DNA from: Escherichia coli | GTDB lineage: Bacteria; Pseudomonadota; Gammaproteobacteria; Enterobacterales; Enterobacteriaceae | Direction: 5' to 3' (one strand) | Length of the DNA: 64,000 bases | Assembly (NCBI RefSeq): GCF_024700885.2 | Contig: NZ_CP117016.1 | Part shown: positions 1 through 64,000 of the stretch, one piece after another | How the letters are laid out: each line of letters opens with the position of its first letter | Position numbering within the stretch: the first letter of the stretch is position 1 | The notes under the pieces: model-generated | Database searches by the model: none | Seen by the model: the letters and a program-made list of their open reading frames with translations, nothing else | What the model was told of the DNA's origin: nothing | Translations under genes and position numbers: made by a program

Positions 1-12
1 TGGGAACCGTAA

Positions 13-663
13 TCAGAAAATGCGCTCCTGATGCACCCATACCGCTGCTTCCACGCGAGACTTGAGCTTCATTTTCTTCAGCATGTGCTTGACGTGCACT
101 TTTACTGTGCTTTCGGTGATGTCCAGGCGGCGGGCAATCATCTTGTTCGGCAAACCCTGGGCAATCAGCTTGAGAATATCGCGCTCGCGTGGGGTTAACT
201 GGTTAACATCGCGTTCAGTCGTGGCACGGTTAGCGCGCAAGCTGGCGGCCAGAACCGGCGTTAATGCTTCGCTTAATACCATTTCGCCAGCAGCTGCCTG
301 ATGCAATGCTTTCAGCAGATCTTCCGGCTCCATATCTTTTAACAGATAGCCATCCGCGCCGCGTTTCAGTGCGGTGACCACATCTTCTTCATGGTTAGAG
401 ACGCTGAATACCACAATGCGCCCGGAGAGGGACTTTTCGCGCAGTTTATCCAGCGTTTCCAGACCATTCATGCCGGGCATATTGAGATCTAACAGGATCA
501 GATCGGGATCAAGAGATTCCGCCAGTTCAATACCCTGTTCGCCATTACTCGCTTCGCCAACCACGGTGATATCTGGTGCCATACTGATAAGCTGTTTTAC
601 GCCAGTTCGCAGCATCGGGTGATCGTCGATCAGCAGGATAGTAGCCGGTTCCTGATTACTCAT
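13..663 (-). CDS. narL: nitrate/nitrite response regulator NarL
   Basis: ORF 13..777(-); from the internal Met ([19 protein letters not shown]...) it is a 216-aa receiver + LuxR-type HTH protein recognised as NarL. Confidence 0.93.
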
Positions 664-2452
664 GGGTATCTCCTTGGACGTCTGTGAAAGTTTTTTCGGG
701 AATAAAGGTGACAACCACTTCGGTGCCACCTGATTCACGACGGCGGACGCGGCAATCGCCTCGTAAACTTTGCGCACGGTCGCGCATTATTATCATGCCG
801 TAGTGATTGCTGCGGATGGCATTTTCAGGCACGCCGCAGCCGTTATCCTGGACGGTCAGTTTGACCTGATTATCGTTTTGCGCCACCGTCACCACGACCT
901 CACTCGCTTGCGAATGTTTGAGGGCGTTACTTAATGCCTCACGGGCAATTTGCAACAAGTGGATTGCCTGATGCGAAGGCACCAGACGAGGCGGCAATTG
1001 ATAATCCAGCTTCACCGGGAAGCCAAATTTGGCGCTGTACTCTTCGCAACTCGCCTCCAGCGCTGGACGTAATCCAGGCTCGGTGAGCTGCAAGCGGAAT
1101 GTGGTGAGCAATTCACGCAACTGCGCCCAGGATGCATTCAGTTCGTTACGGATCTGACTTAACAGTTCGCGGCTGCTTTCTGGCAGCGCATCGCCCTGCA
1201 TCTGTAAACAACTCACCTGCATCTTCATGCAAGAGAGAGATTGGGCAATAGAATCATGCAGTTCGCGCGCAATGGTGGCACGCTCTTCCATCACGATCAA
1301 CTGTTGCTGACGTTCCTGATGGCGATCCAACGCCAGCGTGGCGGTGAGTTGTTCAACCAGGGTATCCACCAGTTGTTGTTGATCATGGCTAAGATGACGC
1401 CCCTGCGGCAGGGTCGCCAGCAAAATACCGTACTGCGTATGAGAGTCAGCCAGCCGCCACTTCAGGGTTGTGCCGCGATCGCCAACGGGTAATACGCCGC
1501 GCGGGCAGAGCTGGCAGCCTTTATCATCACAAGTCATATCTGGCTGGCAGGTAAACTCCTGATGATTCTCTTCATCATCAGTGTCATACACCCGCAGTTC
1601 AATATCACGTAGCAGGGTCAAATTCTGTAAGCCGTTGAGTACAGGTGACAGGCGTTCACACAGCGGGGCGCGGGAATGCAATCGGCGGTTGGCCTGCCAT
1701 AAAAAAGAGAGGATCTGATTTTTATGCTCCAGCCCGGCGGTTTTCTCCTGAACCCGCTGCTCAAGTACGGCATAACTTTCGGCCAGTTCTGCAGACATAT
1801 TGTTCAATGCAGTTCCAAGCATCGCCATTTCGTTGCGCCCGCTGATGTTTGCGCGTTGGGTAAAATCGCGATGGCTGACGGCACTCGCCATTGCCAGCAG
1901 TTGCCGCCACGGTTGTAGCAGTCGCGCCCGCAACCAGATAATAGTGAACACCAGTAAAAGTGCCATAAATACCGCCATTACCCGATGGACCAGTACCACT
2001 GTCTCAATGCGCATTTCCGTGGTGCGGTCAAAACCAGATACCAGCTGATCAAGCCCGGCAACAAACTGGCTGACATCCGCTGACACCGTTTCGCGGTTTT
2101 GTGCACGCATCAGCGCAGGGATCAGTTCATTACGCCAGTAATCTTGTAAACCCTGTAATTGCGCCAGTTGTCCGTCTCGTTCCGCTGCTCGAGTCAACTC
2201 GGCGCTAAATGCCGTTTGTTCCATTTCTTTAATTAAGGGCTTGTCTTTCTCGCTTAATGGCACTGCCGCCAACAGACGATAACTTTGCATGCGCAGCGAT
2301 CCCGCTTTGTTGATCGCATGGGCGCTACCCTGAACGCCTTGCACCAGCCAGCCAGAAACTGCCATCCCTGCCAGTCCAATAGCAGTAGAAAGCAACACAA
2401 TAAGCGCAACCTGATTAACCAGGGTGAGCGGAGAGAGACAACGTTTAAGCAT
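656..2452 (-). CDS. narX: nitrate/nitrite sensor histidine kinase NarX
   Basis: 598-aa ORF with TM segments, HAMP and histidine kinase motifs (ELHDSIAQ...); directly upstream of narL with a short overlap. Confidence 0.93.
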
Positions 2453-2548
2453 GTAAACCTCTTCCTTCAGGCTTTAAATGAGCAATAACCTTAATGAATG
2501 TGACGATACATTCTGGAATGGCAGTATTCTCGGCTATTGGCTGAAGTA

Positions 2549-2575
2549 TACCCATACCCGGAAAGAGTTACTCCT
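2549..2575. promoter_or_regulatory. NarL heptamer-like sites (TACCCAT, TACTCCT) upstream of narK
   Basis: Matches to the TACYYMT heptamer consensus at 2549-2555 and 2569-2575 in the narX-narK intergenic region. Confidence 0.35.
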
Positions 2576-2717
2576 TATTTGCCGTGTGGTTAGTCGCTTT
2601 ACATCGGTAAGGGTAGGGATTTTACAGCACCGTGAAAAATCTCATAATTTTTATGAAATCACTGTACTCACTATGGGTAATGATAAATATCAATGATAGA
2701 TAAAGTTATCTTATCGT

Positions 2718-2731
2718 TTGATTTACATCAA
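2718..2731 (+). promoter_or_regulatory. FNR box of the narK promoter
   Basis: TTGAT-N4-ATCAA (ttgatttacatcaa) about 60-70 bp upstream of the narK ATG. Confidence 0.6.
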
Positions 2732-2790
2732 ATTGCCTTTAGCTACAGACACTAAGGTGGCAGACATCGAAACGAGTATCAGAGGTGTCT

Positions 2791-4182
2791 ATGAGTCACT
2801 CATCCGCCCCCGAAAGGGCTACTGGAGCTGTCATTACAGATTGGCGACCGGAAGATCCTGCGTTCTGGCAACAACGCGGTCAACGTATTGCCAGCCGCAA
2901 CCTGTGGATTTCCGTTCCCTGTCTGCTGCTGGCGTTTTGCGTATGGATGTTGTTCAGCGCTGTTGCGGTGAACTTACCGAAAGTCGGTTTTAATTTTACG
3001 ACCGATCAGCTATTTATGTTGACTGCGCTGCCTTCGGTTTCTGGCGCGTTATTACGTGTTCCATACTCCTTTATGGTTCCTATCTTCGGTGGTCGTCGCT
3101 GGACGGCGTTCAGCACCGGTATTCTGATTATTCCTTGCGTCTGGCTGGGTTTTGCCGTGCAGGATACCTCCACGCCTTATAGCGTCTTCATCATCATCTC
3201 TCTGCTGTGCGGCTTTGCTGGCGCGAACTTCGCTTCCAGTATGGCAAACATCAGTTTCTTCTTTCCGAAACAGAAGCAGGGTGGCGCGCTGGGTCTGAAT
3301 GGTGGTCTGGGCAACATGGGCGTCAGCGTCATGCAGTTGGTTGCTCCGCTGGTGGTATCACTGTCGATTTTCGCAGTATTTGGTAGCCAGGGTGTCAAAC
3401 AGCCGGATGGGACTGAGCTGTATCTGGCGAATGCGTCCTGGGTATGGGTGCCGTTCCTTGCCATCTTCACCATTGCGGCGTGGTTTGGCATGAACGATCT
3501 TGCTACCTCGAAAGCCTCCATCAAGGAGCAGTTGCCGGTACTCAAACGGGGTCATCTGTGGATTATGAGCCTGCTGTATCTGGCAACCTTCGGCTCCTTC
3601 ATCGGCTTCTCCGCAGGCTTTGCGATGCTGTCAAAAACGCAGTTCCCGGATGTTCAGATTCTGCAATACGCTTTCTTCGGGCCGTTTATTGGTGCGCTGG
3701 CGCGTTCTGCAGGTGGTGCATTATCTGACCGTCTGGGCGGAACTCGTGTCACACTGGTGAACTTTATCCTGATGGCGATTTTCAGCGGCCTGCTGTTCCT
3801 GACCTTACCGACTGACGGGCAGGGCGGAAGCTTCATGGCGTTCTTCGCAGTATTCCTGGCGCTGTTCCTGACAGCTGGGCTGGGTAGTGGTTCCACTTTC
3901 CAGATGATTTCCGTGATCTTCCGTAAACTGACAATGGATCGCGTGAAAGCAGAAGGGGGTTCTGACGAACGTGCGATGCGTGAAGCGGCAACCGACACGG
4001 CGGCGGCGCTGGGTTTCATCTCTGCGATTGGCGCGATTGGTGGCTTCTTTATCCCGAAAGCGTTCGGTAGCTCGCTGGCATTAACGGGTTCGCCAGTCGG
4101 CGCAATGAAAGTATTTTTGATTTTCTATATCGCCTGCGTAGTGATTACCTGGGCGGTATACGGTCGGCATTCTAAAAAATAA
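2791..4182 (+). CDS. narK: nitrate/nitrite antiporter NarK (MFS)
   Basis: ORF 2785..4182; ATG at 2791 gives a 463-aa polytopic membrane protein (MSHSSAPERATGAVITDWRPEDPAFW...) recognised as NarK. Confidence 0.93.
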   Translation: MSHSSAPERATGAVITDWRPEDPAFWQQRGQRIASRNLWISVPCLLLAFCVWMLFSAVAVNLPKVGFNFTTDQLFMLTALPSVSGALLRVPYSFMVPIFGGRRWTAFSTGILIIPCVWLGFAVQDTSTPYSVFIIISLLCGFAGANFASSMANISFFFPKQKQGGALGLNGGLGNMGVSVMQLVAPLVVSLSIFAVFGSQGVKQPDGTELYLANASWVWVPFLAIFTIAAWFGMNDLATSKASIKEQLPVLKRGHLWIMSLLYLATFGSFIGFSAGFAMLSKTQFPDVQILQYAFFGPFIGALARSAGGALSDRLGGTRVTLVNFILMAIFSGLLFLTLPTDGQGGSFMAFFAVFLALFLTAGLGSGSTFQMISVIFRKLTMDRVKAEGGSDERAMREAATDTAAALGFISAIGAIGGFFIPKAFGSSLALTGSPVGAMKVFLIFYIACVVITWAVYGRHSKK

Positions 4183-4319
4183 ATCTTAATATTTGATTAT
4201 CCTTTGCGCGGCATGATGTCGCGCTTTTTTTATGCATCATTTAGTTACAACATACTAATGTTATATGGCTTATTTCGCCGGATTTCATTAAGAGCCATTA
4301 ATATGTTACCCATGGGGAA

Positions 4320-4432
4320 TACTCCTTAATACCCATCTGCATAAAAATCTTAATAGTTTAAATAACTACAGGTATAAAATGCCTTAATTTACAGTCTTTT
4401 ATGCTGTAACTGTTAATTATCCTAAAGGGGTA
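4320..4432. promoter_or_regulatory. NarL heptamer sites upstream of narG
   Basis: TACTCCT (4320-4326), TACCCAT (4330-4336) and inverted TACCCCT (4426-4432); spacing to the FNR box fits the recalled narG -195/-185/-89 NarL sites. Confidence 0.5.
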
Positions 4433-4469
4433 TCTTAGGAATTTACTTTATTTTTCATCCCCATCACTC

Positions 4470-4483
4470 TTGATCGTTATCAA
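4470..4483 (+). promoter_or_regulatory. FNR box of the narG promoter
   Basis: TTGAT-N4-ATCAA (ttgatcgttatcaa) about 95 bp upstream of the narG ATG. Confidence 0.65.
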
Positions 4484-4574
4484 TTCCCACGCTGTTTCAG
4501 AGCGTTACCTTGCCCTTAAACATTAGCAATGTCGATTTATCAGAGGGCCGACAGGCTCCCACAGGAGAAAACCG

Positions 4575-7500
4575 ATGAGTAAATTCCTGGACCGGTTTCG
4601 CTACTTCAAACAGAAGGGTGAAACCTTTGCCGATGGGCATGGCCAGCTTCTCAATACCAACCGTGACTGGGAGGATGGATATCGCCAGCGTTGGCAGCAT
4701 GACAAAATCGTCCGCTCTACCCACGGGGTAAACTGCACCGGCTCCTGCAGCTGGAAAATCTACGTCAAAAACGGTCTGGTCACCTGGGAAACCCAGCAGA
4801 CTGACTATCCTCGTACCCGCCCGGACCTGCCAAACCATGAACCTCGCGGCTGCCCGCGCGGTGCCAGCTACTCCTGGTATCTTTACAGTGCCAACCGCCT
4901 GAAATACCCGATGATGCGCAAACGCCTGATGAAAATGTGGCGTGAAGCGAAGGCGCTGCATAGCGATCCGGTTGAGGCATGGGCTTCTATCATTGAAGAC
5001 GCCGATAAAGCGAAAAGCTTTAAGCAGGCGCGTGGACGCGGTGGTTTTGTTCGTTCTTCCTGGCAGGAAGTGAACGAACTGATCGCCGCATCTAACGTTT
5101 ACACCATCAAAAACTACGGCCCGGACCGTGTCGCTGGCTTCTCGCCAATTCCGGCAATGTCGATGGTTTCTTACGCGTCGGGTGCGCGTTATCTTTCGCT
5201 GCTTGGCGGTACTTGCTTAAGCTTCTACGACTGGTACTGCGATCTGCCTCCTGCGTCTCCGCAAACCTGGGGCGAGCAAACTGACGTACCGGAATCTGCT
5301 GACTGGTACAACTCCAGCTACATCATCGCCTGGGGGTCAAACGTGCCGCAGACGCGTACTCCGGATGCTCACTTCTTTACTGAAGTGCGTTACAAAGGCA
5401 CCAAAACTGTTGCCGTCACACCGGACTACGCTGAAATCGCCAAACTGTGCGATCTGTGGCTGGCACCGAAACAGGGCACCGACGCAGCAATGGCGCTGGC
5501 GATGGGCCACGTAATGCTGCGTGAATTCCACCTCGACAACCCAAGCCAGTATTTCACCGACTATGTGCGTCGCTACACCGACATGCCGATGCTGGTGATG
5601 CTGGAAGAACGCGACGGTTACTACGCTGCGGGTCGTATGCTGCGCGCTGCTGATCTGGTGGATGCGCTGGGCCAGGAAAACAATCCGGAATGGAAAACTG
5701 TCGCCTTTAATACCAACGGCGAAATGGTTGCGCCGAACGGTTCTATTGGCTTCCGCTGGGGCGAGAAGGGCAAATGGAATCTTGAACAGCGCGACGGCAA
5801 AACTGGCGAAGAAACCGAGCTGCAACTGAGCCTGCTGGGTAGCCAGGATGAGATCGCTGAGGTGGGCTTCCCGTACTTTGGTGGCGACGGCACGGAACAC
5901 TTCAACAAAGTGGAACTGGAAAACGTGCTGCTGCACAAGCTGCCGGTGAAACGCCTGCAACTGGCTGATGGCAGCACCGCCCTGGTGACCACCGTTTATG
6001 ATCTGACGCTGGCAAACTACGGTCTGGAACGTGGCCTGAACGACGTTAACTGTGCAACCAGCTATGACGATGTGAAAGCTTACACCCCTGCCTGGGCCGA
6101 GCAAATCACTGGCGTTTCTCGCAGCCAGATTATCCGTATTGCCCGTGAATTTGCCGACAATGCTGATAAAACGCACGGTCGTTCGATGATTATCGTCGGC
6201 GCGGGGCTGAACCACTGGTATCACCTCGATATGAACTATCGTGGTCTGATCAACATGCTGATTTTCTGCGGCTGTGTAGGTCAGAGCGGTGGTGGCTGGG
6301 CGCACTATGTAGGTCAGGAAAAACTGCGTCCGCAAACCGGCTGGCAGCCGCTGGCGTTTGCCCTTGACTGGCAGCGTCCGGCGCGTCACATGAACAGCAC
6401 CTCTTATTTCTATAATCACTCCAGCCAGTGGCGTTATGAAACCGTGACCGCAGAAGAGTTGTTGTCGCCGATGGCGGATAAATCCCGTTATACCGGACAT
6501 CTGATCGACTTTAACGTCCGTGCAGAACGTATGGGTTGGCTGCCGTCTGCGCCGCAGTTAGGCACTAACCCGCTGACTATCGCTCGCGAAGCGGAAAAAG
6601 CGGGCATGAATCCGGTGGATTACACCGTGAAATCTCTGAAAGAGGGTTCTATCCGTTTTGCGGCAGAACAACCAGAAAACGGTAAAAACCACCCGCGTAA
6701 CCTGTTCATCTGGCGTTCTAACCTGCTCGGTTCTTCCGGTAAAGGTCATGAGTTTATGCTCAAGTACCTGCTGGGGACGGAGCACGGTATCCAGGGTAAA
6801 GATCTGGGGCAGCAGGGCGGCGTGAAGCCGGAAGAAGTGGACTGGCAGGACAATGGTCTGGAAGGCAAGCTGGATCTGGTGGTGACGCTGGACTTCCGTC
6901 TGTCGAGCACCTGTCTCTATTCCGACATCATTTTGCCGACGGCGACCTGGTACGAAAAAGACGACATGAATACTTCGGATATGCATCCGTTTATTCACCC
7001 GCTGTCTGCGGCGGTCGATCCGGCCTGGAAAGCGAAAAGCGACTGGGAAATCTACAAAGCCATCGCGAAGAAATTCTCCGAAGTGTGCGTTGGTCATCTG
7101 GGTAAAGAAACTGACATCGTCACGCTGCCTATCCAGCACGACTCTGCCGCTGAACTGGCGCAGCCGCTGGATGTGAAAGACTGGAAAAAAGGCGAATGCG
7201 ACCTGATCCCAGGTAAAACTGCACCGCACATTATGGTCGTAGAGCGCGATTATCCGGCAACTTACGAACGCTTTACCTCTATCGGCCCGCTGATGGAGAA
7301 AATCGGTAACGGCGGTAAAGGGATTGCCTGGAACACCCAGAGTGAGATGGATCTGCTGCGTAAGCTCAACTACACCAAAGCGGAAGGTCCGGCAAAAGGT
7401 CAGCCGATGCTCAATACCGCAATTGATGCGGCAGAGATGATCCTGACGCTGGCACCGGAAACCAATGGTCAGGTAGCTGTAAAAGCCTGGGCTGCCCTGA

Positions 7501-8318
7501 GCGAGTTTACCGGTCGTGACCATACGCATCTGGCGCTGAATAAAGAAGACGAGAAGATTCGCTTCCGCGATATTCAGGCACAGCCGCGCAAAATCATCTC
7601 CAGCCCGACCTGGTCTGGCCTTGAAGATGAACACGTTTCTTACAACGCCGGTTACACCAACGTTCACGAGCTGATCCCGTGGCGTACGCTCTCTGGCCGT
7701 CAGCAGCTGTATCAGGATCACCAATGGATGCGTGATTTCGGTGAAAGCTTGCTGGTTTATCGTCCGCCGATCGACACCCGTTCGGTGAAAGAAGTGATGG
7801 GCCAGAAATCTAATGGCAACCCGGAAAAAGCGCTCAACTTCCTGACGCCGCACCAGAAGTGGGGTATCCACTCCACTTACAGCGACAACCTGCTGATGCT
7901 GACTTTAGGTCGCGGTGGTCCGGTGGTCTGGTTGAGTGAAGCCGATGCCAAAGAGCTGGGTATCGCCGATAACGACTGGATTGAAGTCTTCAACAGCAAC
8001 GGTGCACTGACTGCCCGTGCGGTTGTCAGCCAGCGTGTTCCGGCAGGGATGACCATGATGTACCACGCGCAGGAACGTATCGTTAACCTGCCTGGTTCAG
8101 AAATCACCAGCCAGCGCGGCGGTATTCATAACTCGGTCACCCGTATCACGCCGAAACCGACGCATATGATCGGTGGCTATGCCCATCTGGCATACGGCTT
8201 TAACTACTACGGCACCGTAGGTTCTAACCGCGATGAGTTTGTTGTGGTGCGTAAGATGAAGAACATTGACTGGTTAGATGGCGAAGGCAATGACCAGGTA
8301 CAGGAGAGCGTAAAATGA
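4575..8318 (+). CDS. narG: respiratory nitrate reductase A alpha subunit
   Basis: 1247-aa ORF with N-terminal Cys cluster (HGVNCTGSCSWKIY) and molybdopterin oxidoreductase hallmarks; operon position. Confidence 0.95.
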   Translation: MSKFLDRFRYFKQKGETFADGHGQLLNTNRDWEDGYRQRWQHDKIVRSTHGVNCTGSCSWKIYVKNGLVTWETQQTDYPRTRPDLPNHEPRGCPRGASYSWYLYSANRLKYPMMRKRLMKMWREAKALHSDPVEAWASIIEDADKAKSFKQARGRGGFVRSSWQEVNELIAASNVYTIKNYGPDRVAGFSPIPAMSMVSYASGARYLSLLGGTCLSFYDWYCDLPPASPQTWGEQTDVPESADWYNSSYIIAWGSNVPQTRTPDAHFFTEVRYKGTKTVAVTPDYAEIAKLCDLWLAPKQGTDAAMALAMGHVMLREFHLDNPSQYFTDYVRRYTDMPMLVMLEERDGYYAAGRMLRAADLVDALGQENNPEWKTVAFNTNGEMVAPNGSIGFRWGEKGKWNLEQRDGKTGEETELQLSLLGSQDEIAEVGFPYFGGDGTEHFNKVELENVLLHKLPVKRLQLADGSTALVTTVYDLTLANYGLERGLNDVNCATSYDDVKAYTPAWAEQITGVSRSQIIRIAREFADNADKTHGRSMIIVGAGLNHWYHLDMNYRGLINMLIFCGCVGQSGGGWAHYVGQEKLRPQTGWQPLAFALDWQRPARHMNSTSYFYNHSSQWRYETVTAEELLSPMADKSRYTGHLIDFNVRAERMGWLPSAPQLGTNPLTIAREAEKAGMNPVDYTVKSLKEGSIRFAAEQPENGKNHPRNLFIWRSNLLGSSGKGHEFMLKYLLGTEHGIQGKDLGQQGGVKPEEVDWQDNGLEGKLDLVVTLDFRLSSTCLYSDIILPTATWYEKDDMNTSDMHPFIHPLSAAVDPAWKAKSDWEIYKAIAKKFSEVCVGHLGKETDIVTLPIQHDSAAELAQPLDVKDWKKGECDLIPGKTAPHIMVVERDYPATYERFTSIGPLMEKIGNGGKGIAWNTQSEMDLLRKLNYTKAEGPAKGQPMLNTAIDAAEMILTLAPETNGQVAVKAWAALSEFTGRDHTHLALNKEDEKIRFRDIQAQPRKIISSPTWSGLEDEHVSYNAGYTNVHELIPWRTLSGRQQLYQDHQWMRDFGESLLVYRPPIDTRSVKEVMGQKSNGNPEKALNFLTPHQKWGIHSTYSDNLLMLTLGRGGPVVWLSEADAKELGIADNDWIEVFNSNGALTARAVVSQRVPAGMTMMYHAQERIVNLPGSEITSQRGGIHNSVTRITPKPTHMIGGYAHLAYGFNYYGTVGSNRDEFVVVRKMKNIDWLDGEGNDQVQESVK

Positions 8319-9853
8319 AAATTCGTTCACAAGTCGGCATGGTGCTGAATCTCGATAAGTGCATCGGCTGCCACACCTGTTCAGTTACCTGTAAAAACGT
8401 CTGGACCAGCCGCGAAGGTGTGGAATACGCGTGGTTCAACAACGTGGAAACCAAGCCGGGCCAGGGCTTCCCGACTGACTGGGAAAACCAGGAAAAATAC
8501 AAAGGCGGCTGGATCCGTAAAATCAACGGCAAACTGCAGCCGCGCATGGGTAACCGCGCCATGCTGCTGGGTAAAATCTTTGCTAACCCGCATCTGCCGG
8601 GTATCGACGATTATTACGAGCCGTTCGATTTTGATTATCAGAACCTGCATACCGCGCCGGAAGGCAGCAAATCGCAGCCGATTGCCCGTCCGCGTTCGCT
8701 GATTACCGGCGAACGGATGGCGAAAATCGAAAAAGGGCCGAACTGGGAAGATGACCTGGGCGGTGAGTTTGACAAGCTGGCGAAAGACAAGAACTTCGAC
8801 AACATCCAGAAGGCGATGTATAGCCAGTTCGAAAACACCTTCATGATGTATTTGCCGCGCCTGTGCGAACACTGCCTGAACCCGGCATGTGTGGCGACCT
8901 GCCCGAGTGGTGCGATTTACAAGCGTGAAGAAGATGGCATCGTCCTGATCGACCAGGATAAATGCCGTGGCTGGCGTATGTGCATCACCGGATGCCCGTA
9001 CAAAAAAATCTACTTCAACTGGAAGAGCGGTAAGTCTGAGAAGTGCATCTTCTGCTATCCGCGTATTGAAGCCGGTCAGCCGACGGTATGCTCTGAAACC
9101 TGTGTCGGTCGTATCCGTTATCTCGGCGTGCTGCTGTACGATGCGGACGCCATTGAACGTGCAGCCAGCACCGAGAACGAGAAAGATCTCTACCAGCGTC
9201 AGCTGGAGGTGTTCCTCGATCCGAACGATCCGAAAGTCATCGAGCAGGCAATTAAAGACGGTATTCCGCTGAGCGTTATTGAAGCCGCACAGCAGTCGCC
9301 GGTTTATAAAATGGCGATGGAATGGAAACTGGCGCTGCCGCTGCATCCGGAATATCGCACACTGCCGATGGTCTGGTACGTGCCGCCTCTGTCTCCGATT
9401 CAGTCTGCAGCAGATGCGGGCGAGCTGGGCAGCAACGGAATTCTGCCAGACGTCGAAAGCTTGCGTATTCCGGTACAGTATCTGGCGAATCTGCTGACCG
9501 CCGGTGATACCAAACCGGTACTGCGCGCGCTGAAACGTATGCTGGCGATGCGTCATTACAAACGTGCTGAAACCGTTGACGGTAAAGTTGATACCCGTGC
9601 GCTGGAAGAGGTCGGTCTGACCGAAGCCCAGGCACAGGAGATGTACCGTTATCTGGCGATTGCTAACTACGAAGATCGCTTTGTGGTGCCGAGTAGTCAT
9701 CGTGAACTGGCACGGGAAGCCTTCCCGGAGAAAAATGGCTGCGGCTTTACCTTTGGTGATGGCTGCCACGGTTCAGATACCAAATTCAATCTGTTCAACA
9801 GCCGTCGTATCGATGCCATCGATGTGACCAGCAAAACGGAGCCGCATCCATGA
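8315..9853 (+). CDS. narH: respiratory nitrate reductase A beta subunit (Fe-S)
   Basis: 512-aa ORF with multiple CxxCxxCxxxC ferredoxin motifs; start overlaps narG stop. Confidence 0.95.
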   Translation: MKIRSQVGMVLNLDKCIGCHTCSVTCKNVWTSREGVEYAWFNNVETKPGQGFPTDWENQEKYKGGWIRKINGKLQPRMGNRAMLLGKIFANPHLPGIDDYYEPFDFDYQNLHTAPEGSKSQPIARPRSLITGERMAKIEKGPNWEDDLGGEFDKLAKDKNFDNIQKAMYSQFENTFMMYLPRLCEHCLNPACVATCPSGAIYKREEDGIVLIDQDKCRGWRMCITGCPYKKIYFNWKSGKSEKCIFCYPRIEAGQPTVCSETCVGRIRYLGVLLYDADAIERAASTENEKDLYQRQLEVFLDPNDPKVIEQAIKDGIPLSVIEAAQQSPVYKMAMEWKLALPLHPEYRTLPMVWYVPPLSPIQSAADAGELGSNGILPDVESLRIPVQYLANLLTAGDTKPVLRALKRMLAMRHYKRAETVDGKVDTRALEEVGLTEAQAQEMYRYLAIANYEDRFVVPSSHRELAREAFPEKNGCGFTFGDGCHGSDTKFNLFNSRRIDAIDVTSKTEPHP

Positions 9854-10560
9854 TCGAACTCGTGATTGTATCGCGTCTCCTTGAATATCCGGATGCTGCC
9901 TTATGGCAGCATCAACAAGAGATGTTTGAGGCGATTGCCGCGTCGAAAAATCTGCCAAAAGAGGATGCCCACGCGCTGGGCATTTTCCTGCGCGATTTAA
10001 CGGCGATGGATCCGCTCGATGCTCAGGCCCAGTACAGCGAACTGTTCGACCGTGGCCGCGCCACGTCGTTGTTGCTGTTTGAACATGTGCACGGCGAATC
10101 CCGCGACCGCGGTCAGGCGATGGTAGACCTGCTGGCGCAGTATGAGCAGCACGGTTTGCAGTTAAACAGCCGCGAATTGCCGGACCATCTGCCGCTGTAT
10201 CTGGAGTACCTGGCGCAGCTGCCGCAAAGCGAAGCCGTGGAGGGTTTGAAAGATATTGCGCCGATTCTGGCATTGCTGAGTGCGCGTCTGCAACAGCGTG
10301 AAAGCCGTTATGCCGTGCTGTTTGATCTGCTGCTGAAACTGGCGAATACCGCAATCGACAGCGACAAAGTGGCGGAAAAAATTGCCGACGAAGCGCGCGA
10401 CGATACGCCGCAGGCGCTGGATGCTGTCTGGGAAGAAGAGCAGGTTAAATTCTTTGCTGACAAAGGCTGCGGTGATTCAGCAATCACTGCCCATCAACGT
10501 CGCTTTGCCGGTGCCGTCGCGCCGCAATATCTGAATATCACCACCGGAGGACAGCACTAA
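9850..10560 (+). CDS. narJ: nitrate reductase assembly chaperone
   Basis: 236-aa ORF translationally coupled between narH and narI. Confidence 0.9.
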
Positions 10561-11237
10561 TGCAATTCCTGAATATGTTCTTCTTTGATATCTACCCGTA
10601 CATAGCCGGGGCGGTCTTCCTGATTGGTAGCTGGCTGCGTTATGACTACGGGCAGTATACCTGGCGCGCGGCGTCCAGCCAGATGCTGGATCGCAAAGGG
10701 ATGAACCTGGCGTCGAACCTGTTCCATATCGGTATTCTGGGGATTTTTGTCGGTCACTTCTTCGGTATGCTGACGCCGCACTGGATGTATGAAGCCTGGC
10801 TGCCGATTGAAGTGAAACAGAAAATGGCGATGTTTGCTGGTGGTGCCAGCGGCGTGCTGTGTCTGATTGGCGGCGTACTGTTGCTGAAACGTCGTCTGTT
10901 CAGCCCACGCGTGCGTGCAACGACTACCGGAGCGGATATCCTGATCCTGTCGCTGCTCGTTATCCAGTGCGCACTCGGCCTGCTGACCATTCCTTTCTCC
11001 GCCCAGCATATGGATGGTAGCGAGATGATGAAACTGGTTGGCTGGGCGCAGTCGGTGGTGACCTTCCACGGTGGTGCTTCTCAACACCTTGATGGCGTGG
11101 CGTTTATCTTCCGTCTGCACCTGGTACTGGGGATGACGTTATTCCTGCTGTTCCCGTTCTCACGTCTGGTGCACATCTGGAGCGTACCGGTGGAGTATCT
11201 GACACGTAAGTATCAGCTGGTGCGCGCTCGTCACTAA
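10560..11237 (+). CDS. narI: respiratory nitrate reductase A gamma subunit (cytochrome b)
   Basis: 225-aa polytopic membrane ORF, last gene of narGHJI. Confidence 0.93.
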
Positions 11238-11257
11238 GCGAATTTTAGTTTGCATAG

Positions 11258-11282
11258 ACCCCGCTTCGGCGGGGTTTTTTTA
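11258..11282 (+). terminator. rho-independent terminator of narGHJI
   Basis: GC stem accccgc/gcggggt with ttcg loop followed by a T-run, 20 bp after the narI stop. Confidence 0.8.
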
Positions 11283-11303
11283 TGGGCACGGTACGGGGTG
11301 AGT

Positions 11304-11357
11304 TGTCGGATGCGCTTCGCTTATCCGACCTACAGGGGAGGATATTGTAGGTCCGGT
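11304..11357. repeat. REP/BIME-like palindromic element
   Basis: gtcggatgcgcttcgcttatccgacctaca resembles the REP consensus (GCCGGATG...TTATCCGGCCTAC), followed by a partial inverted copy. Confidence 0.6.
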
Positions 11358-11417
11358 AAACGCGGTGCCATTGGGCAGAATTAGCTCGGAGTAACAGGTT
11401 TTGAGTATTTACAGGAA

Positions 11418-12132
11418 GTGATGGTGGTGGGGGAAGGATTACTCAGCGCTGCGCGCTTCACCCTTCGGGTCGTTGCCTGCGGCAACGCTTTCTCGCTGGC
11501 GCTCGAGTCGCACCTTGGTCGAAGCTTCTCATCCTTCCCCGCATGGGCAGAATATTTAATTGCGGATTCGTTTGAGAGTTCACGGACTTTTGAAAAGTGA
11601 TGGTGGTGGGGGAAGGATTACTCAGCGCTGCGCGCTTCGCCCTTCGGGTCGTTGCCTGCGGCAACGCTCTCTCGCTGGCGCTCGAGTCGAACCTTGGTCG
11701 AAGCTTCTCATCCTTCCCCGCATGGGCAGAATATTTAATCGCGGATTCGTTTGAGAGTTCACGGACTTTTGAAAGTGATGGTGGTGGGGGAAGGATTACT
11801 CAGCGCTGCGCGCTTCGCCCTTCGGGTCGTTGCCTGCGGCCACGCTCTCTCGTTGGCGCTCGAGTCGAACCTTGGTCGAAGCTTCTCATCCTTCCCCCGC
11901 TTGGGCAGAATATTTAATTACGGATTCGTTTGAGAGTTCAGGGACTTTTGAAAGTGATGGTGGTGGGGGAAGGATTACTCAGCGCTGCGCGCTTCGCCCT
12001 TCGGGTCGTTGCCTGCGGCCACGCTCTCTCGCTGGCGCTCGAGTCGAACCTTGGTCGAAGCTTCTCATCCTTCCCCGCATGGGCAGAATATTTAATCGCG
12101 GATTCGTTTGAGAGTTCACGGACTTTTGAAAG
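11418..12132 (-). repeat. rtT: rtT tandem repeats downstream of tyrV (four ~178-179-bp units, each ending in the tRNA-Tyr 3' segment)
   Basis: Unit starts at 11418, 11597, 11775, 11954 (next unit is tyrV at 12133), plus a degenerate partial unit at ~11340-11417; an Arg-rich small ORF ([24 protein letters not shown], ~11458-11532, -) resembles the recalled protamine-like Tpr. Confidence 0.8.
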
Positions 12133-12135
12133 TGA

Positions 12136-12220
<85 letters not shown>

Positions 12221-12254
12221 AGGGGTAATTCAAATTTTGAGGTAATGCTTGAGA

Positions 12255-12339
<85 letters not shown>

Positions 12340-12384
12340 ACGGGGTAATGCTTTTTACTGGCCTGCTCCCTTATCGGGAAGCGG

Positions 12385-12420
12385 GGCGCATCATATCAAA
12401 TGACGCGCCGCTGTAAAGTG
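12385..12420 (-). promoter_or_regulatory. tyrT promoter (-35 TTTACA, -10 TATGAT, GC-rich discriminator)
   Basis: On the minus strand TTTACA (12412-12417) and TATGAT (12390-12395) with 16-bp spacer and GCGCCCCGC discriminator; matches the recalled classic stringently controlled tyrT promoter. Confidence 0.8.
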
Positions 12421-12498
12421 TTACGTTGAGAAAAATGAACTGGTTGCGTAATTTTCACCCGTAACGGATTAAAGGTAACCAGTTATTTTTGCTGGCGA

Positions 12499-13341
12499 TT
12501 AAAGAATAATCGTCCGATTACCGTAAACAAAGACGCGCTGCGCCAGTACTTTGTAGAGTGCGCGACTTAAGACGTTTTTCTCGACGTCACGACCTGCGCG
12601 CATCATATCTTCAGCTGTGTAGGTATGATCGACATGAATAACGTCCTGCATGATGATTGGACCTTCGTCCAGATTGTCATTCACATAGTGAGCGGTTGCG
12701 CCAATAATCTTCACGCCACGTTCATAGGCCTGGTGATAAGGACGTGCGCCGATAAACGCTGGCAGGAATGAATGGTGAATATTGATGATCTTATTCGGGA
12801 AGCGTGCCACAAATTCTGGCGTTAATACCCGCATATACTTCGCCAGCACCACGTAGTCAGGCTGATAAGCATCAATGGCATCCGCCATCTTTTGATCGTG
12901 CTCGTTGCGGCTTAACCCTTCATGGCTTACCAGCTCAAACGGAATATCAAAACGCTCAACCAGAGAACGTAAAGTATCGTGGTTACCAATAACTGCCGCG
13001 ATTTCGACATCCAGGCCGCCGTAATTGGCTTTCATCAACAAATCGCCGAGGCAATGCGCCTCTTTAGTGACCAGAATCACTATCCGGCGACGACCGGCAG
13101 GATTCAGCTCACGTACGGAGCCTTCTGGCAATGCGCTGTCGAGATCCGCCAGCAGGGTGGAATCATTAAAAATTCCTTCCAGTTCCGTGCGCATAAAAAA
13201 GCGCCCGGTACGGTGATCAACAAATTCATTGTTCTGTACGATATTTAACTCGTGCTTGTAGCAAATATTGGTAATACGTGCGATCAGACCTTTTTGGTCC
13301 GGACAAATAGTACGCAGAACTTTACGTTGGAGTGAATGCAT
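12499..13341 (-). CDS. purU: formyltetrahydrofolate deformylase
   Basis: 280-aa ORF with N-terminal ACT-like domain and formyltransferase core. Confidence 0.93.
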   Translation of the reverse strand: MHSLQRKVLRTICPDQKGLIARITNICYKHELNIVQNNEFVDHRTGRFFMRTELEGIFNDSTLLADLDSALPEGSVRELNPAGRRRIVILVTKEAHCLGDLLMKANYGGLDVEIAAVIGNHDTLRSLVERFDIPFELVSHEGLSRNEHDQKMADAIDAYQPDYVVLAKYMRVLTPEFVARFPNKIINIHHSFLPAFIGARPYHQAYERGVKIIGATAHYVNDNLDEGPIIMQDVIHVDHTYTAEDMMRAGRDVEKNVLSRALYKVLAQRVFVYGNRTIIL

Positions 13342-13390
13342 TGCTGGAAAAACCTTGTTGAGAGTGTTTGCTAAACCGTACCGTCAACCA

Positions 13391-13849
13391 TTATTGGCCG
13401 CAGCACTTTTTAAATTTTTTACCTGAACCACAAGGGCAGGGATCGTTGCGGCCAAACTGCGGACGTGTACCGTCAATATAGTACCATTGACCGTTTTCTT
13501 TCAAAAATCGCGAACGTTCAATTATTGCACCTGTTTTGCCACCTTCGGTAAATCGCGCAACAAAACTGACAAATCCGATATTGTCGCCGTCCTGCCAACA
13601 ATGTTCAAATACGGTCAATCCCAACCATTCAGTATGCGCAAATCCGGCAATCAATTCGGCACGTAACGCCGCCGCTCCACAAGATGGATGCCAGGTCTTT
13701 ATTAAATAATCTGCGTCTTGCATCACAAAAGCGCAGTAACGCGAACGCATGAGATGTTCTGGATCAGGTGCAACCTTTTCACCAGACACATAAGGGTGGC
13801 AACATAGGCTATACTCGACAGCACTACCACAGGGACAAAGCTGAGACAC
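13391..13849 (-). CDS. ychJ: UPF0225 protein YchJ (SEC-C motif)
   Basis: ORF 13391..13870; GTG start gives 152 aa with N- and C-terminal CPCGSG/CxC motifs. Confidence 0.85.
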
Positions 13850-13961
13850 AAATAATCTCCCTGGAAACAATAACGGCGTATTAACCGCCTGAGTAGCACT
13901 ATGTTAACCGAGCAGTAGCGATGTTGCTACGATTGCATTCCAGGGGAATCTTGCGGGAATA

Positions 13962-14867
13962 ATGAGAAAGATAAAAATAGGGCTGGCGCTGGGATCTGGC
14001 GCGGCGAGAGGTTGGTCGCATATTGGCGTTATTAATGCGCTAAAAAAAGTGGGTATTGAAATTGATATCGTTGCAGGATGTTCAATTGGTTCGCTGGTGG
14101 GCGCTGCCTATGCATGCGATCGATTATCTGCGCTGGAAGATTGGGTGACCTCTTTCAGTTATTGGGATGTTTTACGCCTGATGGATCTCTCCTGGCAGCG
14201 CGGTGGGTTACTGCGCGGCGAGCGTGTCTTCAATCAATATCGCGAAATAATGCCGGAAACAGAGATCGAAAATTGTTCCCGTCGCTTCGCGGCTGTTGCC
14301 ACCAATTTAAGTACTGGGCGCGAATTATGGTTTACTGAAGGCGATCTCCATCTTGCTATTCGTGCATCATGCAGTATTCCAGGACTAATGGCACCCGTTG
14401 CGCATAACGGCTACTGGCTGGTTGATGGCGCTGTAGTTAACCCAATTCCTATTTCGCTCACGCGTGCATTGGGTGCTGATATTGTGATAGCGGTCGACCT
14501 GCAGCACGATGCTCATTTGATGCAACAAGATCTGCTCTCCTTTAATGTCAGTGAAGAAAATAGCGAGAATGGTGATTCTCTGCCGTGGCATGCGCGTCTG
14601 AAAGAAAGGTTGGGCAGCATAACGACACGTCGGGCGGTGACAGCGCCAACGGCAACAGAGATTATGACCACTTCTATCCAGGTGCTGGAGAACCGCCTTA
14701 AAAGGAACCGCATGGCAGGTGATCCGCCCGATATTCTGATTCAACCTGTTTGCCCGCAAATATCTACGCTTGATTTCCATCGCGCGCACGCTGCCATTGC
14801 GGCTGGGCAGCTGGCAGTGGAAAAGAAAATGGACGAACTTTTGCCGTTGGTACGCACCAACATTTGA
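13962..14867 (+). CDS. rssA: patatin-like phospholipase RssA
   Basis: 301-aa ORF with GxGxxG (GSGAARGWSHIGV) and GCSIGS nucleophile-elbow motifs. Confidence 0.9.
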   Translation: MRKIKIGLALGSGAARGWSHIGVINALKKVGIEIDIVAGCSIGSLVGAAYACDRLSALEDWVTSFSYWDVLRLMDLSWQRGGLLRGERVFNQYREIMPETEIENCSRRFAAVATNLSTGRELWFTEGDLHLAIRASCSIPGLMAPVAHNGYWLVDGAVVNPIPISLTRALGADIVIAVDLQHDAHLMQQDLLSFNVSEENSENGDSLPWHARLKERLGSITTRRAVTAPTATEIMTTSIQVLENRLKRNRMAGDPPDILIQPVCPQISTLDFHRAHAAIAAGQLAVEKKMDELLPLVRTNI

Positions 14868-14958
14868 CCAGAATTTTTATCTACACTTAAGTTAATTCTG
14901 ACAGGCGCAGGTGGCAATAGCATGCCACTATTGAGTAAAGCCAGTCAGGGGAGAGAAC

Positions 14959-15972
14959 ATGACGCAGCCATTGGTCGGAAAACAGATTCTCATTGTTGAA
15001 GATGAGCAGGTATTTCGCTCGCTTCTGGATTCGTGGTTTTCCTCATTGGGAGCGACAACGGTACTGGCGGCTGATGGGGTGGATGCCCTTGAGTTGCTGG
15101 GAGGTTTCACTCCAGACCTGATGATATGTGATATCGCGATGCCACGAATGAACGGGCTTAAACTGCTGGAACATATACGCAACAGAGGTGACCAGACACC
15201 GGTTCTGGTGATATCTGCCACTGAAAATATGGCAGATATTGCCAAAGCGTTACGTCTGGGCGTTGAAGATGTTTTGCTGAAACCAGTTAAAGATCTGAAT
15301 CGCTTGCGCGAGATGGTTTTTGCCTGTCTCTATCCCAGCATGTTTAATTCCCGCGTTGAGGAAGAGGAAAGGCTTTTTCGCGACTGGGATGCAATGGTTG
15401 ATAACCCTGCCGCAGCGGCGAAATTATTACAGGAACTACAACCGCCGGTTCAGCAGGTGATTTCCCATTGCCGGGTTAATTATCGTCAATTGGTTGCCGC
15501 GGACAAACCCGGCCTGGTGCTTGATATTGCCGCACTTTCGGAAAACGATCTGGCATTTTATTGCCTTGATGTCACCCGAGCTGGACATAATGGCGTACTT
15601 GCTGCCTTGTTATTACGCGCATTGTTTAACGGATTATTACAGGAACAGCTTGCACACCAAAATCAACGGTTGCCAGAGTTGGGCGCGTTATTGAAGCAGG
15701 TAAACCATTTACTCCGTCAGGCCAATCTGCCGGGGCAGTTTCCGCTATTAGTTGGCTATTATCATCGCGAACTGAAAAATCTCATTCTGGTTTCTGCGGG
15801 GCTGAATGCGACGTTAAATACCGGCGAACACCAGGTGCAAATCAGTAATGGTGTTCCGTTAGGCACTTTAGGTAACGCTTATTTGAATCAATTGAGCCAG
15901 CGATGCGATGCCTGGCAATGCCAAATATGGGGAACCGGTGGTCGGCTGCGCTTGATGTTGTCTGCAGAATGA
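14959..15972 (+). CDS. rssB: RpoS proteolysis adaptor/response regulator RssB (SprE)
   Basis: 337-aa ORF with N-terminal receiver domain (ILIVEDEQVFRSLL...ICDIAMPRMNG). Confidence 0.92.
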   Translation: MTQPLVGKQILIVEDEQVFRSLLDSWFSSLGATTVLAADGVDALELLGGFTPDLMICDIAMPRMNGLKLLEHIRNRGDQTPVLVISATENMADIAKALRLGVEDVLLKPVKDLNRLREMVFACLYPSMFNSRVEEEERLFRDWDAMVDNPAAAAKLLQELQPPVQQVISHCRVNYRQLVAADKPGLVLDIAALSENDLAFYCLDVTRAGHNGVLAALLLRALFNGLLQEQLAHQNQRLPELGALLKQVNHLLRQANLPGQFPLLVGYYHRELKNLILVSAGLNATLNTGEHQVQISNGVPLGTLGNAYLNQLSQRCDAWQCQIWGTGGRLRLMLSAE

Positions 15973-16173
15973 GCAAACGATAACGCGGGCTAAATTTGCA
16001 TTACCAGCTAATGTCGGCTGGTGGTACTATCGTCGCCATTCGTATAAGTAATTGTCTTAATTATGCTAACTCGCATCCTTTTCAGAACTTAGCCCCTTCG
16101 GGGTGCTGATATACTGGGATGCGATCCAGAAATATGAACACGTTCAAAACACGAACAGTCCAGGAGAATTTAA

Positions 16174-17082
16174 ATGGCTGCCATTAATACGAAAGTCAAA
16201 AAAGCCGTTATCCCCGTTGCGGGATTAGGAACCAGGATGTTGCCGGCGACGAAAGCCATCCCGAAAGAGATGCTGCCACTTGTCGATAAGCCATTAATTC
16301 AATACGTCGTGAATGAATGTATTGCGGCTGGCATTACTGAAATTGTGCTGGTTACTCACTCATCTAAAAACTCTATTGAAAACCACTTTGATACCAGTTT
16401 TGAACTGGAAGCAATGCTGGAAAAACGTGTAAAACGTCAACTGCTTGATGAAGTGCAGTCTATTTGTCCGCCGCACGTGACTATTATGCAAGTTCGTCAG
16501 GGGCTGGCGAAAGGCCTGGGACACGCGGTATTGTGTGCTCACCCGGTAGTGGGTGATGAACCTGTGGCTGTTATTTTGCCTGACGTTATTCTGGATGAAT
16601 ATGAATCCGATTTGTCACAGGATAACCTGGCAGAGATGATCCGCCGCTTTGATGAAACGGGTCATAGCCAGATCATGGTTGAACCGGTTGCTGATGTGAC
16701 CGCATATGGCGTTGTGGATTGCAAAGGCGTTGAATTAGCGCCGGGTGAAAGCGTACCGATGGTTGGCGTGGTTGAAAAACCAAAAGCGGATGTTGCGCCG
16801 TCTAATCTCGCTATTGTGGGTCGTTACGTTCTTAGCGCGGATATTTGGCCGTTGCTGGCGAAAACACCTCCGGGTGCTGGTGATGAAATTCAGCTCACCG
16901 ACGCAATTGATATGCTGATCGAAAAAGAAACGGTGGAAGCCTATCATATGAAAGGGAAGAGCCATGACTGCGGTAATAAATTAGGTTACATGCAGGCCTT
17001 CGTTGAATACGGAATTCGTCATAACACCCTTGGCACGGAATTTAAAGCCTGGCTTGAAGAAGAGATGGGCATTAAGAAGTAA
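16174..17082 (+). CDS. galU: UTP--glucose-1-phosphate uridylyltransferase
   Basis: 302-aa ORF, nucleotidyltransferase signature [24 protein letters not shown]. Confidence 0.95.
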
Positions 17083-17105
17083 CTTCTGTATCGGTGTTAT
17101 CCACG

Positions 17106-17138
17106 AAACGGCGTTGAGCAATCGACGCCGTTTTTTTA
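17106..17138 (+). terminator. galU rho-independent terminator
   Basis: Stem acggcgt/gacgccgt followed by TTTTTTT. Confidence 0.7.
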
Positions 17139-17175
17139 TAGCTTATTCTTATTAAATTGTCTTAAACCGGACAAT

Positions 17176-17202
17176 AAAAAATCCCGCCGATGGCGGGATT
17201 TT
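17176..17202 (-). terminator. hns rho-independent terminator
   Basis: On the minus strand, stem atcccgcc/ggcgggat followed by a T-run, just downstream of the hns stop. Confidence 0.75.
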
Positions 17203-17225
17203 AAGCAAGTGTAATCTACAAAAGA

Positions 17226-17639
17226 TTATTGCTTGATCAGGAAATCGTCGAGGGATTTACCTTGCTCATCCATTGCTTTTTTGATTACAGCTGGAGTACG
17301 GCCCTGGCCAGTCCAGGTTTTAGTTTCGCCGTTTTCGTCAACGTAGCTATATTTTGCCGGACGCTGAGCACGTTTAGCTTTGGTGCCAGATTTAACGGCA
17401 GCAAGGCTATTCAGCAGTTCGTTCGGGTCAATACCGTCAGCGATCAGCATTTCGCGATATTGCTGCAGTTTACGAGTGCGCTCTTCAACTTCAGCAGCAG
17501 CCGCGCTTTCTTCTTCGCGACGTTCGTTAACAACAACTTCTAATTTTTCCAGCATTTCTTCCAGCGTTTCAAGTGTACATTCTCTTGCCTGCGCACGAAG
17601 AGTACGGATGTTGTTCAGAATTTTAAGTGCTTCGCTCAT
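17226..17639 (-). CDS. hns: nucleoid-associated protein H-NS
   Basis: 137-aa [44 protein letters not shown]...TWTGQGRTP. Confidence 0.97.
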
Positions 17640-18242
17640 TGTAGTAATCTCAAACTTATATTGGGGTGGTTTGTTGAGGTAATAATAGAGCCTTAAATTC
17701 AGTTGTGCAATAGCCAGGAATGTAAGGAATTCAAAATTGTTCTTTATTTTGTGCCGCCAATAAATATCTTTTCATAAAATTAGCCAGAAAAGACGCGGCA
17801 TATAGCCCTATTTGCGCCGATGATTTCGCAGCACGTGAGGTTAAAACTTCCTGATTCATGTCACATTTTATGGGGAGATTATCGTAGGCTGACGACCTTT
17901 CAGTCTTCTGTATTAGTCGTGTTTACGAGAATTCCCTATTAAGCGAATGATGAAAAGTAGAACAGTCGCAATAAGAGCAGGGACTTAGTATTGCACTATC
18001 TCCAGGAGGTCAACAGAGGGCTATTACTTGCACAACAGGTTAAAGATTGTGAATAGTTACCAGCAGTCATTTACCCGCTTATAACAAGCGAGGCAGTTGT
18101 AATGATAGCTCAGAAGGATTATGCAAGGCTTCGTAAGGGAGAACGCATATACTACTTCTATGCATACTGTTGAGCTGAAAAACTGACGAATTATGATAAA
18201 CTCCAGCCAACTTTAATTCATATCATTGAGGGCCTGTGGCTG

Positions 18243-18860
18243 ATGGCACAGCTATATTTCTACTATTCCGCAATGAATGCGGGTAAGTCTACAGCATTGT
18301 TGCAATCTTCATACAATTACCAGGAACGCGGCATGCGCACTGTCGTATATACGGCAGAAATTGACGATCGCTTTGGTGCCGGGAAAGTCAGTTCGCGTAT
18401 AGGTTTGTCATCGCCTGCAAAATTATTTAACCAAAATTCATCATTATTTGATGAGATTCGTGCGGAACATGAACAGCAGGCAATTCATTGCGTACTGGTT
18501 GATGAATGCCAGTTTTTAACCAGACAACAAGTATATGAATTATCGGAGGTTGTCGATCAACTCGATATACCCGTACTTTGTTATGGTTTACGTACCGATT
18601 TTCGAGGTGAGTTATTTATTGGCAGCCAATACTTACTGGCATGGTCCGACAAACTGGTTGAATTAAAAACCATCTGTTTTTGTGGCCGCAAAGCAAGCAT
18701 GGTGCTGCGTCTTGATCAAGCAGGCAGACCTTATAACGAAGGTGAGCAGGTGGTTATTGGTGGTAATGAACGCTACGTTTCTGTATGCCGTAAACACTAT
18801 AAAGAGGCGTTAGAAGTCGGCTCATTAACGGCTATTCAGGAAAGGCATCGCCACGATTAA
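18243..18860 (+). CDS. tdk: thymidine kinase
   Basis: 205-aa ORF with P-loop (MNAGKST) and C-terminal zinc-ribbon cysteines. Confidence 0.95.
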
Positions 18861-19102
18861 TAAGAATTTCTTTACTGACAGGGTGAGCAGGGCGCTTTTA
18901 TCCTGTCAGTTCGTTTTACTCACTTCATCCGGTGTATATACCCTTCTCGACAGTTCTTTAACGCTACTATACCCCTCACAGAGCGCTTTACAGTGACGTT
19001 GACTTGTGACCTGTAAAGTACAATATCGCTGTGTGTAGGCGTTATACATCGCCGTAAATATGATGAAGGCAAATGCTGTCGGTTTATGGGAAAGTTGCTT
19101 TG

Positions 19103-19140
19103 GGTAAAACAAAAAAACGGCCCCAGAAGGGACCGTTTAT
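19103..19140 (-). terminator. adhE rho-independent terminator
   Basis: On the minus strand, stem aaacggtccc/ggggccgttt followed by a T-run, ~20 bp after the adhE stop. Confidence 0.7.
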
Positions 19141-19161
19141 GTTGCCAGACAGCGCTACTGA

Positions 19162-21837
19162 TTAAGCGGATTTCTTCGCTTTTTTCTCAGCTTTAGCCGG
19201 AGCGGCTTCTTTTTTCGCTGCAGTTTCACCTTCTACATAATCACGACCGTAGTAGGTATCCAGCAGAATCTGTTTCAGCTCGGAGATCAGTGGGTAACGC
19301 GGGTTAGCACCGGTGCACTGGTCATCGAATGCATCTTCAGACAGTTTATCCACATTCGCCAGGAAGTCTGCTTCCTGAACGCCAGCTTCACGGATAGATT
19401 TCGGAATACCCAGTTCAGCTTTCAGCGTTTCCAGCCATGCCAGCAGTTTCTCGATCTTAGCAGCAGTACGGTCGCCCGGTGCGCTCAGACCCAGGTGGTC
19501 AGCAATTTCAGCATAACGACGGCGAGCCTGCGGACGGTCATACTGGCTGAATGCAGTCTGCTTGGTCGGGTTGTCATTCGCGTTGTAGCGAATAACGTTA
19601 CAAATCAGCAGGGCGTTTGCCAGACCGTGCGGAATATGGAACTGGGAACCCAGTTTGTGCGCCATTGAGTGACATACACCCAGGAAGGCGTTCGCAAACG
19701 CGATACCCGCGATAGTTGCTGCACTGTGAACACGTTCACGCGCTACCGGATTTTTAGATCCTTCGTGGTAGGACGCTGGCAGATATTCTTTCAGCAGTTT
19801 CAGCGCCTGCAGAGCCTGACCATCAGAGAACTCAGATGCCAGTACAGAAACATAAGCTTCCATGGCGTGAGTTACTGCGTCCAGACCACCGAAAGCACAC
19901 AGGGACTTCGGCATGTCCATAACCAGGTTGGCATCGACAATCGCCATATCCGGGGTCAGCGCATAGTCTGCCAGCGGATATTTCTGACCAGTAGCGTCGT
20001 CAGTTACAACCGCAAACGGAGTGACTTCAGAACCTGTACCAGAAGTGGTGGTGACAGCGATCATTTTCGCTTTCACGCCCATTTTCGGGAACTTGTAGAT
20101 ACGTTTACGGATATCCATAAAGCGCAGCGCCAGTTCTTCGAAGTGAGTTTCCGGATGTTCGTACATGACCCACATGATCTTCGCGGCGTCCATCGGGGAA
20201 CCACCACCCAGCGCGATAATCACGTCTGGTTTGAAGGAGTTTGCCAGTTCTGCACCTTTACGAACGATGCTCAGGGTCGGGTCAGCTTCTACTTCGAAGA
20301 AGACTTCAGTTTCAACGCCTGCTGCTTTCAGTACGGAAGTGATCTGATCAGCATAACCATTGTTGAACAGGAAGCGGTCAGTCACGATGAGCGCACGTTT
20401 GTGGCCATCAGTAATCACTTCATCCAGCGCGATTGGCAGAGAGCCACGGCGGAAGTAGATAGATTTCGGAAGTTTGTGCCACAACATGTTTTCAGCTCGC
20501 TTAGCAACGGTTTTCTTGTTGATCAGGTGTTTCGGACCAACGTTTTCAGAGATGGAGTTACCACCCCAGGAACCACAACCCAGAGTCAGGGAAGGTGCGA
20601 GTTTGAAGTTATACAGGTCACCGATACCACCCTGAGAAGCCGGGGTGTTAATCAGGATACGAGCCGTTTTCATTTTCTGACCGAAGTAAGAAACGCGAGC
20701 CGGTTGGTTATCCTGGTCAGTGTACAGGCAAGAGGTATGACCGATACCGCCCATAGCTACCAGTTTCTCTGCTTTTTCTACCGCGTCTTCGAAATCTTTA
20801 GCGCGGTACATTGCCAGAGTTGGGGACAGTTTTTCATGTGCGAACGGTTCGCTTTCATCAACAACGGTCACTTCACCGATCAGAATCTTGGTGTTTTCTG
20901 GTACAGAGAAGCCTGCCAGTTCAGCAATTTTATAGGCTGGCTGACCAACGATAGCCGCGTTCAGCGCACCGTTTTTCAGGATAACATCCTGAACAGCTTT
21001 CAGCTCTTTACCCTGCAACAGATAGCCGCCGTGGGTTGCGAAACGTTCACGTACTGCGTCATAAACAGAGTCAACAACAACAACAGACTGTTCAGACGCA
21101 CATATTACGCCGTTGTCGAAGGTTTTGGACATCAGCACAGATGCAACTGCACGTTTGATATCAGCAGTTTCATCGATAACAACTGGCGTGTTACCCGCGC
21201 CTACACCGATAGCTGGTTTACCGGAGCTGTATGCGGCTTTAACCATGCCCGGACCACCAGTCGCGAGGATCAGGTTGATGTCTGGGTGGTGCATCAGTGC
21301 GTTAGACAGTTCAACAGAAGGTTGATCGATCCAGCCGATCAGATCTTTCGGAGCACCGGCAGCGATAGCAGCCTGCAGAACGATATCAGCCGCTTTGTTG
21401 GTTGCATCTTTTGCACGCGGGTGCGGGGAGAAGATAATGGCGTTACGGGTCTTCAGGCTGATCAGCGATTTGAAGATAGCAGTTGAAGTCGGGTTAGTGG
21501 TCGGAACGATACCGCAAATAATACCGATTGGTTCAGCGATAGTGATGGTACCAAAAGTGTCGTCTTCAGACAGAACACCACAGGTTTTTTCATCTTTATA
21601 GGCGTTATAGATATATTCAGAAGCAAAGTGGTTTTTGATCACTTTATCTTCGACGATACCCATGCCGGATTCGGCAACGGCCATTTTCGCGAGTGGGATT
21701 CGAGCATCTGCAGCAGCCAGAGCGGCGGCGCGGAAGATTTTGTCTACTTGCTCTTGAGTGAAACTGGCATATTCACGCTGGGCTTTTTTTACACGCTCTA
21801 CGAGTGCGTTAAGTTCAGCGACATTAGTAACAGCCAT
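19162..21837 (-). CDS. adhE: bifunctional acetaldehyde-CoA/alcohol dehydrogenase
   Basis: 891-aa ORF with N-terminal aldehyde dehydrogenase and C-terminal iron-ADH domains ([20 protein letters not shown]...). Confidence 0.97.
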
Positions 21838-22313
21838 AATGCTCTCCTGATAATGTTAAACTTTTTTAGTAAATCATCTGCTCGAATACGAGAGTATAGT
21901 CAGTGCGGTGATGATTTGCTTAACCGATGAAAATCAAAAGCTTACTCGCGCTCACACTCACTGTGATTTACTAAAAGAGTTTAAACATTAGAGTTATTAT
22001 CTCTAATGCGTCACTTCCAGGTGGCGTAAGCAAGATTACTCACTTCTGGGTACTGATTACGTGATCCAAATCAAATTTTTGCAAAGCTGACACCTTTCAG
22101 CATCGCTTTTCGCCATTATAGCTAACAGTTAATAAATTGTAGTATGATTTGTTGGCTACATTATCATGTTTTGCACAACTAGATAACAATAACGAATGAT
22201 AGCAATTTTAAGTAGTTAGGAGGTGAAAAATGCTGTCAAAAGGCGTATTGTCAGCGCGTCTTTTTAACCTTATTTATGGCTAACATTATCCGGCTTTTGC
22301 TTCGGAGCTAACC

Positions 22314-22961
22314 GTGATTCAGACCCTTTTTGATTTTCCCGTTTACTTCAAATTTTTCATCGGGTTATTTGCGCTGGTCAACCCGGTAGGGATTATTCCC
22401 GTCTTTATCAGCATGACCAGTTATCAGACAGCGGCAGCGCGAAACAAAACGAACCTTACAGCCAACCTGTCTGTGGCTATTATCTTGTGGATCTCGCTTT
22501 TTCTCGGCGACACGATTCTGCAACTTTTTGGTATATCAATTGATTCGTTCCGTATCGCCGGGGGCATCCTGGTGGTGACGATAGCGATGTCGATGATCAG
22601 CGGCAAGCTTGGCGAGGATAAACAGAACAAGCAAGAAAAATCAGAAACCGCGGTACGTGAAAGCATTGGTGTGGTGCCACTGGCGTTGCCGTTGATGGCG
22701 GGGCCAGGGGCGATCAGTTCTACCATCGTCTGGGGTACGCGTTATCACAGCATTAGCTATCTGTTTGGTTTCTTTGTGGCTATTGCATTGTTCGCTTTAT
22801 GTTGCTGGGGATTGTTCCGCATGGCACCGTGGCTGGTACGGGTTTTACGCCAAACCGGCATCAACGTGATCACGCGTATTATGGGGCTATTGCTGATGGC
22901 ATTGGGGATTGAATTTATCGTTACTGGTATTAAGGGGATTTTCCCCGGCCTGCTTAATTAA
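22314..22961 (+). CDS. ychE: MarC-family inner membrane protein YchE
   Basis: 215-aa polytopic membrane ORF at the expected position between adhE and oppA. Confidence 0.85.
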   Translation: MIQTLFDFPVYFKFFIGLFALVNPVGIIPVFISMTSYQTAAARNKTNLTANLSVAIILWISLFLGDTILQLFGISIDSFRIAGGILVVTIAMSMISGKLGEDKQNKQEKSETAVRESIGVVPLALPLMAGPGAISSTIVWGTRYHSISYLFGFFVAIALFALCCWGLFRMAPWLVRVLRQTGINVITRIMGLLLMALGIEFIVTGIKGIFPGLLN

Positions 22962-23698
22962 TTCCTTTCAAATGAAACGGAGCTGCCATGCTCCGTTTAC
23001 TTCGTCATTATTTTTACTTTGTACCCGCGCAGTTATCAAAAGCAAAAGGAATAGGTAAAAATATTCTTCTCAAATTACAGTTAGTTATAAGGATTTCCTT
23101 AACTGCTTCTCCTCACCATCATGTTATTTTCGCCACATCATAATCCTGGGCTTGCTGAAGAATAATTGAAATGATATTAGTAATTCCACTGCCTTTGGTA
23201 GAGGAAAGTGCTAAATAATAATCAATTGTTAAATTATTGTGCATTTCACTACTGGAACTGTAATCAGAAAAGAGAGACATGCTTAACCAATCTCTATTTG
23301 ATTGAATTAAAAGATGTTTGTTAAGACATGGATGCAAGCTATAGATTCTGATACGGTCAATAAAAGAGAATTGCTTAACAATTTTGCAAAATGTATTGGC
23401 GAGTAAGAAGCGCATTTGGTACTTTCCGGGCAACCGCCAGACGATTCTTTATTGGTAATGAGAATAATTAACAATTAAAGAGCGTCGCGAAAGAATAATG
23501 TGTCTCGACAGGGGAGACACAGTACGAATCGACATAAGGTGATCGTCTGAATCACCAGAATAAATAAAGTCGGTGATAGTAATACGTAACGATAAAGTAA
23601 CCTGACAGCAGAAAGTCTCCGAGCCTGTGCAGGGTCCCAATCCGGGATTACACATGCTGGTTAATACCAGTAATTATAATGAGGGAGTCCAAAAAACA

Positions 23699-25330
23699 AT
23701 GACCAACATCACCAAGAGAAGTTTAGTAGCAGCTGGCGTTTTGGCTGCGCTTATGGCAGGGAATGTCGCGCTGGCAGCTGATGTACCCGCAGGCGTCACA
23801 CTGGCGGAAAAACAAACGCTGGTACGTAACAATGGTTCAGAAGTTCAGTCATTAGATCCGCACAAAATTGAAGGTGTTCCGGAGTCTAATATCAGCCGAG
23901 ACCTGTTTGAAGGCTTACTGGTTAGCGATCTTGACGGCCATCCGGAACCTGGCGTCGCTGAATCCTGGGATAATAAAGACGCGAAAGTCTGGACCTTCCA
24001 TTTGCGTAAAGATGCGAAATGGTCTGATGGCACGCCAGTCACAGCACAAGACTTTGTGTATAGCTGGCAACGTTCTGTTGATCCGAACACTGCTTCTCCG
24101 TATGCCAGTTATCTGCAATATGGGCATATCGCCGGTATTGATGAAATTCTTGAAGGGAAAAAACCGATTACCGATCTCGGCGTGAAAGCTATTGATGATC
24201 ACACACTAGAAGTTACCTTAAGTGAACCCGTTCCGTACTTCTATAAATTACTTGTTCACCCATCAACTTCACCGGTGCCAAAAGCCGCTATCGAGAAATT
24301 CGGCGAAAAATGGACCCAGCCTGGTAATATCGTCACCAACGGTGCCTATACCTTAAAAGATTGGGTCGTAAACGAACGAATCGTTCTTGAACGCAGCCCG
24401 ACCTACTGGAACAACACGAAAACCGTTATTAACCAGGTAACCTATTTGCCTATTGCTTCTGAAGTTACCGATGTCAATCGCTACCGTAGTGGTGAAATCG
24501 ACATGACTTATAACAACATGCCGATCGAATTGTTCCAGAAGCTGAAAAAAGAGATCCCGGACGAAGTTCACGTTGATCCATACCTGTGCACTTATTATTA
24601 CGAAATTAACAACCAGAAACCGCCATTTAACGATGTACGTGTGCGTACCGCACTGAAACTGGGTATGGACCGCGATATCATTGTTAATAAAGTGAAAGCG
24701 CAGGGCGACATGCCCGCCTATGGTTACACTCCACCGTATACTGATGGCGCAAAATTGACTCAGCCGGAATGGTTTGGCTGGAGCCAGGAAAAACGTAACG
24801 AAGAAGCGAAAAAACTGCTGGCTGAAGCGGGTTATACCGCAGACAAACCGTTAACCATCAACCTGTTGTATAACACCTCCGATCTGCATAAAAAGCTGGC
24901 GATTGCTGCCTCTTCATTGTGGAAGAAAAACATTGGTGTAAACGTCAAACTGGTTAACCAGGAGTGGAAAACATTTCTCGACACCCGTCACCAGGGCACT
25001 TTTGATGTGGCCCGTGCAGGCTGGTGTGCAGACTACAACGAACCAACTTCCTTCCTGAACACCATGCTGTCGAACAGCTCGATGAATACCGCGCATTATA
25101 AGAGCCCGGCCTTTGACAGCATTATGGCGGAAACGCTGAAAGCGACTGACGAGGCGCAGCGCACAGCTCTGTACACTAAAGCAGAACAACAGCTGGATAA
25201 GGATTCGGCCATTGTTCCTGTTTATTACTACGTGAATGCGCGTCTGGTGAAACCGTGGGTTGGTGGCTATACCGGCAAAGATCCGCTGGATAATACCTAC
25301 ACCCGGAATATGTACATTGTGAAGCACTAA
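23699..25330 (+). CDS. oppA: periplasmic oligopeptide-binding protein OppA
   Basis: ORF 23627..25330; ATG at 23699 gives 543 aa with signal peptide MTNITKRSLVAAGVLAALMAGNVALA. Confidence 0.95.
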   Translation: MTNITKRSLVAAGVLAALMAGNVALAADVPAGVTLAEKQTLVRNNGSEVQSLDPHKIEGVPESNISRDLFEGLLVSDLDGHPEPGVAESWDNKDAKVWTFHLRKDAKWSDGTPVTAQDFVYSWQRSVDPNTASPYASYLQYGHIAGIDEILEGKKPITDLGVKAIDDHTLEVTLSEPVPYFYKLLVHPSTSPVPKAAIEKFGEKWTQPGNIVTNGAYTLKDWVVNERIVLERSPTYWNNTKTVINQVTYLPIASEVTDVNRYRSGEIDMTYNNMPIELFQKLKKEIPDEVHVDPYLCTYYYEINNQKPPFNDVRVRTALKLGMDRDIIVNKVKAQGDMPAYGYTPPYTDGAKLTQPEWFGWSQEKRNEEAKKLLAEAGYTADKPLTINLLYNTSDLHKKLAIAASSLWKKNIGVNVKLVNQEWKTFLDTRHQGTFDVARAGWCADYNEPTSFLNTMLSNSSMNTAHYKSPAFDSIMAETLKATDEAQRTALYTKAEQQLDKDSAIVPVYYYVNARLVKPWVGGYTGKDPLDNTYTRNMYIVKH

Positions 25331-25415
25331 TGGCAATACGTGGGGCAGGCGTGTCCTGCTCCACGGTGTCTGATTTTTATCGCATTACAGAAGGCACAGG
25401 CCAGAAGGTAGGGCA

Positions 25416-26336
25416 ATGTTAAAATTTATTCTACGTCGCTGTCTGGAAGCGATTCCGACGCTATTTATTCTTATTACTATTTCGTTCTTTATGATGCGCC
25501 TCGCGCCGGGAAGCCCTTTTACCGGCGAACGTACTTTACCGCCGGAAGTGATGGCCAATATCGAAGCGAAATATCATCTTAATGATCCGATCATGACACA
25601 GTATTTCAGCTACCTGAAACAACTGGCGCATGGCGATTTCGGTCCATCGTTTAAATATAAAGATTATTCGGTCAACGACCTGGTTGCATCCAGTTTTCCC
25701 GTTTCTGCCAAACTGGGAGCCGCAGCATTTTTCCTTGCGGTAATACTGGGTGTTAGTGCTGGCGTTATTGCCGCATTAAAACAAAACACCAAATGGGACT
25801 ATACCGTGATGGGGCTGGCAATGACCGGGGTTGTTATCCCCAGTTTTGTGGTTGCGCCATTATTAGTCATGATATTTGCGATCATTTTGCATTGGCTGCC
25901 GGGCGGTGGCTGGAATGGTGGGGCGCTTAAATTCATGATATTGCCGATGGTGGCGTTGTCACTCGCCTATATCGCCAGTATTGCGCGTATTACCCGTGGC
26001 TCTATGATTGAGGTTTTACACTCCAACTTTATTCGTACTGCCCGGGCGAAAGGGTTACCTATGCGGCGGATCATTTTACGCCACGCATTAAAACCTGCTC
26101 TGTTACCCGTGCTCTCCTATATGGGCCCCGCATTTGTCGGCATTATTACCGGTTCTATGGTTATCGAAACCATTTATGGTTTGCCGGGGATTGGGCAACT
26201 GTTCGTTAATGGCGCATTGAACCGTGACTATTCCTTAGTGTTAAGCCTGACTATCCTGGTTGGTGCGTTAACCATTTTGTTTAATGCCATTGTCGATGTG
26301 CTATATGCGGTTATCGACCCGAAAATCCGTTACTGA
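25416..26336 (+). CDS. oppB: oligopeptide ABC transporter permease OppB
   Basis: 306-aa polytopic permease ORF. Confidence 0.93.
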   Translation: MLKFILRRCLEAIPTLFILITISFFMMRLAPGSPFTGERTLPPEVMANIEAKYHLNDPIMTQYFSYLKQLAHGDFGPSFKYKDYSVNDLVASSFPVSAKLGAAAFFLAVILGVSAGVIAALKQNTKWDYTVMGLAMTGVVIPSFVVAPLLVMIFAIILHWLPGGGWNGGALKFMILPMVALSLAYIASIARITRGSMIEVLHSNFIRTARAKGLPMRRIILRHALKPALLPVLSYMGPAFVGIITGSMVIETIYGLPGIGQLFVNGALNRDYSLVLSLTILVGALTILFNAIVDVLYAVIDPKIRY

Positions 26337-26350
26337 TACTGGAGCTCGCG

Positions 26351-27259
26351 ATGATGTTAAGTAAGAAAAACAGCGAGACGCTGGAAAATTTCAGTGAAAA
26401 GCTGGAGGTCGAAGGGCGCAGCTTGTGGCAGGACGCACGTCGACGTTTTATGCATAACCGTGCGGCGGTTGTCAGTCTGATAGTGCTGGTGCTGATCGCG
26501 TTATTTGTAATCCTGGCACCGATGCTTTCGCAGTTTGCCTATGACGATACTGACTGGGCGATGATGTCCAGTGCCCCGGATATGGAGTCCGGTCACTACT
26601 TTGGTACTGACTCATCCGGTCGCGACCTGCTTGTGCGTGTTGCGATTGGCGGGCGTATCTCACTCATGGTCGGTGTTGCTGCGGCACTGGTGGCTGTGGT
26701 CGTCGGGACACTTTATGGTTCGCTTTCCGGTTATCTGGGCGGTAAAGTGGATTCGGTAATGATGCGTCTGCTGGAAATCCTCAACTCCTTCCCATTCATG
26801 TTCTTCGTCATTTTGCTGGTGACCTTTTTCGGTCAAAACATCCTGCTGATTTTCGTGGCGATTGGCATGGTTTCCTGGCTGGATATGGCTCGTATTGTGC
26901 GTGGGCAAACCCTGAGTCTGAAGCGTAAAGAGTTTATTGAGGCGGCACAAGTTGGCGGTGTATCGACGTCGGGCATTGTTATTCGCCACATTGTGCCGAA
27001 TGTACTCGGTGTGGTGGTGGTCTACGCATCACTTCTGGTGCCCAGCATGATCCTCTTTGAATCTTTCCTTAGCTTCCTGGGGTTGGGTACGCAAGAGCCG
27101 TTAAGCAGCTGGGGTGCATTGCTGAGTGATGGCGCGAACTCGATGGAAGTCTCTCCATGGTTATTGTTGTTCCCAGCGGGATTCCTCGTGGTGACACTGT
27201 TTTGTTTCAACTTTATCGGCGATGGCTTGCGTGATGCCCTCGACCCGAAAGATCGTTAA
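26351..27259 (+). CDS. oppC: oligopeptide ABC transporter permease OppC
   Basis: 302-aa polytopic permease ORF. Confidence 0.93.
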   Translation: MMLSKKNSETLENFSEKLEVEGRSLWQDARRRFMHNRAAVVSLIVLVLIALFVILAPMLSQFAYDDTDWAMMSSAPDMESGHYFGTDSSGRDLLVRVAIGGRISLMVGVAAALVAVVVGTLYGSLSGYLGGKVDSVMMRLLEILNSFPFMFFVILLVTFFGQNILLIFVAIGMVSWLDMARIVRGQTLSLKRKEFIEAAQVGGVSTSGIVIRHIVPNVLGVVVVYASLLVPSMILFESFLSFLGLGTQEPLSSWGALLSDGANSMEVSPWLLLFPAGFLVVTLFCFNFIGDGLRDALDPKDR

Positions 27260-27270
27260 GGAGTGCAGCC

Positions 27271-28284
27271 ATGAGCGTAATTGAAACTGCAACTGTGCCG
27301 CTCGCACAACAACAGGCTGACGCACTTCTGAACGTGAAAGATTTGCGTGTCACCTTTAGTACCCCGGACGGCGACGTCACGGCGGTCAATGATTTGAATT
27401 TTTCCCTACGTGCCGGAGAAACGCTGGGCATTGTAGGTGAGTCTGGTTCGGGTAAATCGCAAACTGCATTTGCGTTGATGGGCCTGTTGGCTGCCAACGG
27501 ACGTATTGGCGGATCGGCAACCTTCAATGGGCGTGAAATCCTCAATTTGCCAGAGCGTGAACTCAATAAACTGCGCGCTGAACAAATCTCAATGATTTTT
27601 CAGGACCCAATGACTTCGTTGAATCCCTATATGCGCGTCGGTGAGCAGTTGATGGAAGTGCTGATGCTGCATAAGAACATGAGCAAAGCTGAGGCGTTTG
27701 AAGAGTCGGTGCGGATGCTCGATGCGGTAAAAATGCCGGAAGCGCGTAAACGCATGAAAATGTACCCGCACGAATTTTCTGGCGGCATGCGTCAGCGAGT
27801 TATGATTGCGATGGCATTGCTATGTCGACCTAAGCTGCTGATTGCGGATGAACCCACTACTGCGCTGGACGTCACCGTACAGGCGCAGATCATGACGCTA
27901 TTGAATGAACTGAAGCGGGAATTTAATACCGCCATCATTATGATCACCCACGATCTTGGCGTGGTTGCGGGGATCTGCGACAAAGTGCTGGTAATGTACG
28001 CCGGGCGCACGATGGAATATGGCAACGCGCGCGATGTCTTTTATCAACCCGTTCATCCTTATTCTATCGGTTTACTCAACGCGGTGCCGCGTCTCGATGC
28101 GGAAGGTGAAACAATGTTGACCATCCCGGGTAATCCGCCAAACCTGTTGCGATTACCGAAAGGTTGCCCGTTCCAGCCACGTTGTCCGCATGCGATGGAA
28201 ATTTGTAGTAGCGCACCGCCGCTGGAAGAGTTTACGCCTGGCCGTCTGCGTGCTTGCTTTAAACCGGTGGAGGAACTGTTATGA
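27271..28284 (+). CDS. oppD: oligopeptide ABC transporter ATPase OppD
   Basis: 337-aa ORF with Walker A (GESGSGKS), ABC signature (FSGGMRQR) and Walker B (LLIADE). Confidence 0.95.
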   Translation: MSVIETATVPLAQQQADALLNVKDLRVTFSTPDGDVTAVNDLNFSLRAGETLGIVGESGSGKSQTAFALMGLLAANGRIGGSATFNGREILNLPERELNKLRAEQISMIFQDPMTSLNPYMRVGEQLMEVLMLHKNMSKAEAFEESVRMLDAVKMPEARKRMKMYPHEFSGGMRQRVMIAMALLCRPKLLIADEPTTALDVTVQAQIMTLLNELKREFNTAIIMITHDLGVVAGICDKVLVMYAGRTMEYGNARDVFYQPVHPYSIGLLNAVPRLDAEGETMLTIPGNPPNLLRLPKGCPFQPRCPHAMEICSSAPPLEEFTPGRLRACFKPVEELL

Positions 28285-29285
28285 ATGCTGTAACCGAAGG
28301 AAGAAAAGTCCTCCTCGAAATCGCCGATCTGAAAGTGCACTTTGAAATCAAAGATGGCAAACAGTGGTTCTGGCAACCGCCGAAAACGCTCAAAGCCGTC
28401 GATGGTGTCACTCTTCGCCTGTATGAAGGGGAAACATTAGGTGTGGTAGGGGAATCGGGATGCGGTAAGTCCACCTTTGCTCGCGCCATCATTGGTTTGG
28501 TCAAGGCGACCGACGGTCATGTTGCCTGGTTAGGTAAAGAGTTGCTGGGCATGAAGCCCGATGAATGGCGTGCCGTTCGCAGTGATATTCAGATGATTTT
28601 CCAGGATCCATTGGCATCGCTTAACCCGCGTATGACCATCGGCGAGATTATCGCTGAACCGCTGCGTACCTATCATCCGAAAATGTCACGCCAGGAAGTT
28701 CGCGAGCGCGTGAAGGCGATGATGCTGAAAGTCGGGTTATTGCCTAACCTGATTAACCGCTATCCGCATGAGTTCTCTGGTGGGCAGTGCCAGCGTATCG
28801 GGATTGCTCGTGCTCTTATTCTTGAACCGAAGCTGATTATCTGTGATGAGCCGGTGTCGGCGCTGGACGTGTCAATTCAGGCGCAGGTGGTCAACCTGCT
28901 CCAGCAGCTGCAACGCGAGATGGGATTGTCATTAATTTTTATCGCTCACGACCTGGCCGTGGTAAAACACATTTCCGATCGTGTGCTGGTGATGTATCTC
29001 GGCCATGCGGTAGAACTGGGGACCTATGATGAGGTCTATCACAATCCGCTACATCCTTACACCAGGGCATTGATGTCGGCAGTCCCCATACCTGATCCGG
29101 ATCTGGAGAAGAACAAAACCATCCAGTTACTGGAAGGGGAATTACCGTCGCCGATCAACCCGCCTTCCGGTTGTGTTTTCCGTACCCGTTGCCCGATTGC
29201 CGGTCCGGAGTGTGCCAAAACACGTCCTGTGCTGGAGGGGAGTTTCAGACACGCTGTTTCTTGCCTGAAAGTCGATCCGCTTTAA
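28281..29285 (+). CDS. oppF: oligopeptide ABC transporter ATPase OppF
   Basis: 334-aa ORF with Walker A (GESGCGKST), signature (FSGGQCQR) and Walker B (LIICDE). Confidence 0.95.
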   Translation: MNAVTEGRKVLLEIADLKVHFEIKDGKQWFWQPPKTLKAVDGVTLRLYEGETLGVVGESGCGKSTFARAIIGLVKATDGHVAWLGKELLGMKPDEWRAVRSDIQMIFQDPLASLNPRMTIGEIIAEPLRTYHPKMSRQEVRERVKAMMLKVGLLPNLINRYPHEFSGGQCQRIGIARALILEPKLIICDEPVSALDVSIQAQVVNLLQQLQREMGLSLIFIAHDLAVVKHISDRVLVMYLGHAVELGTYDEVYHNPLHPYTRALMSAVPIPDPDLEKNKTIQLLEGELPSPINPPSGCVFRTRCPIAGPECAKTRPVLEGSFRHAVSCLKVDPL

Positions 29286-29294
29286 ACACAATAA

Positions 29295-29320
29295 GGGCTG
29301 ACAGTTGTCAGCCCTTTTTC
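29295..29320. terminator. opp operon terminator hairpin (possibly bidirectional with yciU)
   Basis: Stem gggctgaca/tgtcagccc followed by TTTTT. Confidence 0.75.
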
Positions 29321-29337
29321 ACGCCAAAAGCGATTAT

Positions 29338-31162
<1,825 letters not shown>

Positions 31163-31532
31163 AGATTAGAAATCCTTTTGAAAGCGCATTGTTATGAGTT
31201 TACGCATATGGATTCATCTGGCAAATAAAAACGCGGGAAAAGCACTGGTCAGCGTCGGGGGTGGGGGTATAATGACCATTCTGTTATTGCATAGAGTAGT
31301 TAACATGAAGCGGAGTAGAACGGAAGTGGGGCGCTGGCGCATGCAGCGTCAGGCTAGCCGACGTAAATCGCGTTGGCTTGAGGGGCAGTCGCGCCGAAAT
31401 ATGCGTATCCACAGCATCAGGAAGTGCATTCTAAACAAACAGCGTAACTCGTTATTGTTTGCGATCTACAATATCTAAATGTACTGGGCACCATTGCGGT
31501 GCCCAATAAGTTTACTCTTCCGTCTTTAAAGT

Positions 31533-32786
31533 CTATTTTTGCGCCGATTCTTTATTGTCAGCTTTCGTTTCTTGTTCATCGTTATCGCTGAAAATACCAT
31601 GACCGGAGTTCAACAACATTGAAACGAGCATATCATTATTAATCTCTTCACCATTTAAAACTCGCGCCAGAATTTCGCTGCCAAACAGTTGCGGTGAGAG
31701 AATGATATCCGGATGTACCATCTTAATCTTATTCAGGTTTTTGCTATCACTGACGGCGAGAACTGTTTTGACATCACTGCTCATATCTTTTGCCGAGAGT
31801 ACAACAAACGCGTTATCTGCATCGTTATCACTCAGCGCCAGAATGGCCCGGCATCGATCGATTCCCGCTTTCTTTAATACTGAACTGTCATTACTGTCAC
31901 CGGGGATAACATCAGCGTTATCGCCTAAGCGTTGCTCAAGTTGCTTGATATCATCTTCAGGCAAGTTGCTGATAACCGTTACGTTTTGTCCGCGTTGATT
32001 CAGTTGCAGGATCGTATTGATGGCGAGAATCGAATGTCCGCAAACAATAAAATGATCTTTACGATGCATTGTATGATTGTTTCCTTTTACAAGTTTGTTG
32101 AATCCCCCGCGGATAAGCGGACCAAAAATTGAGGTCATAGAGGTGGCAAAAACGGTAATGCCGGAAATAATGACCGAAATAGTGAACAATCGTGCTGATT
32201 CAGAAACAGGGACAATATCGCCATAGCCGACGGTTGACATGGTTTCTATCGAAAAATAGAACGCGGTCATCAAACTTTCTATTCGCGGATTAAAACCTTC
32301 GCTTAAATAAAGCGCACCGTAGGTGGAGTAAAACAGTAACGTCGTGAAACTAATAAATGCGAAAATTGTCCCGGCTGCGGCGCTACTGTGGGAGAAGTCT
32401 TTGCGCAGTATCAGCAAAAACACCAGCGTAAAAATGCAAAATCCAATACTAAATTTCAGCCAGGGATAAAAATGCAGGGTGTAAATTAGCGCTATCAACA
32501 ACAAAATGATACTGATTGCCCATGCGAGCTTTGCCCGGAACAGTAAGCCAATGGAGTTCAGGACAAGAAAGACGCCGAGCATAAATAGTGGGGCGTTTGC
32601 CAGCAAGGAGAGATCCAACTCTGAAAATGCTTTGATATGGAAAATATCAAGCAAATTGACCGACATACCATAGATTGTTTTAAAAATAAGCAATCCATTT
32701 AAAAAGACGGCCAGCGCGAGAATGTCGTGCCGTAGGGTCACCCATAAATTTGTTGCTGTTTGTTTGAATGTAGCCCAGTGACTCAC
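31533..32786 (-). CDS. kch: voltage-gated potassium channel Kch
   Basis: ORF 31533..32804; GTG at 32786 gives 417 aa; K+ selectivity filter TVGYGD and C-terminal RCK/TrkA domain. Confidence 0.9.
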   Translation of the reverse strand: MSHWATFKQTATNLWVTLRHDILALAVFLNGLLIFKTIYGMSVNLLDIFHIKAFSELDLSLLANAPLFMLGVFLVLNSIGLLFRAKLAWAISIILLLIALIYTLHFYPWLKFSIGFCIFTLVFLLILRKDFSHSSAAAGTIFAFISFTTLLFYSTYGALYLSEGFNPRIESLMTAFYFSIETMSTVGYGDIVPVSESARLFTISVIISGITVFATSMTSIFGPLIRGGFNKLVKGNNHTMHRKDHFIVCGHSILAINTILQLNQRGQNVTVISNLPEDDIKQLEQRLGDNADVIPGDSNDSSVLKKAGIDRCRAILALSDNDADNAFVVLSAKDMSSDVKTVLAVSDSKNLNKIKMVHPDIILSPQLFGSEILARVLNGEEINNDMLVSMLLNSGHGIFSDNDEQETKADNKESAQK

Positions 32787-33086
32787 TGATACCTCTGTAA
32801 CCACAATTTTGTTTAATTATCTCAACGTGCACATTTTCTGAACATACATGCGGCACGTGAATGTGTTAAACAATAGTAGATGACTTTATCCGCAGTAATC
32901 AAAGGTTTTGAGTGAGCAACTCTGCGTCAGGAAAGGGCATTTTTCCTGAATATGCTCACATCATATAAAGAAATACAGATAAAGTTATTATCTGCTTGTG
33001 GGGGTGAATGCACTGACCGACCTATAAGGAAAGGCCAAACAAGAACACGGTTGCAAAAACCGTGCCCTTAAATATTGAATCTCTAT

Positions 33087-33383
33087 TCAGAACACTTTCT
33101 TAAATGGTTTCACTGAAACGTGTTCATAGACTCCTGCCGCTACGTACGGGTCAGCATCGGCCCAGGCCTGAGCTGCTTCCAGCGATTCAAATTCAGCAAT
33201 AACGGTTGAGCCAGTAAATCCCGCAGCCCCTGGATCGTTACTGTCTACCGCTGGCATTGGACCAGCTGTCAACAAACGACCTTCATCATGCAGTAACTGT
33301 AAACGTGCTAAATGTGCCGGACGAACGGAAAGGCGTTTTTCGAGGCTATCAGCTTTGTCTTGAGCGTAAATAACATACAACAC
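33087..33383 (-). CDS. yciI: YciI-like protein
   Basis: ORF 33087..33479; GTG start gives 98 aa ([17 protein letters not shown]...). Confidence 0.85.
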
Positions 33384-33529
33384 GGGCACAACTCCTTGTT
33401 CGGGAAAGTTGTAAAGTACGTTATTTGAAAGGGCGAAGATCTGCAACGGAAAGATGATGTCTTTGTTAAGACCATGCATAAAGTAAGGTCAATTACGCCA
33501 AAAATGACATTTTCACTGATCCTGATCGT

Positions 33530-33575
33530 CTTGCCTTATTGAATATGATTGCTATTTGCATTTAAAATCGAGACC
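33530..33575 (+). promoter_or_regulatory. tonB promoter with Fur box
   Basis: ttgaatatgattgctatttgcatt resembles the Fur consensus (GATAATGATAATCATTATC) immediately upstream of tonB. Confidence 0.5.
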
Positions 33576-33606
33576 TGGTTTTTCTACTGAAATGATTATG
33601 ACTTCA

Positions 33607-34326
33607 ATGACCCTTGATTTACCTCGCCGCTTCCCCTGGCCGACGTTACTTTCGGTCTGCATTCATGGTGCTGTTGTGGCGGGTCTGCTCTATACCTCGG
33701 TACATCAGGTTATTGAACTACCTGCGCCTGCGCAGCCAATTTCTGTCACGATGGTTGCGCCTGCGGATCTCGAACCGCCACAAGCCGTTCAGCCGCCACC
33801 GGAGCCGGTGGTAGAGCCAGAACCGGAACCTGAGCCGATCCCCGAACCGCCAAAAGAAGCACCGGTGGTCATTGAAAAGCCGAAGCCGAAACCTAAGCCA
33901 AAACCGAAGCCGGTGAAAAAGGTACAGGAGCAGCCAAAACGCGATGTCAAACCCGTAGAGTCGCGTCCGGCATCACCGTTTGAAAATACGGCACCGGCAC
34001 GCCCGACATCAAGTACAGCAACGGCTGCAACCAGCAAGCCGGTTACCAGTGTGGCTTCAGGACCACGCGCATTAAGCCGTAATCAGCCGCAGTATCCGGC
34101 ACGAGCACAGGCATTGCGCATTGAAGGGCAGGTTAAAGTTAAATTTGACGTCACGCCGGATGGTCGCGTGGATAACGTACAAATCCTCTCAGCCAAGCCT
34201 GCGAATATGTTTGAGCGTGAGGTGAAAAATGCGATGCGCAGATGGCGTTATGAGCCGGGTAAGCCAGGCAGTGGGATTGTGGTGAATATCCTGTTTAAAA
34301 TTAACGGCACCACCGAAATTCAGTAA
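33607..34326 (+). CDS. tonB: energy transducer TonB
   Basis: ORF 33556..34326; ATG at 33607 gives 239 aa; EP/KP proline-rich repeats ([24 protein letters not shown]) and C-terminal domain. Confidence 0.97.
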
Positions 34327-34331
34327 GCATA

Positions 34332-34364
34332 AAGTCAAAAGCCTCCGACCGGAGGCTTTTGACT
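34332..34364. terminator. bidirectional terminator between tonB and yciA
   Basis: Hairpin aagtcaaaagcctccg/cggaggcttttgactt flanked by A/T runs on both sides. Confidence 0.8.
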
Positions 34365-34365
34365 A

Positions 34366-34764
34366 TTACTCAACAGGTAAGGCGCGAGGTTTTCCTTCAG
34401 GATCAACCGCGACATACTTAAATAATGCTTCTGTCGCTTTATAGCGTTGCCCGATGGGTTCAGACGCGACTTTTTTCACCCACACTTCAATATTAATGCT
34501 GACCGATGTCGTCCCTTTCTGGACACAGCGTGCATAGCAGCACACCACATCGCCGACCGCAACCGGCCGTAAGAAAGTCATTCCTTCAACCCGCACGGTC
34601 ACTACGCGACCGTGGGCAATTTCTTTCGCCAGAATAGCGCCGCCAATATCCATTTGTGACATTAACCAACCACCAAAGATGTCACCATTGGCATTGGTAT
34701 CGGCGGGCATGGCTAAAGTACGTAAAACAAGATCGCCCTGAGGGACGTTATGTGTTGTAGACAT
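34366..34764 (-). CDS. yciA: acyl-CoA thioesterase YciA
   Basis: 132-aa hotdog-fold ORF. Confidence 0.9.
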   Translation of the reverse strand: MSTTHNVPQGDLVLRTLAMPADTNANGDIFGGWLMSQMDIGGAILAKEIAHGRVVTVRVEGMTFLRPVAVGDVVCCYARCVQKGTTSVSINIEVWVKKVASEPIGQRYKATEALFKYVAVDPEGKPRALPVE

Positions 34765-34868
34765 GGTAAAACCGACTTAAAAGGAAAATCACAGGCGCGA
34801 TGCTACTATGATTTTCCTGAGGAGAACAGAGGAGATACAGCGCCAGCCCCGAAGGACTGGCAGTCTGG

Positions 34869-35408
34869 TTAGGATTTATCTTCCTGCGGCATGTGGCGGT
34901 AGATATAGATACCGCTTAACAATGTGAAGATTAAGGTAAGGGCGGTCAGGCCAAAGACTTTAAAGTTGACCCAAATATTTTGCGGCAGCCAGAATGCGAT
35001 GTAGATGTTTGCCAGACCGCAAAGGATAAAGAAAACAGCCCAGGCCAGATTCAGCTTCGACCATACCGGTTGCGGCAGCGTGAGTTCTTTACCCAGCATC
35101 CGCTGAATTAGCGGCTTTTTCATCACCCATTGGCTGACTAACAGGGCTCCCGCAAACAGAGCATAAATGACTGTAACCTTCCATTTAATAAACTCATCAT
35201 TGTGGAAGAACAGCGTCAAGCCACCGAAGACGACCACCAGAACAAAAGTGATCAGGGCCATCTTCTCAACCTTACGAAAGCGAACCCAGCTATATATAAG
35301 CACAATCGCCGTGGCGACGATCAGCGCCGCAGTAGCCGCATAGATGTCATAAATCTTGTAAAACGCGAAAAAGACAACCAGCGGTAAAAAATCAAGAAAC
35401 TGCTTCAT
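34869..35408 (-). CDS. yciB: inner membrane protein YciB (intracellular septation protein A family)
   Basis: 179-aa polytopic membrane ORF. Confidence 0.9.
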
Positions 35409-35437
35409 TTTACGATTCCGTAATCAAATGCTTAAGG

Positions 35438-36181
35438 TTATTGGCGAATCAACATATACAGGCGGAACAGATAGATGAGCAGTACGGCTGAAATCAGGTT
35501 GCTCAAGGTGTTCGCCAGTACGGCACCAATTTCCGGGGTTAATGCGGCAAAAGAAGAGGCAAAAAGCAGCAACAGTGTCTTTGCCAGCAACCAGCTCAGT
35601 ACTGCGGGTGCCACCAGACGCATATTCGCCCAAGTCAGCCGCATACTGCTACGCATCGAGGCAAAAACGCCCATTTTGTCCTGTACCAACATCACCGGTG
35701 CCAGAGCCAGTAAAATGGCCATGATAATTCCCGGAACGACCACCAGCATGATGCCAATCTGTACTAAAAGGGTAGTCAGAAAAATCAGAATAAATAACTT
35801 TGGCAATATCGGCGCACTGGCACCAATAGCTCGAAGCGCACTGACTCTCTGACCCGCAGACACCAGCTGGATAATTAATATTACGCCTCCGGCGAGAATG
35901 GCGTTACCGATTAATCCTGAAAAAGTGGACGCCGCTGAAGCCTGCAGCAAAATTTGTTGCTGTTCCGGTGACATATTCTGAACCAGGTCGAACAACCCAC
36001 TACTGCCGCTAACGGGCACGCCGTCATTGAGCTGCGCAAGCTGTGCATCACTGGGTGAGAAAACATGCCCTAACACCACTGTGATAAACGCACATAGCAA
36101 CGATACCAACAGAATGGTCATAAATTGATTACGGAAGAAATTTCCGGTGTCACGGTATACGGACTGCGCCGTGATAGACAT
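35438..36181 (-). CDS. yciC: UPF0259 membrane protein YciC
   Basis: 247-aa polytopic membrane ORF. Confidence 0.9.
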
Positions 36182-36375
36182 GCACTCTCCTTGAGTTTTA
36201 TGCAGGTGTTAATTAGCGGGCAATTGTACCCTGGTTAAGCCTCGGGTGGCAGCATCAGGTCTTGTATGGAAAAGCATATCTTTGTAAAGCGGAGGTAATT
36301 GCTGGCCTTCAGGCGTGGGCAAACCGCTGCAAGTGGCGAGCGAGTTAATATTTGCGTAGCGAAAATATGTAAAAA

Positions 36376-36389
36376 TTGATTTAAATCAC
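36376..36389 (+). promoter_or_regulatory. FNR-like box upstream of ompW
   Basis: TTGAT-N4-ATCAC (ttgatttaaatcac) ~150 bp upstream of the ompW ATG; ompW is recalled to be FNR-activated. Confidence 0.5.
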
Positions 36390-36537
36390 ATTAACCAGGA
36401 TTTTCAATGCAACTTCTAAATTAATCCAGATCAATAAAGGGTGAATTATCATATGTAATGTGATCTATGTAGGATCATTTGTTACTCCAATGTAGGTATA
36501 TTCGTCACGTTTTTATAACCATAACGACGGAGCGGAT

Positions 36538-37176
36538 ATGAAAAAGTTAACAGTGGCGGCTTTGGCAGTAACAACTCTTCTCTCTGGCAGTGCCTTTGCG
36601 CATGAAGCAGGCGAATTTTTTATGCGTGCAGGTTCTGCAACCGTACGTCCAACAGAAGGTGCTGGTGGTACGTTAGGAAGTCTGGGTGGATTCAGCGTGA
36701 CCAATAACACTCAACTGGGCCTGACGTTTACTTATATGGCGACCGACAACATTGGTGTGGAATTACTGGCAGCGACGCCGTTCCGCCATAAAATCGGCAC
36801 CAGGGCGACCGGCGATATTGCAACCGTTCATCATCTGCCGCCAACACTGATGGCGCAGTGGTATTTTGGTGATGCCAGCAGCAAATTCCGTCCTTATGTT
36901 GGGGCAGGCATCAACTACACCACCTTCTTTGATAATGGATTTAACGATCATGGCAAAGAGGCGGGGCTTTCCGATCTCAGTCTGAAAGATTCCTGGGGAG
37001 CTGCCGGGCAGGTGGGGGTTGATTATCTGATTAACCGTGACTGGTTGGTTAACATGTCAGTGTGGTACATGGATATCGATACCACGGCTAAGTACAAATC
37101 TGGTGTTACTACCGTAAAAGACTCGGTACGACTGGATCCGTGGGTGTTTATGTTCTCCGCAGGATATCGTTTTTAA
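36538..37176 (+). CDS. ompW: outer membrane protein W
   Basis: 212-aa ORF with signal peptide MKKLTVAALAVTTLLSGSAFA and beta-barrel ending in F. Confidence 0.95.
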   Translation: MKKLTVAALAVTTLLSGSAFAHEAGEFFMRAGSATVRPTEGAGGTLGSLGGFSVTNNTQLGLTFTYMATDNIGVELLAATPFRHKIGTRATGDIATVHHLPPTLMAQWYFGDASSKFRPYVGAGINYTTFFDNGFNDHGKEAGLSDLSLKDSWGAAGQVGVDYLINRDWLVNMSVWYMDIDTTAKYKSGVTTVKDSVRLDPWVFMFSAGYRF

Positions 37177-37180
37177 TTTT

Positions 37181-37239
37181 CTCTGCAAAACCTCTGCAAA
37201 ACCCCTCTGCAAAACTGGTCATCAAATGACCAGTTTTTT
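37181..37239. other. putative attL region: 3 x CTCTGCAAAAC tandem repeat plus ompW terminator hairpin overlapping the int stop codon
   Basis: Repeats at 37181-37191, 37192-37202, 37205-37215; hairpin ctggtcat/atgaccag (37215-37233) followed by TTTTTT; int stop codon lies inside the hairpin. Confidence 0.5.
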
Positions 37240-38352
37240 CCATTCCTTACCGCGTGCATCGTTATAAATATCGGTCATTTTTTGATTCGAATGGCCTAGC
37301 AAAATTTTGGTATCAACCCCCTGCTCTCTGAACAATCGCTCTGATAAAGATCTCTGCTCATGGAAAGAGGGTGGGGTGCCATTAGCACGCCAGTTGTAAT
37401 CCACAGAATCCCGGGCTTTTTTAAATGCAACGGTTAATGTTGCTGGCTTAACCATCCCGCCGCGCTTAGCTGTCCCTTTCGCGTGATGGTGGTGCAATAG
37501 CCACGGACTAAGAACGCAATCGCGGCAGGATGACACTACATCATCCAGGGTGAGATTTAATTTATCGCAACGCAGAGCCAGAGGGATGGCAATCCGGGTT
37601 CCTGTTTTTTGCTGTTCGACATGAAGATAACCATCCCGGATATCCGAAAATTGCATTTTGCAAATATCTGAAAGGCGCTGGCCTGTCATCAGTGCCAGCA
37701 GCATACCGCGCTGTAAAAAGTAACCATCCTTTTCCGCTGCGTTATAAATCATCATCCACTCATCAAAAGTCAGTCGCTGTCTTGATATCCGCACCTGCGG
37801 TTTTTTTGCCGATTCTGCAGGGTTAAAGCCTGGCGGGACATCGCCCGTTTGCTGAGCTTCCCGGAAAACATCGATCAGTACTTTCCTGAAAATTTGTCCC
37901 ATTCTGTTATGTCCTCTGGCCTTGTACTCTTCCAGTACTGATACCACATCTTTTACGGTTATGGCATCTAACGGTCTGGTGCCAAAACGTTCATCAAATA
38001 CCCTGAGAGGGGCCGCTTTCTGTTTCAGCGTGTTGAGTTTGATCTCGCCGTTTTCATATCTTTCCTGTTGAATTTTTCTGTAATTATTCAGAAAAATGGT
38101 AACGGTTGATGAACCGCCGGTATCACTAATAATTTTCTCCTGCAGACTGAGCATTTGTTCCATTTGCTGCCGGGCAAGACGGCTGTTCGCTTCTGCTGCA
38201 ATAGTTTCTGCCAGTTTCTGGTCAATACTGCCGAGACCGTGATTTTTGCCTGTTATGGGATGCCTGTAACGCCAGTAAACTTTGTTATTTCTTTTGTCAA
38301 AATACGGAGATAATCCCGGAACATCGGTTTTATATTTTCGCGGGCGCGCCAT
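37222..38352 (-). CDS. int: tyrosine-type site-specific integrase
   Basis: 376-aa ORF; the C-terminal HxxR...Y catalytic region typical of phage integrases is inferred, not aligned. Confidence 0.9.
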   Translation of the reverse strand: MARPRKYKTDVPGLSPYFDKRNNKVYWRYRHPITGKNHGLGSIDQKLAETIAAEANSRLARQQMEQMLSLQEKIISDTGGSSTVTIFLNNYRKIQQERYENGEIKLNTLKQKAAPLRVFDERFGTRPLDAITVKDVVSVLEEYKARGHNRMGQIFRKVLIDVFREAQQTGDVPPGFNPAESAKKPQVRISRQRLTFDEWMMIYNAAEKDGYFLQRGMLLALMTGQRLSDICKMQFSDIRDGYLHVEQQKTGTRIAIPLALRCDKLNLTLDDVVSSCRDCVLSPWLLHHHHAKGTAKRGGMVKPATLTVAFKKARDSVDYNWRANGTPPSFHEQRSLSERLFREQGVDTKILLGHSNQKMTDIYNDARGKEWKKLVI

Positions 38353-38578
38353 CTTCCAGTATCCTCTTCAAAGCAGGGTGATCTGTGGCGATCACCTCCG
38401 GCTTGTTTACCATTCCGACAAAGCGAGCTTGCGGATCCACTCGCCAGCGTCTTCCAACTTTTTTGGGGAGAGGAAATATCATTCCGGCTTTAGCGTATTT
38501 ACTTAACGTACTCGGAGTAGGGACCGGTTCACTGAATTCCTCTTTTGCCCACTCAGTGAGCAGAATAAGTCTTGCCAT
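38330..38578 (-). CDS. xis: excisionase
   Basis: 82-aa ORF overlapping the int start; winged-helix Xis-like sequence (MIFPLPKKVGRRWRV). Confidence 0.8.
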   Translation of the reverse strand: MARLILLTEWAKEEFSEPVPTPSTLSKYAKAGMIFPLPKKVGRRWRVDPQARFVGMVNKPEVIATDHPALKRILEDGAPAKI

Positions 38579-38642
38579 GAGCGTCGTTCGCTAATCATGG
38601 TCGCCGCCACTATAGCTGGTGGGCAACGACCGGGGTTGAACA

Positions 38643-41087
38643 TTAAAAATCAGCCTGATTCGGGATCAGTTTTTGCCAGATAACTGAAACGTATTTTGCC
38701 TGGTAACGGGCGTCATCAAGTGCATTATGGCGCTCACCTTCGAATGGAATAGCCGTTCTGGCATCGAAGTCTATGGCTTTCCCCAGCTCAACGATTGTGC
38801 GTACATCTCGATCGTTGTAGTAACGCCACGGGCAGGGGATCCCCTGCCGTTCGTATGAACGGCGCAAAATCGTGTTGTCGAAGTTGGCTCCATTTCCCCA
38901 GACCTGAACAAAAAATTCACCGGAGTTTTCGTCGATAAATTCCCGCAATTGTAACAGTGCATCATCTAACGGGATTTCATCGGTCATAATGGCAGATTGC
39001 GCTTCGCGTGATTGCTTAAGCCACCATTTAATGGTGTCCCGATCAATGACCCCGCCAGCAGTTTCCAGATCGATAGTCTTACTAAATTCCGGTCCCATAT
39101 CTCCGGTTTGCGGATCGAAAAATATTGCACCTATTGAGATGATCGGGGCATCAGGATTTTTTCCCATGGTTTCAAGGTCGATCATTAGATGGTCACACGT
39201 CCTGCTGGTGGATGTGATAATGTAATGATCGTTCACCGTAATTAAGGGATCTGCCGTCTCGCCAGTTTCACTATCGCTGGCGTGATCCTGAGCGCTGCCA
39301 GCATTCTCCTTGTGTGGATGTTCAGCGCCTTCCATTTCCTTCGGATCATTTTCCTGAACTTCAACCTGATTCTCTTCATCGAATGTTTCCTGGTATGTTG
39401 CGTCGCCCATCACCGCGCCACAATCAGGGCAGTTACCGCCGCCGGTCTGACCGCAGGCGGTGCAGACTTTTTCCACTTCCTGTTGCGCCACTGGTTCAGG
39501 CTGTTTCGTTTCTGGCTCGTTTTGTTGCGTATTTGGGCTGTTTTGTTCCGCTTTCTGGTCGTTCTGTTCCGATTCTTGCTGGTTCTGGTTTACAGAATCG
39601 CGGGTTTCAATCCCCTTTACCCATTTCGGATCATTCGGGTCGCTAATCCCTGCAACAAATTCTCCGCGAGAGGCAGCCAGTAATTTGTCTGCATCGACAG
39701 GATTTTTGGGCGGAATGTTTTTCCGGGCTTCATAGAGTTCTGCCCGCAGTTTCTGATATTTCGCATCAACAGAATTTACCTGTGACTGAGCATCCAGCGG
39801 CTGCGTGTCCTGATGATGTTCAGTTGCATCCGGTTCCACTGTTTCAGCCGTTGCCTGTTCATCTGCCATTGCGCAAGATGGTTGCAGTTTTTCTTCATCA
39901 TCCTGTTTTTCTTCTTCTGTTACACGCTGCGGCATCGGGGCAGAGGAACGACCGCAGGCAATATCCACGATTTCTGGATCAGGGTTGGCATGATCAGTTT
40001 CAGTCAGTACTTTGTTAAGATATTCAGTGACGTGTGCGGGGATAACCTCGATCCCAATTGGTGCTTCTTTTACGGACGCAACCACGATGGCGCGGGAATA
40101 ATCCAGCCCGCCAGGCATGGTGATGAATTTGTCGCGGAAAACAGAAAAGGGCGGTTTATTTTCAGCGATAATTTCCTCGACACGTTTAGCGTGTGCCGGA
40201 TGAAGGTTATAAATGTCCACGTCCATTGAACGAGCCAGTACGCCAGTGGCTACGTCGCGCGCCAGTGACGTCAGATCGTGAACGAAACCTTCGCCGCGAT
40301 CGGTGAGGTTCCCGCCGCCAGCATTAGCGCCGGAAGCCGTGCGCGTGATGCGTGAAACACGATTTCCTTTCATCCACTCTTTTGTCAGCAGACCGCGATC
40401 GGTGTAGTCTGCGTCCAGGTATGCTTCGAAAAAAGCAGTCATCAGCCCCAGGCTTGAATTGCCTGGATTAGGGAAAACTCTGTCAGTATCACGCACCAGT
40501 TTGTGGAGATCGCGAATTTCCAGCGGGTCGAGCAGGCTGGTTTTGTGGGAAACAGCCAGGGCAGTAACAGCTGGTAGTTCTTCAGCTCGTGCAATGTGTA
40601 ATGCCTGTAGTTCGTTGCGTGAAACGTGCGTTACCGGTTTTTCGCTGCCGTGTTGAGCAAGCCAGCGAATGGGCAGCTCCTGACCGGAAATCGGGAGTAG
40701 CATATTCTCCTCAATCTCCGTCATGTCTTCGCCATTAACATTGGTATTGTCAGTGCTGGCTGGCTTGTCCTGCGCAGAGGATGAGGGCGCGATAAATACC
40801 ATTGTGATGCCATCTTCCCCGCCTTTTTCGTAACGGTTGCAGAATTCCGTATCAAATACGCCTTCTGGTGGAAGGTCATCAACAACGGGCAAATTGACGC
40901 GAACAGGTTTTTTAAAGTCATCTTCATCGTAGCCAGCATCGTCAATCGCAACAGCACCACGATAGATGGCAATGGATAATTTTTTCGCTTCAGCCCAGTA
41001 GAAACCGCCTTTAATACCGAGACGTTTTCTTACTTTGTCATTTTTTGCTTCGTAATACAGTGGGTAAACTTGTTTATCGGTGCTCAT
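38643..41087 (-). CDS. large phage exonuclease with C-terminal DEDD-type 3'-5' exonuclease domain
   Basis: 814-aa ORF; C-terminus has DnaQ-like motifs (MIDLETMG...WGNGANFD...HNALDDA); central CxxC...CxxC zinc ribbon; position after xis matches 'exonuclease VIII-like' genes of lambdoid prophages. Confidence 0.6.
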
Positions 41088-41186
41088 TGCTTTTTAACCT
41101 CAACTCAGATTAAAATTAATGCGAGTGATGAATAAATGTCCCAGGTTCTTCACTCAGGCCTGCACAGTGTGCAGGCTTTCTTTTTT

Positions 41187-41462
41187 TCAGATTTCACCTT
41201 TTAATTTCATTGCAATCAGAGTTGCCAGAAATTCGGCTTTTTTTTCTGCGGGCAGATTCTTTCCTATGTGCACCAGACACATTTTTTTAACACCATCGTT
41301 AAGTGTTTTAACGTTGCCTGTTGAACTGTCGATATCAACCACAGTGAATGGGGTTTCTTTATTTTCTGTTTTAATCACGTAGCCAATACGTTTTCCCTCC
41401 AGGATAACTTCGAGCACAATGCCATCAGTAGTAACAATGGTGGCTTCATAACTGTTAATCAT
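41187..41462 (-). CDS. hypothetical phage protein
   Basis: ORF 41187..41510; Met at 41462 (MINSYEATIV...) has a strong AAGGAG Shine-Dalgarno. Confidence 0.55.
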   Translation of the reverse strand: MINSYEATIVTTDGIVLEVILEGKRIGYVIKTENKETPFTVVDIDSSTGNVKTLNDGVKKMCLVHIGKNLPAEKKAEFLATLIAMKLKGEI

Positions 41463-41536
41463 GTTTTTCTCCTTAATTAAGGTTGAGCGAATCTCTGCCA
41501 TTGCTGGCATAAATTCAGTTTTGAATAGTCAGTTAA

Positions 41537-41824
41537 TTAAAGTTCGTGTGCCATCTGGTATTTTTCGGCGCATTGCTTACAGCAGTATTTATGCTCCTTA
41601 CGTGCAATAAGGGAACCGTGCATATAAATAATTTCAGCGGTAAAGGCTTTTTCAGGTTCAATTTGTTTATTACAGAGCGTATATGCACAGGGAATTAAAT
41701 CCGGGTCACCCTTTTGCTGGAGGATTTTTCTGATTCTCCACAGCCATTTTTTAATTCCGGTGTGACTGATGGTCTGCCTGGAGGCAGGCGTAAAACAATA
41801 ATCAAGCATGGGGTTCATATCCAT
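41537..41824 (-). CDS. hypothetical protein with C-terminal CxxC...CxxC zinc-ribbon-like motif
   Basis: 95-aa ORF; cysteine pairs CAYTLC and CCKQC. Confidence 0.5.
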   Translation of the reverse strand: MDMNPMLDYCFTPASRQTISHTGIKKWLWRIRKILQQKGDPDLIPCAYTLCNKQIEPEKAFTAEIIYMHGSLIARKEHKYCCKQCAEKYQMAHEL

Positions 41825-41834
41825 AGCTCCATTT

Positions 41835-42389
41835 TTATTTTAAGGAAAGCAACTGCTCTACGGTCATATTTTTAATTGCGCTCCGGTTTACAAGAGTCCA
41901 GCCTTGTTGCTCCAGATAAAACAGGAAGGTATCCAGGGTGCAGACCATTGCGCCGTCAGGAACGGTTTCAGTGAATTTGATATTGCCGTGTTCGTCGAGA
42001 CGGATAACCAGGGTGCGTCCGTCCCCGTGAATCATTTTGTCGGGAGACGGGGCGTTATTCTGGCGCAGTTCAGCTTCCATGCGGTCGAACTCAGCAATGT
42101 ATGCCTCTTTAAATGCAGCGGCTTTTTTGCCAGTGAAGCCCATCACCAGGAAAACGAAGCCGTTTTTGGTGATTTGGTACATTGGGAGTTTGCGCCCGGT
42201 TGAGTCGGTGTATTCGCTCGACACAAAATTGTGCTCAGTGAATTTTGCTGAACAGTCCAGATTGCGAATTTTATCCAACACTCGTTCGTGGCGTTTGCCA
42301 AAGAACTCGGCGATCGCAACAGACGTAGTGACAGCGCGACCATTTTCGATGGTTACGTCAGGGTGAGAAAGGGTAAGGATAGTAGCCAT
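41835..42389 (-). CDS. Rha-family phage regulatory protein
   Basis: ORF 41835..42686; the segment from the Met at 42389 (MATILTLSHPDVTIENGRAVTTSVAIAEFFGKRHERVLDKIRNL...) resembles the Rha family; the N-terminal extension in the ORF track is probably not translated. Confidence 0.65.
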   Translation of the reverse strand: MATILTLSHPDVTIENGRAVTTSVAIAEFFGKRHERVLDKIRNLDCSAKFTEHNFVSSEYTDSTGRKLPMYQITKNGFVFLVMGFTGKKAAAFKEAYIAEFDRMEAELRQNNAPSPDKMIHGDGRTLVIRLDEHGNIKFTETVPDGAMVCTLDTFLFYLEQQGWTLVNRSAIKNMTVEQLLSLK

Positions 42390-43253
42390 GATGGCAGCCT
42401 CCGCGATGAATTTGATTAACTCACCACCGAGGTTTTCCACGACCATAAGGGTGGTGAGACGTACAGGGGTGGAAATACCGGTCATCACGGAACCCGGCCA
42501 GCCTTGCGGCTGCCCTGCACGCCCCACCATAATGCGAATGTGGCTGTGCTTAACGCATAAAAAAACCGCCTGAGCGCGGTTATGCGCCGTGAATGATTTC
42601 GGGTTTCCACGCCCGGCACCCGTTTTATGAGGTGCAGGTGCACTATAATTCCACCCGTTCTGGTTTTCAATAGCTACATTCAACATTTTCTCTACCTTTC
42701 ATCACCGAAGTGAACTTTGTTGATGCGGTGCCTGGTGCCTCCAGGTGATGTTAACCAGTTAACAATTAACGCCGGATACAGAGAATCCACCCATAACACT
42801 GTTTTTGGTTTTAACTGTTCCGCGTGCGCTGAGCCGCATTCACCGCATCACAAAATTCACTTTAAAAAGGGCGGCAGAGCAGTCACGGAGTAAAACTGAT
42901 ACCGCCAAAAGTCACCAGAAAATTGATAACAGAGGGCGTTGCAGCGGAGTTGTCACTTAAGCGTATGGTCAACCTGACAACCCGGTGTCCTCAACGGGGG
43001 AAGGAATAACCCCGCCATACTTACCGCCGCGCCATTTCGCGGAGTGCCACAACCGGAAGCGCACGGTCGAACTAAATTTAACGACACCGTACAGAGAGAC
43101 CAATTTCGCCGTGCGCTTTCGCGTTATGCCCTGACTTTTCAGGGACATATCCTTTCAGTAAACTGTCAGTGCCGGATGTTCACCCGTGTCCGGCGCACGC
43201 ACTCCACCTGACCCGTGGAGAACTCCTTAATTACCAACCCTCAGGAGGGTGAA

Positions 43254-43532
43254 ATGGATAAAAAGCAAATTGAGGCCCTGCAATCTATTATTGAAAAACA
43301 AGATGAAGCTATCAGGATTCTTTCATATCGCACTGATATGATACTAAATATGCTTTCTGCATTAACGGCTGCGCTTGGTGGTACAAAAACAAACGTATAC
43401 CGCGAAGTTGTTATTCAACAGATAGATAAATTTGAAAAAACCATACCAGGTATTAATGCTCATCTTGCAGAACAAGAGAAAGACCATGCTCTTATGGCAA
43501 TTTCTTCAGTAGCTCTCCCGAAAGTTGAGTAG
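43254..43532 (+). CDS. hypothetical protein, oriented against the early-left operon
   Basis: ORF 43215..43532; ATG at 43254 preceded by AGGAGG; 93 aa, predicted helical. Confidence 0.5.
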   Translation: MDKKQIEALQSIIEKQDEAIRILSYRTDMILNMLSALTAALGGTKTNVYREVVIQQIDKFEKTIPGINAHLAEQEKDHALMAISSVALPKVE

Positions 43533-43905
43533 TTTTAATTGTTGTTTTGAAATAATCACTGCTTTCACATTTGAGTGATTTCATGGCAATCCAAATGCGG
43601 GCCTCTGTGCCTGCATTTGGTTCCAGTTGCTGTAGACGTTTTGCGTCTTCCAAAAGTAAGGCGATAATGTGTTTCAGCTTCTCATCATTTGCTTGATTCT
43701 TGTTTTCAGGCGAATTCTGTCCGCCGAATAGGCGCTTCTCTTCATACAGACCTATAAAGGCACGACGCACGTTACCGGATATAGTATCGATGGTTTCCTT
43801 TTCTACAGTACTCAGGTCAAGAGTCGCCAGTTGAGAGCGAACCACATTCGATGCCATTTCCTGGAATGGTACTGGTAAATCTTTAAATTCCATCGTCAAC
43901 CTCAT
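43492..43905 (-). CDS. hypothetical early-left protein
   Basis: 137-aa ORF, start overlaps the stop of the upstream gene (ATGA coupling); 3' end overlaps the convergent 43254..43532 gene by ~40 bp. Confidence 0.5.
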   Translation of the reverse strand: MRLTMEFKDLPVPFQEMASNVVRSQLATLDLSTVEKETIDTISGNVRRAFIGLYEEKRLFGGQNSPENKNQANDEKLKHIIALLLEDAKRLQQLEPNAGTEARIWIAMKSLKCESSDYFKTTIKTTQLSGELLKKLP

Positions 43906-44138
43906 CAGTCAGTGTTTCTGGTTAACCAGCGACGTGCGCCAGCTTCAGTTTTAAACGTTTTGCTTCTGGTATATGTCATCGCGGTAAACGTGCCGTCCTG
44001 GTTGGGAAACACGCCGCATACCAGAGATTCGTTGTTGCCAAGCTCGATAGTATCCATGCTGACCTCATTTCCCCTTAACGCCGGGGTAGCGGAACAAAAA
44101 CCTGCTGCATAGTTATTAAAGTTGAACCCTGCCGTCAT
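43905..44138 (-). CDS. hypothetical early-left protein (first gene downstream of the putative PL)
   Basis: 77-aa ORF directly downstream of the operator-containing promoter region. Confidence 0.5.
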   Translation of the reverse strand: MTAGFNFNNYAAGFCSATPALRGNEVSMDTIELGNNESLVCGVFPNQDGTFTAMTYTRSKTFKTEAGARRWLTRNTD

Positions 44139-44239
44139 GTTCTTACGCCTCGGGCTGGCTACTTACCCCCTGACCACTGCTTGGTAACTCGAAGTATTGC
44201 CCGGCGTTCTGTGGGGCGGGGTGGGTTGGTATGTTGTTA

Positions 44240-44270
44240 AGGTAACAAGAGTTACCTTTCGAGTCAATAC
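44240..44270 (-). promoter_or_regulatory. putative PL/OL: -35 TTGACT with operator palindrome GGTAAC-N4-GTTACC
   Basis: On the minus strand TTGACT (44262-44267) followed by palindrome ggtaacaagagttacc (44241-44256); same half-site as the operators at the cI-cro junction. Confidence 0.45.
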
Positions 44271-44297
44271 AATGTTGCAAAAGGTACATTTGAGGGC

Positions 44298-44325
44298 ATA
44301 AAAAACCCGCAATGAATGCGGGTTC
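44298..44325 (-). terminator. terminator immediately downstream of the repressor gene
   Basis: On the minus strand, stem aacccgcattcattgcgggtt followed by TTTTTTAT. Confidence 0.65.
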
Positions 44326-44329
44326 TGAC

Positions 44330-45004
44330 TCAGTCTAAGTATTGATGTATTTGTGAAACTTTACCTTTAATGGTGTAACCACCATTCAGTTCGATGGGTT
44401 TGTAAAGCGGATTCAGTGACAACAGATAGATGTTTGGTCCGTCAATCGCAACTTTTTTTAGTGTTACGTTTGGCGTTCCTTCCAATTGGATTAAGATTAT
44501 TTTTCCCACCAGTTCTCTAATGTTACTTGAGCATGGTGTGATCAGCACGGTAGATCCGTCGGGGATGGTTGGGAGGCCGTTAGAGTTTGTCATCGCATCT
44601 CCCTCAACATGCAATAAAAAAGAGTTTTCAGCGGTTTTTGTCATGACATCAACCCAGTTCTTAATACCAGGAATCTTGGTTACTGGACAACTCATATCCC
44701 AATAACCAGCCTGTTCCCACGTTAAAACGGGCAACCGGGCGATGTTGTCACTAATGTAAGGGTACTGATTCAGACGCAGATCATCGGTTTTATCGTGACC
44801 GTCCTTTCCATAAAGAATCCATTCAGGAGATTTGGAAAGCAATTTTGACAGTAGATACAAATTCTCACCGTCAGGTTTTGAAGAGCCATTTTCCCATTTT
44901 GTTACGGATACACGAGATATGCCGATTGCTTTCGCAACCTGCTGTTGGGTTAATCCAACGTCTTTTCGACGATTCCGAATACGTTCGCTGATAGTGTTTT
45001 TCAT
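44330..45004 (-). CDS. cI: CI-like prophage repressor (HTH-XRE + S24 LexA-like peptidase domain)
   Basis: ORF 44330..45103; HTH (VGLTQQQVAKAIGISRVSVTKWENG) and C-terminal autocleavage domain; start placed at the Met at 45004 so operators stay intergenic (alternative Met at 45046). Confidence 0.75.
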   Translation of the reverse strand: MKNTISERIRNRRKDVGLTQQQVAKAIGISRVSVTKWENGSSKPDGENLYLLSKLLSKSPEWILYGKDGHDKTDDLRLNQYPYISDNIARLPVLTWEQAGYWDMSCPVTKIPGIKNWVDVMTKTAENSFLLHVEGDAMTNSNGLPTIPDGSTVLITPCSSNIRELVGKIILIQLEGTPNVTLKKVAIDGPNIYLLSLNPLYKPIELNGGYTIKGKVSQIHQYLD

Positions 45005-45068
45005 GTAACCAATGTTACTACCAAGTGATGTTGCTATGGTTGACATTGTTATGTAACTATTGTTACCC
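45005..45068. promoter_or_regulatory. putative OR/PR/PRM region with GTAAC-N4-GTTAC operators
   Basis: Palindromes gtaaccaatgttac (45005-45018) and gtaactattgttac (45053-45066); perfect -35 TTGACA at 45040-45045 facing the cro-like gene. Confidence 0.5.
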
Positions 45069-45095
45069 TTCTGCTCGAAATAACAGGAGAGTTTT

Positions 45096-45311
45096 ATGTT
45101 CAAAGATGATGTTCTGCGCTATTTCAAAAAAAAGCGACTAGTAGCTGAGGCTCTTGGAATTTCACATGTGGCTGTTGTGCGGTGGAAAGCAGTTATTCCC
45201 AAACTTCGCGCAATGGAACTGGATGAAATTACTAACGGTGAATTGAAATACAACCCAGAACTTTACAAGAAGCAGGATAGCACCTCGAACGAAGGAAAGA
45301 ATGATTCATGA
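45096..45311 (+). CDS. Cro-like HTH regulator
   Basis: 71-aa ORF with AGGAGA Shine-Dalgarno; HTH (KKRLVAEALGISHVAVVRWK); divergent from the repressor. Confidence 0.65.
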   Translation: MFKDDVLRYFKKKRLVAEALGISHVAVVRWKAVIPKLRAMELDEITNGELKYNPELYKKQDSTSNEGKNDS

Positions 45312-45733
45312 AAATCAAGCATGAACACATCCGCATGGCGATGAATGCCTGGGCGCATCCGGACGGCGAAAAAGTACCGGCTGCGAAAATTACCAAAGCG
45401 TATTTCGAGCTGGGAATGACGTTCCCGGAACTGTATGACGACAGCCATCCGGAAGCCCTGGCCCGTAATACCCAGAAAATTTTCCGTTGGCTGGATAAAG
45501 ACACCCCTGATGCTGTTGAAAAAATGCAGGCTCTGTTACCGGCGATCGAAAAGGCGATGCCGCCTTTGCTGGTGGCCCGTATGCGCAGCCACAGTTCTGA
45601 ATATTACCGTGAGATCGTCGAACGGAGGGATCGGCTGGTGAAGGATGTCGATGATTTTGTTGCGTCAGCGGTTGTTTTGTATGACCAGATGAATCGCGGC
45701 GGCCCGGCAGGGAATGCTGTGGTGATGCACTAA
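45308..45733 (+). CDS. hypothetical early protein at the cII position (possibly YdaT-like)
   Basis: 141-aa ORF translationally coupled to the cro-like gene; family assignment is from memory only. Confidence 0.4.
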   Translation: MKIKHEHIRMAMNAWAHPDGEKVPAAKITKAYFELGMTFPELYDDSHPEALARNTQKIFRWLDKDTPDAVEKMQALLPAIEKAMPPLLVARMRSHSSEYYREIVERRDRLVKDVDDFVASAVVLYDQMNRGGPAGNAVVMH

Positions 45734-45755
45734 AAGCACGGTGTTCGGGGGTTTT

Positions 45756-46718
45756 ATGAGCAGCAAGCTTCATGGTCTTGTCTGGGAAGGGTGCGCCTTC
45801 ACCGGCATGATCTTATCCAGGGTGGCGGTTATGGCCCGTCTTGCAGACTACAGCAATGACGAGGGCGTGTCATGGCCTGCCATTGAAACTATCCGGCGTC
45901 AGATCGGTGCAAGAAGTGAATCCACAGTGAAATCGGCTATTGCAGAACTGGCGAAAGAGGGCTGGCTGACGAAGGAAGAGCGTAAGGTCGGTGGGCGTAA
46001 TGTAAGCAATATCTATCGGCTTAATGTGGAAAAACTCGAAGCAGCTGCGGCGGCGGCGCGTGAGTCATATAAACCGAAAAGAAAAATTAGCCCGGCAAAA
46101 AATGACCCGTTAACAGTTGACCCGTCAAATATTGACCCCTCAACGGTTGACCCGTCAAATTTTGATGGATCAACTGTTGATAAAAAACTGCCGATTAGGG
46201 GGCCGATGATTGACCCCGATCCGTCAGTATTAAAACCTGATCCGTCAGATAAAAGATCTTCTTGTCCGGACGCTTCGCAACCGGACCCGCAGACGGCTGA
46301 ACAGGATTTTTTAACCCGACACCCTGACGCGGTTGTGTTCAGTGCGAAAAAACGCCAGTGGGGAAGTCAGGAAGATTTGGTGTGCGCACAGTGGATCTGG
46401 GGACGAATCGTGAGTCTTTACGAGCAGGCGGCCAGCTATGATGGCGAGATCACTAGACCGAAAGAACCCAACTGGACAGCATGGGCCAATGACGTTCGCA
46501 CAATGCGGATGCTGGATGGCAGAACTCACAGACAAATTTGTGAAATGTTTGGGCGTCTCCAGCGGGATTCGTTCTGGGTAAAAAACATCATGAGTCCGGC
46601 AAAACTCCGGGAAAAATGGGATGAACTGGTTATCCGCCTGGGGCGTTCGCCTGCGCAGCGTTGCGTGAATCACATTTCTGAACCGGACACTGAAATACCG
46701 CCGGGATTCAGGGGGTGA
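45756..46718 (+). CDS. replication initiator (phage O-like, N-terminal HTH)
   Basis: ORF 45741..46718; ATG at 45756; N-terminal HTH; contains internal iterons (next feature). Confidence 0.7.
   Translation: MSSKLHGLVWEGCAFTGMILSRVAVMARLADYSNDEGVSWPAIETIRRQIGARSESTVKSAIAELAKEGWLTKEERKVGGRNVSNIYRLNVEKLEAAAAAARESYKPKRKISPAKNDPLTVDPSNIDPSTVDPSNFDGSTVDKKLPIRGPMIDPDPSVLKPDPSDKRSSCPDASQPDPQTAEQDFLTRHPDAVVFSAKKRQWGSQEDLVCAQWIWGRIVSLYEQAASYDGEITRPKEPNWTAWANDVRTMRMLDGRTHRQICEMFGRLQRDSFWVKNIMSPAKLREKWDELVIRLGRSPAQRCVNHISEPDTEIPPGFRG
46100..46180 (+). repeat. candidate origin iterons inside the O-like gene
   Basis: Four ~18-bp direct repeats (ccgttaacagttgac / ccgtcaaatattgac / ccctcaacggttgac / ccgtcaaattttgat) followed by an A/T-rich stretch; encode the peptide repeat DPLTVDPSNIDPSTVDPSNFD. 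Confidence 0.65.
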
Positions 46719-46724
46719 CGTGTC

Positions 46725-47471
46725 ATGAAAAACATTGCGGCAGTTGGGGTTCTTGAACGTATTCGCAGACTTGCACCACAGGGGTCGGTTCCACCGTACC
46801 GGACGGTGGAGGAGTGGCGGGAATGGCAACTTGCTGAAGGACGAAAACGCAGCGAGGAGATTAACCGCCAGAATCGCCAGTTGCGGGTGGAAAAAATCCT
46901 GAATCGTTCGGGCATCCAGCCTCTGCACAGCAAATGCTCGTTTGCAAATTATCAGGTGCAGAACGACGGGCAAAAATACGCGCTGAGCCAGGCCAAATCC
47001 ATAGCTGACGAACTGATGACCGGGTGCACGAATTTTGTGTTCAGCGGTAAAACCGGCACCGGGAAAAATCACCTTGCAGCGGCGATGGGCAACCGGCTGA
47101 TGGTGAAGGGGCGCAGCGTGATTATCGTCACCGTGTCTGACGTCATGAGCGTGTTGCATGACAGCTACGACAACGGCAAATCCGGGGAAAAATTTTTACA
47201 GGAGCTTTGCGGGGTTGATTTGCTGGTCCTGGATGAAATAGGCGTTCAGCGGGAGACGAAAAACGAGCAGGTGGTATTGCACCAGATAATTGATCGCCGG
47301 ACAGCATCACTGTGCAGTGTCGGGATGTTAACAAACCTGAATCATGCCGCAATGAGTACGCTTCTTGGTGAGAGGATTATGGACCGCATGACCATGAACG
47401 GTGGTCGATGGGTGACGTTTAACTGGGATAGCTGGCGTCCAAATGTCAGCAATATGAGGGTTGTGAAGTAA
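46725..47471 (+). CDS. DnaC/IstB-like AAA+ helicase loader
   Basis: 248-aa ORF with Walker A (GKTGTGKNHLAAA) and Walker B (LLVLDEIG). Confidence 0.8.
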   Translation: MKNIAAVGVLERIRRLAPQGSVPPYRTVEEWREWQLAEGRKRSEEINRQNRQLRVEKILNRSGIQPLHSKCSFANYQVQNDGQKYALSQAKSIADELMTGCTNFVFSGKTGTGKNHLAAAMGNRLMVKGRSVIIVTVSDVMSVLHDSYDNGKSGEKFLQELCGVDLLVLDEIGVQRETKNEQVVLHQIIDRRTASLCSVGMLTNLNHAAMSTLLGERIMDRMTMNGGRWVTFNWDSWRPNVSNMRVVK

Positions 47472-47492
47472 TTTTGTCCGGAGGAAATTTTA

Positions 47493-48263
47493 ATGGAAAC
47501 CGTATCTGACGCACTGAAAGCACTGAAAAAAGCCTCTTCACATGTGGTGGCAGCTCGCCTTGGAATCAGTCGTGAAGAGGCTGTCAACGAGCTGTGGGAA
47601 CTCAAAAGAAATGGCGTCGTTGATAAAACTGGTCACACCTGGTTTCTGGCTGGCGAAGGTGAATCCCGGGTAACCGAAGAGCGGCCAGTAAAATCTGAAG
47701 CACAGGATATGCTGACCGGGGAGGTCGAACAAAAAGTTACCGCAGACATGATGATTGAGTTTATCGGTCAGGATGGGGCTAAAACGTGTGAGGAACTGGC
47801 GGGTAAGTTCGGTGTCAGTACTCGCAAGGTTGCTTCCACGCTGGCGGTGGTAACCGCAACGGGGCGGCTGGCACGCGTTAATCAGAACGGTAAATTTCGT
47901 TACTGCATGCCGGGCGATAATTTACCAGCAGAGCCGAAAGCCGCGCTGGTAACGGAAAGTGATGGTAAGGCCTTTCCTCAGCCAGCAGGTGCTGCGTTAC
48001 CAGTCCGGGAAGCCGCAACACAGGAAGAAATTAAAACAGAAACTGTGGCGGACATTGTGCAGCCGTTGCCATCGTTTACCGAAACGCAAGCAGATGAGCT
48101 GATTTTTCCGTCCCTTCGCAGGGCAAACCTGGCGCTGCGCAGGGCGAAAAGTGATGTTCAGAAGTGGGAGCGAGTCTGCGCCGCGCTGCGGGAGCTGAAC
48201 AAGCACCGGGATATTGTTCGACAGATTACTGATTCTTCCCGCCGTGTTGTATCGGAAAAGTGA
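47493..48263 (+). CDS. hypothetical phage protein
   Basis: 256-aa ORF with N-terminal winged-helix-like segment; nin-region position. Confidence 0.5.
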   Translation: METVSDALKALKKASSHVVAARLGISREEAVNELWELKRNGVVDKTGHTWFLAGEGESRVTEERPVKSEAQDMLTGEVEQKVTADMMIEFIGQDGAKTCEELAGKFGVSTRKVASTLAVVTATGRLARVNQNGKFRYCMPGDNLPAEPKAALVTESDGKAFPQPAGAALPVREAATQEEIKTETVADIVQPLPSFTETQADELIFPSLRRANLALRRAKSDVQKWERVCAALRELNKHRDIVRQITDSSRRVVSEK

Positions 48264-48278
48264 TTGCCGGAGGCGCTT

Positions 48279-48701
48279 ATGGCAAAAGTATTTACACAAG
48301 AAGAGCGGGAAAAAATTAAAGGGCAGGTTGTTGAACTTGTACGTCTGAGCGGTCGCGAGACGTTGCGGCAACTGGAAGCCAAGACAGGTGCGACAAGATA
48401 TCTGATGAGTGTTCTCGCCAGAGAGCTGGTTGCCAGTGGCGATGTATACAACTCTGTTTACGGGTTATTCCCGTCTGAACAGGCGCGTAAGGACTGGCAA
48501 AACGCCCGCAAAAAACTCTCAAGGGCAAATCTGAAGAAACCATCTGTGGTTGATCCTGACCTTATCTGGACATTACCCGACGGAGAAATACGCCGCTACG
48601 ACAGGCGTATGAACATAATCTGTCGCGAGTGCCGGAAGAGTGAAGTTATGCAGCGCATATTGTCGTTTTATCAGGGTGATGTTCGGTATTTATTGAAGTG
48701 A
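48279..48701 (+). CDS. hypothetical phage protein
   Basis: ORF 48264..48701; ATG at 48279 preceded by GGAGG; C-terminal CxxC (ICRECRK). Confidence 0.5.
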   Translation: MAKVFTQEEREKIKGQVVELVRLSGRETLRQLEAKTGATRYLMSVLARELVASGDVYNSVYGLFPSEQARKDWQNARKKLSRANLKKPSVVDPDLIWTLPDGEIRRYDRRMNIICRECRKSEVMQRILSFYQGDVRYLLK

Positions 48702-48868
48702 CGAGATTAAAGTGCATTAGTTCAGATGCAAATTGACATTTTGTGGCACAGGGTAGAGCTAGCGTGGTTGTCCGCTTTGTGCCAGAAGCGGACATAGCAG
48801 GTGCCAGATGCATTTGTTATTCTTCATTGAATTGAGCAGTATCCTTAACAGGAACTCTGAATACATAA

Positions 48869-49507
48869 ATGAAGATGAAAAACATGTCTGAAGTGTTGAC
48901 CCAAGAAAAGCTTATTTTTGTTGCCCAGAGACTAAATGCCCTCGCGCAGTCAGGCCTGACCTATTCAAAAGACGTCTTTGACAAGGAACGCTATGAAGCC
49001 TTGCGTGAAATTGCCGCTGGACTGCTGAGTTCGCAGTTTGATATTAGCCGCAATGATTTGTTTCATGTATCGGAAACGGGTTACGCGACGCCCAAAACAG
49101 ATGTGCGTGCGTTTATCCTGCGTAATAATCGTATTCTGATGGTGAAAGAGGCTGCAGATGGATTATGGAGTCTTCCTGGCGGATGGGCAGATGTTGGAGA
49201 TACACCTTCTGAAGCTGTGCGTCGAGAGGTCGAAGAAGAAACCGGATTAAAAGTCAGAGTGACTAAACTATTGGGAGTTTGGGATCGTAATCTTCACGGC
49301 CATCCGCCTTTACCCTGGCATGTTTACAAGCTGATTTTTCTCTGTGAAGAAGTAGGTGGCAGCCTGTCAATCAGCCATGAGTCACTCGATGCTGATTTTT
49401 TTGATGTCAACGACCTGCCTGAATTGTCGCTTTCAAGAATTGTGCCTGAGCAGATTGCTGTCAGCCTGAGAGTAGCGAAAGGTGATGAAAAAACATGGTT
49501 TGATTAA
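48869..49507 (+). CDS. NUDIX hydrolase with N-terminal extension
   Basis: 212-aa ORF with canonical Nudix box GGWADVGDTPSEAVRREVEEETGL (GX5EX7REUXEEXGU). Confidence 0.8.
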   Translation: MKMKNMSEVLTQEKLIFVAQRLNALAQSGLTYSKDVFDKERYEALREIAAGLLSSQFDISRNDLFHVSETGYATPKTDVRAFILRNNRILMVKEAADGLWSLPGGWADVGDTPSEAVRREVEEETGLKVRVTKLLGVWDRNLHGHPPLPWHVYKLIFLCEEVGGSLSISHESLDADFFDVNDLPELSLSRIVPEQIAVSLRVAKGDEKTWFD

Positions 49508-49530
49508 CTTTCTTCTGCAACCATTAAGGA

Positions 49531-50175
49531 ATGGCAATGATATTCAACGCTAAGGGTTTTTTATTCGATATGGACGGTACGCTGGTTGATTCAACAGCCG
49601 TAGTGGAAAGCGTCTGGAGAGATTTTTGTGCAGAATACGGTCTTGATACTCAGGCTGTGATTGCTTACGCACACGGGCGGCAAACGATTGATACACTGAC
49701 GCATTTTATTGGTGCAGGTGAGAAAACCAATAAAATCGCGGCCTCACTCGAAGAGGTTGAAATCAACACGACAGAAGGCGTTACTGAAGTAAAAGGGGCC
49801 GCTGCACTCTTATCAAAACTGCCACCGGATAGCTGGGCACTTGTTACTTCTGCAGGCAGAATGCTTGCCGAAAACAGGATGAAAGCGGCTAATCTCCCCT
49901 TACCCATAGTAATGGTGTGTGCAGAAGATGTAATGACGGGAAAACCAAGTCCCGAGGGTTACATCAAAGCAGCTTTGGCTTTGGGCCTTGAGCCTGGTGA
50001 ATGCGTGGTATTTGAGGATGCATCTGCGGGTATAAAAGCAGGGCTGGCAAGTGGAGCTTCGGTAATAGCTGTTCAGCCTGACGCTCTGGGATCATCTGAA
50101 GCCCATGCCGTCAGCGAGCTGTCTGACATTATGGTCAAGATTTCCGGAGAACGTTTCAATATCATCTGTGGTTAA
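49531..50175 (+). CDS. HAD-superfamily phosphatase
   Basis: 214-aa ORF with motif I FDMDGTLVDS and downstream HAD motifs; AAGGA Shine-Dalgarno. Confidence 0.8.
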   Translation: MAMIFNAKGFLFDMDGTLVDSTAVVESVWRDFCAEYGLDTQAVIAYAHGRQTIDTLTHFIGAGEKTNKIAASLEEVEINTTEGVTEVKGAAALLSKLPPDSWALVTSAGRMLAENRMKAANLPLPIVMVCAEDVMTGKPSPEGYIKAALALGLEPGECVVFEDASAGIKAGLASGASVIAVQPDALGSSEAHAVSELSDIMVKISGERFNIICG

Positions 50176-50438
50176 TCACGTTACACAATACGCATCAATG
50201 GACGCTGAGTAGTTCGCGAGTTTTAAACTTCCAACGTCCGCTTTTCGCTCAAAGCGGACTAGAAGGTTAGCTTGCGTCGGACTTGGCGTATTTAAAGAAG
50301 TGCTGGTGGTGACTGGTTGTTGTGTTCCATTTCTACAGAACAAAATCACAGAAACTATACCCAATAGTTGTATTGAATCACTGACGAGACAGCCTCATAT
50401 TTATCAGGACTGGTGTACGTCCAATACAGGAGGTTGTG

Positions 50439-50528
50439 GTGCTGGTTCTCAAATGTGCGCTGGCTATTGCTGCTGTAATGGCAATTTATTGCCTTGCTGT
50501 TGTTCTTATGGATCGCCTTTCTGATTGA
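50439..50528 (+). CDS. candidate small hydrophobic peptide (29 aa)
   Basis: AGGAGG (50428-50433) followed by GTG at 50439; MLVLKCALAIAAVMAIYCLAVVLMDRLSD; one predicted TM helix; not in the ORF track (below length cutoff). Confidence 0.25.
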   Translation: MLVLKCALAIAAVMAIYCLAVVLMDRLSD

Positions 50529-50739
50529 TTTCATATTGGCGAGGTGACGGGAGTTAAGTAGAATGGCTGCGGGTGCTTGAGGCTATCTGTCTCAGGCATG
50601 AACACCAAAGGCAGATAGAGAAAAGCCCCAGTTAACATTACGCGTCCTGCAAGACGCTTAACATTAATCTGAGGCCATATCTATGCTCTACACACGTAGG
50701 TTAGCCTCTTACGTGCCGAAAGGCAAGGAGAAGCAGGCT

Positions 50740-50895
50740 ATGAAGCAGCAAAAGGCGATGCTAATCGCCCTGATCGTCATCTGTTTAACCGTCATGGTGA
50801 CGGCACTGGTAACGAGGAAAGACCTCTGCGAGGTACGAATCCGAACCGGCCAGACGGAGGTCGCTGTCTTCACAGCTTACGAACCTGAGGAGTAA
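50740..50895 (+). CDS. hok: Hok/Gef-family type I toxin
   Basis: MKQQKAMLIALIVICLTVMVTALVTRKDLCEVRIRTGQTEVAVFTAYEPEE (51 aa) with AAGGAG Shine-Dalgarno; the in-frame upstream extension from 50683 may be a mok-like leader frame. Confidence 0.85.
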   Translation: MKQQKAMLIALIVICLTVMVTALVTRKDLCEVRIRTGQTEVAVFTAYEPEE

Positions 50896-50965
50896 GAGAC
50901 CCGGCGGGGGAGAAATCCCTCGCCACCGCTGATGTGTCAGGCATCCTCAACGCACCCGCACTTAA

Positions 50966-50990
50966 CCCGCTTCGGCGGGTTTTGTTTTTT
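50966..50990 (+). terminator. terminator downstream of hok
   Basis: Stem cccgc/gcggg with ttcg loop followed by a T-rich run. Confidence 0.65.
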
Positions 50991-51062
50991 CTGGTCGTTC
51001 TGGTTTACAATCCATCCGTCAGCCTGAACAACTGGCACCTGCTGCGCCAGCAGAGAAAACAG

Positions 51063-51341
51063 ATGGCGCACGATACCAAATTTTACAATTCGGATAACTC
51101 TGCCGCCCCTGCCAGCAGGCACGGGCGGCGTTCTCATGCATTCAAATCTGACTGGTATCAGCACGACCCCTGCACCGAAGAACAGGCTGAATGGCTCATT
51201 CAGTGTTACCGCAGGCGCGGATGCGAGGTTAAAAAAGCCCTTAGCCTCGACTACCGTCACTGGATAATCTCCGTCAGGCTCCCTTACTCAGAACGGCCAG
51301 CGCGTCCGTCCCGCACATTCCAGCAACGGATCTGGAGGTAA
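51063..51341 (+). CDS. hypothetical phage protein
   Basis: ORF 50934..51341; the Met at 51063 lies after the terminator; 92 aa. Confidence 0.4.
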   Translation: MAHDTKFYNSDNSAAPASRHGRRSHAFKSDWYQHDPCTEEQAEWLIQCYRRRGCEVKKALSLDYRHWIISVRLPYSERPARPSRTFQQRIWR

Positions 51342-51342
51342 T

Positions 51343-52401
51343 GTGCGGGTATTACTTCGACCTGTTCTGGTACCGGAACTCGGTCTGGTTATCGTTAAGC
51401 CAGGCCGTGAATCAATGTCAGCATTCCATAACGGCAGAATACTGGTGGAGCCGGAACCAAAAAGCATGCGTAATCTGCCGTCCGGGGTCGTTCCTGCCGC
51501 TCGCCAGCCGCTGGTGGAAGACAAAACATTGCTGCCGTTTTTCAGTAACGCACGGGTGATTCGTGCTGCTGGTGGTGCTGGTGCATTGTCTGACTGGCTG
51601 TTGCGCCATATTAAATCCTGCCAGTGGCCACACGGCGATTATCATCACAGCGAAACCGTCATTCACCGTTATGGTACCGGCGCAATGGTGTTGTGCTGGC
51701 ACTGCGACAACCAGCTGCGTGACCAGACATCCGAATCACTCGGGCAACTTGCTCATCAAAACCTGTCAGCATGGATGATTGACGTCATCGGTCACGCAAT
51801 AAGCGGTACGCAGGAGCGTGAATTATCTCTGGCTGAATTATCCTGGTGGGCGGTCCGCAATCAGGTGGCGGACGCGCTACCGGAAGCGGTATTACGTCGT
51901 TCGCTGGGGTTGCGTGCGGAAAAAATTCGCTCTGTGTACAGTGAAAGCGACATCATACCGGGAGAGCAGACCGCCACCAGCATACTGAAGCAGCGCACAA
52001 AAAATATTGCGTTACTGCCTCACGTCCACCAGCAACAGAACCCACCACAGGAAAAGACGGTGGTCAGCATTGCCGTTGATCCGGAGTCACCGGCTCAGTA
52101 TCTCCAGCGCCAGAAATCACAACGGGAAGAGATGCCTGTATACACGCGCTGGGTAAAAACGCAGAAATGCATGACGTGTGGCAATCAGGCAGATGATCCG
52201 CATCACATCATTGGTCATGGACTGGGAGGGATGGGAACAAAGGCTGATGATTTGTTTGTTATTCCGTTATGCCGTAAATGCCGTAACGAACTACATGCCG
52301 GAGTAAAAGATTTTGAAGAGAAACACGGCAGTCAGCTGTTGTTGCTGATTCGTTTTTTAATGCACGCGAGAAATTCGGGTGTTCTGAAGTGGAAAGCATA
52401 A
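51343..52401 (+). CDS. DUF968-family protein (YdfU-like) with C-terminal HNH-like Cys/His motif
   Basis: 352-aa ORF, GTG start with GGAGG; C-terminus KCMTCGNQADDPHHIIGHG...CRKCRNELH. Confidence 0.6.
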   Translation: MRVLLRPVLVPELGLVIVKPGRESMSAFHNGRILVEPEPKSMRNLPSGVVPAARQPLVEDKTLLPFFSNARVIRAAGGAGALSDWLLRHIKSCQWPHGDYHHSETVIHRYGTGAMVLCWHCDNQLRDQTSESLGQLAHQNLSAWMIDVIGHAISGTQERELSLAELSWWAVRNQVADALPEAVLRRSLGLRAEKIRSVYSESDIIPGEQTATSILKQRTKNIALLPHVHQQQNPPQEKTVVSIAVDPESPAQYLQRQKSQREEMPVYTRWVKTQKCMTCGNQADDPHHIIGHGLGGMGTKADDLFVIPLCRKCRNELHAGVKDFEEKHGSQLLLLIRFLMHARNSGVLKWKA

Positions 52402-52782
52402 ATGACCGAGCGCATAGAATTTGTTTTACCTTACCCGCCGACGGTGAACACTTACTGGCGACGCCGTGGCAGCACATATTTTATCTCGGAGGAGGGAAAG
52501 CGTTATCGCCGGGCTGTGGCGCTTATTGTTCGCCAGCAGCGGCTGAAATTAAGCCTGTCCGGAAGGCTGGCGATAAAGGTGATTGCAGAGCCACCGGATA
52601 AGCGTCGTCGCGACCTGGACAATATCCTGAAAGCACCGCTGGATGCGCTGACGCATGCGGGAGTGTTAATGGACGATGAGCAGTTTGATGAAATCAATAT
52701 CGTTCGTGGTCAGCCAGTATCTGGTGGACGTCTGGGGGTGAAGATTTACCCCATAATGCATGAAGAGCAGGTCAAAAAATGA
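52402..52782 (+). CDS. rusA: Holliday junction resolvase RusA
   Basis: 126-aa ORF with the RusA-like pattern (LPYPPTVNTYWRRRG...RRRDLDN...). Confidence 0.8.
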   Translation: MTERIEFVLPYPPTVNTYWRRRGSTYFISEEGKRYRRAVALIVRQQRLKLSLSGRLAIKVIAEPPDKRRRDLDNILKAPLDALTHAGVLMDDEQFDEINIVRGQPVSGGRLGVKIYPIMHEEQVKK

Positions 52783-53600
52783 AACTGGAAGATTTACCGA
52801 AATACTACTCCCCAAAATCCCCTGGCCTGACCGATGCATCGGCCTCAACGTCAAAAGATGCGCTGAGTATCACTGATGTGATGGCCGCGCAGGGCATGAC
52901 ACAGAATCGGGCTGAGATGGGGTTTTCTGCGTTCCTGGGGAAAATGGGCATCAGTATGAATGACAGGGCGCGGGCAACAGAATTACTGGCAGATTATGCA
53001 CTCAGTCGGTGCGATCGTGTGGCGGCGTTGAGAAAACTTCCGGCAGAAATAAAACCGGTAGTGATGCGCATTATGGCTTCGTACGCTTTTGAGGATTATG
53101 CCCGCAGCGCAGCGAGTAAAAAGCAGTGCCCCTGTTGCCGAGGGGAAAAATTTATTGAAGGCGAAGTTTTTACAAACAAGGTTCAGTATCCGGATGGCAA
53201 GCCGCCAGTATGGGCAAAGTGTACGAAAGGTGTGTATCCGTCTTACTGGGAAGAATGGAAAAAAATTCGGGAGGTGGTGAAAGTTTCTTGTCCTGAATGT
53301 AAAGGGAAGGGGGAGATTTCCACTGCCTGTAAAGACTGCCGTGGGCGTGGTGTTGCCATTCATCGTGAAGAGTCGGTAAAACGTGGTATGCCTGTTATCA
53401 GAGACTGCCAGCGTTGTGGTGGTCGTGGCTGTGAAAGACTACCATCAACGGAGGCATTTAATGCCATACGCAAAGTGACGAGTGCTATCACGCTTGATAC
53501 GTGGAAAAAATCAGTGAAACGCTTTTACGATACGTTGGTGGTTCGGTTTGACATTGAAGAGGCATGGGCGGAGCGGCAGTTAAAGAGGGTAACGCGATAG
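52779..53600 (+). CDS. putative late-gene antiterminator Q (large, multi-CxxC type)
   Basis: 273-aa ORF with several CxxC pairs, immediately upstream of a PR'/tR'-like promoter-terminator pair. Confidence 0.55.
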   Translation: MKLEDLPKYYSPKSPGLTDASASTSKDALSITDVMAAQGMTQNRAEMGFSAFLGKMGISMNDRARATELLADYALSRCDRVAALRKLPAEIKPVVMRIMASYAFEDYARSAASKKQCPCCRGEKFIEGEVFTNKVQYPDGKPPVWAKCTKGVYPSYWEEWKKIREVVKVSCPECKGKGEISTACKDCRGRGVAIHREESVKRGMPVIRDCQRCGGRGCERLPSTEAFNAIRKVTSAITLDTWKKSVKRFYDTLVVRFDIEEAWAERQLKRVTR

Positions 53601-53605
53601 TGTTG

Positions 53606-53634
53606 TTGATTTTTCCCGAATCTGTGGTAAATTT
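53606..53634 (+). promoter_or_regulatory. putative late promoter PR'
   Basis: TTGATT (53606-53611), 16-bp spacer, TAAATT; located between Q and the tR'-like terminator. Confidence 0.45.
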
Positions 53635-53681
53635 GCTCTAACGATGGGCGTTTTATGCCTGACGTTAGAAGATTTTTTACA

Positions 53682-53705
53682 CCCCGCCGCCTGGCGGGTT
53701 TTTTA
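53682..53705 (+). terminator. tR'-like terminator downstream of PR'
   Basis: Stem ccccgcc/ggcggg followed by TTTTTTAT. Confidence 0.7.
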
Positions 53706-53826
53706 TGACTGAAATCGCGTCAGTACAGTAAACGCGCTGGTGGCGGTGAATACCTGTCTTTCAGCTTGCTGGCTTTTTCGACAAGAGTTATTGGTGTGTC
53801 ACGTTAACCGGAAAAGGGAAAAAGAC

Positions 53827-54024
53827 ATGCTAAAACAGCAGGATATGACAGAAACCGCCAGAGTGGTGTTTAATGAATTAAGCGTTACCGAACCGGCGAC
53901 AGTCGGGGAGATAGCGCAGAATACTTACCTTTCACGCGAACGCTGCCAGTTAATACTGACCCAGCTGGTTATGGCGGGTCTGGCAGACTATCAGTTCGGT
54001 TGTTACAGACGCCTTCAGTCCTGA
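53827..54024 (+). CDS. small winged-helix protein (possibly FaeA/PapI-like)
   Basis: ORF 53740..54024; Met at 53827 gives 65 aa with an HTH-like segment (ATVGEIAQNTYLSRERCQLILTQL). Confidence 0.4.
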   Translation: MLKQQDMTETARVVFNELSVTEPATVGEIAQNTYLSRERCQLILTQLVMAGLADYQFGCYRRLQS

Positions 54025-54035
54025 AGGCTTTTTTA
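54011..54035 (+). terminator. rho-independent terminator
   Basis: Stem gccttca/tgaaggc with gtcc loop followed by TTTTTT. Confidence 0.65.
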
Positions 54036-54174
54036 TTTGTGGTAAATGGGCGGCTGGTGGGTGTTAGGGGCACCCACCAGCCATCTGCTCATGCGTTGGG
54101 TTCACAAGCAAACCTCAGGCCCACTGCTTTGCGCAAAAGCAGAATGAGCCTATCAGAGACAGGCTTAATGATCC

Positions 54175-55224
54175 ATGCTTAATACTGTAAAAATATCCAG
54201 TTGTGAGTTAATCAACGCCGACTGCCTGGAATTTATCCGGTCGTTACCCGAAAATTCTGTTGACCTGATAGTCACGGACCCGCCGTACTTTAAAGTGAAG
54301 CCTGAGGGCTGGGATAACCAGTGGAAGGGCGACGATGATTACCTGAAGTGGCTGGACCAGTGTCTGGCGCAGTTCTGGCGGGTGCTGAAACCTGCCGGAA
54401 GTCTTTACCTGTTCTGTGGTCATCGCCTGGCATCTGATATCGAAATCATGATGCGTGAACGCTTCAGTGTGCTGAACCATATTATCTGGGCGAAGCCGTC
54501 CGGACGCTGGAACGGATGCAACAAGGAAAGCCTGCGGGCGTATTTCCCCGCCACAGAGCGCATTCTGTTCGCGGAACATTATCAGGGGCCGTATCGTCCG
54601 AAAGATGCCGGGTATGCGGCGAAGGGCAGTGCACTGAAACAGCATGTGATGGCCCCGCTGATTTCTTACTTTCGTGATGCGCGCGCGGCCCTGGGGATAA
54701 CGGCAAAACAGATTGCAGATGCCACAGGAAAGAAAAACATGGTGTCGCACTGGTTCAGTGCCAGTCAGTGGCAGCTACCGAATGAAAGCGATTATCTGAA
54801 ATTACAGGCGCTGTTTGCCCGGGTGGCAGAAGAGAAGCATCGGCGTGGTGAACTGGAAAAGCTCCACCACCAGCTGGTGGATACGTATACCTCACTGAAC
54901 CGGCAGTATGCGGAGCTGCTGAGTGAATATAAACATCTGCGGCGGTATTTTGGCGTGACGGTGCAGGTGCCGTATACCGATGTGTGGACGCATAAACCGG
55001 TGCAGTTCTATCCCGGGAAACATCTGTGCGAAAAACCGGCAGAAATGCTGCAGCAGATAATCAGCGCAAGCAGTCGTCCGGGTGACCTGGTTGCAGATTT
55101 TTTCATGGGGTCGGGTTCAACGGTAAAAGCGGCGATGGCACTGGGGCGTCGTGCGATTGGCGTTGAACTGGAGACCGGACGTTTTGAGCAGACAGTCAGG
55201 GAAGTTCAGGATTTAATCGTTTGA
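54175..55224 (+). CDS. orphan DNA N6-adenine/N4-cytosine methyltransferase (DPPY motif)
   Basis: 349-aa ORF with catalytic IVTDPPYF near the N-terminus and AdoMet-binding FFMGSGST near the C-terminus; no adjacent restriction endonuclease ORF. Confidence 0.8.
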   Translation: MLNTVKISSCELINADCLEFIRSLPENSVDLIVTDPPYFKVKPEGWDNQWKGDDDYLKWLDQCLAQFWRVLKPAGSLYLFCGHRLASDIEIMMRERFSVLNHIIWAKPSGRWNGCNKESLRAYFPATERILFAEHYQGPYRPKDAGYAAKGSALKQHVMAPLISYFRDARAALGITAKQIADATGKKNMVSHWFSASQWQLPNESDYLKLQALFARVAEEKHRRGELEKLHHQLVDTYTSLNRQYAELLSEYKHLRRYFGVTVQVPYTDVWTHKPVQFYPGKHLCEKPAEMLQQIISASSRPGDLVADFFMGSGSTVKAAMALGRRAIGVELETGRFEQTVREVQDLIV

Positions 55225-55273
55225 AACGGATGAGATTGCAGAATTAATTACGCACCATTATTATTCTGCTTCC

Positions 55274-55349
55274 GGCCCTTTAGCTCAGTGGTGAGAGCGA
55301 GCGACTCATAATCGCCAGGTCGCTGGTTCAAATCCAGCAAGGGCCACCA
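55274..55349 (+). tRNA. tRNA-Ile (anticodon CAU, ileZ-like) or tRNA-Met
   Basis: 76 nt; perfect 7-bp acceptor stem (GGCCCTT/AAGGGCC), D and T arms, anticodon loop CTCATAA, 3' CCA. Confidence 0.85.
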
Positions 55350-55449
55350 TCACAAACCGCCATTAGCTTATCAGGAAGAGCAGACGACACGATAACAGGG
55401 TTGTTGGTGCGGGGGCGGGTCCCCGATGGCGGTCCATTATCGGTATTCA

Positions 55450-55526
55450 GCGTTGTTAGCTCAGCCGGACAGAGCAATTGCCTTCTAAGCAATCGGTCAC
55501 TGGTTCGAATCCAGTACAGCGCGCCA
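55450..55526 (+). tRNA. tRNA-Arg (anticodon UCU, argN/argO-like)
   Basis: 77 nt; acceptor stem GCGTTGT/ACAGCGC, anticodon loop CTTCTAA, T loop TTCGAAT, 3' CCA. Confidence 0.85.
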
Positions 55527-55633
55527 TATTCATTCTTCCAGATTCCTTTCGGCAGAGCCTTATACTGAAATATACCTGGCTCAGGATATTGTTGAAAATA
55601 TTATATGTTTGTCAAAAATAAAAGTTCTGTTAA

Positions 55634-55990
55634 GTGTTGATTGAGTGTTTGTTATACGGTCTAATGGTTTTTTCAGCATTAAATATTTATCATTCATATG
55701 GTGTGGGTAGAGTGAATATTGATGAGGCGTCGGGGTGTTTCATCCTTAGGCAGCGTATTGATATAGTCAATGCAGAACGAGCAAAGGCCTTCAGCCGTTT
55801 GACAGTTTTGTTCTGTACTCCTGATCGTCTTTCGGGAAGAGACGTTATTATTCTGAATAGTGATGCTATACAGAGGGTTTGCGATGAGTTCATGGTGGCT
55901 AATTCAGAATTATTTGCTCTTGTTCAGGAGTACAACAGAATAGCCAGGACCTGTGGTATGGATGAACTTCGGATTACTCATCTGGGGTAG
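55634..55990 (+). CDS. hypothetical cargo protein in the AT-rich slot downstream of the phage tRNAs
   Basis: 118-aa ORF (GTG start; internal ATG alternatives); no recognisable motif. Confidence 0.4.
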   Translation: MLIECLLYGLMVFSALNIYHSYGVGRVNIDEASGCFILRQRIDIVNAERAKAFSRLTVLFCTPDRLSGRDVIILNSDAIQRVCDEFMVANSELFALVQEYNRIARTCGMDELRITHLG

Positions 55991-56437
55991 ATACATATCT
56001 GGATTATCACCGGTTACGGTAAAAAGTGATTGCTTACTGTTTTTGTGAATGGCATTGCAGCAGCCGGATAATGTCAGTGCTGGCTGACGGTGTGCTGGTG
56101 GCGGGTGTGGTGGTTGCTGCTTTCCCGTTGCTGAAAAAGAAAACGCCAGACTGTTAGCCGGGTATCAGTTAGCGGGAGAAATTTTTAAATACTTCACAAT
56201 TCAGGCGGTTGACTGTTGTCTGGTTTGCGGGGAGTTTGTTAAAAGAAACTGGCATGGTGAATCCCCCTGTGCGGAGGGGCAATCAGCGAGTAGGTATATG
56301 GGATAATCGCGGATTCAGGTGCTGGTACTGAATTCACCGGGAGGCACCCGGCACCATGCAATGGCACATAGCGCCACTCTCCAGCCCCTCTCCGGAGGGG
56401 CTGTTTATATTGATTTTGTCAGATGTGAGTAAACTCC

Positions 56438-56773
56438 TTATGGACTTTGTTGTTTTAGCCCATAAGGACATATTTGCAGAGTGCAACGGTTATTAAAGCA
56501 TTCATTCAATACGTTATCTGTATTTGTAGGGCATTCCTGGCTGTTTTTGATTAAATTCCAGAATGTTTTATTGAATGGTACTACGTTGTAAATGGTTACA
56601 GGCAGCACTTTGTTATTGAGCATGATGCCTGTGTGAGTCAGTGTAAATATACTTTCAGGAGGTAAGAAAGCATCCGATTGATACCAGATTATTAATTTTA
56701 TTTTACTCCATATGACTGAAAAAGATATTCCGCATGATGGCTGGATAACTGTATCAATCACAATCCACTTCAT
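56438..56773 (-). CDS. hypothetical cargo protein (Cys-containing C-terminus)
   Basis: 111-aa ORF on the minus strand with AGGAAA Shine-Dalgarno; AT-rich context. Confidence 0.4.
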
Positions 56774-57033
56774 TTAGTTTCCTTGTTTATGCCTTGCTGG
56801 TGATGTTCTGAAAAGTATAAATGATATTTTTGATTGTAAACCATAGAGCAGAATTATTTTTCTGATGTTGTTTATTGTTTATTTAAATGCAGGGTGGTTT
56901 ATATCTCGTCTTGTAGTTTATCCATGCATATCTGCTTGATGATGAGGTTTTTAATTAAGGTATGGTTTTGTGTTTTTTCTGTATTACATGTCAGGTATTT
57001 TAAAGAATCATTTTTCAGATGGTGGAAAGAACC

Positions 57034-58890
57034 ATGGCATTTAAACACTATGATGTTGTCAGGGCGGCGTCGCCGTCAGATCTTGCGGAAAAGCTGACAC
57101 ATAAAATGAAAGAGGGCTGGCAGCCGTTTGGTAGTCCGGTGGCCATAACCCCTTATACCCTGATGCAGGCGATTGCAGCAGAAGGTGATGTGGTCGTCAG
57201 TGGTGCAACTGAGCCGGAGTGGTACTACGTCATCGTACTGGCCGGGCAATCCAATGCCATGGCTTACGGTGAAGGGCTTCCGCTTCCGGATTCTTACGAT
57301 GCGCCCCACCCACGCATTAAGCAACTGGCCCGTCGCAACACAGTGACTCCCGGTGGTAAAGCATGCGCATTTAACGACATCATTCCGGCAGACCACTGCC
57401 TGCATGATGTTCAGGATATGAGCGCACTGAATCATCCGAAGGCAGACCTGAGCAAAGGGCAGTACGGCTGTGTCGGCCAGGGCTTACATATTGCCAAAAA
57501 ACTGCTTCCGTATATCCCGAATAACGCGGGGATCCTGCTGGTACCATGCTGTCGTGGTGGTTCGGCATTCACCCAGGGCGCGGAGGGGACATTCAGTGCG
57601 GACACGGGGGCCAGCCAGGATTCGGCACGCTGGGGTGTGGGTAAACCGTTATATCAGGACCTGATCGCACGCACCAAAGCGGCATTACAGAAGAACCCGA
57701 AAAATGTGTTGCTGGCGGTGTGCTGGATGCAGGGCGAATTTGACATGAGCGCTGCCACCTACGCACAGCAACCGGACCTGTTCACGGCCATGCTGAAGCA
57801 GTTCCGTACTGACCTTTCCGGATTTAACGCGCAGTGCCATGGCGGCAGTGCTGCAGTTGTACCGTGGATTTGTGGCGACACGACGTATTACTGGAAAAAC
57901 ACATACGGCACACAGTATGACTCCGTCTACGGCGCGTACAAAAACAGGGAGAGCGACAACGTTTTCTTTGTGCCGTTCATGACCGACGGTAACGGCAACA
58001 ACACGCCCACCAACTTACCGGCAGAAGACCCGGATATTGCTGATGCAGGTTATTACGGCGCGCAATCCCGTAGTAATGGTAATTGGGTATCGTCAAATCG
58101 TCCGACACATTTCAGTTCATGGGCGCGCAGGGGCATTATTTCGGATCGCCTGGCAACCGCTATTCTGAACGCAGTTGGTCGAACCAGCGCCTTCATCAGC
58201 GGTACCGCACCGGAGATTAAACCCTCGCCCGGCGGCGACACGCCATCGGGGCCGTCTGATGGTGACACATCCGTTCGTACAGTCTCCCTGCTGCCGACAG
58301 CCGGAGAGGCTGCTGCGCAGGGCTGGACCATCACCGGCGGCAGTGTTGCGCTGGAAGATGGTGTGTTTAAGGTTACCAAGCAGAGCAATAAAACCTGGTC
58401 CCTGATGCATCCGGTGGATGACGCGGTCTCCCTGCTGACACGGGGTGGCAGACTGAGCTGTAAGTTTCGACTGTCAGGCGCACTGACCAACAACCAGTTC
58501 GGTCTGGGAATTTATCTGTATACCGATGTAGCGTTACCTGACGTCGTGGCGATGACCGGGACTGGTAACCCGTTCCTGATGTCGTTCTTCACCCAGACCA
58601 CAGACGGCAAACTGAATCTGATGCATCACAAGAAAGCCGGAAACACAAAGTTGGGCGAGTTCGGGAATTACAGTAACGACTGGCAGACGCTGGAGCTGGT
58701 GTTCACCGCCGGCAGTGCCACGGTTACTCCGAAACTGAATGGAGTGGCTGGCCCGGCATTCCAGGTCATAAAAGACAGTCTGACACTGGGGCTGAATGCG
58801 CTGACGCTGACGGATATTACCAAAAATGCAGCGTATGGCGTTGAGATAGAAAGTCTGGTGCTGGAGATAAATGCACCGGCATCATCATAA
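57034..58890 (+). CDS. NanS-p-like esterase (N-terminal DUF1737-like + SGNH/sialate O-acetylesterase-like domain)
   Basis: ORF 57019..58890; ATG at 57034 with GGTGGA Shine-Dalgarno; N-terminus MAFKHYDVVRAASPSDLAEKLTHKMKEGWQPFGSPVA; same position as the large esterase downstream of stx in Stx phages. Confidence 0.6.
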   Translation: MAFKHYDVVRAASPSDLAEKLTHKMKEGWQPFGSPVAITPYTLMQAIAAEGDVVVSGATEPEWYYVIVLAGQSNAMAYGEGLPLPDSYDAPHPRIKQLARRNTVTPGGKACAFNDIIPADHCLHDVQDMSALNHPKADLSKGQYGCVGQGLHIAKKLLPYIPNNAGILLVPCCRGGSAFTQGAEGTFSADTGASQDSARWGVGKPLYQDLIARTKAALQKNPKNVLLAVCWMQGEFDMSAATYAQQPDLFTAMLKQFRTDLSGFNAQCHGGSAAVVPWICGDTTYYWKNTYGTQYDSVYGAYKNRESDNVFFVPFMTDGNGNNTPTNLPAEDPDIADAGYYGAQSRSNGNWVSSNRPTHFSSWARRGIISDRLATAILNAVGRTSAFISGTAPEIKPSPGGDTPSGPSDGDTSVRTVSLLPTAGEAAAQGWTITGGSVALEDGVFKVTKQSNKTWSLMHPVDDAVSLLTRGGRLSCKFRLSGALTNNQFGLGIYLYTDVALPDVVAMTGTGNPFLMSFFTQTTDGKLNLMHHKKAGNTKLGEFGNYSNDWQTLELVFTAGSATVTPKLNGVAGPAFQVIKDSLTLGLNALTLTDITKNAAYGVEIESLVLEINAPASS

Positions 58891-59040
58891 AAAGTGAGCC
58901 AGTCAAATGGAAGGTATCGTTAAACTCACCGGTAGTGTCAGTGGGTCGTCTGAGATGCCTGCATGAGTTATCAGAGCCATCAGTACTTAACTGGTGGCTT
59001 TTTTTATTGTTGTCAGCTTCCGGATAACGGGAGACGGGGT

Positions 59041-59256
59041 ATGTACCAGATGGAAAAAATCACAACAGGTGTGTCATACACCACGTCAGCGGTGGGAACG
59101 GGCTACTGGTTCCTGCAGTTGCTGGACAGGGTTTCCCCGTCTCAGTGGGCGGCAATAGGCGTGCTGGGGAGTCTGCTGTTTGGGCTGCTGACATATCTGA
59201 CTAACCTGTATTTCAAAATCAGAGAGGACCGTCGTAAGGCTGCACGGGGAGAGTAA
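59041..59256 (+). CDS. phage-21-type pinholin (class II holin, dual-start motif)
   Basis: ORF 58963..59256; [71 protein letters not shown] (71 aa), two Met starts three codons apart. Confidence 0.8.
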
Positions 59257-59302
59257 TTCAATGACTCAAAACTATGAACTGATTGTGGGTAATGACTCCA
59301 AC

Positions 59303-59806
59303 TTATTGATAGTGTTTTATGTTCAGATAATGCCCGATGACTTTGTCATGCAGCTCCACCGATTTTGAGAACGACAGCGACTTCCGTCCCAGCCGTGCCA
59401 GGTGCTGCCTCAGATTCAGGTTATGCCGCTCAATTCGCTGCGTATATCGCTTGCTGATTACGTGCAGCTTTCCCTTCAGGCGGGATTCATACAGCGGCCA
59501 GCCATCCGTCATCCATATCACCACGTCAAAGGGTGACAGCAGGCTCATAAGACGCCCCAGCGTCGCCATAGTGCGTTCACCGAATACGTGCGCAACAACC
59601 GTCTTCCGGAGCCTGTCATACGCGTAAAACAGCCAGCGCTGGCGCGATTTAGCCCCGACGTATCCCCACTGTTCGTCCATTTCCGCGCAGACGATGACGT
59701 CACTGCCCGGCTGTATGCGCGAGGTTACCGACTGCGGCCTGAGTTTTTTAAATGGCGGAAAATCGTGTTGAGGCCAACGCCCATAATGCGGGCGGTTGCC
59801 CGGCAT
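59303..59806 (-). CDS. insB: IS1 transposase InsB
   Basis: 167-aa [53 protein letters not shown]... Confidence 0.95.
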
Positions 59807-60000
59807 CCAACGCCATTCATGGCCATATCAATGATTTTCTGGTGCGTACCGGGTTGAGAAGCGGTGTAAGTGAACTGCAGTTGCCATGTTTTACGGCAGT
59901 GAGAGCAGAGATAGCGCTGATGTCCGGCGGTGCTTTTGCCGTTACGCACCACCCCGTCAGTAGCTGAACAGGAGGGACAGCTGATAGAAACAGAAGCCAC
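59725..60000 (-). CDS. insA: IS1 protein InsA
   Basis: 91-aa [46 protein letters not shown]... Confidence 0.95.
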
Positions 60001-60451
60001 TGGAGCACCTCAAAAACACCATCATACACTAAATCAGTAAGTTGGCAGCATCACCCTGATTGTGAAAGGGATCCGCAATTTTGAGAATAAAGTTACGGTA
60101 ACTTTAGCGTTACGGGACAAAAAACGCTTTGACGGTGAAATTTTTGACCTGGACATCTCGCTGGACCGTGTTGAAGGTGCCACGCTGGAGTTTTATGAGG
60201 CAGCAGCCAGAAGGAGCATCAGACAGGTCTTCCTGGATGTTGCTGCCGGGTTATGTGAAGGGGATGAGCAGTCGCCGGAAAAGCGCCCCGTAATTTTAGA
60301 GGCGCAGAATGTATGGATAACCTACAAAGGAAAGCTACCGGGAATAATTACTGGTTCTCTGAAGACTCCTCCGGAATCACAACCTTAAGTCACTGACCGG
60401 AACAGATAAACCTGTCCGTGGGCAGAAACCGATAAATCCTGATAAATATCC

Positions 60452-60985
60452 ATGAACACCAAAATCAAATACGGCCTGTCGGCTGCCGTTCTGGCGCTGA
60501 TTGCCGCTGGTGCGCCTGCGCCTGACATTCTCGACCAGTTTCTGGATGAAAAGGAAGGTAACCACACCACGGCATACCGTGATGGCGCGGGTATCTGGAC
60601 CATCTGCCGCGGTGCCATCCTGGTGGATGGCAAACCTGTCGTTCCTGGCATGAAGTTGTCGAAGGAAAAATGCGACCGGGTTAACGCCATTGAGCGTGAT
60701 AAGGCGCTGGCATGGGTGGAGAAAAACATCAGAGTGCCATTGAGTGAACCCCAGAAAGCGGGGATCGCGTCATTCTGTCCGTACAACATTGGCCCCGGTA
60801 AGTGTTTTCCGTCGACGTTTTATAAACGAATTAATGCAGGTGATCGCAGGGGAGCGTGTGAGGCGATTCGCTGGTGGATTAAGGACGGTGGCAGGGACTG
60901 CCGTATTCGCTCAAATAACTGTTACGGTCAGGTATCCCGTCGTGACCAGGAGAGCGCGCTGGCGTGCTGGGGAATCGACAGATAA
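60452..60985 (+). CDS. SAR (signal-anchor-release) endolysin, phage-21 R-type lysozyme
   Basis: 177-aa ORF with N-terminal hydrophobic SAR segment (GLSAAVLALIAAGAPAP) and lysozyme catalytic region (E...D...T). Confidence 0.85.
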   Translation: MNTKIKYGLSAAVLALIAAGAPAPDILDQFLDEKEGNHTTAYRDGAGIWTICRGAILVDGKPVVPGMKLSKEKCDRVNAIERDKALAWVEKNIRVPLSEPQKAGIASFCPYNIGPGKCFPSTFYKRINAGDRRGACEAIRWWIKDGGRDCRIRSNNCYGQVSRRDQESALACWGIDR

Positions 60986-61076
60986 GCAGAATATTTTGCT
61001 AATAAATGACGTTGGCCAAGGCGGATGGATAACACGAAATCCTGCGAACTGGCAAAATGTAAGTGAATAAAAGTAA

Positions 61077-61115
61077 AAACCCCGTTTGTTGGCAGCAAGC
61101 GGGGTTTTGTTTTTA
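61077..61115 (+). terminator. terminator-like hairpin downstream of the endolysin
   Basis: Stem aaccccg/cggggtt with 15-nt loop followed by TTGTTTTT. Confidence 0.5.
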
Positions 61116-61179
61116 TGGCAGTAAGCTATGGGAGGCTGCCTTGATTGATTTTAGCAAACTGATTAGGGAGTTGCGACTC

Positions 61180-61275
61180 ATGATTAGTCAATTACCAAAC
61201 TGGAAATTTTTGCTGGTCTGGAGCATCCCTTTTTTATGGGTAGTATCCCAGTTAATTGTGGCAATTAAGGGGTAG
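61180..61275 (+). CDS. candidate small membrane peptide (31 aa)
   Basis: AGGGAG then ATG; MISQLPNWKFLLVWSIPFLWVVSQLIVAIKG. Confidence 0.3.
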   Translation: MISQLPNWKFLLVWSIPFLWVVSQLIVAIKG

Positions 61276-61277
61276 CT

Positions 61278-61409
61278 ATGTCAGACAAACTCATAACGCC
61301 GGCAAAGGTCCTGTGTGTGATTGTCGGTATTTCATTTTCACTAATGCTGGTTGCTCTTTTTCTGTCCTTCGCCTGGGTGATGTTGTCTTCGTCGGGGCTG
61401 CTGGGGTGA
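61278..61409 (+). CDS. candidate small membrane peptide (43 aa)
   Basis: AAGGGG then ATG; MSDKLITPAKVLCVIVGISFSLMLVALFLSFAWVMLSSSGLLG. Confidence 0.3.
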   Translation: MSDKLITPAKVLCVIVGISFSLMLVALFLSFAWVMLSSSGLLG

Positions 61410-61528
61410 CAGTGACTGATGACATCAGCAGAGCGCTGGCTTTTGCTATTAAGTGGGTGGCTGTTGGTATTGCTGTGTCTCCGATGCTGTATGGGCTGGC
61501 AAAACTGGTCATTGCGCTGAAATCGTGA
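61406..61528 (+). CDS. candidate small membrane peptide (40 aa)
   Basis: GTG start overlapping the previous stop (GTGA); VTVTDDISRALAFAIKWVAVGIAVSPMLYGLAKLVIALKS; similar to the next peptide. Confidence 0.3.
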   Translation: MTVTDDISRALAFAIKWVAVGIAVSPMLYGLAKLVIALKS

Positions 61529-61539
61529 ACTTTAAAAAG

Positions 61540-61626
61540 ATGAGTGCTGAACTTATTCGGGCAATGGCATTTGCCATTCGTATTGTGGCCATTGCTGTTC
61601 TGGTCTGGGCAATCCGTTGGTGGTGA
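61540..61626 (+). CDS. candidate small membrane peptide (28 aa)
   Basis: [28 protein letters not shown]; stop 1 nt before the Rz start. Confidence 0.3.
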
Positions 61627-61627
61627 T

Positions 61628-62122
61628 ATGAACCGTGTTCTGTGTGTGGTGATTATTGTCCTGCTGGTAGCCTGTGGTGTGCTTAGTCTGGGGCTGAATC
61701 ATTACCGCGATAACGCCATCACCTACAAAGCGCAGCGCGATAAAAAAGTCAGTGAGCTGAAACTGGCGAATGCCACTATTACTGACATGCAGCAGCGCCA
61801 GCGAGATGTCGCTGCGCTTGATGCCAGATACACGAAGGAATTAGCCGATGCGAGAGCTGAAAATGAAACTCTGCGCGCTGATGTTGCCGCTGGTCGTAAG
61901 CGCCTGCGGGTCAACGCCACCTGCCCCGGTACCGTGCGTGAAGCCACCGGCACCTCCAGCGTGGATAATGCAACCGGCCCCCGACTGGCAGACACCGCTG
62001 AACGGGATTATTTCATCCTCAGAGAACGGTTGATGACAATGCAGAAGCAGCTGGAAGGGGCGCAGGAATATATCCGCACTCAGTGCACTAAGCTGGCTTT
62101 TTATTATCCGGAGGATACATGA
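61628..62122 (+). CDS. i-spanin Rz
   Basis: ORF 61544..62122; Met at 61628 gives 164 aa with N-terminal TM helix and coiled-coil periplasmic domain; embedded Rz1 frame. Confidence 0.8.
61863..62033 (+). CDS. o-spanin Rz1 (lipoprotein embedded in Rz in the +1 frame)
   Basis: [15 protein letters not shown] lipobox followed by a proline-rich mature peptide, entirely inside Rz. Confidence 0.8.
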
Positions 62123-62343
62123 AGAAATTACGGGTAACCGTAGAACCTTTTCAGGGAACAATTCCGTTCCGTATTTTGCAGCGTGGTCGTGTTCTTGTTG
62201 AAGGTTCGTTCAGTGGTAAATGTACGCAATTACACTCCCGGACCTTTCAGGTGAATGCCACGAATGAAGAGCTAACCGTGGAGTGTACGATGAATGCCGC
62301 TAAATGCCGCATGGTATCCGCTGCATTACAGCCAGTGTGTTGA
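62119..62343 (+). CDS. hypothetical protein translationally coupled to Rz
   Basis: 74-aa ORF, ATG overlaps the Rz stop (ATGA), GGAGGA Shine-Dalgarno. Confidence 0.45.
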
Positions 62344-62541
62344 GCGACCTTATTATCCATGCGCGGTATTGTCGCCGTATTCCTGCATTAACAGAGACCG
62401 CAGCCCGACAGGGAGACTCCTCTGCGCGAGTGTGCGGGGATAATCAAAAACGATACACACCGGGGTTTACCGCGTTAACGGAGCGCGGCGTTGTCCCCTC
62501 ATAGTCGCCTGTCCGGTGCGATGGTGGAAGAAACCGAACGT

Positions 62542-62742
62542 TCATTTCTCGTTATTTGTCATGCTGGCCGGGCGCAGATGCGTTGCATCTGTTGCCAGCC
62601 TTCTCCTGCAGGCTTCAATAACCCACGCTGAAAAGTTACCGGACCCTTTATGCTCAAGGGCGATGTTGATCTGTTCAATTATGTGATTGGGGAAACGGAT
62701 ATTGCGGGTTGTGGTTCTGCGGGTACGGTTTTTCGATGACAT
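62542..62742 (-). CDS. small ribbon-helix-helix-like DNA-binding protein (YlcI-like)
   Basis: ORF 62542..62802; Met at 62742 with AAGGAAA Shine-Dalgarno; MSSKNRTRRTTTRNIRFPNHIIEQINIALEHKGSGNFSAWVIEACRRRL. Confidence 0.5.
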   Translation of the reverse strand: MSSKNRTRRTTTRNIRFPNHIIEQINIALEHKGSGNFSAWVIEACRRRLATDATHLRPASMTNNEK

Positions 62743-62783
62743 ATTTATTTCCTTTACTGATTGCCATATGACGGGGATTTTAC

Positions 62784-63149
62784 ATGGCTGAGCTTCGTAC
62801 ACTCCAGAGCAGAATCAAAACACTGAATACCCGACGGGTGAATATTCTGAAGGGTGAACAGCGTCGTGTCAGTGGCAGTGCACGTGTTTCCCTCAAGCGT
62901 CATATCTGGCTCAGGGACGCCGGGCAGTGCCGTCTCTGTGGTCGTGTGGTTGACCTCTGTGACAGTGAACTCGATCACCGAATTGCACTTCAGTTCGGTG
63001 GTGGTAATGAGGAGACGAATCTCTGGACGCTCTGTACCGAATGCCATCGACAAAAGTCTGCTCGTGAAGCGGCGAGTGGTATGCCGGACCCGACGCTGCC
63101 GGAGGTGTCCGGAGGTAGTGGCAGAGAGGACGACATCATCGGACTGTAA
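62784..63149 (+). CDS. HNH endonuclease (terminase-associated)
   Basis: 121-aa ORF with HNH zinc-binding motif (CRLCGRVV...DHRIALQFGG...NLWTLCTECHRQK) directly upstream of the terminase. Confidence 0.8.
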   Translation: MAELRTLQSRIKTLNTRRVNILKGEQRRVSGSARVSLKRHIWLRDAGQCRLCGRVVDLCDSELDHRIALQFGGGNEETNLWTLCTECHRQKSAREAASGMPDPTLPEVSGGSGREDDIIGL

Positions 63150-63242
63150 CCCAACCCGGGGGGGGGTATCATCCGGCGTAAAAAACGATCGCTTTGGACA
63201 CCGCGCCCCCTCTCACGCAGAGAAAAAATTCCCGTTTCAGGG

Positions 63243-63366
63243 CAGTTAACATGTTAACTGGCTGCCCGGGCATTTTTGCGGTTTTTATCTTTATTATTCA
63301 GTTTGTTGTGCGGAAAAAATGTTAACAGGCTTTTTCAGCAAATGTTAACCAGGCAGCAGTTAACAT
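63243..63366. repeat. GTTAACAT repeat cluster (18-bp perfect palindrome plus three more copies), candidate cos/terminase-binding region
   Basis: cagttaacatgttaactg (63243-63260), atgttaac at 63319-63326 and 63342-63349, inverted gttaacat at 63359-63366, with an A/T-rich spacer. Confidence 0.5.
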
Positions 63367-63440
63367 TTGCGGCATGAGACGCCGGGAAAAATGGGCTGAA
63401 CCATACCCGGCTGAGTGCGTTCTGGACCCGGGAGGAGGCT

Positions 63441-64000
63441 GTGCTGACAACGCAAAAACGAAAATTTGCGCTGGCGCTCATGTCCGGGAAAAACAAAACA
63501 GCGTCAGCCATTGCCGCCGGTTATTCGGCGAAGACCGCCAGGGTTAAAGGCTCGCAGCTGGCAAAAGATCCGGAGGTGCTTGCGTTTATAGCCCGTAAAC
63601 AATGCGAGACGGTGGAGGTGGATGAGGTTCCTGTTTACCGGCAGAAAAAATCAGAGCAGGAGGATAAACCCCGTCGCCGTGAGGCGGCTGCAATACCACA
63701 GCCGGACGAAAACAATCCGGAGATGCCACCGTCCGCGGTGATGTCTCCTGGTATTGAATATATGGAGGATGGTCTTCCCGATCCGGTGAAAGCCATGGGG
63801 CGGATCCTGGTGGAAAACCTCTGCATTGATCCGAAACTGGCACTGGATGCGGCCTGGCGTCTGGCGCAGTTCACGCACCATAAAAAAGGGGATACCGGGA
63901 AAAAATCGGCAAAAGGTGATGCCGCGAAAAAAGCGGCTAACCGTTTTGCGGTGCCACCGCCACCCCGACTGGTGGTGAATAACGATAATGAGGGCAACGG
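63441..64000 (+). CDS. terminase small subunit (5' partial; runs off the window end)
   Basis: GTG at 63441 preceded by GGAGGAGG; the frame is open to position 64000 (VLTTQKRKFALALMSGKNKTASAIAAGYSAKTARVKGSQLAKDPEV...); not in the ORF track because no stop lies within the window. Confidence 0.7.
   Translation, partial: MLTTQKRKFALALMSGKNKTASAIAAGYSAKTARVKGSQLAKDPEVLAFIARKQCETVEVDEVPVYRQKKSEQEDKPRRREAAAIPQPDENNPEMPPSAVMSPGIEYMEDGLPDPVKAMGRILVENLCIDPKLALDAAWRLAQFTHHKKGDTGKKSAKGDAAKKAANRFAVPPPPRLVVNNDNEGN

What the first reader, a model, noticed from the sequence alone, without database searches (positions are those of the whole stretch)
54175..55224. Orphan DNA methyltransferase downstream of Q and PR'
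The catalytic DPPY motif is near the N-terminus and the AdoMet-binding FxGxG near the C-terminus (beta-class order), and no restriction endonuclease is adjacent. Placement behind PR'/tR' implies late or read-through expression, consistent with self-methylation to evade host restriction or with an epigenetic role. The target sequence is unknown; GTTAAC-containing sites are an untested guess prompted by the motif clusters.
Basis: partly seen in the sequence, partly recalled or inferred. Interest (0 to 1): 0.45.

Follow-up and report, generated by a model that had tools for sequence, protein, structure and literature searches.

The report
Known phage non-specific adenine methyltransferase
The gene is a prophage copy of the already characterised M.EcoGI/M.EcoGII enzyme, which methylates every adenine regardless of sequence and is made only late in phage growth, so the finding is real but ordinary.

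Summary
The ORF at 54175-55224 (+, 349 aa) is real. It has DPPY at residues 35-38 and FMGSG at 310-314, the beta-class order. It lies downstream of a Q antiterminator gene and an intrinsic terminator, in a lambdoid prophage integrated at ompW. No restriction gene is annotated in the complete prophage of a genome identical to the shared 29 kb.

It is not an enzyme of unknown specificity. It is 333/349 identical, without gaps, to M.EcoGII of E. coli O104:H4, and 339/349 identical to M.EcoMV of EC958, itself reported 99% identical to M.EcoGI. Both M.EcoGI and M.EcoGII are published as non-specific N6-adenine methyltransferases that are silent in lysogens and toxic when expressed. The GTTAAC guess is therefore unsupported. 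Homologues occur in 1978 of 5426 complete E. coli genomes.

Two things are not ordinary:
- This allele carries a rare P284L change in the family-invariant GKHPCEKP motif.
- The gene is always preceded by a conserved, covarying leader RNA of about 140 nt, and in lambdoid phages also by a 65-aa winged-helix ORF. Together these look like a control module, by analogy with Mu com-mom. Neither part matched a library I searched.

Verdict: already known, low interest; the leader is worth a separate look.

The parts
52779..53600 (+). Q late-gene antiterminator gene (273 aa)
   Evidence: Pfam Antiterm PF03589 twice plus a DnaJ-type CXXCXGXG zinc module. PHROG 127/25523 'anti-termination protein Q-like'. 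Annotated 'antitermination protein' in the identical MLI114 record.
53606..53633 (+). Candidate late promoter PR' (-35 TTGATT 53606-53611; extended -10 TGgTAAATT 53625-53633)
   Evidence: Read from the sequence and inferred only; the consensus scan did not call it. It lies in the Q-type-specific DNA to the left of the shared module.
53683..53704 (+). tR' intrinsic terminator; also the left border of the module shared with prophages that carry other Q types
   Evidence: Terminator scan. Hairpin of -12.6 kcal/mol, z -2.8. Homology to the M.EcoGII prophage (L164) and to phage 1720a-02 (L002) starts exactly at 53683. The SfV record annotates a terminator at the same place.
53827..54024 (+). 65-aa stand-alone winged-helix protein gene (PHROG 331, function unknown)
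   Evidence: PHROG 331 at 1e-37. Weak Pfam TrmB/MarR hits. AlphaFold model with pLDDT 90.6 and H-H-H-beta-beta topology; nearest folds are winged-helix domains. It lies directly upstream of the methylase in 76/76 close loci and in phages of Shigella, Citrobacter, Klebsiella, Salmonella, Hafnia, Providencia and Morganella.
54011..54035 (+). Second intrinsic terminator, overlapping the stop codon of the winged-helix ORF
   Evidence: Terminator scan. Hairpin of -10.5 kcal/mol, z -2.9, followed by TTTTTTATTT.
54039..54180 (+). Conserved structured leader RNA that ends at the methylase start codon (contains Chi GCTGGTGG at 54053-54060)
   Evidence: MFE -63.4 kcal/mol, z -4.3. Covariance-model hit of 144 bits in the window; full-length hits upstream of homologues in phiKO2, PY54, VHML and others. 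93.4% of cells paired and 14/23 pairs with compensatory changes, 0/500 shuffles as high. No Rfam match.
54175..55224 (+). DNA N6-adenine methyltransferase gene of the M.EcoGI/M.EcoGII clade (349 aa): DPPY 54277-54288, FMGSG 55102-55116, rare Leu284 codon CTG 55024-55026
   Evidence: 333/349 identical to M.EcoGII; 339/349 identical to EC958 M.EcoMV; P284 otherwise invariant.
55274..55349 (+). tRNA with CAU anticodon (ileZ-type; PGAP calls it tRNA-Ile, ARAGORN calls it tRNA-Met)
   Evidence: The same gene is annotated ileZ in phiP27.
55450..55526 (+). tRNA-Arg (UCU), argO-type; right end of the shared module (homology ends at 55539)

Best explanation
The ORF encodes a class-beta, S-adenosylmethionine-dependent DNA N6-adenine methyltransferase of the M.EcoGI/M.EcoGII clade. 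These enzymes methylate adenine in any sequence context. The gene has no restriction partner and belongs to the late operon of a lambdoid prophage integrated at ompW.

Proposed mechanism:
- In the lysogen, transcripts from PR' stop at tR' (53683-53704), with a second terminator at 54011-54035, so no enzyme is made. This matters because the enzyme is toxic.
- After induction, Q makes RNA polymerase terminator-resistant. The winged-helix ORF, the leader, the methylase, the tRNAs and the lysis and morphogenesis genes are then transcribed.
- The enzyme methylates many adenines on replicating phage DNA before packaging. The next host's adenine-methylation-sensitive Type I, II and III restriction enzymes then cannot cut it.

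What is shown here: family membership, motif order, gene order, the terminators and the absence of a restriction gene. What is taken from the literature on 95-97% identical proteins: non-specificity, silence in lysogens and toxicity. What is inferred: Q-dependent timing and the anti-restriction benefit.
For: Pfam N6_N4_Mtase at 5e-41, with DPPY before FxGxG. The protein is 333/349 identical, without gaps, to P0136. P0136 is the M.EcoGII sequence of PMC11551740 Table S1, repaired at three machine-reading errors, and it was found exactly in O104:H4 genomes (HUSEC2011 HF572917.2, AFS73976.1, AKE83937.1). It shares a 90% cluster of 4845 members with the window protein. The protein is 339/349 identical to EC958 M.EcoMV, which is reported as 99% identical to M.EcoGI, untranscribed and without a methylation signal (PMC4659465). 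The EC958 Q-to-tRNA region is 98.4% identical in DNA to the window. M.EcoGII is described as 349 aa, beta class, prophage-borne, non-specific, silent in the native strain and harmful when constitutive (PMC5778455). The order Q, terminator, small ORF, methylase, then tRNA/stx and holin recurs in every lambdoid or HK97-like phage record I opened: 1720a-02, UTI89, EC958, mEp460, SfV, phiP27, Hafnia, Providencia, Citrobacter and Morganella. Homology with prophages carrying other Q types starts at the tR' hairpin. No restriction gene is annotated in the whole prophage and the neighbours have no PADLOC hit. The general PR'/tR'/Q logic for such phages is given in the abstract of PMC7547250.
Against: No activity, transcript or methylome data exist for this window. 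This allele has Leu in place of the family-invariant Pro284: P in 121/122 cluster representatives and in 144/144 IMG/VR copies. It may therefore be weakened. Against that, active M1.MboII has Ile at the aligned position. The M.EcoGII reference sequence was reconstructed from a machine-read PDF and matched to O104:H4 accessions, not to EGT69837.1 by name. The anti-restriction benefit has never been shown in vivo for this family. M.EcoGII-modified plasmids transform even non-restricting E. coli 4-5 orders of magnitude worse, so heavy methylation also has a cost. PR' is inferred, not demonstrated.
Confidence: 0.82

Rival explanations
1. It is a sequence-specific orphan methyltransferase with an undetermined site, for example one containing GTTAAC.
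For: The 16 differences from M.EcoGII lie at residues 148-284; all but four (254, 273, 278, 284) fall in the target-recognition helix bundle (residues 160-237) or the linkers on either side of it. GTTAAC is about twice as frequent as expected in the window. The best solved-structure hit (8urk/9c3u) is, from my own recollection, M.BceJIV, which recognises GTWWAC.
Against: M.EcoGI and M.EcoGII differ from each other by the same number of residues (16 of 349) and both are non-specific. The 8urk/9c3u alignment covers only the catalytic core (residues 8-114 and 282-333), not the recognition domain. The GTTAAC clusters lie in places unrelated to the gene.
Confidence: 0.04
2. This particular allele is a weakened or dead copy: the P284L change in the HP(C/T)(E/Q)KP motif next to the AdoMet-binding region impairs the enzyme, and the gene is a decaying passenger of a prophage that is itself damaged by an IS1 insertion in the late operon.
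For: Pro284 is otherwise invariant. It aligns with the P of HPTQKP in CcrM, HpyAVI/DpnA and 8urk, and of HPAPFP in 2zie. The exact window protein is seen on only 7 contigs, against at least 1000 for the Pro284 allele that differs by this one residue. Frameshifted and deleted copies exist in other prophages. IS1 sits at 59288-60055, downstream in the same operon.
Against: The reading frame is intact. DPPY and FxGxG are intact. M1.MboII, an active enzyme, has HITPKP with Ile at this position. The allele occurs in several independent assemblies. IS1 lies downstream of the methylase.
Confidence: 0.2
3. In its native setting the enzyme does not act alone: the co-transmitted 65-aa winged-helix protein redirects or restricts its substrate choice, for example towards RNA or particular DNA. 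This would parallel PNB-2, which redirects the unrelated MT-A70-type methyltransferase of Stx2a phages to 16S rRNA.
For: The gene pair is conserved across genera, down to 62% methylase identity. M.EcoGII also methylates RNA. There is precedent for a small winged-helix partner in a phage methyltransferase (PMC10810198).
Against: M.EcoGII alone is fully active and non-specific on DNA, with an initial rate about 90-fold higher than on RNA (Table S3). Phages Eeyore, LLS and Serratia OS31 have the methylase and the leader but no detectable winged-helix homologue. An intrinsic terminator separates the two genes.
Confidence: 0.1
4. It is an epigenetic regulator acting on the host chromosome in the lysogen.
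For: Orphan methyltransferases such as Dam and CcrM have regulatory roles.
Against: Two terminators separate it from PR'. Close relatives leave no methylation signal in lysogens, and M.EcoMV is predicted inactive from RT-PCR. Constitutive expression slows growth. A non-specific enzyme carries no positional information.
Confidence: 0.03

Closest known systems
M.EcoGII (E. coli O104:H4 C227-11; GenBank EGT69837.1; Murray et al. 2018, PMC5778455)
   Same: 349 aa, collinear, 333/349 identical. Beta-class order. Prophage-borne, between Q and the lysis genes, with the same small ORF and leader upstream.
   Different: 16 substitutions at residues 148-284, including P284L in an otherwise invariant motif. 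The flanking Q is of another family: Pfam Antiterm here, Phage_antitermQ there, with two antisense genes inserted between Q and the module.
M.EcoGI / M.EcoMV (EC958_1545, prophage Phi4 of ST131; PMC4659465)
   Same: 339/349 identical to M.EcoMV. It sits in a closely similar prophage (same gene order and many identical proteins) with the same order Q, small ORF, methylase, tRNA-Ile, tRNA-Arg, IraM, esterase, holin. DNA is 98.4% identical over Q to tRNA.
   Different: Ten substitutions. I compared with M.EcoMV, not with M.EcoGI itself, whose sequence I could not obtain.
Hia5, Hin1523 and Nme1821: non-specific adenine methyltransferases of Mu-like prophages (Drozdz et al. 2012, PMC3299994)
   Same: Phage-borne adenine methyltransferases with little or no sequence specificity. 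They are silent in the lysogen and preceded by a small regulator gene.
   Different: They are class alpha, with the opposite motif order. They sit in the mom position of Mu-like phages behind a Com zinc-finger gene, not in a lambdoid Q-dependent operon.
Mu com-mom operon
   Same: A toxic, late, broad adenine-modifying anti-restriction function, preceded by a small protein gene and a structured mRNA leader at its start. A 55%-identical homologue in Aeromonas phage phiARM81ld is preceded by a true Com-like zinc-ribbon ORF.
   Different: Mom is not a methyltransferase. The small protein here is a winged helix, not a zinc ribbon. No regulatory link has been shown.
M.EcoPA8orf6770P-PNB-2, 16S rRNA methyltransferase of Stx2a phages (PMC10810198)
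   Same: A phage methyltransferase with a small winged-helix partner encoded just upstream.
   Different: It belongs to the MT-A70 family and lies near the left end of the phage genome. The window protein matches only N6_N4_Mtase. It is an unrelated locus.
Solved beta-class enzymes: 8urk/9c3u (M.BceJIV from my recollection), M.RsrI, CcrM, M1.MboII
   Same: Shared catalytic core, E 1e-15 to 2e-24.
   Different: Only the core aligns (residues 8-141 and 282-340). The middle recognition region has no counterpart, and those enzymes are sequence-specific.

Membership tests
Class-beta amino-methyltransferases (Pfam N6_N4_Mtase, PF01555) | Motif IV (D/N/S)PP(Y/F/W) lies N-terminal, motif I FxGxG lies C-terminal, and the recognition region lies between them (definition in PMC7544214) | tested here: met
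   DPPY at 35-38 and FMGSG at 310-314.
Class-beta amino-methyltransferases (Pfam N6_N4_Mtase, PF01555) | Significant match to the family profile over the whole catalytic domain | tested here: met
   E=5.1e-41, residues 29-340, model positions 1-219 of 221. PADLOC MTase_II at 1.7e-164.
M.EcoGI/M.EcoGII clade (non-specific adenine methyltransferases of enterobacterial prophages) | Full-length, gap-free similarity to the characterised enzymes at the level at which they resemble each other (333/349) | tested here: met
   333/349 identical to M.EcoGII and 339/349 to M.EcoMV, which is reported 99% identical to M.EcoGI. Same 90% cluster. Caveat: the M.EcoGII reference was rebuilt from a machine-read table and confirmed by an exact match in O104:H4 genomes.
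M.EcoGI/M.EcoGII clade (non-specific adenine methyltransferases of enterobacterial prophages) | Methylates adenine in any sequence context | not testable with these tools
   Known only for M.EcoGI and M.EcoGII by experiment.
M.EcoGI/M.EcoGII clade (non-specific adenine methyltransferases of enterobacterial prophages) | Prophage-borne and not expressed in the lysogen | tested here: inconclusive
   Prophage location and two upstream terminators are shown. Silence is known only from the literature for C227-11 and EC958.
M.EcoGI/M.EcoGII clade (non-specific adenine methyltransferases of enterobacterial prophages) | Catalytic-core motifs intact (DPPY, FxGxG, GKHPCEKP). This is my own criterion, not a published definition. 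| tested here: inconclusive
   DPPY and FxGxG are intact. Pro284 of GKHPCEKP is replaced by Leu. Ile occurs at this position in active M1.MboII.
Type II restriction-modification system | A cognate restriction endonuclease gene next to the methyltransferase or elsewhere in the same element | tested here: not met
   None in the PGAP annotation of the complete identical prophage. Six neighbouring ORFs have no PADLOC hit. The HNH genes present are the usual DUF968/YdfU-type and terminase-associated ones.
Dam-type (class alpha) phage orphan methyltransferases, e.g. M.EcoVT2Dam | FxGxG lies N-terminal and DPPY C-terminal; Pfam MethyltransfD12 | tested here: not met
   The motif order is the opposite and there is no such Pfam hit.
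MT-A70/PNB-2 rRNA methyltransferase of Stx2a phages | MT-A70 catalytic domain | tested here: not met
   Only N6_N4_Mtase is significant. The paper places that gene near the left end of the phage genome.
Mu com-mom type control | A Com zinc-ribbon translational activator gene immediately upstream of, or overlapping, the modification gene | tested here: not met
   The upstream ORF in the window is a winged helix with no zinc ribbon. A Com-like ORF (PF10122, 2.3e-6) does precede the 55%-identical homologue in Aeromonas phage phiARM81ld. The resemblance is functional analogy only.

The most novel reading that the evidence does not exclude
The methyltransferase is the payload of a conserved control module that, as far as I could find, has not been described. 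The first part is a covarying structured leader RNA of about 140 nt, with no obvious Shine-Dalgarno sequence in the window, that begins just after an intrinsic terminator and ends at the start codon. It is found from E. coli to Yersinia, Vibrio and Aeromonas phages. The second part, in lambdoid phages, is a stand-alone 65-aa winged-helix protein encoded just upstream. Together they would gate translation or timing of a toxic, non-specific enzyme, as a functional analogue of Mu com-mom.
Probability: 0.3. Interest if true: 0.55.

Novelty: already known. Interest (0 to 1): 0.2.

Why it matters
For the gene itself, little is new. M.EcoGII is a commercial reagent, and its prophage homologues are present in about a third of complete E. 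coli genomes. The practical value lies in annotation. PGAP calls this gene only 'DNA-methyltransferase' and NCBI names cluster-mates 'site-specific DNA-methyltransferase'. By homology to M.EcoGI and M.EcoGII it is expected to be non-specific, so no methylation motif should be expected in lysogen methylomes.

If the leader RNA and the winged-helix ORF do control the enzyme, this would explain how lambdoid phages carry such a dangerous gene safely. It would also add a second, unrelated solution to the problem that Mu solves with Com.

Tried and rejected
- **M.EcoGII reference sequence.** Fang et al. 2012 is not held. The supplements of PMC5778455 are not held. The BIND&MODIFY supplements and a full-text peptide search gave nothing. 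The only source was a machine-read table with visible errors. My first three repaired versions were not in the protein collection. A version guided by an IMG/VR relative was found exactly in O104:H4 genomes.
- **M.EcoGI.** I could not retrieve it directly. My first guess at the EC958 locus was wrong and the second found M.EcoMV.
- **Role of the HPxxKP proline.** No held paper contains the HPTQKP or TQKP string, so none discussing this motif was found.
- **The Stx-phage rRNA methyltransferase with its PNB-2 partner.** I considered it as an identity and rejected it: it is of the MT-A70 family and at another locus.
- **GTTAAC as a target.** Rejected.
- **Rfam.** No family matches the leader. The only nearby hit is a sub-threshold match to P26 on the opposite strand.
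- **The TGTGGTAAAT / TGTGAAAAT box at the start of the leader as an internal promoter.** Not supported in the window, because its hexamer ends in G; I did not pursue it further.
- **The exact fold of the leader.** Not settled. RNAalifold on the covariance-model alignment offers a different long-range partner for the 5' AUGGGC than on the first alignment.
Full report
**What is in the sequence.** The ORF at 54175-55224 (+) runs from ATG to TGA and encodes 349 aa. DPPY occupies residues 35-38 (nt 54277-54288) and FMGSG residues 310-314 (nt 55102-55116). That is motif IV before motif I, the class-beta order as defined in PMC7544214. Pfam N6_N4_Mtase matches residues 29-340 at E=5.1e-41. PHROGs, NCBIfam and PADLOC all return DNA methyltransferase families. 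Solved relatives (8urk/9c3u, M.RsrI, CcrM, M1.MboII) align only over the catalytic core, not over the middle of the protein.

**Where the window comes from.** The window is 100% identical to E. coli MLI114 (NZ_CP117013.1) over 34175-59287 and 60056-64000. It differs only by a 768-bp IS1 with a 9-bp target duplication at 59288-60055. The RefSeq annotation of that genome places the gene in a lambdoid prophage inserted at ompW. The prophage is about 52.7 kb in MLI114, and its integrase end is at about 37,200 in the window.

**What the gene is.**
- Murray et al. describe M.EcoGII as a 349-aa beta-class enzyme on a prophage of E. coli O104:H4. It methylates adenine in any context, is silent in its native strain and is harmful when constitutive. 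They describe M.EcoGI as a 333/349-identical sister, and name phage 1720a-02 as carrying a very similar gene (PMC5778455). Phage 1720a-02 is the best phage hit of the window gene, at 95.3% DNA identity.
- I took the M.EcoGII sequence from Table S1 of PMC11551740. It was machine-read and garbled at three places.
- A repaired version occurs exactly in O104:H4 genomes: HUSEC2011 HF572917.2, and accessions AFS73976.1 and AKE83937.1.
- The window protein is 333/349 identical to it, without gaps, and belongs to the same 90% cluster of 4845 members.
- It is also 339/349 identical to M.EcoMV of EC958. The ST131 methylome paper reports M.EcoMV as 99% identical to M.EcoGI, predicted inactive from RT-PCR and without a methylation signal. 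The EC958 prophage has the same gene order, and its Q-to-tRNA stretch is 98.4% identical in DNA to the window.
- The window gene is therefore a member of the M.EcoGI/M.EcoGII clade. Homologues occur in 1978 of 5426 complete E. coli genomes, with up to six copies per genome.

**Expression logic.**
- The upstream gene (52779-53600) is a Q antiterminator.
- Downstream of it I read a plausible extended -10 promoter: TTGATT, 16 nt, TGgTAAATT, at 53606-53633. This is inference; the scanner did not call it.
- It is followed by an intrinsic terminator at 53683-53704.
- Homology between the window and two prophages with different Q families starts exactly at the foot of this hairpin (53683) and runs to 55539, just past the second tRNA. 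The two are the M.EcoGII prophage, whose Q is Pfam Phage_antitermQ, and phage 1720a-02.
- So Q, PR' and the Q-loading site vary as one unit. A second unit travels together: tR', a 65-aa ORF, a second terminator (54011-54035), a leader of about 140 nt, the methylase and the tRNAs.
- The same order, Q, terminator, small ORF, methylase, then tRNA/stx and holin, is seen in 1720a-02, UTI89, EC958, mEp460, SfV, phiP27, Citrobacter phiNP, Hafnia yong2, Providencia PSTRCR_117lys and Morganella IME1369_02.
- With the established PR'/tR'/Q mechanism of such phages (abstract of PMC7547250), this supports strictly late, Q-dependent expression. That fits the published silence and toxicity. The timing is inferred, not measured.

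**Orphan status and target.** No restriction endonuclease is annotated in the complete prophage of the identical genome, and six neighbouring ORFs have no PADLOC hit. The HNH genes present are the usual DUF968/YdfU-type and terminase-associated ones. GTTAAC is indeed enriched in the window, 28 copies against 14.0 +/- 3.3 expected. Its clusters lie in three places:
- five copies at 63245-63364, in the intergenic stretch between the HNH gene and the small terminase gene;
- 42750-42763, in the early-left region;
- 194-207, in a chromosomal gene.

Only one copy (53803) is near the methylase. These clusters look like protein-binding sites of other systems.

**A peculiarity of this allele.**
- The window protein differs from the very common UTI89/ST95 allele, seen on at least 1000 contigs, by a single residue: Pro284 to Leu (CCG to CTG at 55024-55026).
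- Position 284 is Pro in 121 of 122 cluster representatives and in 144 of 144 IMG/VR copies.
- It aligns with the Pro of HPTQKP in CcrM, HpyAVI and 8urk, and of HPAPFP in 2zie.
- The exact window protein is seen on only 7 contigs.
- This could weaken the enzyme. However, active M1.MboII has Ile at this position (HITPKP), so I cannot call it inactive.

**The conserved neighbours (beyond the finding).**
- The 65-aa ORF (53827-54024) belongs to PHROG 331, of unknown function, and gives weak TrmB/MarR signals.
- Its model is a confident stand-alone winged helix, pLDDT 90.6.
- It directly precedes the methylase in 76 of 76 close loci. The methylase follows it in 64 of 71 loci; two more have a frameshifted copy and five have lost or replaced the gene.
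- The pair persists down to 62% methylase identity and 48% small-protein identity.
- The spacer between the two genes (54039-54180) is more conserved than either gene and folds strongly: -63.4 kcal/mol, z -4.3.
- A covariance model built from 14 enterobacterial copies finds full-length matches just upstream of homologues in phiKO2, PY54, VHML, an Enterobacter phage, PhiR46_1 and Aeromonas phiARM81ld. It finds none in an Erwinia prophage.
- On that alignment 93.4% of cells pair, and 14 of 23 pairs show compensatory changes. Shuffles average 5.0 and none of 500 is as high; slid controls pair at 27-40%.
- The alignment was fitted to the model, which favours the structure. However, the first hairpin has entirely different, still complementary, arms in PY54, VHML and PhiR46_1 in the raw sequences.
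- The exact fold is not settled.
- Rfam 15 has no match.
- In phiKO2 the depositors annotate a late promoter and a terminator immediately before the element.
- In Aeromonas phiARM81ld the element is followed by a Com-like zinc-ribbon ORF (Pfam PF10122, 2.3e-6) that overlaps the methylase start. This is the Mu com-mom arrangement.
- There is precedent. Mu mom is toxic, late and translationally activated by Com. The alpha-class non-specific adenine methyltransferases of Mu-like prophages sit behind com genes (PMC3299994). A different Stx-phage methyltransferase needs a small winged-helix partner (PMC10810198).
- I therefore put forward, as the most novel reading not excluded, that the leader, with the winged-helix protein in lambdoid phages, gates expression of this dangerous enzyme. 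Nothing here shows a regulatory interaction.

**Verdict.** The gene is an already characterised kind of enzyme at 95-97% identity to the type members, so its novelty is nil and its interest low. The rare P284L allele and, more so, the conserved leader RNA and winged-helix ORF are the only points that merit further work.

Noticed in passing
window 54039-54180 (+): A conserved structured RNA of about 140 nt lies between the small-ORF terminator and the methylase start codon. It is more conserved than the flanking genes and shows covariation: 14/23 pairs with compensatory changes on a 20-sequence alignment. It is found upstream of homologues as far as Yersinia PY54, Vibrio VHML and Aeromonas phiARM81ld. 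It has no Rfam match and its fold is not settled.
   Followed up: partly
window 53827-54024 (+): A 65-aa stand-alone winged-helix ORF (PHROG 331; annotated 'TrmB family transcriptional regulator' in the RefSeq phiP27 record) is always directly upstream of this methylase family in lambdoid and HK97-like phages of several genera. Its function is unknown.
   Followed up: partly
window 55024-55026: The Leu284 codon (CTG) replaces the family-invariant Pro (CCG) of GKHPCEKP. It is the only difference from the common UTI89/ST95 allele. The exact protein is seen on only 7 contigs.
   Followed up: yes
window 59288-60055: A 768-bp IS1 (NCBIfam IS1 transposase; insA/insB on the minus strand) with a 9-bp target duplication is inserted 27 nt into the ydfR-family gene just after the holin. 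It is absent from the otherwise identical MLI114 prophage and may be polar on the lysis and morphogenesis genes.
   Followed up: partly
window 63245-63364; 42750-42763; 194-207: Clusters of GTTAAC or TGTTAAC. Five copies, including an inverted pair GGGCAGTTAACATGTTAACTGGCTGCCC, lie in the intergenic stretch between the HNH gene and the small terminase gene (a guess: cos or terminase-binding sites). Pairs lie in the early-left region and in a chromosomal gene. Window total is 28 against 14 expected.
   Followed up: partly
window 56223-56412 (+): Strong Rfam match to the sRNA STnc100 (RF02076; 132 bits against a gathering score of 47), between the tRNAs and the antisense iraM-like gene. The same stretch is conserved in the O104:H4 and UTI89 prophages.
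   Followed up: no
window 54053-54060 and 54075-54082: The first hairpin of the leader carries the Chi octamer GCTGGTGG on the top strand and, in this window, its complement in the other arm. In three IMG/VR prophages the deletion that removed the methylase and the tRNAs starts right after this octamer (L090, L153, L161).
   Followed up: partly
L185 (Aeromonas phage phiARM81ld) 1829-2044: A Com-like zinc-ribbon ORF (Pfam PF10122, E 2.3e-6) overlaps the start of a 55%-identical methylase homologue and is itself preceded by the leader element (29 bits). This is a Mu com-mom-like arrangement around a beta-class methyltransferase.
   Followed up: partly
L004 12923-13591 (MLI114 prophage, tail-fibre region, outside the window): A second methyltransferase gene, annotated 'class I SAM-dependent methyltransferase' (WP_000240999.1), sits among tail-fibre assembly remnants of the same prophage and also in EC958 Phi4.
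   Followed up: no
window 55540-56181: A stretch of about 640 bp, including ORF 55634-55990 (PHROG 2873, unknown function), is present here and in EC958 but absent from the O104:H4 and UTI89 versions of the module. UTI89 instead has a third tRNA (a second tRNA-Arg).
   Followed up: no

Follow-up and report, generated by a model that had tools for sequence, protein, structure and literature searches.

An Escherichia coli prophage slot at the stx position is very probably an iraL locus that also holds an STnc100 sRNA gene and a conserved small ORF

In Stx-converting phages, the late region runs from Q through a methylase gene and the ileZ-argN-argO tRNAs to a cargo segment, STnc100, a nanS-p esterase gene and the lysis genes (PMC12370729). 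In Stx2 phages the cargo is stx2AB, and STnc100 follows just after stx2B, 75 nt from stx2 (PMC12370729). EDL933 has 11 STnc100 copies, most of them transcribed without induction and one confirmed by Northern blotting (PMC5331693). A related sRNA, PasD, sits upstream of esterase genes (bioRxiv 10.64898/2026.05.13.724894). Another closely related system is iraL, a stress-response regulator gene of uropathogenic E. coli strain CFT073. Binding of CFT073 IraL to RssB, and stabilisation of RpoS, have been reported experimentally, and the region upstream of iraL is at least 96% conserved among iraL strains (PMC4045071). IraL is elevated in a CFT073 fur mutant (PMC7157518) and iraL mRNA increases by 1.6 log2 upon transfer to 37 °C (PMC12890032).

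We analysed a 64,000-nt stretch of E. coli DNA (contig NZ_CP117016.1), hereafter the window. An earlier note, made from the sequence alone, had described a slot at 55527-57033 in the order Q, methylase, tRNA-Ile, tRNA-Arg, slot, esterase, lysis genes. The ORF list, ARAGORN, RefSeq and phrog matches all agree with this order. The locus has the gene order of Stx-converting phages: in the late operon, its slot is flanked by the ileZ-argN-argO tRNAs on one side and by STnc100/nanS-p on the other, as in phage phi296 and in the annotation of the identical O104:H4 locus. Unlike those phages, and as the earlier note had observed, it has no stxA- or stxB-like ORF between 55527 and 57033 in the ORF list. 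The plus-strand cargo instead consists of small uncharacterised proteins. The features are as follows.

52779-53600: Q gene, upstream of the slot
53634-53698: terminator-like hairpins between the Q and methyltransferase genes
54175-55224: DNA methyltransferase gene
55274-55349, plus: tRNA-Ile2(CAT), ileZ type (ARAGORN; Rfam tRNA, 72.5 bits; RefSeq tRNA-Ile in the identical O104:H4 locus)
55360-55436, plus: degenerate argN-like tRNA-Arg pseudogene (aligned with the intact copies L001, L005 and L014)
55450-55526, plus: tRNA-Arg (TCT), the immediate left edge of the slot (ARAGORN; Rfam, 68 bits)
55712-55990, plus: ORF92, probably 92 aa from GTG 55712, a small acidic protein of ~10 kDa (phrog_2873)
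56026-56157, plus: 43-aa DUF3927 or 'TciB-like' ORF with a replaced 5' end (Pfam PF13064, phrog_1470, RefSeq WP_001438304.1)
56223-56412, plus: STnc100-family prophage sRNA gene, a 190-nt match (Rfam RF02076)
56438-56773, minus: iraL, 111 aa, predicted RssB anti-adaptor of the IraM/IraL/RssC family (NCBIfam NF007393; identity to CFT073 IraL)
56774-56806, minus: predicted iraL 5' UTR, with the transcription start at 56806
to 56840, minus: predicted iraL core promoter (TTTACA, 56840-56835; TATACT, 56819-56814, or TACTTT, 56817-56812)
56841-57033, no strand: very AT-rich intergenic DNA (GC 0.294) separating the esterase start from the iraL promoter; upstream regulatory region of iraL
57034-58890, plus: SASA-family (NanS-p-like) carbohydrate esterase gene, the right boundary of the slot (phrog_143; RefSeq 'SASA family carbohydrate esterase')
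59288-60055: IS1, within the lysis cassette

The tRNA cluster begins on the left with tRNA-Ile2(CAT). Its middle member went undetected by both ARAGORN and Rfam. Compared with the three intact copies, it retains the acceptor and T arms, but the middle is replaced and the anticodon arm is scrambled. On the right, the esterase gene is intact and is followed by holin and lysozyme genes. The IS1 copy in the lysis cassette points to a possibly defective prophage, in which case late expression would be moot. The slot had been called markedly AT-rich. This holds overall (GC 0.398, against 0.513 upstream and 0.542 downstream) but not for the centre, where GC is normal (0.52 in the DUF3927 ORF and 0.55 in STnc100). 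Low GC is limited to two arms: 55527-55711 (0.31) and iraL with its promoter region (0.35 and 0.29).

Within the slot, the earlier note had placed three ORFs and two hairpins. All are present at the coordinates given, but the statement that none matches a family fails for three of the four features to which they reduce. The matches are to IraM (162 bits), DUF3927 (E 1.4e-26) and RF02076. Likewise, 'unannotated' applies to the 118-aa ORF only, since RefSeq annotates the other two. In total, IraM, DUF3927 and a hypothetical pseudogene are the only names that RefSeq and family searches give within the slot. Our main reading, to which we give a probability of roughly 85%, is that the slot belongs to a lambdoid prophage and is the same iraL locus as on the 'potB island' of CFT073. 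It would be a late-region cargo position holding four unrelated pieces.

The evidence for iraL is the most direct. The 111-aa minus-strand ORF matches the IraM model NF007393 above its cutoff of 121 bits, over residues 1-110/111, and also matches the IraM structure 8twd (E 9e-32). CFT073 IraL and the O104:H4 copy have exactly this amino acid sequence; K-12 IraM shares only 62% amino acid identity. PMC4045071 tells iraL from iraM by a nucleotide identity of ≥95% with the CFT073 gene across the full coding region. Here, identity to the single CFT073 copy is 99.4% over 336 nt. On sequence grounds, the gene is iraL and not iraM. The slot as a whole is colinear with CFT073 over 55235-57253 at 97% identity, and the two loci share the tRNA cluster, ORF92, DUF3927 and STnc100 as neighbours. 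They differ in that the CFT073 esterase gene has an internal deletion of ~1.5 kb (lacking window positions 57254-58747), and in that the middle tRNA is degenerate in the window.

The promoter appears to be conserved too. The 30-nt mRNA end obtained by 5'-RACE in CFT073 is found exactly at 56806-56777 on the minus strand, with 0 matches in 100 shuffles. The 245 nt upstream of iraL (56774-57018) are 96.7% identical to CFT073. Judged from these matches, the sigma-70 promoter and transcription start mapped in CFT073 are conserved in the window. The promoter hexamers were read by eye. A consensus promoter scan did not list them; it returned 6 sites, against 5.5 expected in shuffles, and we gave it no weight. 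Transcribed from a sigma-70 promoter of its own, opposed to phage late transcription, iraL would be expressed in the lysogen. Given this orientation and the separate promoter, iraL should be independent of Q-mediated late transcription, unlike stx2, and so does not qualify as late-transcribed cargo. IraL would then stop RpoS reaching ClpXP, so raising RpoS in exponential phase. By analogy with the identical CFT073 protein, we infer RssB binding and RpoS stabilisation in the present strain. A gene active in the lysogen that raises RpoS would be a lysogenic-conversion gene. Hence, the presence of iraL in an stx-type late-region slot, with only its own promoter before the esterase gene, would make it a prophage lysogenic-conversion gene, not a generic 'island' gene. 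More speculatively, Q-dependent late transcripts might cross iraL in the antisense direction, such that induction turns off RpoS stabilisation.

These observations bear on the proposal that the slot holds undescribed late-expressed cargo with a toxin, anti-defence or exclusion role, its two larger ORFs possibly forming a pair. The position is a known hotspot with contents that differ between related phages, and ORF92 is a real, conserved gene with no recognisable family function. However, the 111-aa ORF is iraL, which has a different known role and its own lysogenic promoter (PMC4045071). Neither are the two ORFs partners, given that the ORF92 half and the iraL half of the slot occur apart, in mEp460 and vB_EcoS phages. 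ORF92, the DUF3927 ORF and IraL have no match in PADLOC-DB v2 at E ≤ 0.1. ORF92 also lacks a signal peptide-like or hydrophobic segment and a toxin-like fold. We consider the proposal unlikely, and the slot no longer offers the best candidates for undescribed cargo. IraL is characterised, the hairpins are parts of a catalogued sRNA and the peptide falls within a Pfam family. The contents are thus largely already known: iraL, STnc100 and a shortened DUF3927 gene. This corrects the record, in that the flagged slot is no source of new toxins but the home of iraL, which raises RpoS in uropathogenic E. coli.

ORF92 is the sole uncharacterised item of the slot. It forms the conserved core of the 118-aa ORF (55634-55990), which proved to be a real, conserved gene with an over-extended 5' end. 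The gene most likely encodes 92 aa from GTG 55712. We rejected the 118-aa model on three counts. In-frame conservation does not extend to its first 26 codons, with out-of-frame indels upstream of GTG 55712. Residues 1-27 have pLDDT <50 (AF2) and are predicted to be disordered. The N-terminal stretch is missing from all distant homologs, and homologs of 91-95 aa start at the position of GTG 55712. In several clades an SD-like element precedes this start (AGGAG in the sister clade); in the present clade the start is GTG and the SD is weak (GGGT).

The 92-aa form matches the phrog_2873 profile (E 1.7e-70) and is predicted with confidence to be a two-helix hairpin (AF2 mean pLDDT 89). Profile searches of the two larger ORFs divide: the 111-aa ORF belongs to a well-characterised family, whereas ORF92 has no Pfam, PDB or PADLOC match and no specific fold match. 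That it could be an artefact of an AT-rich spacer is contradicted by its conservation under purifying selection. Between clades, dN/dS is 0.27 in frame, against 1.18 and 0.82 in the shifted frames, and differences are concentrated at third codon positions. This does not prove a current function in the present clade.

A search of 1.84 billion representatives yielded 20 relatives. One clade (P0035) adjoins a fimbrial operon and not a phage late region, so linkage of ORF92 to the late slot is not universal. One relative (P0032, E 1e-6) lies in a Mu-like baseplate region and is too distant to inform function. Weak PDB matches of the ORF92 family profile to a number of GapR/UPF0335 entries (best E 0.034, residues 1-48) raise the idea that ORF92 is a small nucleoid-associated protein that binds DNA and is akin to GapR (UPF0335/DUF2312). 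Neither sequence nor fold showed significant similarity to the solved GapR structures, and this relationship is very improbable.

Among 5,426 complete E. coli genomes, 1,311 carry ORF92, 1,184 of them at ≥95% identity. No annotated feature coincides with any of the close-clade copies listed, and NCBI PGAP makes no call. A gene carried by roughly one in four complete E. coli genomes, and unannotated at the listed copies of its present form, merits a gene call.

The 43-aa DUF3927 ORF includes the 28-aa hydrophobic peptide (56071-56157) that had been listed as a possible product in its own right; the peptide is its C-terminal part. The PF13064 match spans model positions 7-53 of 53, while phrog_1470 matches residues 12-40 only (E 1.5e-11). 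The closest full counterpart is tciA-tciB of phage JLK-2012 (phrog_632 and phrog_1470), which encodes a TerB-like protein and a small DUF3927 membrane protein, in the same slot between the tRNAs and STnc100/esterase. The names 'TciA' and 'TciB' are annotation labels. A literature search for them returned only papers on Trypanosoma genotypes, and DUF3927 appeared in one unrelated paper. The C-terminal 32 residues are nearly identical to JLK-2012 TciB (92.6% nucleotide identity, 56058-56368), but homology to JLK-2012 tciB begins only at 56058. Upstream of this, VIAYCFCEWHC replaces the first hydrophobic helix, and hydropathy has one peak, against two in full-length TciB (JLK-2012, L016). No tciA remnant was found in the slot by tblastn. 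The ORF thus departs from the two-helix TciB architecture coupled translationally to an upstream TerB-like tciA, as the JLK-2012 locus has it. It is probably a 5'-replaced remnant left after loss of tciA and the start of tciB, so that the present copy of the three-gene set has decayed.

That set is the order ORF92, TerB-like gene, DUF3927 gene, seen in the late-region slot of E. coli and Citrobacter prophages. ORF92 is conserved, is predicted to fold as a coiled-coil hairpin and in relatives heads this set, just upstream of the lysis genes. It would be read on the Q-dependent late transcript and act with TciA and TciB as envelope-associated small proteins. In the present strain, ORF92, the DUF3927 ORF and STnc100 are presumed to be transcribed. 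We think it rather doubtful, if somewhat less so than the undescribed cargo above, that the three genes form an unstudied module, with ORF92 as founding member, that has a real phenotype and occupies the late-region slot in lambdoid prophages of E. coli and Citrobacter. Such a phenotype might concern the control of lysis timing, stress at the envelope, tolerance of colicin or tellurite, or exclusion of superinfecting phage. Gene calls missed by annotation pipelines in ~1,180 complete E. coli genomes, those of CFT073 and the O104:H4 outbreak strain among them, would then explain why ORF92 has been overlooked.

Decay may have gone further. With its GTG start, weak SD, lack of an NCBI call and usual partners deleted or truncated, ORF92 could be a silent passenger in the present lineage. 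More broadly, everything in the slot except iraL and STnc100 could be decaying debris, ORF92 and the DUF3927 ORF being non-functional leftovers of ORF92-tciA-tciB kept by linkage. Loss of tciA and of the first hydrophobic helix of tciB are consistent with this. So are the degraded SD of ORF92 relative to the sister clade, the degenerate argN tRNA nearby, the IS1 insertion and the deleted CFT073 esterase. Conversely, the ORF92 frame is intact in large protein clusters (253, 175, 146 and 370 members), in CFT073 and in the 1,184 genomes with close copies. Frameshifted variants are rare (clusters of 1-5 members), and between-clade purifying selection is clear. We regard the debris explanation as the most credible of the alternatives, though still tentative, and favour a genuine mosaic moron site carrying iraL.

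The remaining piece is STnc100. The two hairpins, previously taken as separate, both fall within one match to RF02076 that covers the full-length model (positions 1-206) and far exceeds the gathering threshold (132.4 bits against GA 47). Hairpin 1 (about 56262-56285; ~56263-56279) is the STnc100 5' hairpin. Hairpin 2 (56382-56403 plus a T-run) is the terminator-like hairpin identified by a terminator scan. Folding gives an MFE of -74.6 kcal/mol (z -2.26), and the sequence is 100% identical in CFT073. Consensus scanning found no STnc100 promoter, such sites being no commoner than in shuffles. The copy is predicted to be a structured sRNA that closes with an intrinsic terminator. As at the STnc100/PasD loci of lambdoid prophages, it has a terminal hairpin with T-run and lies upstream of a sialate-esterase gene; here, unlike there, iraL intervenes between sRNA and esterase. 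The convergent iraL stop codon is 26 nt from the end of the match.

That a variable late-region cargo slot occupies the stx position is borne out by related prophages, in which contents vary at the same place. The phi296 slot holds STnc100 alone, JLK-2012 has tciA-tciB, and two further slots (L006 and L009) hold an AraC-type regulator with an ORF92 homolog. Specialists are unlikely to be surprised by the iraL context, the missed ORF92 or the STnc100 points. L016-type slots lack STnc100, so the sRNA is not tied to ORF92. Since STnc100 is common to otherwise differing slot contents, it is probably a homology patch for cargo exchange, a recombination anchor suggested by breakpoints in a handful of loci. 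As an apparent exchange segment, it could help to account for the transfer of stx and other cargo from one prophage to another. With the slot as query, partial phage matches start or stop near STnc100: mEp460 covers 1-834, vB_EcoS phages 668-1507 and Stx phages 652-882. STnc100 is found in all esterase- or DUF1737-type comparison loci, with two copies each in L003 and L006.

The 1.5-kb slot at 55527-57033 occupies the late-region cargo position of a lambdoid prophage, between a phage tRNA cluster and a NanS-p-like esterase gene. An earlier note had equated this position with that where Stx phages carry stx. We agree that it is a true cargo site, and the ORFs, hairpins and flanking genes described all lie where reported. 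The arrangement is as follows.

52779-53600: Q antiterminator
between Q and the DNA methyltransferase: terminator-like hairpins
54175-55224: DNA methyltransferase
between the DNA methyltransferase and the slot: tRNA(CAT), then tRNA-Arg(TCT)
55712-55990 (+): ORF92, the 92-aa core of a 118-aa ORF called at 55634-55990
56026-56157: 43-aa DUF3927 ORF, the tciB remnant
56223-56412 (+): STnc100 sRNA; the first hairpin of the earlier note is its 5' hairpin
56382-56403, followed by a T-run: the second hairpin, the intrinsic terminator of STnc100
56438-56773 (-): iraL, 111 aa
57034-58890: SASA-family esterase, to the right of the slot, then holin and lysozyme

The earlier note recognised no known family in the slot, and proposed undescribed cargo. 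The observation was real but its interpretation is largely overturned. The main occupant is a published gene, iraL; the 28-aa peptide lies in a DUF3927 ORF and the hairpins are a catalogued sRNA. What remains new is a short conserved gene of unassigned function, missed by annotation pipelines, beside a decayed partner gene. The slot was also described as AT-rich. This holds overall (GC 0.398 vs 0.513 upstream) but not for the central part, which is normal (0.52-0.55). The AT-richness lies in two arms: 55527-55711 (GC 0.31), and iraL with its upstream region (GC 0.29-0.35). Many complete E. coli genomes, O104:H4 outbreak strains among them, carry the slot sequence at 100% identity, and at least 80% of it is present in 862 of the 5,426 complete genomes.

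The 111-aa ORF is iraL, encoding an RssB anti-adaptor. Its score against the NCBIfam model NF007393, 'anti-adapter protein IraM', is 162 bits (curated cutoff 121); it also matches the solved IraM chain 8twd (E 9e-32) and is 62% identical to K-12 IraM. In CFT073, iraL was defined by Hryckowian et al. as a homologue of IraM with 58.9% identity (PMC4045071). The one iraL copy in CFT073 shares 99.4% nucleotide identity with that of the window, and the window, CFT073 and O104:H4 genes all encode the same protein. The published 5'-RACE end of the iraL mRNA (PMC4045071) has one exact match in the window, at 56806-56777 (-), and the 245 nt upstream of iraL are 96.7% identical to CFT073. Hence, the second AT-rich arm is iraL plus its promoter and regulatory region. 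Later work found more IraL when fur is mutated in CFT073 (PMC7157518), and a rise of 1.6 log2 in iraL mRNA upon a shift to 37 °C (PMC12890032). In the lysogen, the gene's own sigma-70 promoter would drive synthesis of IraL, which would bind RssB and so protect RpoS from ClpXP, as shown elsewhere for the identical protein. Q-dependent late transcription would cross iraL antisense. ORF92, the tciB remnant and STnc100 would lie sense to the late transcript.

STnc100 is a known family of prophage sRNAs. The Rfam match (RF02076) is full length, and its 132.4 bits exceed the gathering score of 47; a stable fold is predicted (-74.6 kcal/mol, z -2.26). Both GC-rich hairpins, previously assigned to no family, belong to this one sRNA gene. 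Of the 11 STnc100 copies in EDL933, most are transcribed in the absence of induction, and Northern blotting confirmed one (PMC5331693). Stx2 phages carry a copy 75 nt downstream of stx2 (PMC12370729). The sRNA is also related to PasD, located upstream of sialate-esterase genes (2026 preprint, bioRxiv 10.64898/2026.05.13.724894). Like other copies, this one is probably expressed on its own too. STnc100 and iraL are convergent (56404-56437), with 26 nt from the end of the STnc100 match to the iraL stop codon. No T-run follows the shared hairpin in the minus-strand direction, and transcripts of iraL may therefore run antisense into STnc100. A RefSeq 'incomplete hypothetical protein' pseudogene in O104:H4 and CFT073, equivalent to 56242-56367 (-), lies antisense within STnc100 and is probably an annotation artefact.

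Searches of Pfam, NCBIfam, PADLOC and PDB gave no match for the 118-aa ORF. It belongs to phrog_2873, a family of unassigned function. "Unannotated" applies to this ORF alone; none of the 27 close-clade genomes listed has a feature under the match. Comparison of the core with a 57%-identical homologue gives dN/dS 0.27, with differences mostly at third codon positions (42 vs 25 and 22), and shifted frames give 1.18 and 0.82. We conclude from these substitution patterns that the ORF is a real coding gene. The 118-aa model was set aside for 92 aa because frame-breaking indels separate clades in the first 26 codons. Those residues are predicted to be disordered (pLDDT below 50) and are missing from all distant homologues (91-95 aa long). 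In a sister clade, NCBI annotates a 92-aa hypothetical protein (MNIDD...) whose start aligns with GTG 55712; the start codon is likewise GTG in L016, the single sister-clade locus read. Several clades have a Shine-Dalgarno-like element at this start. This is a very small family, with 21 clusters in a set of 5.8 billion proteins and 20 hits in one of 1.84 billion representatives. Of the 5,426 complete E. coli genomes, 1,311 carry ORF92 DNA.

The ORF92-like gene is followed by tciA (TerB-like) and tciB (DUF3927), directly upstream of holins and at the same late-region position, both in Citrobacter (L011-L013) and in a common type of E. coli prophage (L016-L018). This recurrent company suggests a shared role. 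A literature search on ORF92, TciA and TciB found no experiment. The possible 28-aa hydrophobic peptide of the earlier note is part of the 43-aa ORF that RefSeq annotates as a DUF3927 protein (PF13064, E 1.4e-26; 'TciB-like' in PHROGs). Against the full-length TciB proteins of phage JLK-2012 and of an E. coli prophage (L016), homology begins only at 56058 ('SSRIMSVL...'), and unrelated residues replace the first hydrophobic helix of the family. The upstream tciA is missing from the slot, with no remnant found. Hence, this DUF3927 copy is 5'-truncated. Other relatives differ in their neighbours. In the L006 and L009 type, the ORF92 homologue lies downstream of an AraC-type regulator gene (phrog_1450, HTH_18; L009 164-889, L006 1933-2658), with an IS3-family element between the two in L006. 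One clade adjoins a fimbrial operon, outside any phage late region.

The slot is mosaic. Colinearity with the CFT073 iraL locus extends from 55235 to 57253 of the window, at 97% identity. CFT073 lacks the equivalent of 57254-58747, a ~1.5-kb internal esterase deletion that leaves a DUF1737 pseudogene and a small ORF; the esterase is intact in the window. Of the two halves of the slot, phage mEp460 matches just the left (query 1-834) and vB_EcoS phages just the right (query 668-1507). JLK-2012 has tRNAs, tciA-tciB, STnc100 and esterase; phi296 has tRNAs, STnc100 and NanS, with no other content. Common to all partial matches is STnc100 plus ~45 nt upstream. Hence, in this handful of loci, the sRNA gene may serve as a homology patch for swapping cargo modules. 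STnc100 was not found in the esterase-less L016 type. Two loci have cargo flanked by paired STnc100 copies (L003, 3561-3754 and 4030-4218; L006, 1344-1556 and 4650-4839), which suggests cassette-like units, each ended by sRNA and terminator.

In the ileZ-argN-argO-type cluster, the middle tRNA (55360-55436) is degenerate. Relative to intact copies in O104:H4, CFT073 and phi296, the acceptor and T arms are intact and the anticodon arm is scrambled; neither ARAGORN nor Rfam called a tRNA here. Four tandem RtT RNA repeats at 11422-12339 (-), beside two tRNA-Tyr genes, are the chromosomal tyrT-tyrV region. The first sRNA genes of the prophage, at ~42.4 kb, are ~30 kb away. Besides STnc100, the prophage carries sRNA genes at 42447-42920 (-) and 50571-50745 (+), namely C4 antisense RNA, isrK, DicF and sok, the last an antitoxin adjoining hokD. 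An IS1 element at 59288-60055, with inverted-repeat matches at both ends and InsA/InsB ORFs on the minus strand, lies inside a YdfR-family gene between holin and lysozyme. The lysis cassette of the prophage is therefore interrupted.

Follow-up and report, generated by a model that had tools for sequence, protein, structure and literature searches.

An insertion sequence that lands among the lysis genes of a prophage raises the question of what it has done there: how it arrived, which gene it broke, and whether the lysis genes downstream of it can still be expressed. We addressed this question for an IS1 element in Escherichia coli, in a stretch of 64,000 nucleotides that was analysed as a whole (the window). 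An earlier note on this DNA had placed the IS1 between the pinholin and SAR endolysin genes of a prophage, and suggested that it may be polar on endolysin and spanin expression and leave the prophage lysis-defective.

The window comprises E. coli chromosome (narLXKGHJI, adhE, opp, tonB, and ompW) and a lambdoid prophage integrated beside ompW. The prophage is a stx-less relative of the Stx phages and has the layout of a Stx phage. Its late region begins with the gene for the antiterminator Q, a PR'-like promoter, and a tR'-like terminator, which are followed by a DNA methyltransferase gene, two tRNA genes, an STnc100 sequence, iraM, a gene for a NanS-p-type SASA esterase, the holin gene, ydfR interrupted by IS1, the lysozyme gene, a 640-bp block, and Rz/Rz1 (Table 1). 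The PR'-like promoter (~53606-53640, TTGATT...TGgTAAATT) was recognized by eye only and was not called as a promoter by the consensus scan. A nearly identical copy of this DNA is found in strain MLI114, which was isolated from human stool in Mali, and where the counterpart of the window extends from ~3016912 down to 2953686 of NZ_CP117013.1. The Q protein is identical in the two strains. In MLI114 the counterpart prophage runs on into terminase, capsid, and portal genes, and in the window strain further prophage defects could lie past position 64000, where the view ends.

Several features of the surrounding DNA are of interest in their own right. The usual position of stx (54175-58890) is occupied by the DNA methyltransferase gene, the tRNA genes, a DUF3927 ORF, iraM (which encodes an anti-adaptor, on the minus strand), and the esterase gene, whose product has 623 aa. 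The tRNA genes, at 55274-55349 and 55450-55526, are at the position of the Stx-phage tRNAs; the one with a CAT anticodon is assigned to Met by ARAGORN and to Ile by RefSeq (presumably ileX-type), and the second encodes tRNA-Arg(TCT). An Rfam match to the STnc100 sRNA on the plus strand (56223-56412), which scores 132 bits where the gathering score is 47, lies between iraM and the DUF3927 ORF and runs as far as the terminator at 56382-56403. The early-right region (48869-50175) encodes a NUDIX hydrolase and a HAD-family hydrolase followed by hokD, with names taken from the MLI114 annotation; these are cargo genes and are unrelated to the IS1 insertion. On the chromosomal side, four tandem RtT units of ~178 bp, ~97% identical to one another, are found downstream of tyrT-tyrV (11416-12154) and are a normal K-12-like feature.

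Table 1 Features of the prophage late region and of the IS1 insertion, with positions in the window
Feature	Position	Strand	Description
Q	52779..53600	+	Late-gene antiterminator, 273 aa, two Pfam Antiterm (PF03589) domains
tR'-like terminator	53683..53698	+	Strong intrinsic terminator just downstream of the PR'-like promoter
Terminator	54011-54028	+	Strong intrinsic terminator
Terminator	56382-56403	+	Strong intrinsic terminator
Terminator	58973..59001	+	Strong intrinsic terminator directly upstream of the holin gene
Holin (S)	59041..59256	+	71-aa class II holin of the phage 21 S type; PF04971, phrog_9876/20
ydfR, 5' fragment	59261..59287	+	Codons 1-9
Target duplication, left copy	59279..59287		9 bp, CTGATTGTG; ydfR codons 7-9
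IS1	59288..60055	-	Complete, 768 bp, IS1B type; transposase genes antiparallel to the late operon
IS1 right inverted repeat (IRR)	59288..59310		GGTAATGACTCCAACTTATTGAT; distal to insA
insB	59303..59806	-	Open reading frame; NF033558
insA	59725..60000	-	Zinc-finger/HTH portion of the transposase, 91 aa; NF033558, NF050000
IS1 left inverted repeat (IRL)	60033..60055		
Target duplication, right copy	60056..60064		9 bp, CTGATTGTG
ydfR, 3' fragment	60065..60388	+	Codons 10-116 plus stop
Lysozyme (R)	60452..60985	+	SAR-like N-terminal segment, E35/D44/T50; phrog_7
Terminator	61076..61108	+	Strong intrinsic terminator in the 640-bp block that separates R from Rz
Rz	61628..62122	+	Rz-like i-spanin; phrog_13, E = 1e-77
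Rz1	61848-62033		Rz1-like o-spanin, embedded in Rz; phrog_3198, E = 3e-31

Simple transposition of IS1 into ydfR

All of the defining features examined identify the element as IS1. It starts with GGTAATGACTCCAACTTATTGAT and finishes with the reverse complement of GGTGATGCTGCCAACTTACTGAT, and its termini, GGTAATGACTCC... and GGTGATGCTGCC..., are identical at 18 of 23 positions, so that it has both the imperfect terminal inverted repeats of ~23 bp and the length of ~768 bp that characterize the IS1 family. Both halves of the transposase match the NCBIfam model NF033558, 'IS1 family transposase'. At window positions 59743-59749 (IS1 position 307) the element retains an intact A6C frameshift motif, TTTAAAAAAC, and InsAB' is the product of a -1 frameshift at this motif. 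Many chromosomal and plasmid copies of IS1 are identical to the element over all 768 bp; RefSeq labels these copies 'IS1-like element IS1B family transposase' and annotates them with 'programmed frameshift'. A promoter-like site for insA on the minus strand (60048->60021) overlaps IRL. Given its intact sequence and very recent insertion, this copy of IS1 is predicted to be competent for transposition.

Exactly 768 bp separate the two perfect copies of the nonamer CTGATTGTG, and target duplications of the IS1 family are 9 bp long (rarely 8-14 bp). The nonamer has no further occurrence on the plus strand of the window and a single one on the minus strand, and the chance of finding the same 9-mer at two fixed positions is ~4^-9 = 4e-6. 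The empty site, in WP7-S17-ESBL-04 as well as in MLI114, contains CTGATTGTG once. The locus therefore shows a simple transposition of IS1 into ydfR, with a 9-bp duplication and no later rearrangement, and the junctions it created can be represented by the 30-mers ACTATGAACTGATTGTGGGTAATGACTCCA and CAGCATCACCCTGATTGTGAAAGGGATCCG. In this process, a standard IS1 with intact transposase genes entered codons 7-9 of ydfR, with the staggered cut of the target giving rise to the duplication of CTGATTGTG. The earlier note had described a complete 768-bp element between identical repeats, inserted by simple transposition, and its coordinates and structural details for the element all proved correct.

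When IS1 and one copy of the repeat are deleted, the reading frame is restored without a seam to a 116-aa ORF, MTQNYELIVKGIRNFENK...PPESQP. The split after codon 9 is as previously described, while the length of ~117 aa given for the ORF is revised to 116 aa. The restored ORF matches Pfam DUF1327 (PF07041) with E = 7e-43, residues 1-112 aligning with positions 1-92 of the 93 in the model, and it also matches phrog_406 (PHROG 406, unknown function). Its location in a lambdoid prophage, with the class II holin gene on one side and the lysozyme gene on the other, is that of YdfR/DUF1327 genes, and the identical uninterrupted gene at the same position in relatives is named 'YdfR family protein' by RefSeq. 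NCBIfam contains no model that matches YdfR, the holin, the esterase, or the spanins. The earlier note had allowed that the continuity of the frame might be coincidental were the uninterrupted ORF absent from all relatives. Relatives do carry it, and this objection falls: uninterrupted ydfR is present at a query coverage of at least 80% in 1,902 of 5,426 complete E. coli genomes, and homologues are found in 101 phage records, including those of Stx1a-, Stx2a-, and Stx2c-converting phages, H-19B, and mEp460. The family seems to be confined to Escherichia and Shigella (331 clusters). Long forms of 176-183 aa have an extra C-terminal tail that looks helical, and in a few database entries the DUF1327 and holin (PF04971) domains are joined in one ORF, which may reflect frameshifts or gene-calling artefacts.

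What remains of ydfR is a 5' fragment, whose frame continues into IS1 as far as 59368 and encodes a 35-aa stub, and a 3' part in which an in-frame GTG at 60062 opens a 108-aa ORF with no obvious Shine-Dalgarno sequence and no internal Met. An alignment of 25 YdfR family sequences has invariant residues at M1, E6, L7, V9, and K10. An AlphaFold2 model of YdfR, of moderate quality (mean pLDDT 64.5), has three strands and a helix within residues 5-73, with pLDDT of 70-89 over residues 1-70 and below 50 past residue 72, and its first β-strand is predicted at residues 5-14. Because of these invariant residues and the position of this strand, insertion after codon 9 is predicted to cut a conserved structural element of the protein. 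A Foldseek search with the model returned no match in the PDB at E <= 0.001. The direct consequence of the insertion would be the loss of YdfR, with the stub stopping after 35 aa inside IS1 and the remainder of the protein lacking both its conserved first β-strand and an evident ribosome-binding site. We infer that loss of YdfR is most likely the net effect of the insertion. The functional data found for the family concern the YdfR of the K-12 prophage Qin alone: its residues 1-72 mediate binding to the catalytic N-terminal half of RNase E, and the protein co-purifies with RNA, may bind it, and alters few transcripts when overproduced (PMC13232886).

Expression of the lysis genes downstream of IS1

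Homology and sequence features uphold the description of the insertion as lying between a pinholin and a SAR endolysin. The holin matches PF04971, 'Bacteriophage P21 holin S', with E = 1e-32, has a dual start at M1/M4 (MYQMEK...), and stops 4 nt ahead of the ydfR ATG. Residues 8-24 of R, GLSAAVLALIAAGAPAP, are hydrophobic and 59% G/A/S, which makes the segment SAR-like by sequence, and R matches the PDB lysozymes 3hde, 3hdf, and 4zpu with E ~1e-15, the first two of which we take to be R21. The block between R and Rz (60986-61627) is also present in MLI114 and WP7-S17-ESBL-04; its tiny hydrophobic ORFs belong to PHROGs 6632 (within 61063-61275), 4906 (61278-61409), and 4493 (within 61453-61626), of unknown function. 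The phage 21 S and R genes, when cloned, are enough for lysis, and because of this it is unlikely that YdfR is essential for the process.

In a rival reading, which develops the suggestion of the earlier note, IS1 exerts strong polarity on late transcription, endolysin and spanins are consequently under-expressed, and the prophage cannot lyse its host; this would be a step in its domestication. IS1 is classically polar in both orientations, as established in work on gal and λ. On the strand of the late operon, the RNA of IS1 is untranslated after codon 35 of the interrupted frame, which leaves ~690 nt without translation, and for ~360 nt of this RNA, from 59320 to 59680, C exceeds G with a ratio of 1.2-1.5. 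This C-rich stretch is a plausible Rho loading region. There is also one weak terminator-like hairpin at 59915-59929, and other E. coli prophages readily yield examples of lysis cassettes with IS1 insertions or IS1-bounded truncations. As for an outward promoter from IS1, the plus strand between 59288 and 60452 has no promoter-like site in the consensus scan, which detected only the insA promoter on the minus strand.

Against this reading stands the way in which the late operon is expected to be transcribed. Because at least four strong terminators lie between Q and S and another lies between R and Rz, Q-antiterminated polymerase is required, and S, R, and Rz would be transcribed solely by Q-modified, terminator-resistant RNA polymerase. 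For λ, Q has been described in a recent review as 'a proven polarity suppressor' of Rho-dependent polarity, with Q-loaded complexes shielded from Rho (PMC12360218), although this resistance to Rho is a property shown for λ Q and Q82, whereas the Q encoded here is of the duplicated-domain PF03589 type. With its tandem PF03589 domains and a match to a DnaJ-type CXXCXGXG zinc finger, this Q looks internally duplicated. Translation of R also appears to be independent of the broken gene: the R start codon lies 63 nt past the ydfR stop codon (60386-60388), and because of this distance R is not translationally coupled to ydfR.

Insertions of IS629 in the late operons of Stx2a prophages provide a natural precedent. 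In thirteen Stx2a phages IS629 splits an ORF downstream of stx2, and in one phage it lies in the putative lysozyme gene; DNase-protected phage DNA was recovered in all of these cases, which indicates that the phages are still released, although the DNA came from filtered supernatants of induced cultures, in which lysis by co-resident prophages may be a confounding factor (PMC4587872). A literature search yielded no primary paper that bears directly on the polarity of IS1 under antitermination.

Together, the five strong terminators, the λ Q precedent, the uncoupled R gene, and the IS629 phages argue against polarity on R and Rz and against the lysis defect, neither of which is supported by our analysis. 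We consider strong polarity of IS1 on the late transcript unlikely. Because Q-modified polymerase already has to pass terminators and is known to resist Rho, and because R has its own start, induction of the prophage probably still leads to expression of R, Rz, and Rz1, and retention of lysis despite IS1 has a high probability. Some drop in R and Rz expression is conceivable, and perhaps expression of the lysis genes is slightly reduced or delayed.

Age of the insertion and IS1 elsewhere in lysis cassettes

Alignment with an IS1-free homologous prophage, the comparison proposed by the earlier note, was possible with MLI114. After removal of IS1 and one repeat copy, positions 36000-64000 of the window align with MLI114 over 27,224 bp with 0 mismatches and 0 gaps. 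The rest of the window (1-35999) has one difference, T/C at 24214, which is synonymous in oppA. The whole 64-kb window is thus the same as MLI114 apart from IS1 with one copy of the repeat and one synonymous SNP. Because an otherwise identical IS1-free prophage exists in MLI114, the insertion must be very recent, as judged from this pair of sequences.

Searches specific for the junctions found the same IS1 insertion in none of the 5,426 complete E. coli genomes. The lone apparent full-length match among genomes, in strain E18, is a false join, with IS1 upstream of the holin gene and ydfR intact, and a match in CUPF06 was rejected as two pieces spread across 521 bp. In an exact-product look-up, the 35-aa stub had no record and the GTG-initiated 108-aa remnant was found in six contigs; an origin from an IS1 junction was rejected for these, as the two that were read start inside intact ydfR (AAACTATGAACTGATTGTGAAAGGG) and are truncated by the contig end.

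The nearest junction is that of ST131 isolate 46 (locus L004, NZ_OX637964.1, 2567-3384), in which IS1 lies 17 bp away. That IS1 has the same orientation but belongs to a different sequence variant; it interrupts ydfR 17 bp beyond the site described here, after ...GATCCGCAATTT, and is an independent event. At its far end lies a truncated tail-tip gene, an arrangement suggestive of a deletion, mediated by IS1, that removed the remainder of the lysis and morphogenesis region. In the Qin-like cryptic prophages of E. coli O78 strain 3 and EECO1006, IS1 (2012-2781 of locus L005 and 2234-3003 of locus L006) truncates the lysozyme gene, with ydfR intact just upstream. From these sequences, IS1 damage to lambdoid lysis cassettes is recurrent, and the sites differ.

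The proximity of two independent insertions could mean that the 5' end of ydfR is a preferred target of IS1, or that the insertion was selected because removal of YdfR benefits the lysogen. IS1 prefers AT-rich targets, and the A+T content of the target region is 60-63%, compared with 50.5% for the window. The insertion in ST131 isolate 46 shares both the gene and the orientation, and the binding of Qin YdfR to the N-terminal domain of RNase E and its co-purification with RNA (PMC13232886) also count in favour. However, among 5,426 genomes only two events were found at this spot of ydfR, and neither is common to a lineage. Genomes with an intact ydfR are very frequent, and the other IS1 matches nearby are elsewhere, either within the lysozyme gene or ahead of the holin gene. 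Further, overproduction of Qin YdfR had a small effect on transcripts (PMC13232886), and because the late operon is silent in the lysogen, ydfR should not be expressed there. Preferred targeting or selection is consequently very improbable as an explanation for the insertion. Two IS1 sites within 17 bp of an AT-rich patch hint at a local target preference, and a hotspot is not established. The fuller version, in which the first 45 bp of ydfR are a recurrent target of IS1 and insertions are retained through loss of an RNase E-binding protein or through retuned timing of lysis, is a long shot; if true, the window strain would form with MLI114 a natural isogenic pair in which to study the role of YdfR in lambdoid lysis cassettes. 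The chance that the feature is not real, but an assembly artefact or a chance repeat, is negligible: IS1 is multicopy and can be misplaced in assemblies, but both junctions are exact, the flanks rejoin a known gene to the single base and match MLI114 perfectly, and the 9-bp duplication is a hallmark of IS1 that would not arise from misassembly.

A simple, very recent transposition of IS1 into ydfR is an event already known in kind, with a known element entering a known gene family in a manner that is routine in E. coli prophages. Insertions of IS elements are the usual source of differences between closely related E. coli prophages, and the insertion itself matters little. The value of the locus lies in the clean natural pair formed by the window strain and MLI114. 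This pair could address whether YdfR, which is conserved in many Stx-phage and lambdoid cassettes, has a part in lysis or in phage yield, and whether antitermination by Q erases the polarity of IS1 in a native late operon.

Comparison with known systems

The element does not differ from known IS1 of the IS1B/IS1R type from E. coli and its plasmids, with which it shares its length, terminal repeats, insA and insB', A6C motif, and 9-bp duplication. The insertion site alone, at codons 7-9 of ydfR in the prophage at ompW, is unmatched in the 5,426 genomes. The cassette resembles that of phage 21 (S21-R21-Rz-Rz1) in its P21-type holin with a dual start, the Gly/Ala-rich N terminus of its lysozyme, and an Rz1 embedded in Rz. 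In contrast to phage 21, it has ydfR as an additional gene between S and R, and its R and Rz are separated by the 640-bp block, which contains three tiny hydrophobic ORFs and a strong terminator.

The interrupted gene belongs to the same Pfam family as the ydfR of Qin in K-12 and occupies the same place between a class II holin and a lysozyme. The restored protein has 116 aa whereas that of Qin has 103 aa, the gene is interrupted here, and at the DNA level only the first 58% of it aligns with Qin ydfR in K-12-type genomes, with ~89% identity.

The closest parallel to the insertion is provided by IS629 in the Stx2a prophages of O157:H7, where an IS element in a Q-dependent late operon likewise splits a small ORF or a lysis gene, and is what chiefly distinguishes prophages that are otherwise identical (PMC4587872), as IS1 does here. 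IS629 belongs to the IS3 family rather than to IS1, and it is found in other prophages, which carry stx2a. In its place, the prophage described here carries the NanS-p-type esterase, iraM, and tRNA genes.

What the first reader, a model, noticed from the sequence alone, without database searches (positions are those of the whole stretch)
61180..61626. Four tandem small hydrophobic ORFs between the SAR endolysin and Rz, two of them paralogous
In canonical lambdoid lysis cassettes R is followed directly by Rz/Rz1. Here a terminator-like hairpin follows R and then four short ORFs (31, 43, 40, 28 aa), each with a predicted TM helix, are packed head-to-tail with start/stop overlaps. The third and fourth share a clear motif (SRALAFAIKWVAVGIAV vs [17 protein letters not shown]), indicating duplication. 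They could be lysis-timing modulators, membrane toxins or a decayed gene; none is in the ORF track because all are under the length cutoff.
Basis: seen in the sequence. Interest (0 to 1): 0.55.

Follow-up and report, generated by a model that had tools for sequence, protein, structure and literature searches.

The report
Tiny membrane-protein genes between endolysin and spanin
Between the wall-degrading enzyme gene and the outer-membrane-disrupting genes of an E. coli prophage sit four real, conserved genes for very small membrane proteins; databases list them only as hypothetical proteins and their role is untested.

Summary
A strong terminator hairpin (61076-61108) follows the SAR endolysin R. 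Four same-strand small ORFs then fill the gap up to Rz (61628). Each ORF has one hydrophobic helix.

They are genes, not frameshift debris.
- Each matches a PHROG family of unknown function.
- Each shows purifying selection only in its own frame (pN/pS 0.30-0.45 against 0.67-2.8).
- ORF1, ORF2 and ORF3 each occur intact on their own in other prophages, in other orders and combinations.

ORF3 and ORF4 are true paralogues, and natural chimeras of the two exist. ORF1 is mis-delimited: its family predicts 44 aa from TTG 61141 with a GGGAGG Shine-Dalgarno site, not 31 aa.

The cassettes have no detectable promoter and lie behind a conserved hairpin. They occur after four unrelated endolysin types and before several spanin types. 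More distant relatives of ORF1 and ORF3 occur in tail, head and accessory-gene regions. Expression is therefore probably late only.

My leading inference is non-essential inner-membrane modulators of lysis (about 0.4). Other late accessory functions are nearly as likely. RefSeq and PHROGs already list these proteins as hypothetical. I found no functional literature.

The parts
60452..60985 (+). SAR-type lysozyme R (context; upstream boundary of the interval)
   Evidence: The 177-aa ORF is annotated 'lysozyme' in an identical RefSeq locus. It is 93% identical to VT2-Sakai R. Stx-phage endolysins of this type are described as predicted SAR endolysins in PMC8136144.
61076..61108 (+). Intrinsic-terminator-like hairpin that leads the small-ORF cassette
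   Evidence: The terminator scan finds it. Its dG is -24.2 kcal/mol, z -5.2. A homologous hairpin precedes small-ORF cassettes after four endolysin families and in distant phages. Four stem pairs show compensatory changes.
61141..61275 (+). ORF1: 44-aa membrane protein from TTG 61141 (SD GGGAGG at 61130-61135).
   Evidence: Homologues begin M(I/V)DFSKLIRELRLMIKQLPNWKF from a GTG behind AAGGGAGAA. The 44-aa form matches phrog_6632 over positions 1-43 of 45 with E 1e-13, against 6e-5 for the 31-aa form. pN/pS is 0.45 in frame against 0.92 and 1.17 out of frame. AlphaFold2 gives helix 4-17, a break at P19 and helix 20-43.
61278..61409 (+). ORF2: 43-aa single-pass membrane protein (SD AAGGGG at 61267-61272)
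   Evidence: It matches phrog_4906 with E 5e-21. There are 202 clusters at 90% identity, 43-49 aa, all with names are E. coli or Shigella. pN/pS is 0.37 against 0.86 and 1.48, with no in-frame stops in 41 distinct DNAs. The Sakai Sp5 homologue is ECs_5707, lying between ant and Rz.
61406..61528 (+). ORF3: 38-40-aa membrane protein. The start is GTG 61406 (GTGA overlap with the ORF2 stop) or GTG 61412 (GGGG five bases upstream). It is an N-terminally shortened copy of a 48-aa family.
   Evidence: It matches phrog_1115, phrog_3246 and phrog_4493 with E 6e-25 to 5e-17. The canonical form MKNGLE..APVTD(D/E)I..AFAIKWVAVGIAVSPxLYGLAKLIIALKS occurs in E. coli, E. marmotae and Salmonella. pN/pS is 0.30 against 0.67 and 2.81.
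61525..61626 (+). ORF4: 28 aa from ATG 61540, or 33 aa from GTG 61525 (GTGA overlap with the ORF3 stop). It is a short paralogue of ORF3. Its last codons, TGGTGGTGA, form the Shine-Dalgarno region of Rz.
   Evidence: It matches phrog_4493 at E 4e-6 and phrog_3246 at E 9e-5, the same families as ORF3. The shuffle test gives 0 of 2000. Chimeras P0235 and P0240 exist. pN/pS is 0.35 against 0.67 and 1.91, from only 7 distinct DNAs.
61628..62122 (+). Rz i-spanin, with the Rz1 o-spanin embedded at 61848-62033 (context; downstream boundary)
   Evidence: Seen in the ORF list. Annotated 'lysis protein' in the identical RefSeq locus.

Best explanation
The interval carries four separate genes for very small inner-membrane proteins, from three unrelated families:
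- ORF1: 44 aa, with a cytoplasmic amphipathic helix followed by a C-terminal membrane anchor.
- ORF2: 43 aa.
- ORF3 and ORF4: paralogues of 38-40 aa and 28-33 aa.

They are portable cassettes without a detectable promoter, parked in the endolysin-spanin junction of a lambdoid late operon.

The cassette starts with a conserved intrinsic-terminator hairpin. Each ORF has its own Shine-Dalgarno site or a GTGA start/stop overlap with the ORF before it. The last codons of ORF4 provide the ribosome-binding site of Rz.

Because nothing promoter-like lies between the hairpin and the ORFs, they should be transcribed only when Q-modified RNA polymerase reads through the terminator. That would place them late in lytic growth, together with holin, endolysin and spanin.

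The peptides would insert into the inner membrane. Most likely they act as dispensable modulators of the lysis step, tuning when the holin triggers or the membrane depolarises, probably by helix-helix packing through their conserved small-xxx-small motifs.

What is shown: gene status, family membership, paralogy, modular mobility, the hairpin, and the lack of a detectable promoter.

What is inferred: late-only expression, membrane insertion, and the lysis-modulating role. My confidence that these are genes is about 0.9. My confidence in the lysis-modulator role is about 0.4.
For: Gene status:
- All four ORFs hit PHROG families.
- pN/pS is lowest in the proposed frame for all four.
- The ORF2 and ORF3 families keep length and stop position across 56-95% identity.
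- Four or more TM-type ORFs are rare in shuffles, 2 of 2000.

Modularity:
- Among about 265 loci the ORFs recombine freely. Examples are R>3>2>Rz (78 loci), R>1>2>3>4>Rz (67), GH108>3>2>lipoprotein (32), R>Ant>2>Rz (21), R>1>2>Rz, R>3>Rz and GH19>1>spanin.

Link to lysis:
- In Enterobacteriaceae the cassettes sit between the endolysin and the spanin. The endolysin can be SAR lysozyme, GH108, M15 peptidase or GH19. The spanin can be a PF03245 Rz of three types, DUF2570/LysC, or phrog_1026/1275.

Late-only expression:
- A strong terminator lies directly upstream.
- No + strand promoter-like site was found in 58800-62500.
- Only about 32 nt separate the hairpin from the ORF1 start.

From my own knowledge, not tested here: the phage-encoded small inner-membrane proteins with late-only expression and a known role that I can recall are lysis regulators, namely lambda S107, phage 21 S71, P1 LydB, P2 LysA, T4 RI and Mu gp25. 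The Mu gp25 releasin (PMC9239132) shows that non-holin membrane proteins encoded near an endolysin gene can control lysis.
Against: - There is no homology to any characterised lysis protein, and no Pfam, NCBIfam or PADLOC match.
- The junction also accepts soluble cargo: Ant/Bro-N antirepressors and a 93-aa protein. It may simply be a permissive insertion site.
- Relatives of ORF3 and ORF1 occur between tail genes I and J, after a tail-fibre assembly gene, among baseplate and head genes, and beside HicAB, ParE and RelB modules.
- Lambda and K-12 Qin lack these ORFs, so they are not needed for lysis.
- The window's ORF3 lacks the canonical ATG and N-terminus, and ORF4 has no clear Shine-Dalgarno site, so translation of those two copies is the least certain.
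- I have no expression data. The ORF2 homologue in Sakai was not found in the Ribo-seq supplements of PMC5597208. That study covered optimal growth conditions, under which I would expect prophage late genes to be silent, so it is only weak negative evidence.
Confidence: 0.42

Rival explanations
1. The peptides are accessory cargo unrelated to lysis. The endolysin-spanin junction would be just one of several permissive insertion sites in late operons. Expressed late or at a low level, the peptides would act on some other membrane or cytoplasmic target. Possible roles include excluding superinfecting phage DNA, blocking a host defence or stress pathway, or inhibiting a host transporter or division protein. 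Small bacterial membrane proteins such as MgrB, AcrZ and SidA act on larger proteins in this way (from my own knowledge).
For: - ORF1 and ORF3 relatives occur in tail, baseplate and head operons, and next to HicAB, ParE/RelB, Bro-N and DUF2513 cargo, in phages of Neisseria, Pasteurellaceae and Burkholderiaceae.
- The same junction carries Ant antirepressors.
- The cytoplasmic helix of ORF1 (SKLIRELRxMxExLPxWKF) is conserved across Gamma- and Betaproteobacterial phages. This suggests a conserved partner rather than a particular holin.
- The cassettes occur with unrelated holins and endolysins.
Against: - The known exclusion and defence morons I can recall (from my own knowledge) are expressed in the lysogen or early. 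Here a strong terminator precedes the cassette and no promoter is detectable.
- There is no PADLOC match.
- In the roughly 250 enterobacterial loci examined, almost all copies lie in the lysis cassette. That sample is biased towards close relatives.
Confidence: 0.33
2. The peptides are membrane-depolarising toxins of the type I toxin kind (like Hok, TisB or Ldr). They would kill or arrest the cell when expressed, either as an addiction or abortive-infection device or as a crude holin trigger.
For: They have the size (28-44 aa) and the single hydrophobic helix typical of type I toxins. One weak promoter-like site lies on the minus strand at 61284-61255 and could give an antisense RNA.
Against: - There are no Rfam hits for any antitoxin RNA or toxin mRNA element.
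- There are no Pfam, NCBIfam or PADLOC toxin-family hits.
- The scan found 2 promoter-like sites where shuffles give 3.4, so the minus-strand site is within chance.
- The genes are co-oriented and translationally coupled inside an operon and have no promoter of their own.
Confidence: 0.1
3. The ORFs are not functional as proteins. They would be recombination debris, or mere upstream reading frames that ribosomes translate only to deliver themselves to Rz. Their hydrophobic character would be a by-product of base composition.
For: - The window's ORF3 and ORF4 lack ATG starts and strong Shine-Dalgarno sites.
- The ORF4 and ORF1b C-terminal RWW codons coincide with the ribosome-binding site of the next gene.
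- ORF coverage of the interval is not in itself very unusual: 6% of shuffles reach it.
Against: - Purifying selection is frame-specific in all four ORFs.
- Length and stop position are conserved across divergent homologues.
- ORF1, ORF2 and ORF3 occur independently in contexts with no Rz downstream.
- No related locus shows a single longer gene.
Confidence: 0.07

Closest known systems
PHROG families phrog_6632 (ORF1), phrog_4906 (ORF2), phrog_1115/4493/3246 (ORF3, ORF4), and RefSeq hypothetical proteins WP_001280933, WP_042004856, WP_032140280, WP_001043230; Sakai ECs_5707
   Same: Direct sequence membership. The window's block is 100% identical to annotated E. coli genomes.
   Different: These entries carry no function. 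The ORF1 start is inconsistent in the records: 70 aa, 47 aa, or unannotated, as in H-19B and SPN3UB.
Phage P2 LysA and antiholins such as lambda S107, phage 21 S71 and P1 LydB (from my own knowledge)
   Same: They are non-essential inner-membrane proteins encoded in the lysis cassette that shift lysis timing. P2 lysA also lies between the endolysin and the spanin genes.
   Different: There is no sequence similarity. LysA has several membrane helices, and the S-type antiholins are alternative-start products of the holin gene. The ORFs here are 28-44 aa with one helix and are not tied to one holin family.
Phage Mu gp25 releasin (DUF2730; PMC9239132)
   Same: It is a small non-holin membrane protein encoded within a few genes of a SAR endolysin, and it controls lysis.
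   Different: gp25 is 99 aa, N-out/C-in, with a 73-aa acidic cytoplasmic domain, and belongs to DUF2730. The ORFs here have no DUF2730 match. ORF1 has the opposite layout, with an N-terminal cytoplasmic helix and a C-terminal anchor. The cassettes also follow an endolysin with no hydrophobic N-terminal segment (GH108) and an M15 peptidase.
Lambdoid 'morons', such as HK97 gp15 or lambda bor and lom (from my own knowledge)
   Same: They are small accessory genes inserted between conserved late genes, bounded by hairpin terminators and shuffled among phages. Relatives of ORF1 and ORF3 sit at tail and head junctions, as morons do.
   Different: Classic morons carry their own promoter and a 3' terminator and are expressed in the lysogen. 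Here the hairpin is 5' of the gene, no promoter is detectable, and the genes are translationally coupled into the operon.
Type I toxins and small bacterial membrane regulators (Hok, TisB, Ldr; MgrB, AcrZ) (from my own knowledge)
   Same: They are single-helix peptides under 50 aa that act in the inner membrane.
   Different: There is no homology and no antisense RNA element. The setting here is a phage late operon.

Membership tests
PHROG 6632 / 4906 / 1115-4493-3246 (phage protein families of unknown function) | Significant full-length match to the family profile | tested here: met
   ORF1 (44 aa): E 1.4e-13 over profile positions 1-43 of 45. ORF2: E 5e-21. ORF3: E 6e-25. ORF4: E 4e-6.
Holin / antiholin | Small membrane protein with at least one TMD, encoded next to the endolysin | tested here: met
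   Each ORF has one hydrophobic helix. All lie between R and Rz.
Holin / antiholin | Membership of a described holin family | tested here: not met
   No Pfam or NCBIfam match. All PHROG matches are to families of 'unknown function'. The cassette already has a class II holin at 59041-59256.
Holin / antiholin | Forms lethal membrane lesions at a programmed time, or delays the holin | not testable with these tools
   Needs induction and lysis-curve experiments.
Mu-type releasin (DUF2730) | DUF2730 domain with an N-terminal TMD (N-out, C-in) and a long acidic cytoplasmic tail | tested here: not met
   No DUF2730 hit. The ORFs are 28-44 aa, and the soluble part of ORF1 is N-terminal and net basic. 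The definition comes from PMC9239132.
Spanin (i-spanin / o-spanin / u-spanin) | A periplasmic domain long enough to bridge the envelope, or a lipobox | tested here: not met
   The flanks outside the helix are at most 23 residues, and none of the four ORFs has a lipobox. Rz/Rz1 follow separately. The ORF2 similarity to the Rz TMD is marginal, p about 0.02.
Type I toxin-antitoxin | Toxin peptide with a cis- or trans-encoded antisense RNA and its own promoter | tested here: not met
   No Rfam family up to E = 1. No + strand promoter was found, and the single minus-strand site is within chance expectation.
Moron (promoter-gene-terminator unit expressed from the prophage) | Own sigma-70 promoter upstream and a terminator downstream of the gene | tested here: not met
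   The hairpin is upstream, no promoter-like site is detected, and only about 32 nt separate the hairpin from the ORF1 start. One relative, L093, is flanked by hairpins on both sides.
Moron (mobility criterion) | The same gene is found between different conserved genes in different phages | tested here: met
   
Anti-phage defence system component | Match to a PADLOC model | tested here: not met
   No hit up to E = 1.

The most novel reading that the evidence does not exclude
The hairpin-led cassettes may be a previously unrecognised portable unit of phage late operons. Each unit would comprise a conserved structured 5' element, a gene for a very small membrane protein, and a built-in ribosome-binding site for the next gene. 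It could therefore insert between essential genes without polar effects.

On this reading the four families would be general lysis-timing or membrane-state modulators that work with any holin or endolysin type. The common ORF2 family of Shiga-toxin phages would be included, so these peptides could influence the timing of toxin release.
Probability: 0.15. Interest if true: 0.7.

Novelty: new variant of a known kind. Interest (0 to 1): 0.45.

Why it matters
The complete four-ORF block is present in 586 of 5426 complete E. coli genomes, and parts of it in 2077.

The ORF2 family sits between ant and Rz in Stx1 and Stx2 phages, including VT2-Sakai (ECs_5707). An ORF1-type gene lies unannotated between R and Rz in the classic phage H-19B and in Salmonella phage SPN3UB.

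If these peptides tune lysis, they would add a layer of control to a well-studied lysis pathway, and could affect phage burst timing and the timing of Shiga toxin release.

If they do something else, they are still a compact, experimentally tractable set of conserved phage membrane proteins under 50 aa with no assigned function.

There is also a practical annotation result: ORF1-family genes start at GTG or TTG and are routinely missed or mis-delimited.

Tried and rejected
1. Frameshift debris of one longer gene. Rejected: no such gene appears in any of about 265 related loci, and each ORF recurs intact.
2. A non-coding RNA. Rfam gave nothing up to E = 1 over 58000-64000.
3. ORF2 as a duplicated Rz membrane anchor. 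The shared 'VLCV' gives only p about 0.02 in shuffles, which is not convincing.
4. The alternative-frame ORF 61419-61520 (33 aa). That frame has pN/pS 0.67 and stops in 12 of 37 homologues, so it is not conserved.
5. Known families. Pfam, NCBIfam and PADLOC gave no significant hits. The weak DUF3930 hit for ORF2 (E 0.01-0.035) was disregarded.
6. Literature. Searches by accession number, by locus tag and by topic found nothing on these ORFs. The Stx-phage lysis-cassette survey PMC8136144 does not mention them in the passages I read. The Sakai Ribo-seq supplements do not list the ECs_1214-1215 interval.
7. K-12 Qin as a source of named homologues. There rrrQ abuts rzpQ with no small ORFs between them.
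8. Single-peptide queries. They were too short for the search for related loci and the search for homologous proteins, so I used alignments instead.
9. Fold search. I did not run one, because a two-helix 44-aa model carries no fold information.

Full report
**Where this is.** The window is the late region of an E. coli lambdoid prophage. Positions 59009-60985 match NZ_AP022177 exactly apart from an IS1 insertion, and the R-Rz interval 60986-61640 is 100% identical to the same record. The lysis cassette reads as follows:
- class II holin, 59041-59256
- a YdfR-family gene split by IS1
- lysozyme R, 60452-60985, which is 93% identical to VT2-Sakai R, a type described as a predicted SAR endolysin (PMC8136144)
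- the interval in question
- Rz, 61628-62122, with Rz1 embedded

**Observation.** A 15-pair hairpin with a T-run lies at 61076-61108. Its dG is -24.2 kcal/mol and its z-score is -5.2. Four + strand ORFs then tile the interval:
- ORF1: 61180-61275, 31 aa from ATG
- ORF2: 61278-61409, 43 aa
- ORF3: 61406-61528, 40 aa from GTG, sharing GTGA with the ORF2 stop
- ORF4: 61540-61626, 28 aa
- Rz starts one base later.

Each ORF has a strongly hydrophobic 19-residue window. Four or more such ORFs arise in 2 of 2000 dinucleotide shuffles.

**They are genes.**
- All four hit PHROG families of unknown function.
- I collected about 265 related loci from phage records, IMG/VR and assemblies. In these, pooled pN/pS is lowest in the proposed frame for every ORF: 0.45, 0.37, 0.30 and 0.35, against 0.67-2.8 in the shifted frames.
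- The ORF2 family has 202 clusters at 90% identity, of 43-49 aa, in E. coli and Shigella. It keeps its length and its C-terminal SGL(V/L)G-stop down to 56% identity.
- The ORF3 family extends to E. marmotae and Salmonella with a nearly invariant core, AFAIKWVAVGIAVSPxLYGLAKLIIALKS.
- No locus shows one long gene in place of the small ORFs.

**Corrections to the anatomy.**
- ORF1 homologues in Salmonella, Citrobacter, Klebsiella, Enterobacter, Providencia, Cronobacter and phage H-19B are 44-45 aa. They begin M(I/V/F)DFSKLIRELR... from a GTG behind AAGGGAGAA.
- In the window the equivalent start is TTG 61141, five bases after GGGAGG (61130-61135).
- The 44-aa form matches phrog_6632 end to end at E 1e-13. 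The 31-aa form reaches only 6e-5.
- AlphaFold2 gives an N-terminal helix (residues 4-17), a break at Pro19 and a second helix (20-43), with pLDDT 80. The first helix is amphipathic.
- The window's ORF3 is an N-terminally shortened copy of a 48-aa protein (MKNGLELKAPVTDD...). It must use GTG 61406 or GTG 61412.
- ORF4 may start at GTG 61525. That codon aligns with the ATG of a relative and overlaps the ORF3 stop.
- Translation of these two copies is therefore the least certain point.

**Paralogy.**
- ORF4 hits the same PHROGs as ORF3.
- The pairwise score is 51, against 23 +/- 4.5 in shuffles, reached by 0 of 2000.
- Natural chimeras exist in both directions. P0235 and P0240 join an ORF3 N-terminus to an ORF4 C-terminus. 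P0217 and P0221 join an ORF4-like N-terminus to an ORF3 C-terminus.
- No other pair of the four ORFs is convincingly related. The best of the other pairs, ORF1 against ORF3, reaches only p about 0.01.

**Modularity and context.** The ORFs behave as independent cassettes:
- R>3>2>Rz: 78 loci
- R>1>2>3>4>Rz: 67
- GH108 endolysin>3>2>60-aa lipoprotein: 32
- R>Ant>2>Rz, in Stx phages: 21
- also R>1>2>Rz, R>3>Rz in Salmonella, GH19>1>spanin in Enterobacter, and M15>93-aa protein>1>Rz or DUF2570/LysC

The cassettes thus follow four unrelated endolysin types and precede several spanin types. K-12 Qin has R abutting Rz. In Sakai Sp5 the ORF2 homologue is annotated as ECs_5707. In H-19B and SPN3UB the ORF1-type gene is unannotated.

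Outside this group the picture changes.
- An ORF3 relative lies between tail genes I and J in S. enterica subsp. salamae.
- An exhaustive profile search finds 56 ORF1-family representatives at 50% identity, reaching Pasteurellaceae, Neisseria and Burkholderiaceae.
- These sit after tail gene I, in head or baseplate operons, or beside HicAB, ParE/RelB, Bro-N and DUF2513 genes.

**The hairpin belongs to the cassette.** A homologous hairpin, AAAGC(G/A)AAA(A/G)CCCCG...CGGGG(C/T)TTT, often followed by the leader CTGTTTCTGCACCTTGA.GAAGGCAAGGGAGAA, precedes the first small ORF after every endolysin type, and in the tail, baseplate and Burkholderiaceae contexts too. Four stem pairs show compensatory changes.

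No + strand promoter-like site was found, and only about 32 nt separate the hairpin from the ORF1 start. The 3' end of ORF4, and of many ORF1-family members, is ...RWW-stop (TGGTGGTGA). This doubles as the Shine-Dalgarno region of whatever gene follows. The unit therefore looks built to sit inside an operon without polar effects.

**Mechanism.**
- Shown: the ORFs are real, conserved, portable genes without a detectable promoter, encoding single-helix peptides behind a terminator.
- Inferred: they are transcribed only by antiterminated late transcription, they insert into the inner membrane, and they act there late in infection.
- I rank a dispensable lysis-modulating role first, at about 0.4. 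The reasons are the late-only logic, the shared compartment with holin, SAR endolysin and i-spanin, the strong positional association in enterobacterial phages, and the precedents of P2 LysA and the antiholins (my own knowledge) and of the Mu releasin.
- The conserved G-x-x-x-S motifs of ORF2 and ORF3 suggest helix-helix packing. This is inference only.
- A non-lysis accessory role is nearly as likely, at about 0.33, because of the non-lysis locations of relatives and the mixed cargo of the junction.
- Type I-toxin-like action (0.1) and non-function (0.07) are less likely.

**Known or new.**
- The proteins are already in RefSeq and PHROGs as hypothetical or unknown-function entries.
- They match no Pfam, NCBIfam or PADLOC family.
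- I found no paper that treats them.
- They fail the defining tests for holin families, releasin, spanins, type I toxins and classic morons, while resembling accessory lysis-cassette membrane proteins in position.
- I rate the finding a new variant of a known kind, with moderate interest (0.45).

Noticed in passing
window 59288-60055 (flanks 59279-59287 and 60056-60064): An IS1 copy (insA and insB on the minus strand) is inserted in the YdfR-family gene between the holin and R, with a 9-bp target duplication CTGATTGTG. The intact gene is present in the otherwise identical locus L001.
   Followed up: yes
window 61001-61059: A short stretch just after the R stop is highly polymorphic, with about 23 variable positions in roughly 60 nt and two main alleles among 22 distinct sequences. 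The 450-nt ORF block has only about 13 variable positions. Parts of the stretch are palindromic (TTGGCCAA here, CGTGGCGCCACG in SPN3UB), and conserved flanks GAATATTTTGCT..AAATG and GATAACACGAAATCC surround it. It could be a structured element or a protein-binding site.
   Followed up: partly
L094 3279-3461; also L097-L137 and others: In cassettes with GH108 or M15 endolysins and holin_8/holin_3_7, the small ORFs are followed by a 60-aa lipoprotein (lipobox LVGC, phrog_7528, unknown function). It sits where the spanin would be, and no Rz/Rz1 was seen in the 6-kb loci.
   Followed up: partly
L273 2426-2460, 3130-3164, 4656-4690: A Burkholderiaceae prophage carries three copies of the same hairpin-plus-leader, each in front of a small gene and interleaved with toxin-antitoxin pairs. 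Two of the copies are identical for more than 100 nt. This looks like an array of hairpin-led cassettes.
   Followed up: partly
L068 (ORF4 region): One IMG/VR contig has the first 26 residues of ORF4 fused in frame to a gpJ-like tail-protein segment. It may be a recombinant or an assembly chimera linking the lysis junction with the I-J tail junction, where ORF3 relatives also occur.
   Followed up: no
window 62119-62343: A 74-aa ORF overlaps the Rz stop (ATGA). It is conserved in Salmonella (L089 4104-4313) and matches phrog_2571 (unknown function). It is annotated as a hypothetical protein.
   Followed up: partly
L266 (H-19B) 1498-1632; L267 (SPN3UB) 1801-1938: Phage H-19B and Salmonella phage SPN3UB carry an unannotated 45-aa ORF1-family gene with a GTG start between R and Rz. 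The H-19B Rz annotation (573 nt) appears to start too far upstream: it begins at locus 1634, two bases after the small ORF's stop and four bases before the ATG seen in the sequence at 1638.
   Followed up: partly
window 61284-61255 (minus strand): A promoter-like site (CTGACA-18-CACAAT with an upstream TG) lies antisense to the ORF1/ORF2 junction. It is within chance expectation, since 2 sites were found where shuffles give 3.4.
   Followed up: no
window 62784-63149 and 63430 onward: An HNH endonuclease gene lies immediately upstream of the terminase small-subunit gene, with a YlcI/YnfO (DUF3950) gene on the opposite strand at about 62542-62742. This is a common layout and has no evident connection to the finding.
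   Followed up: no
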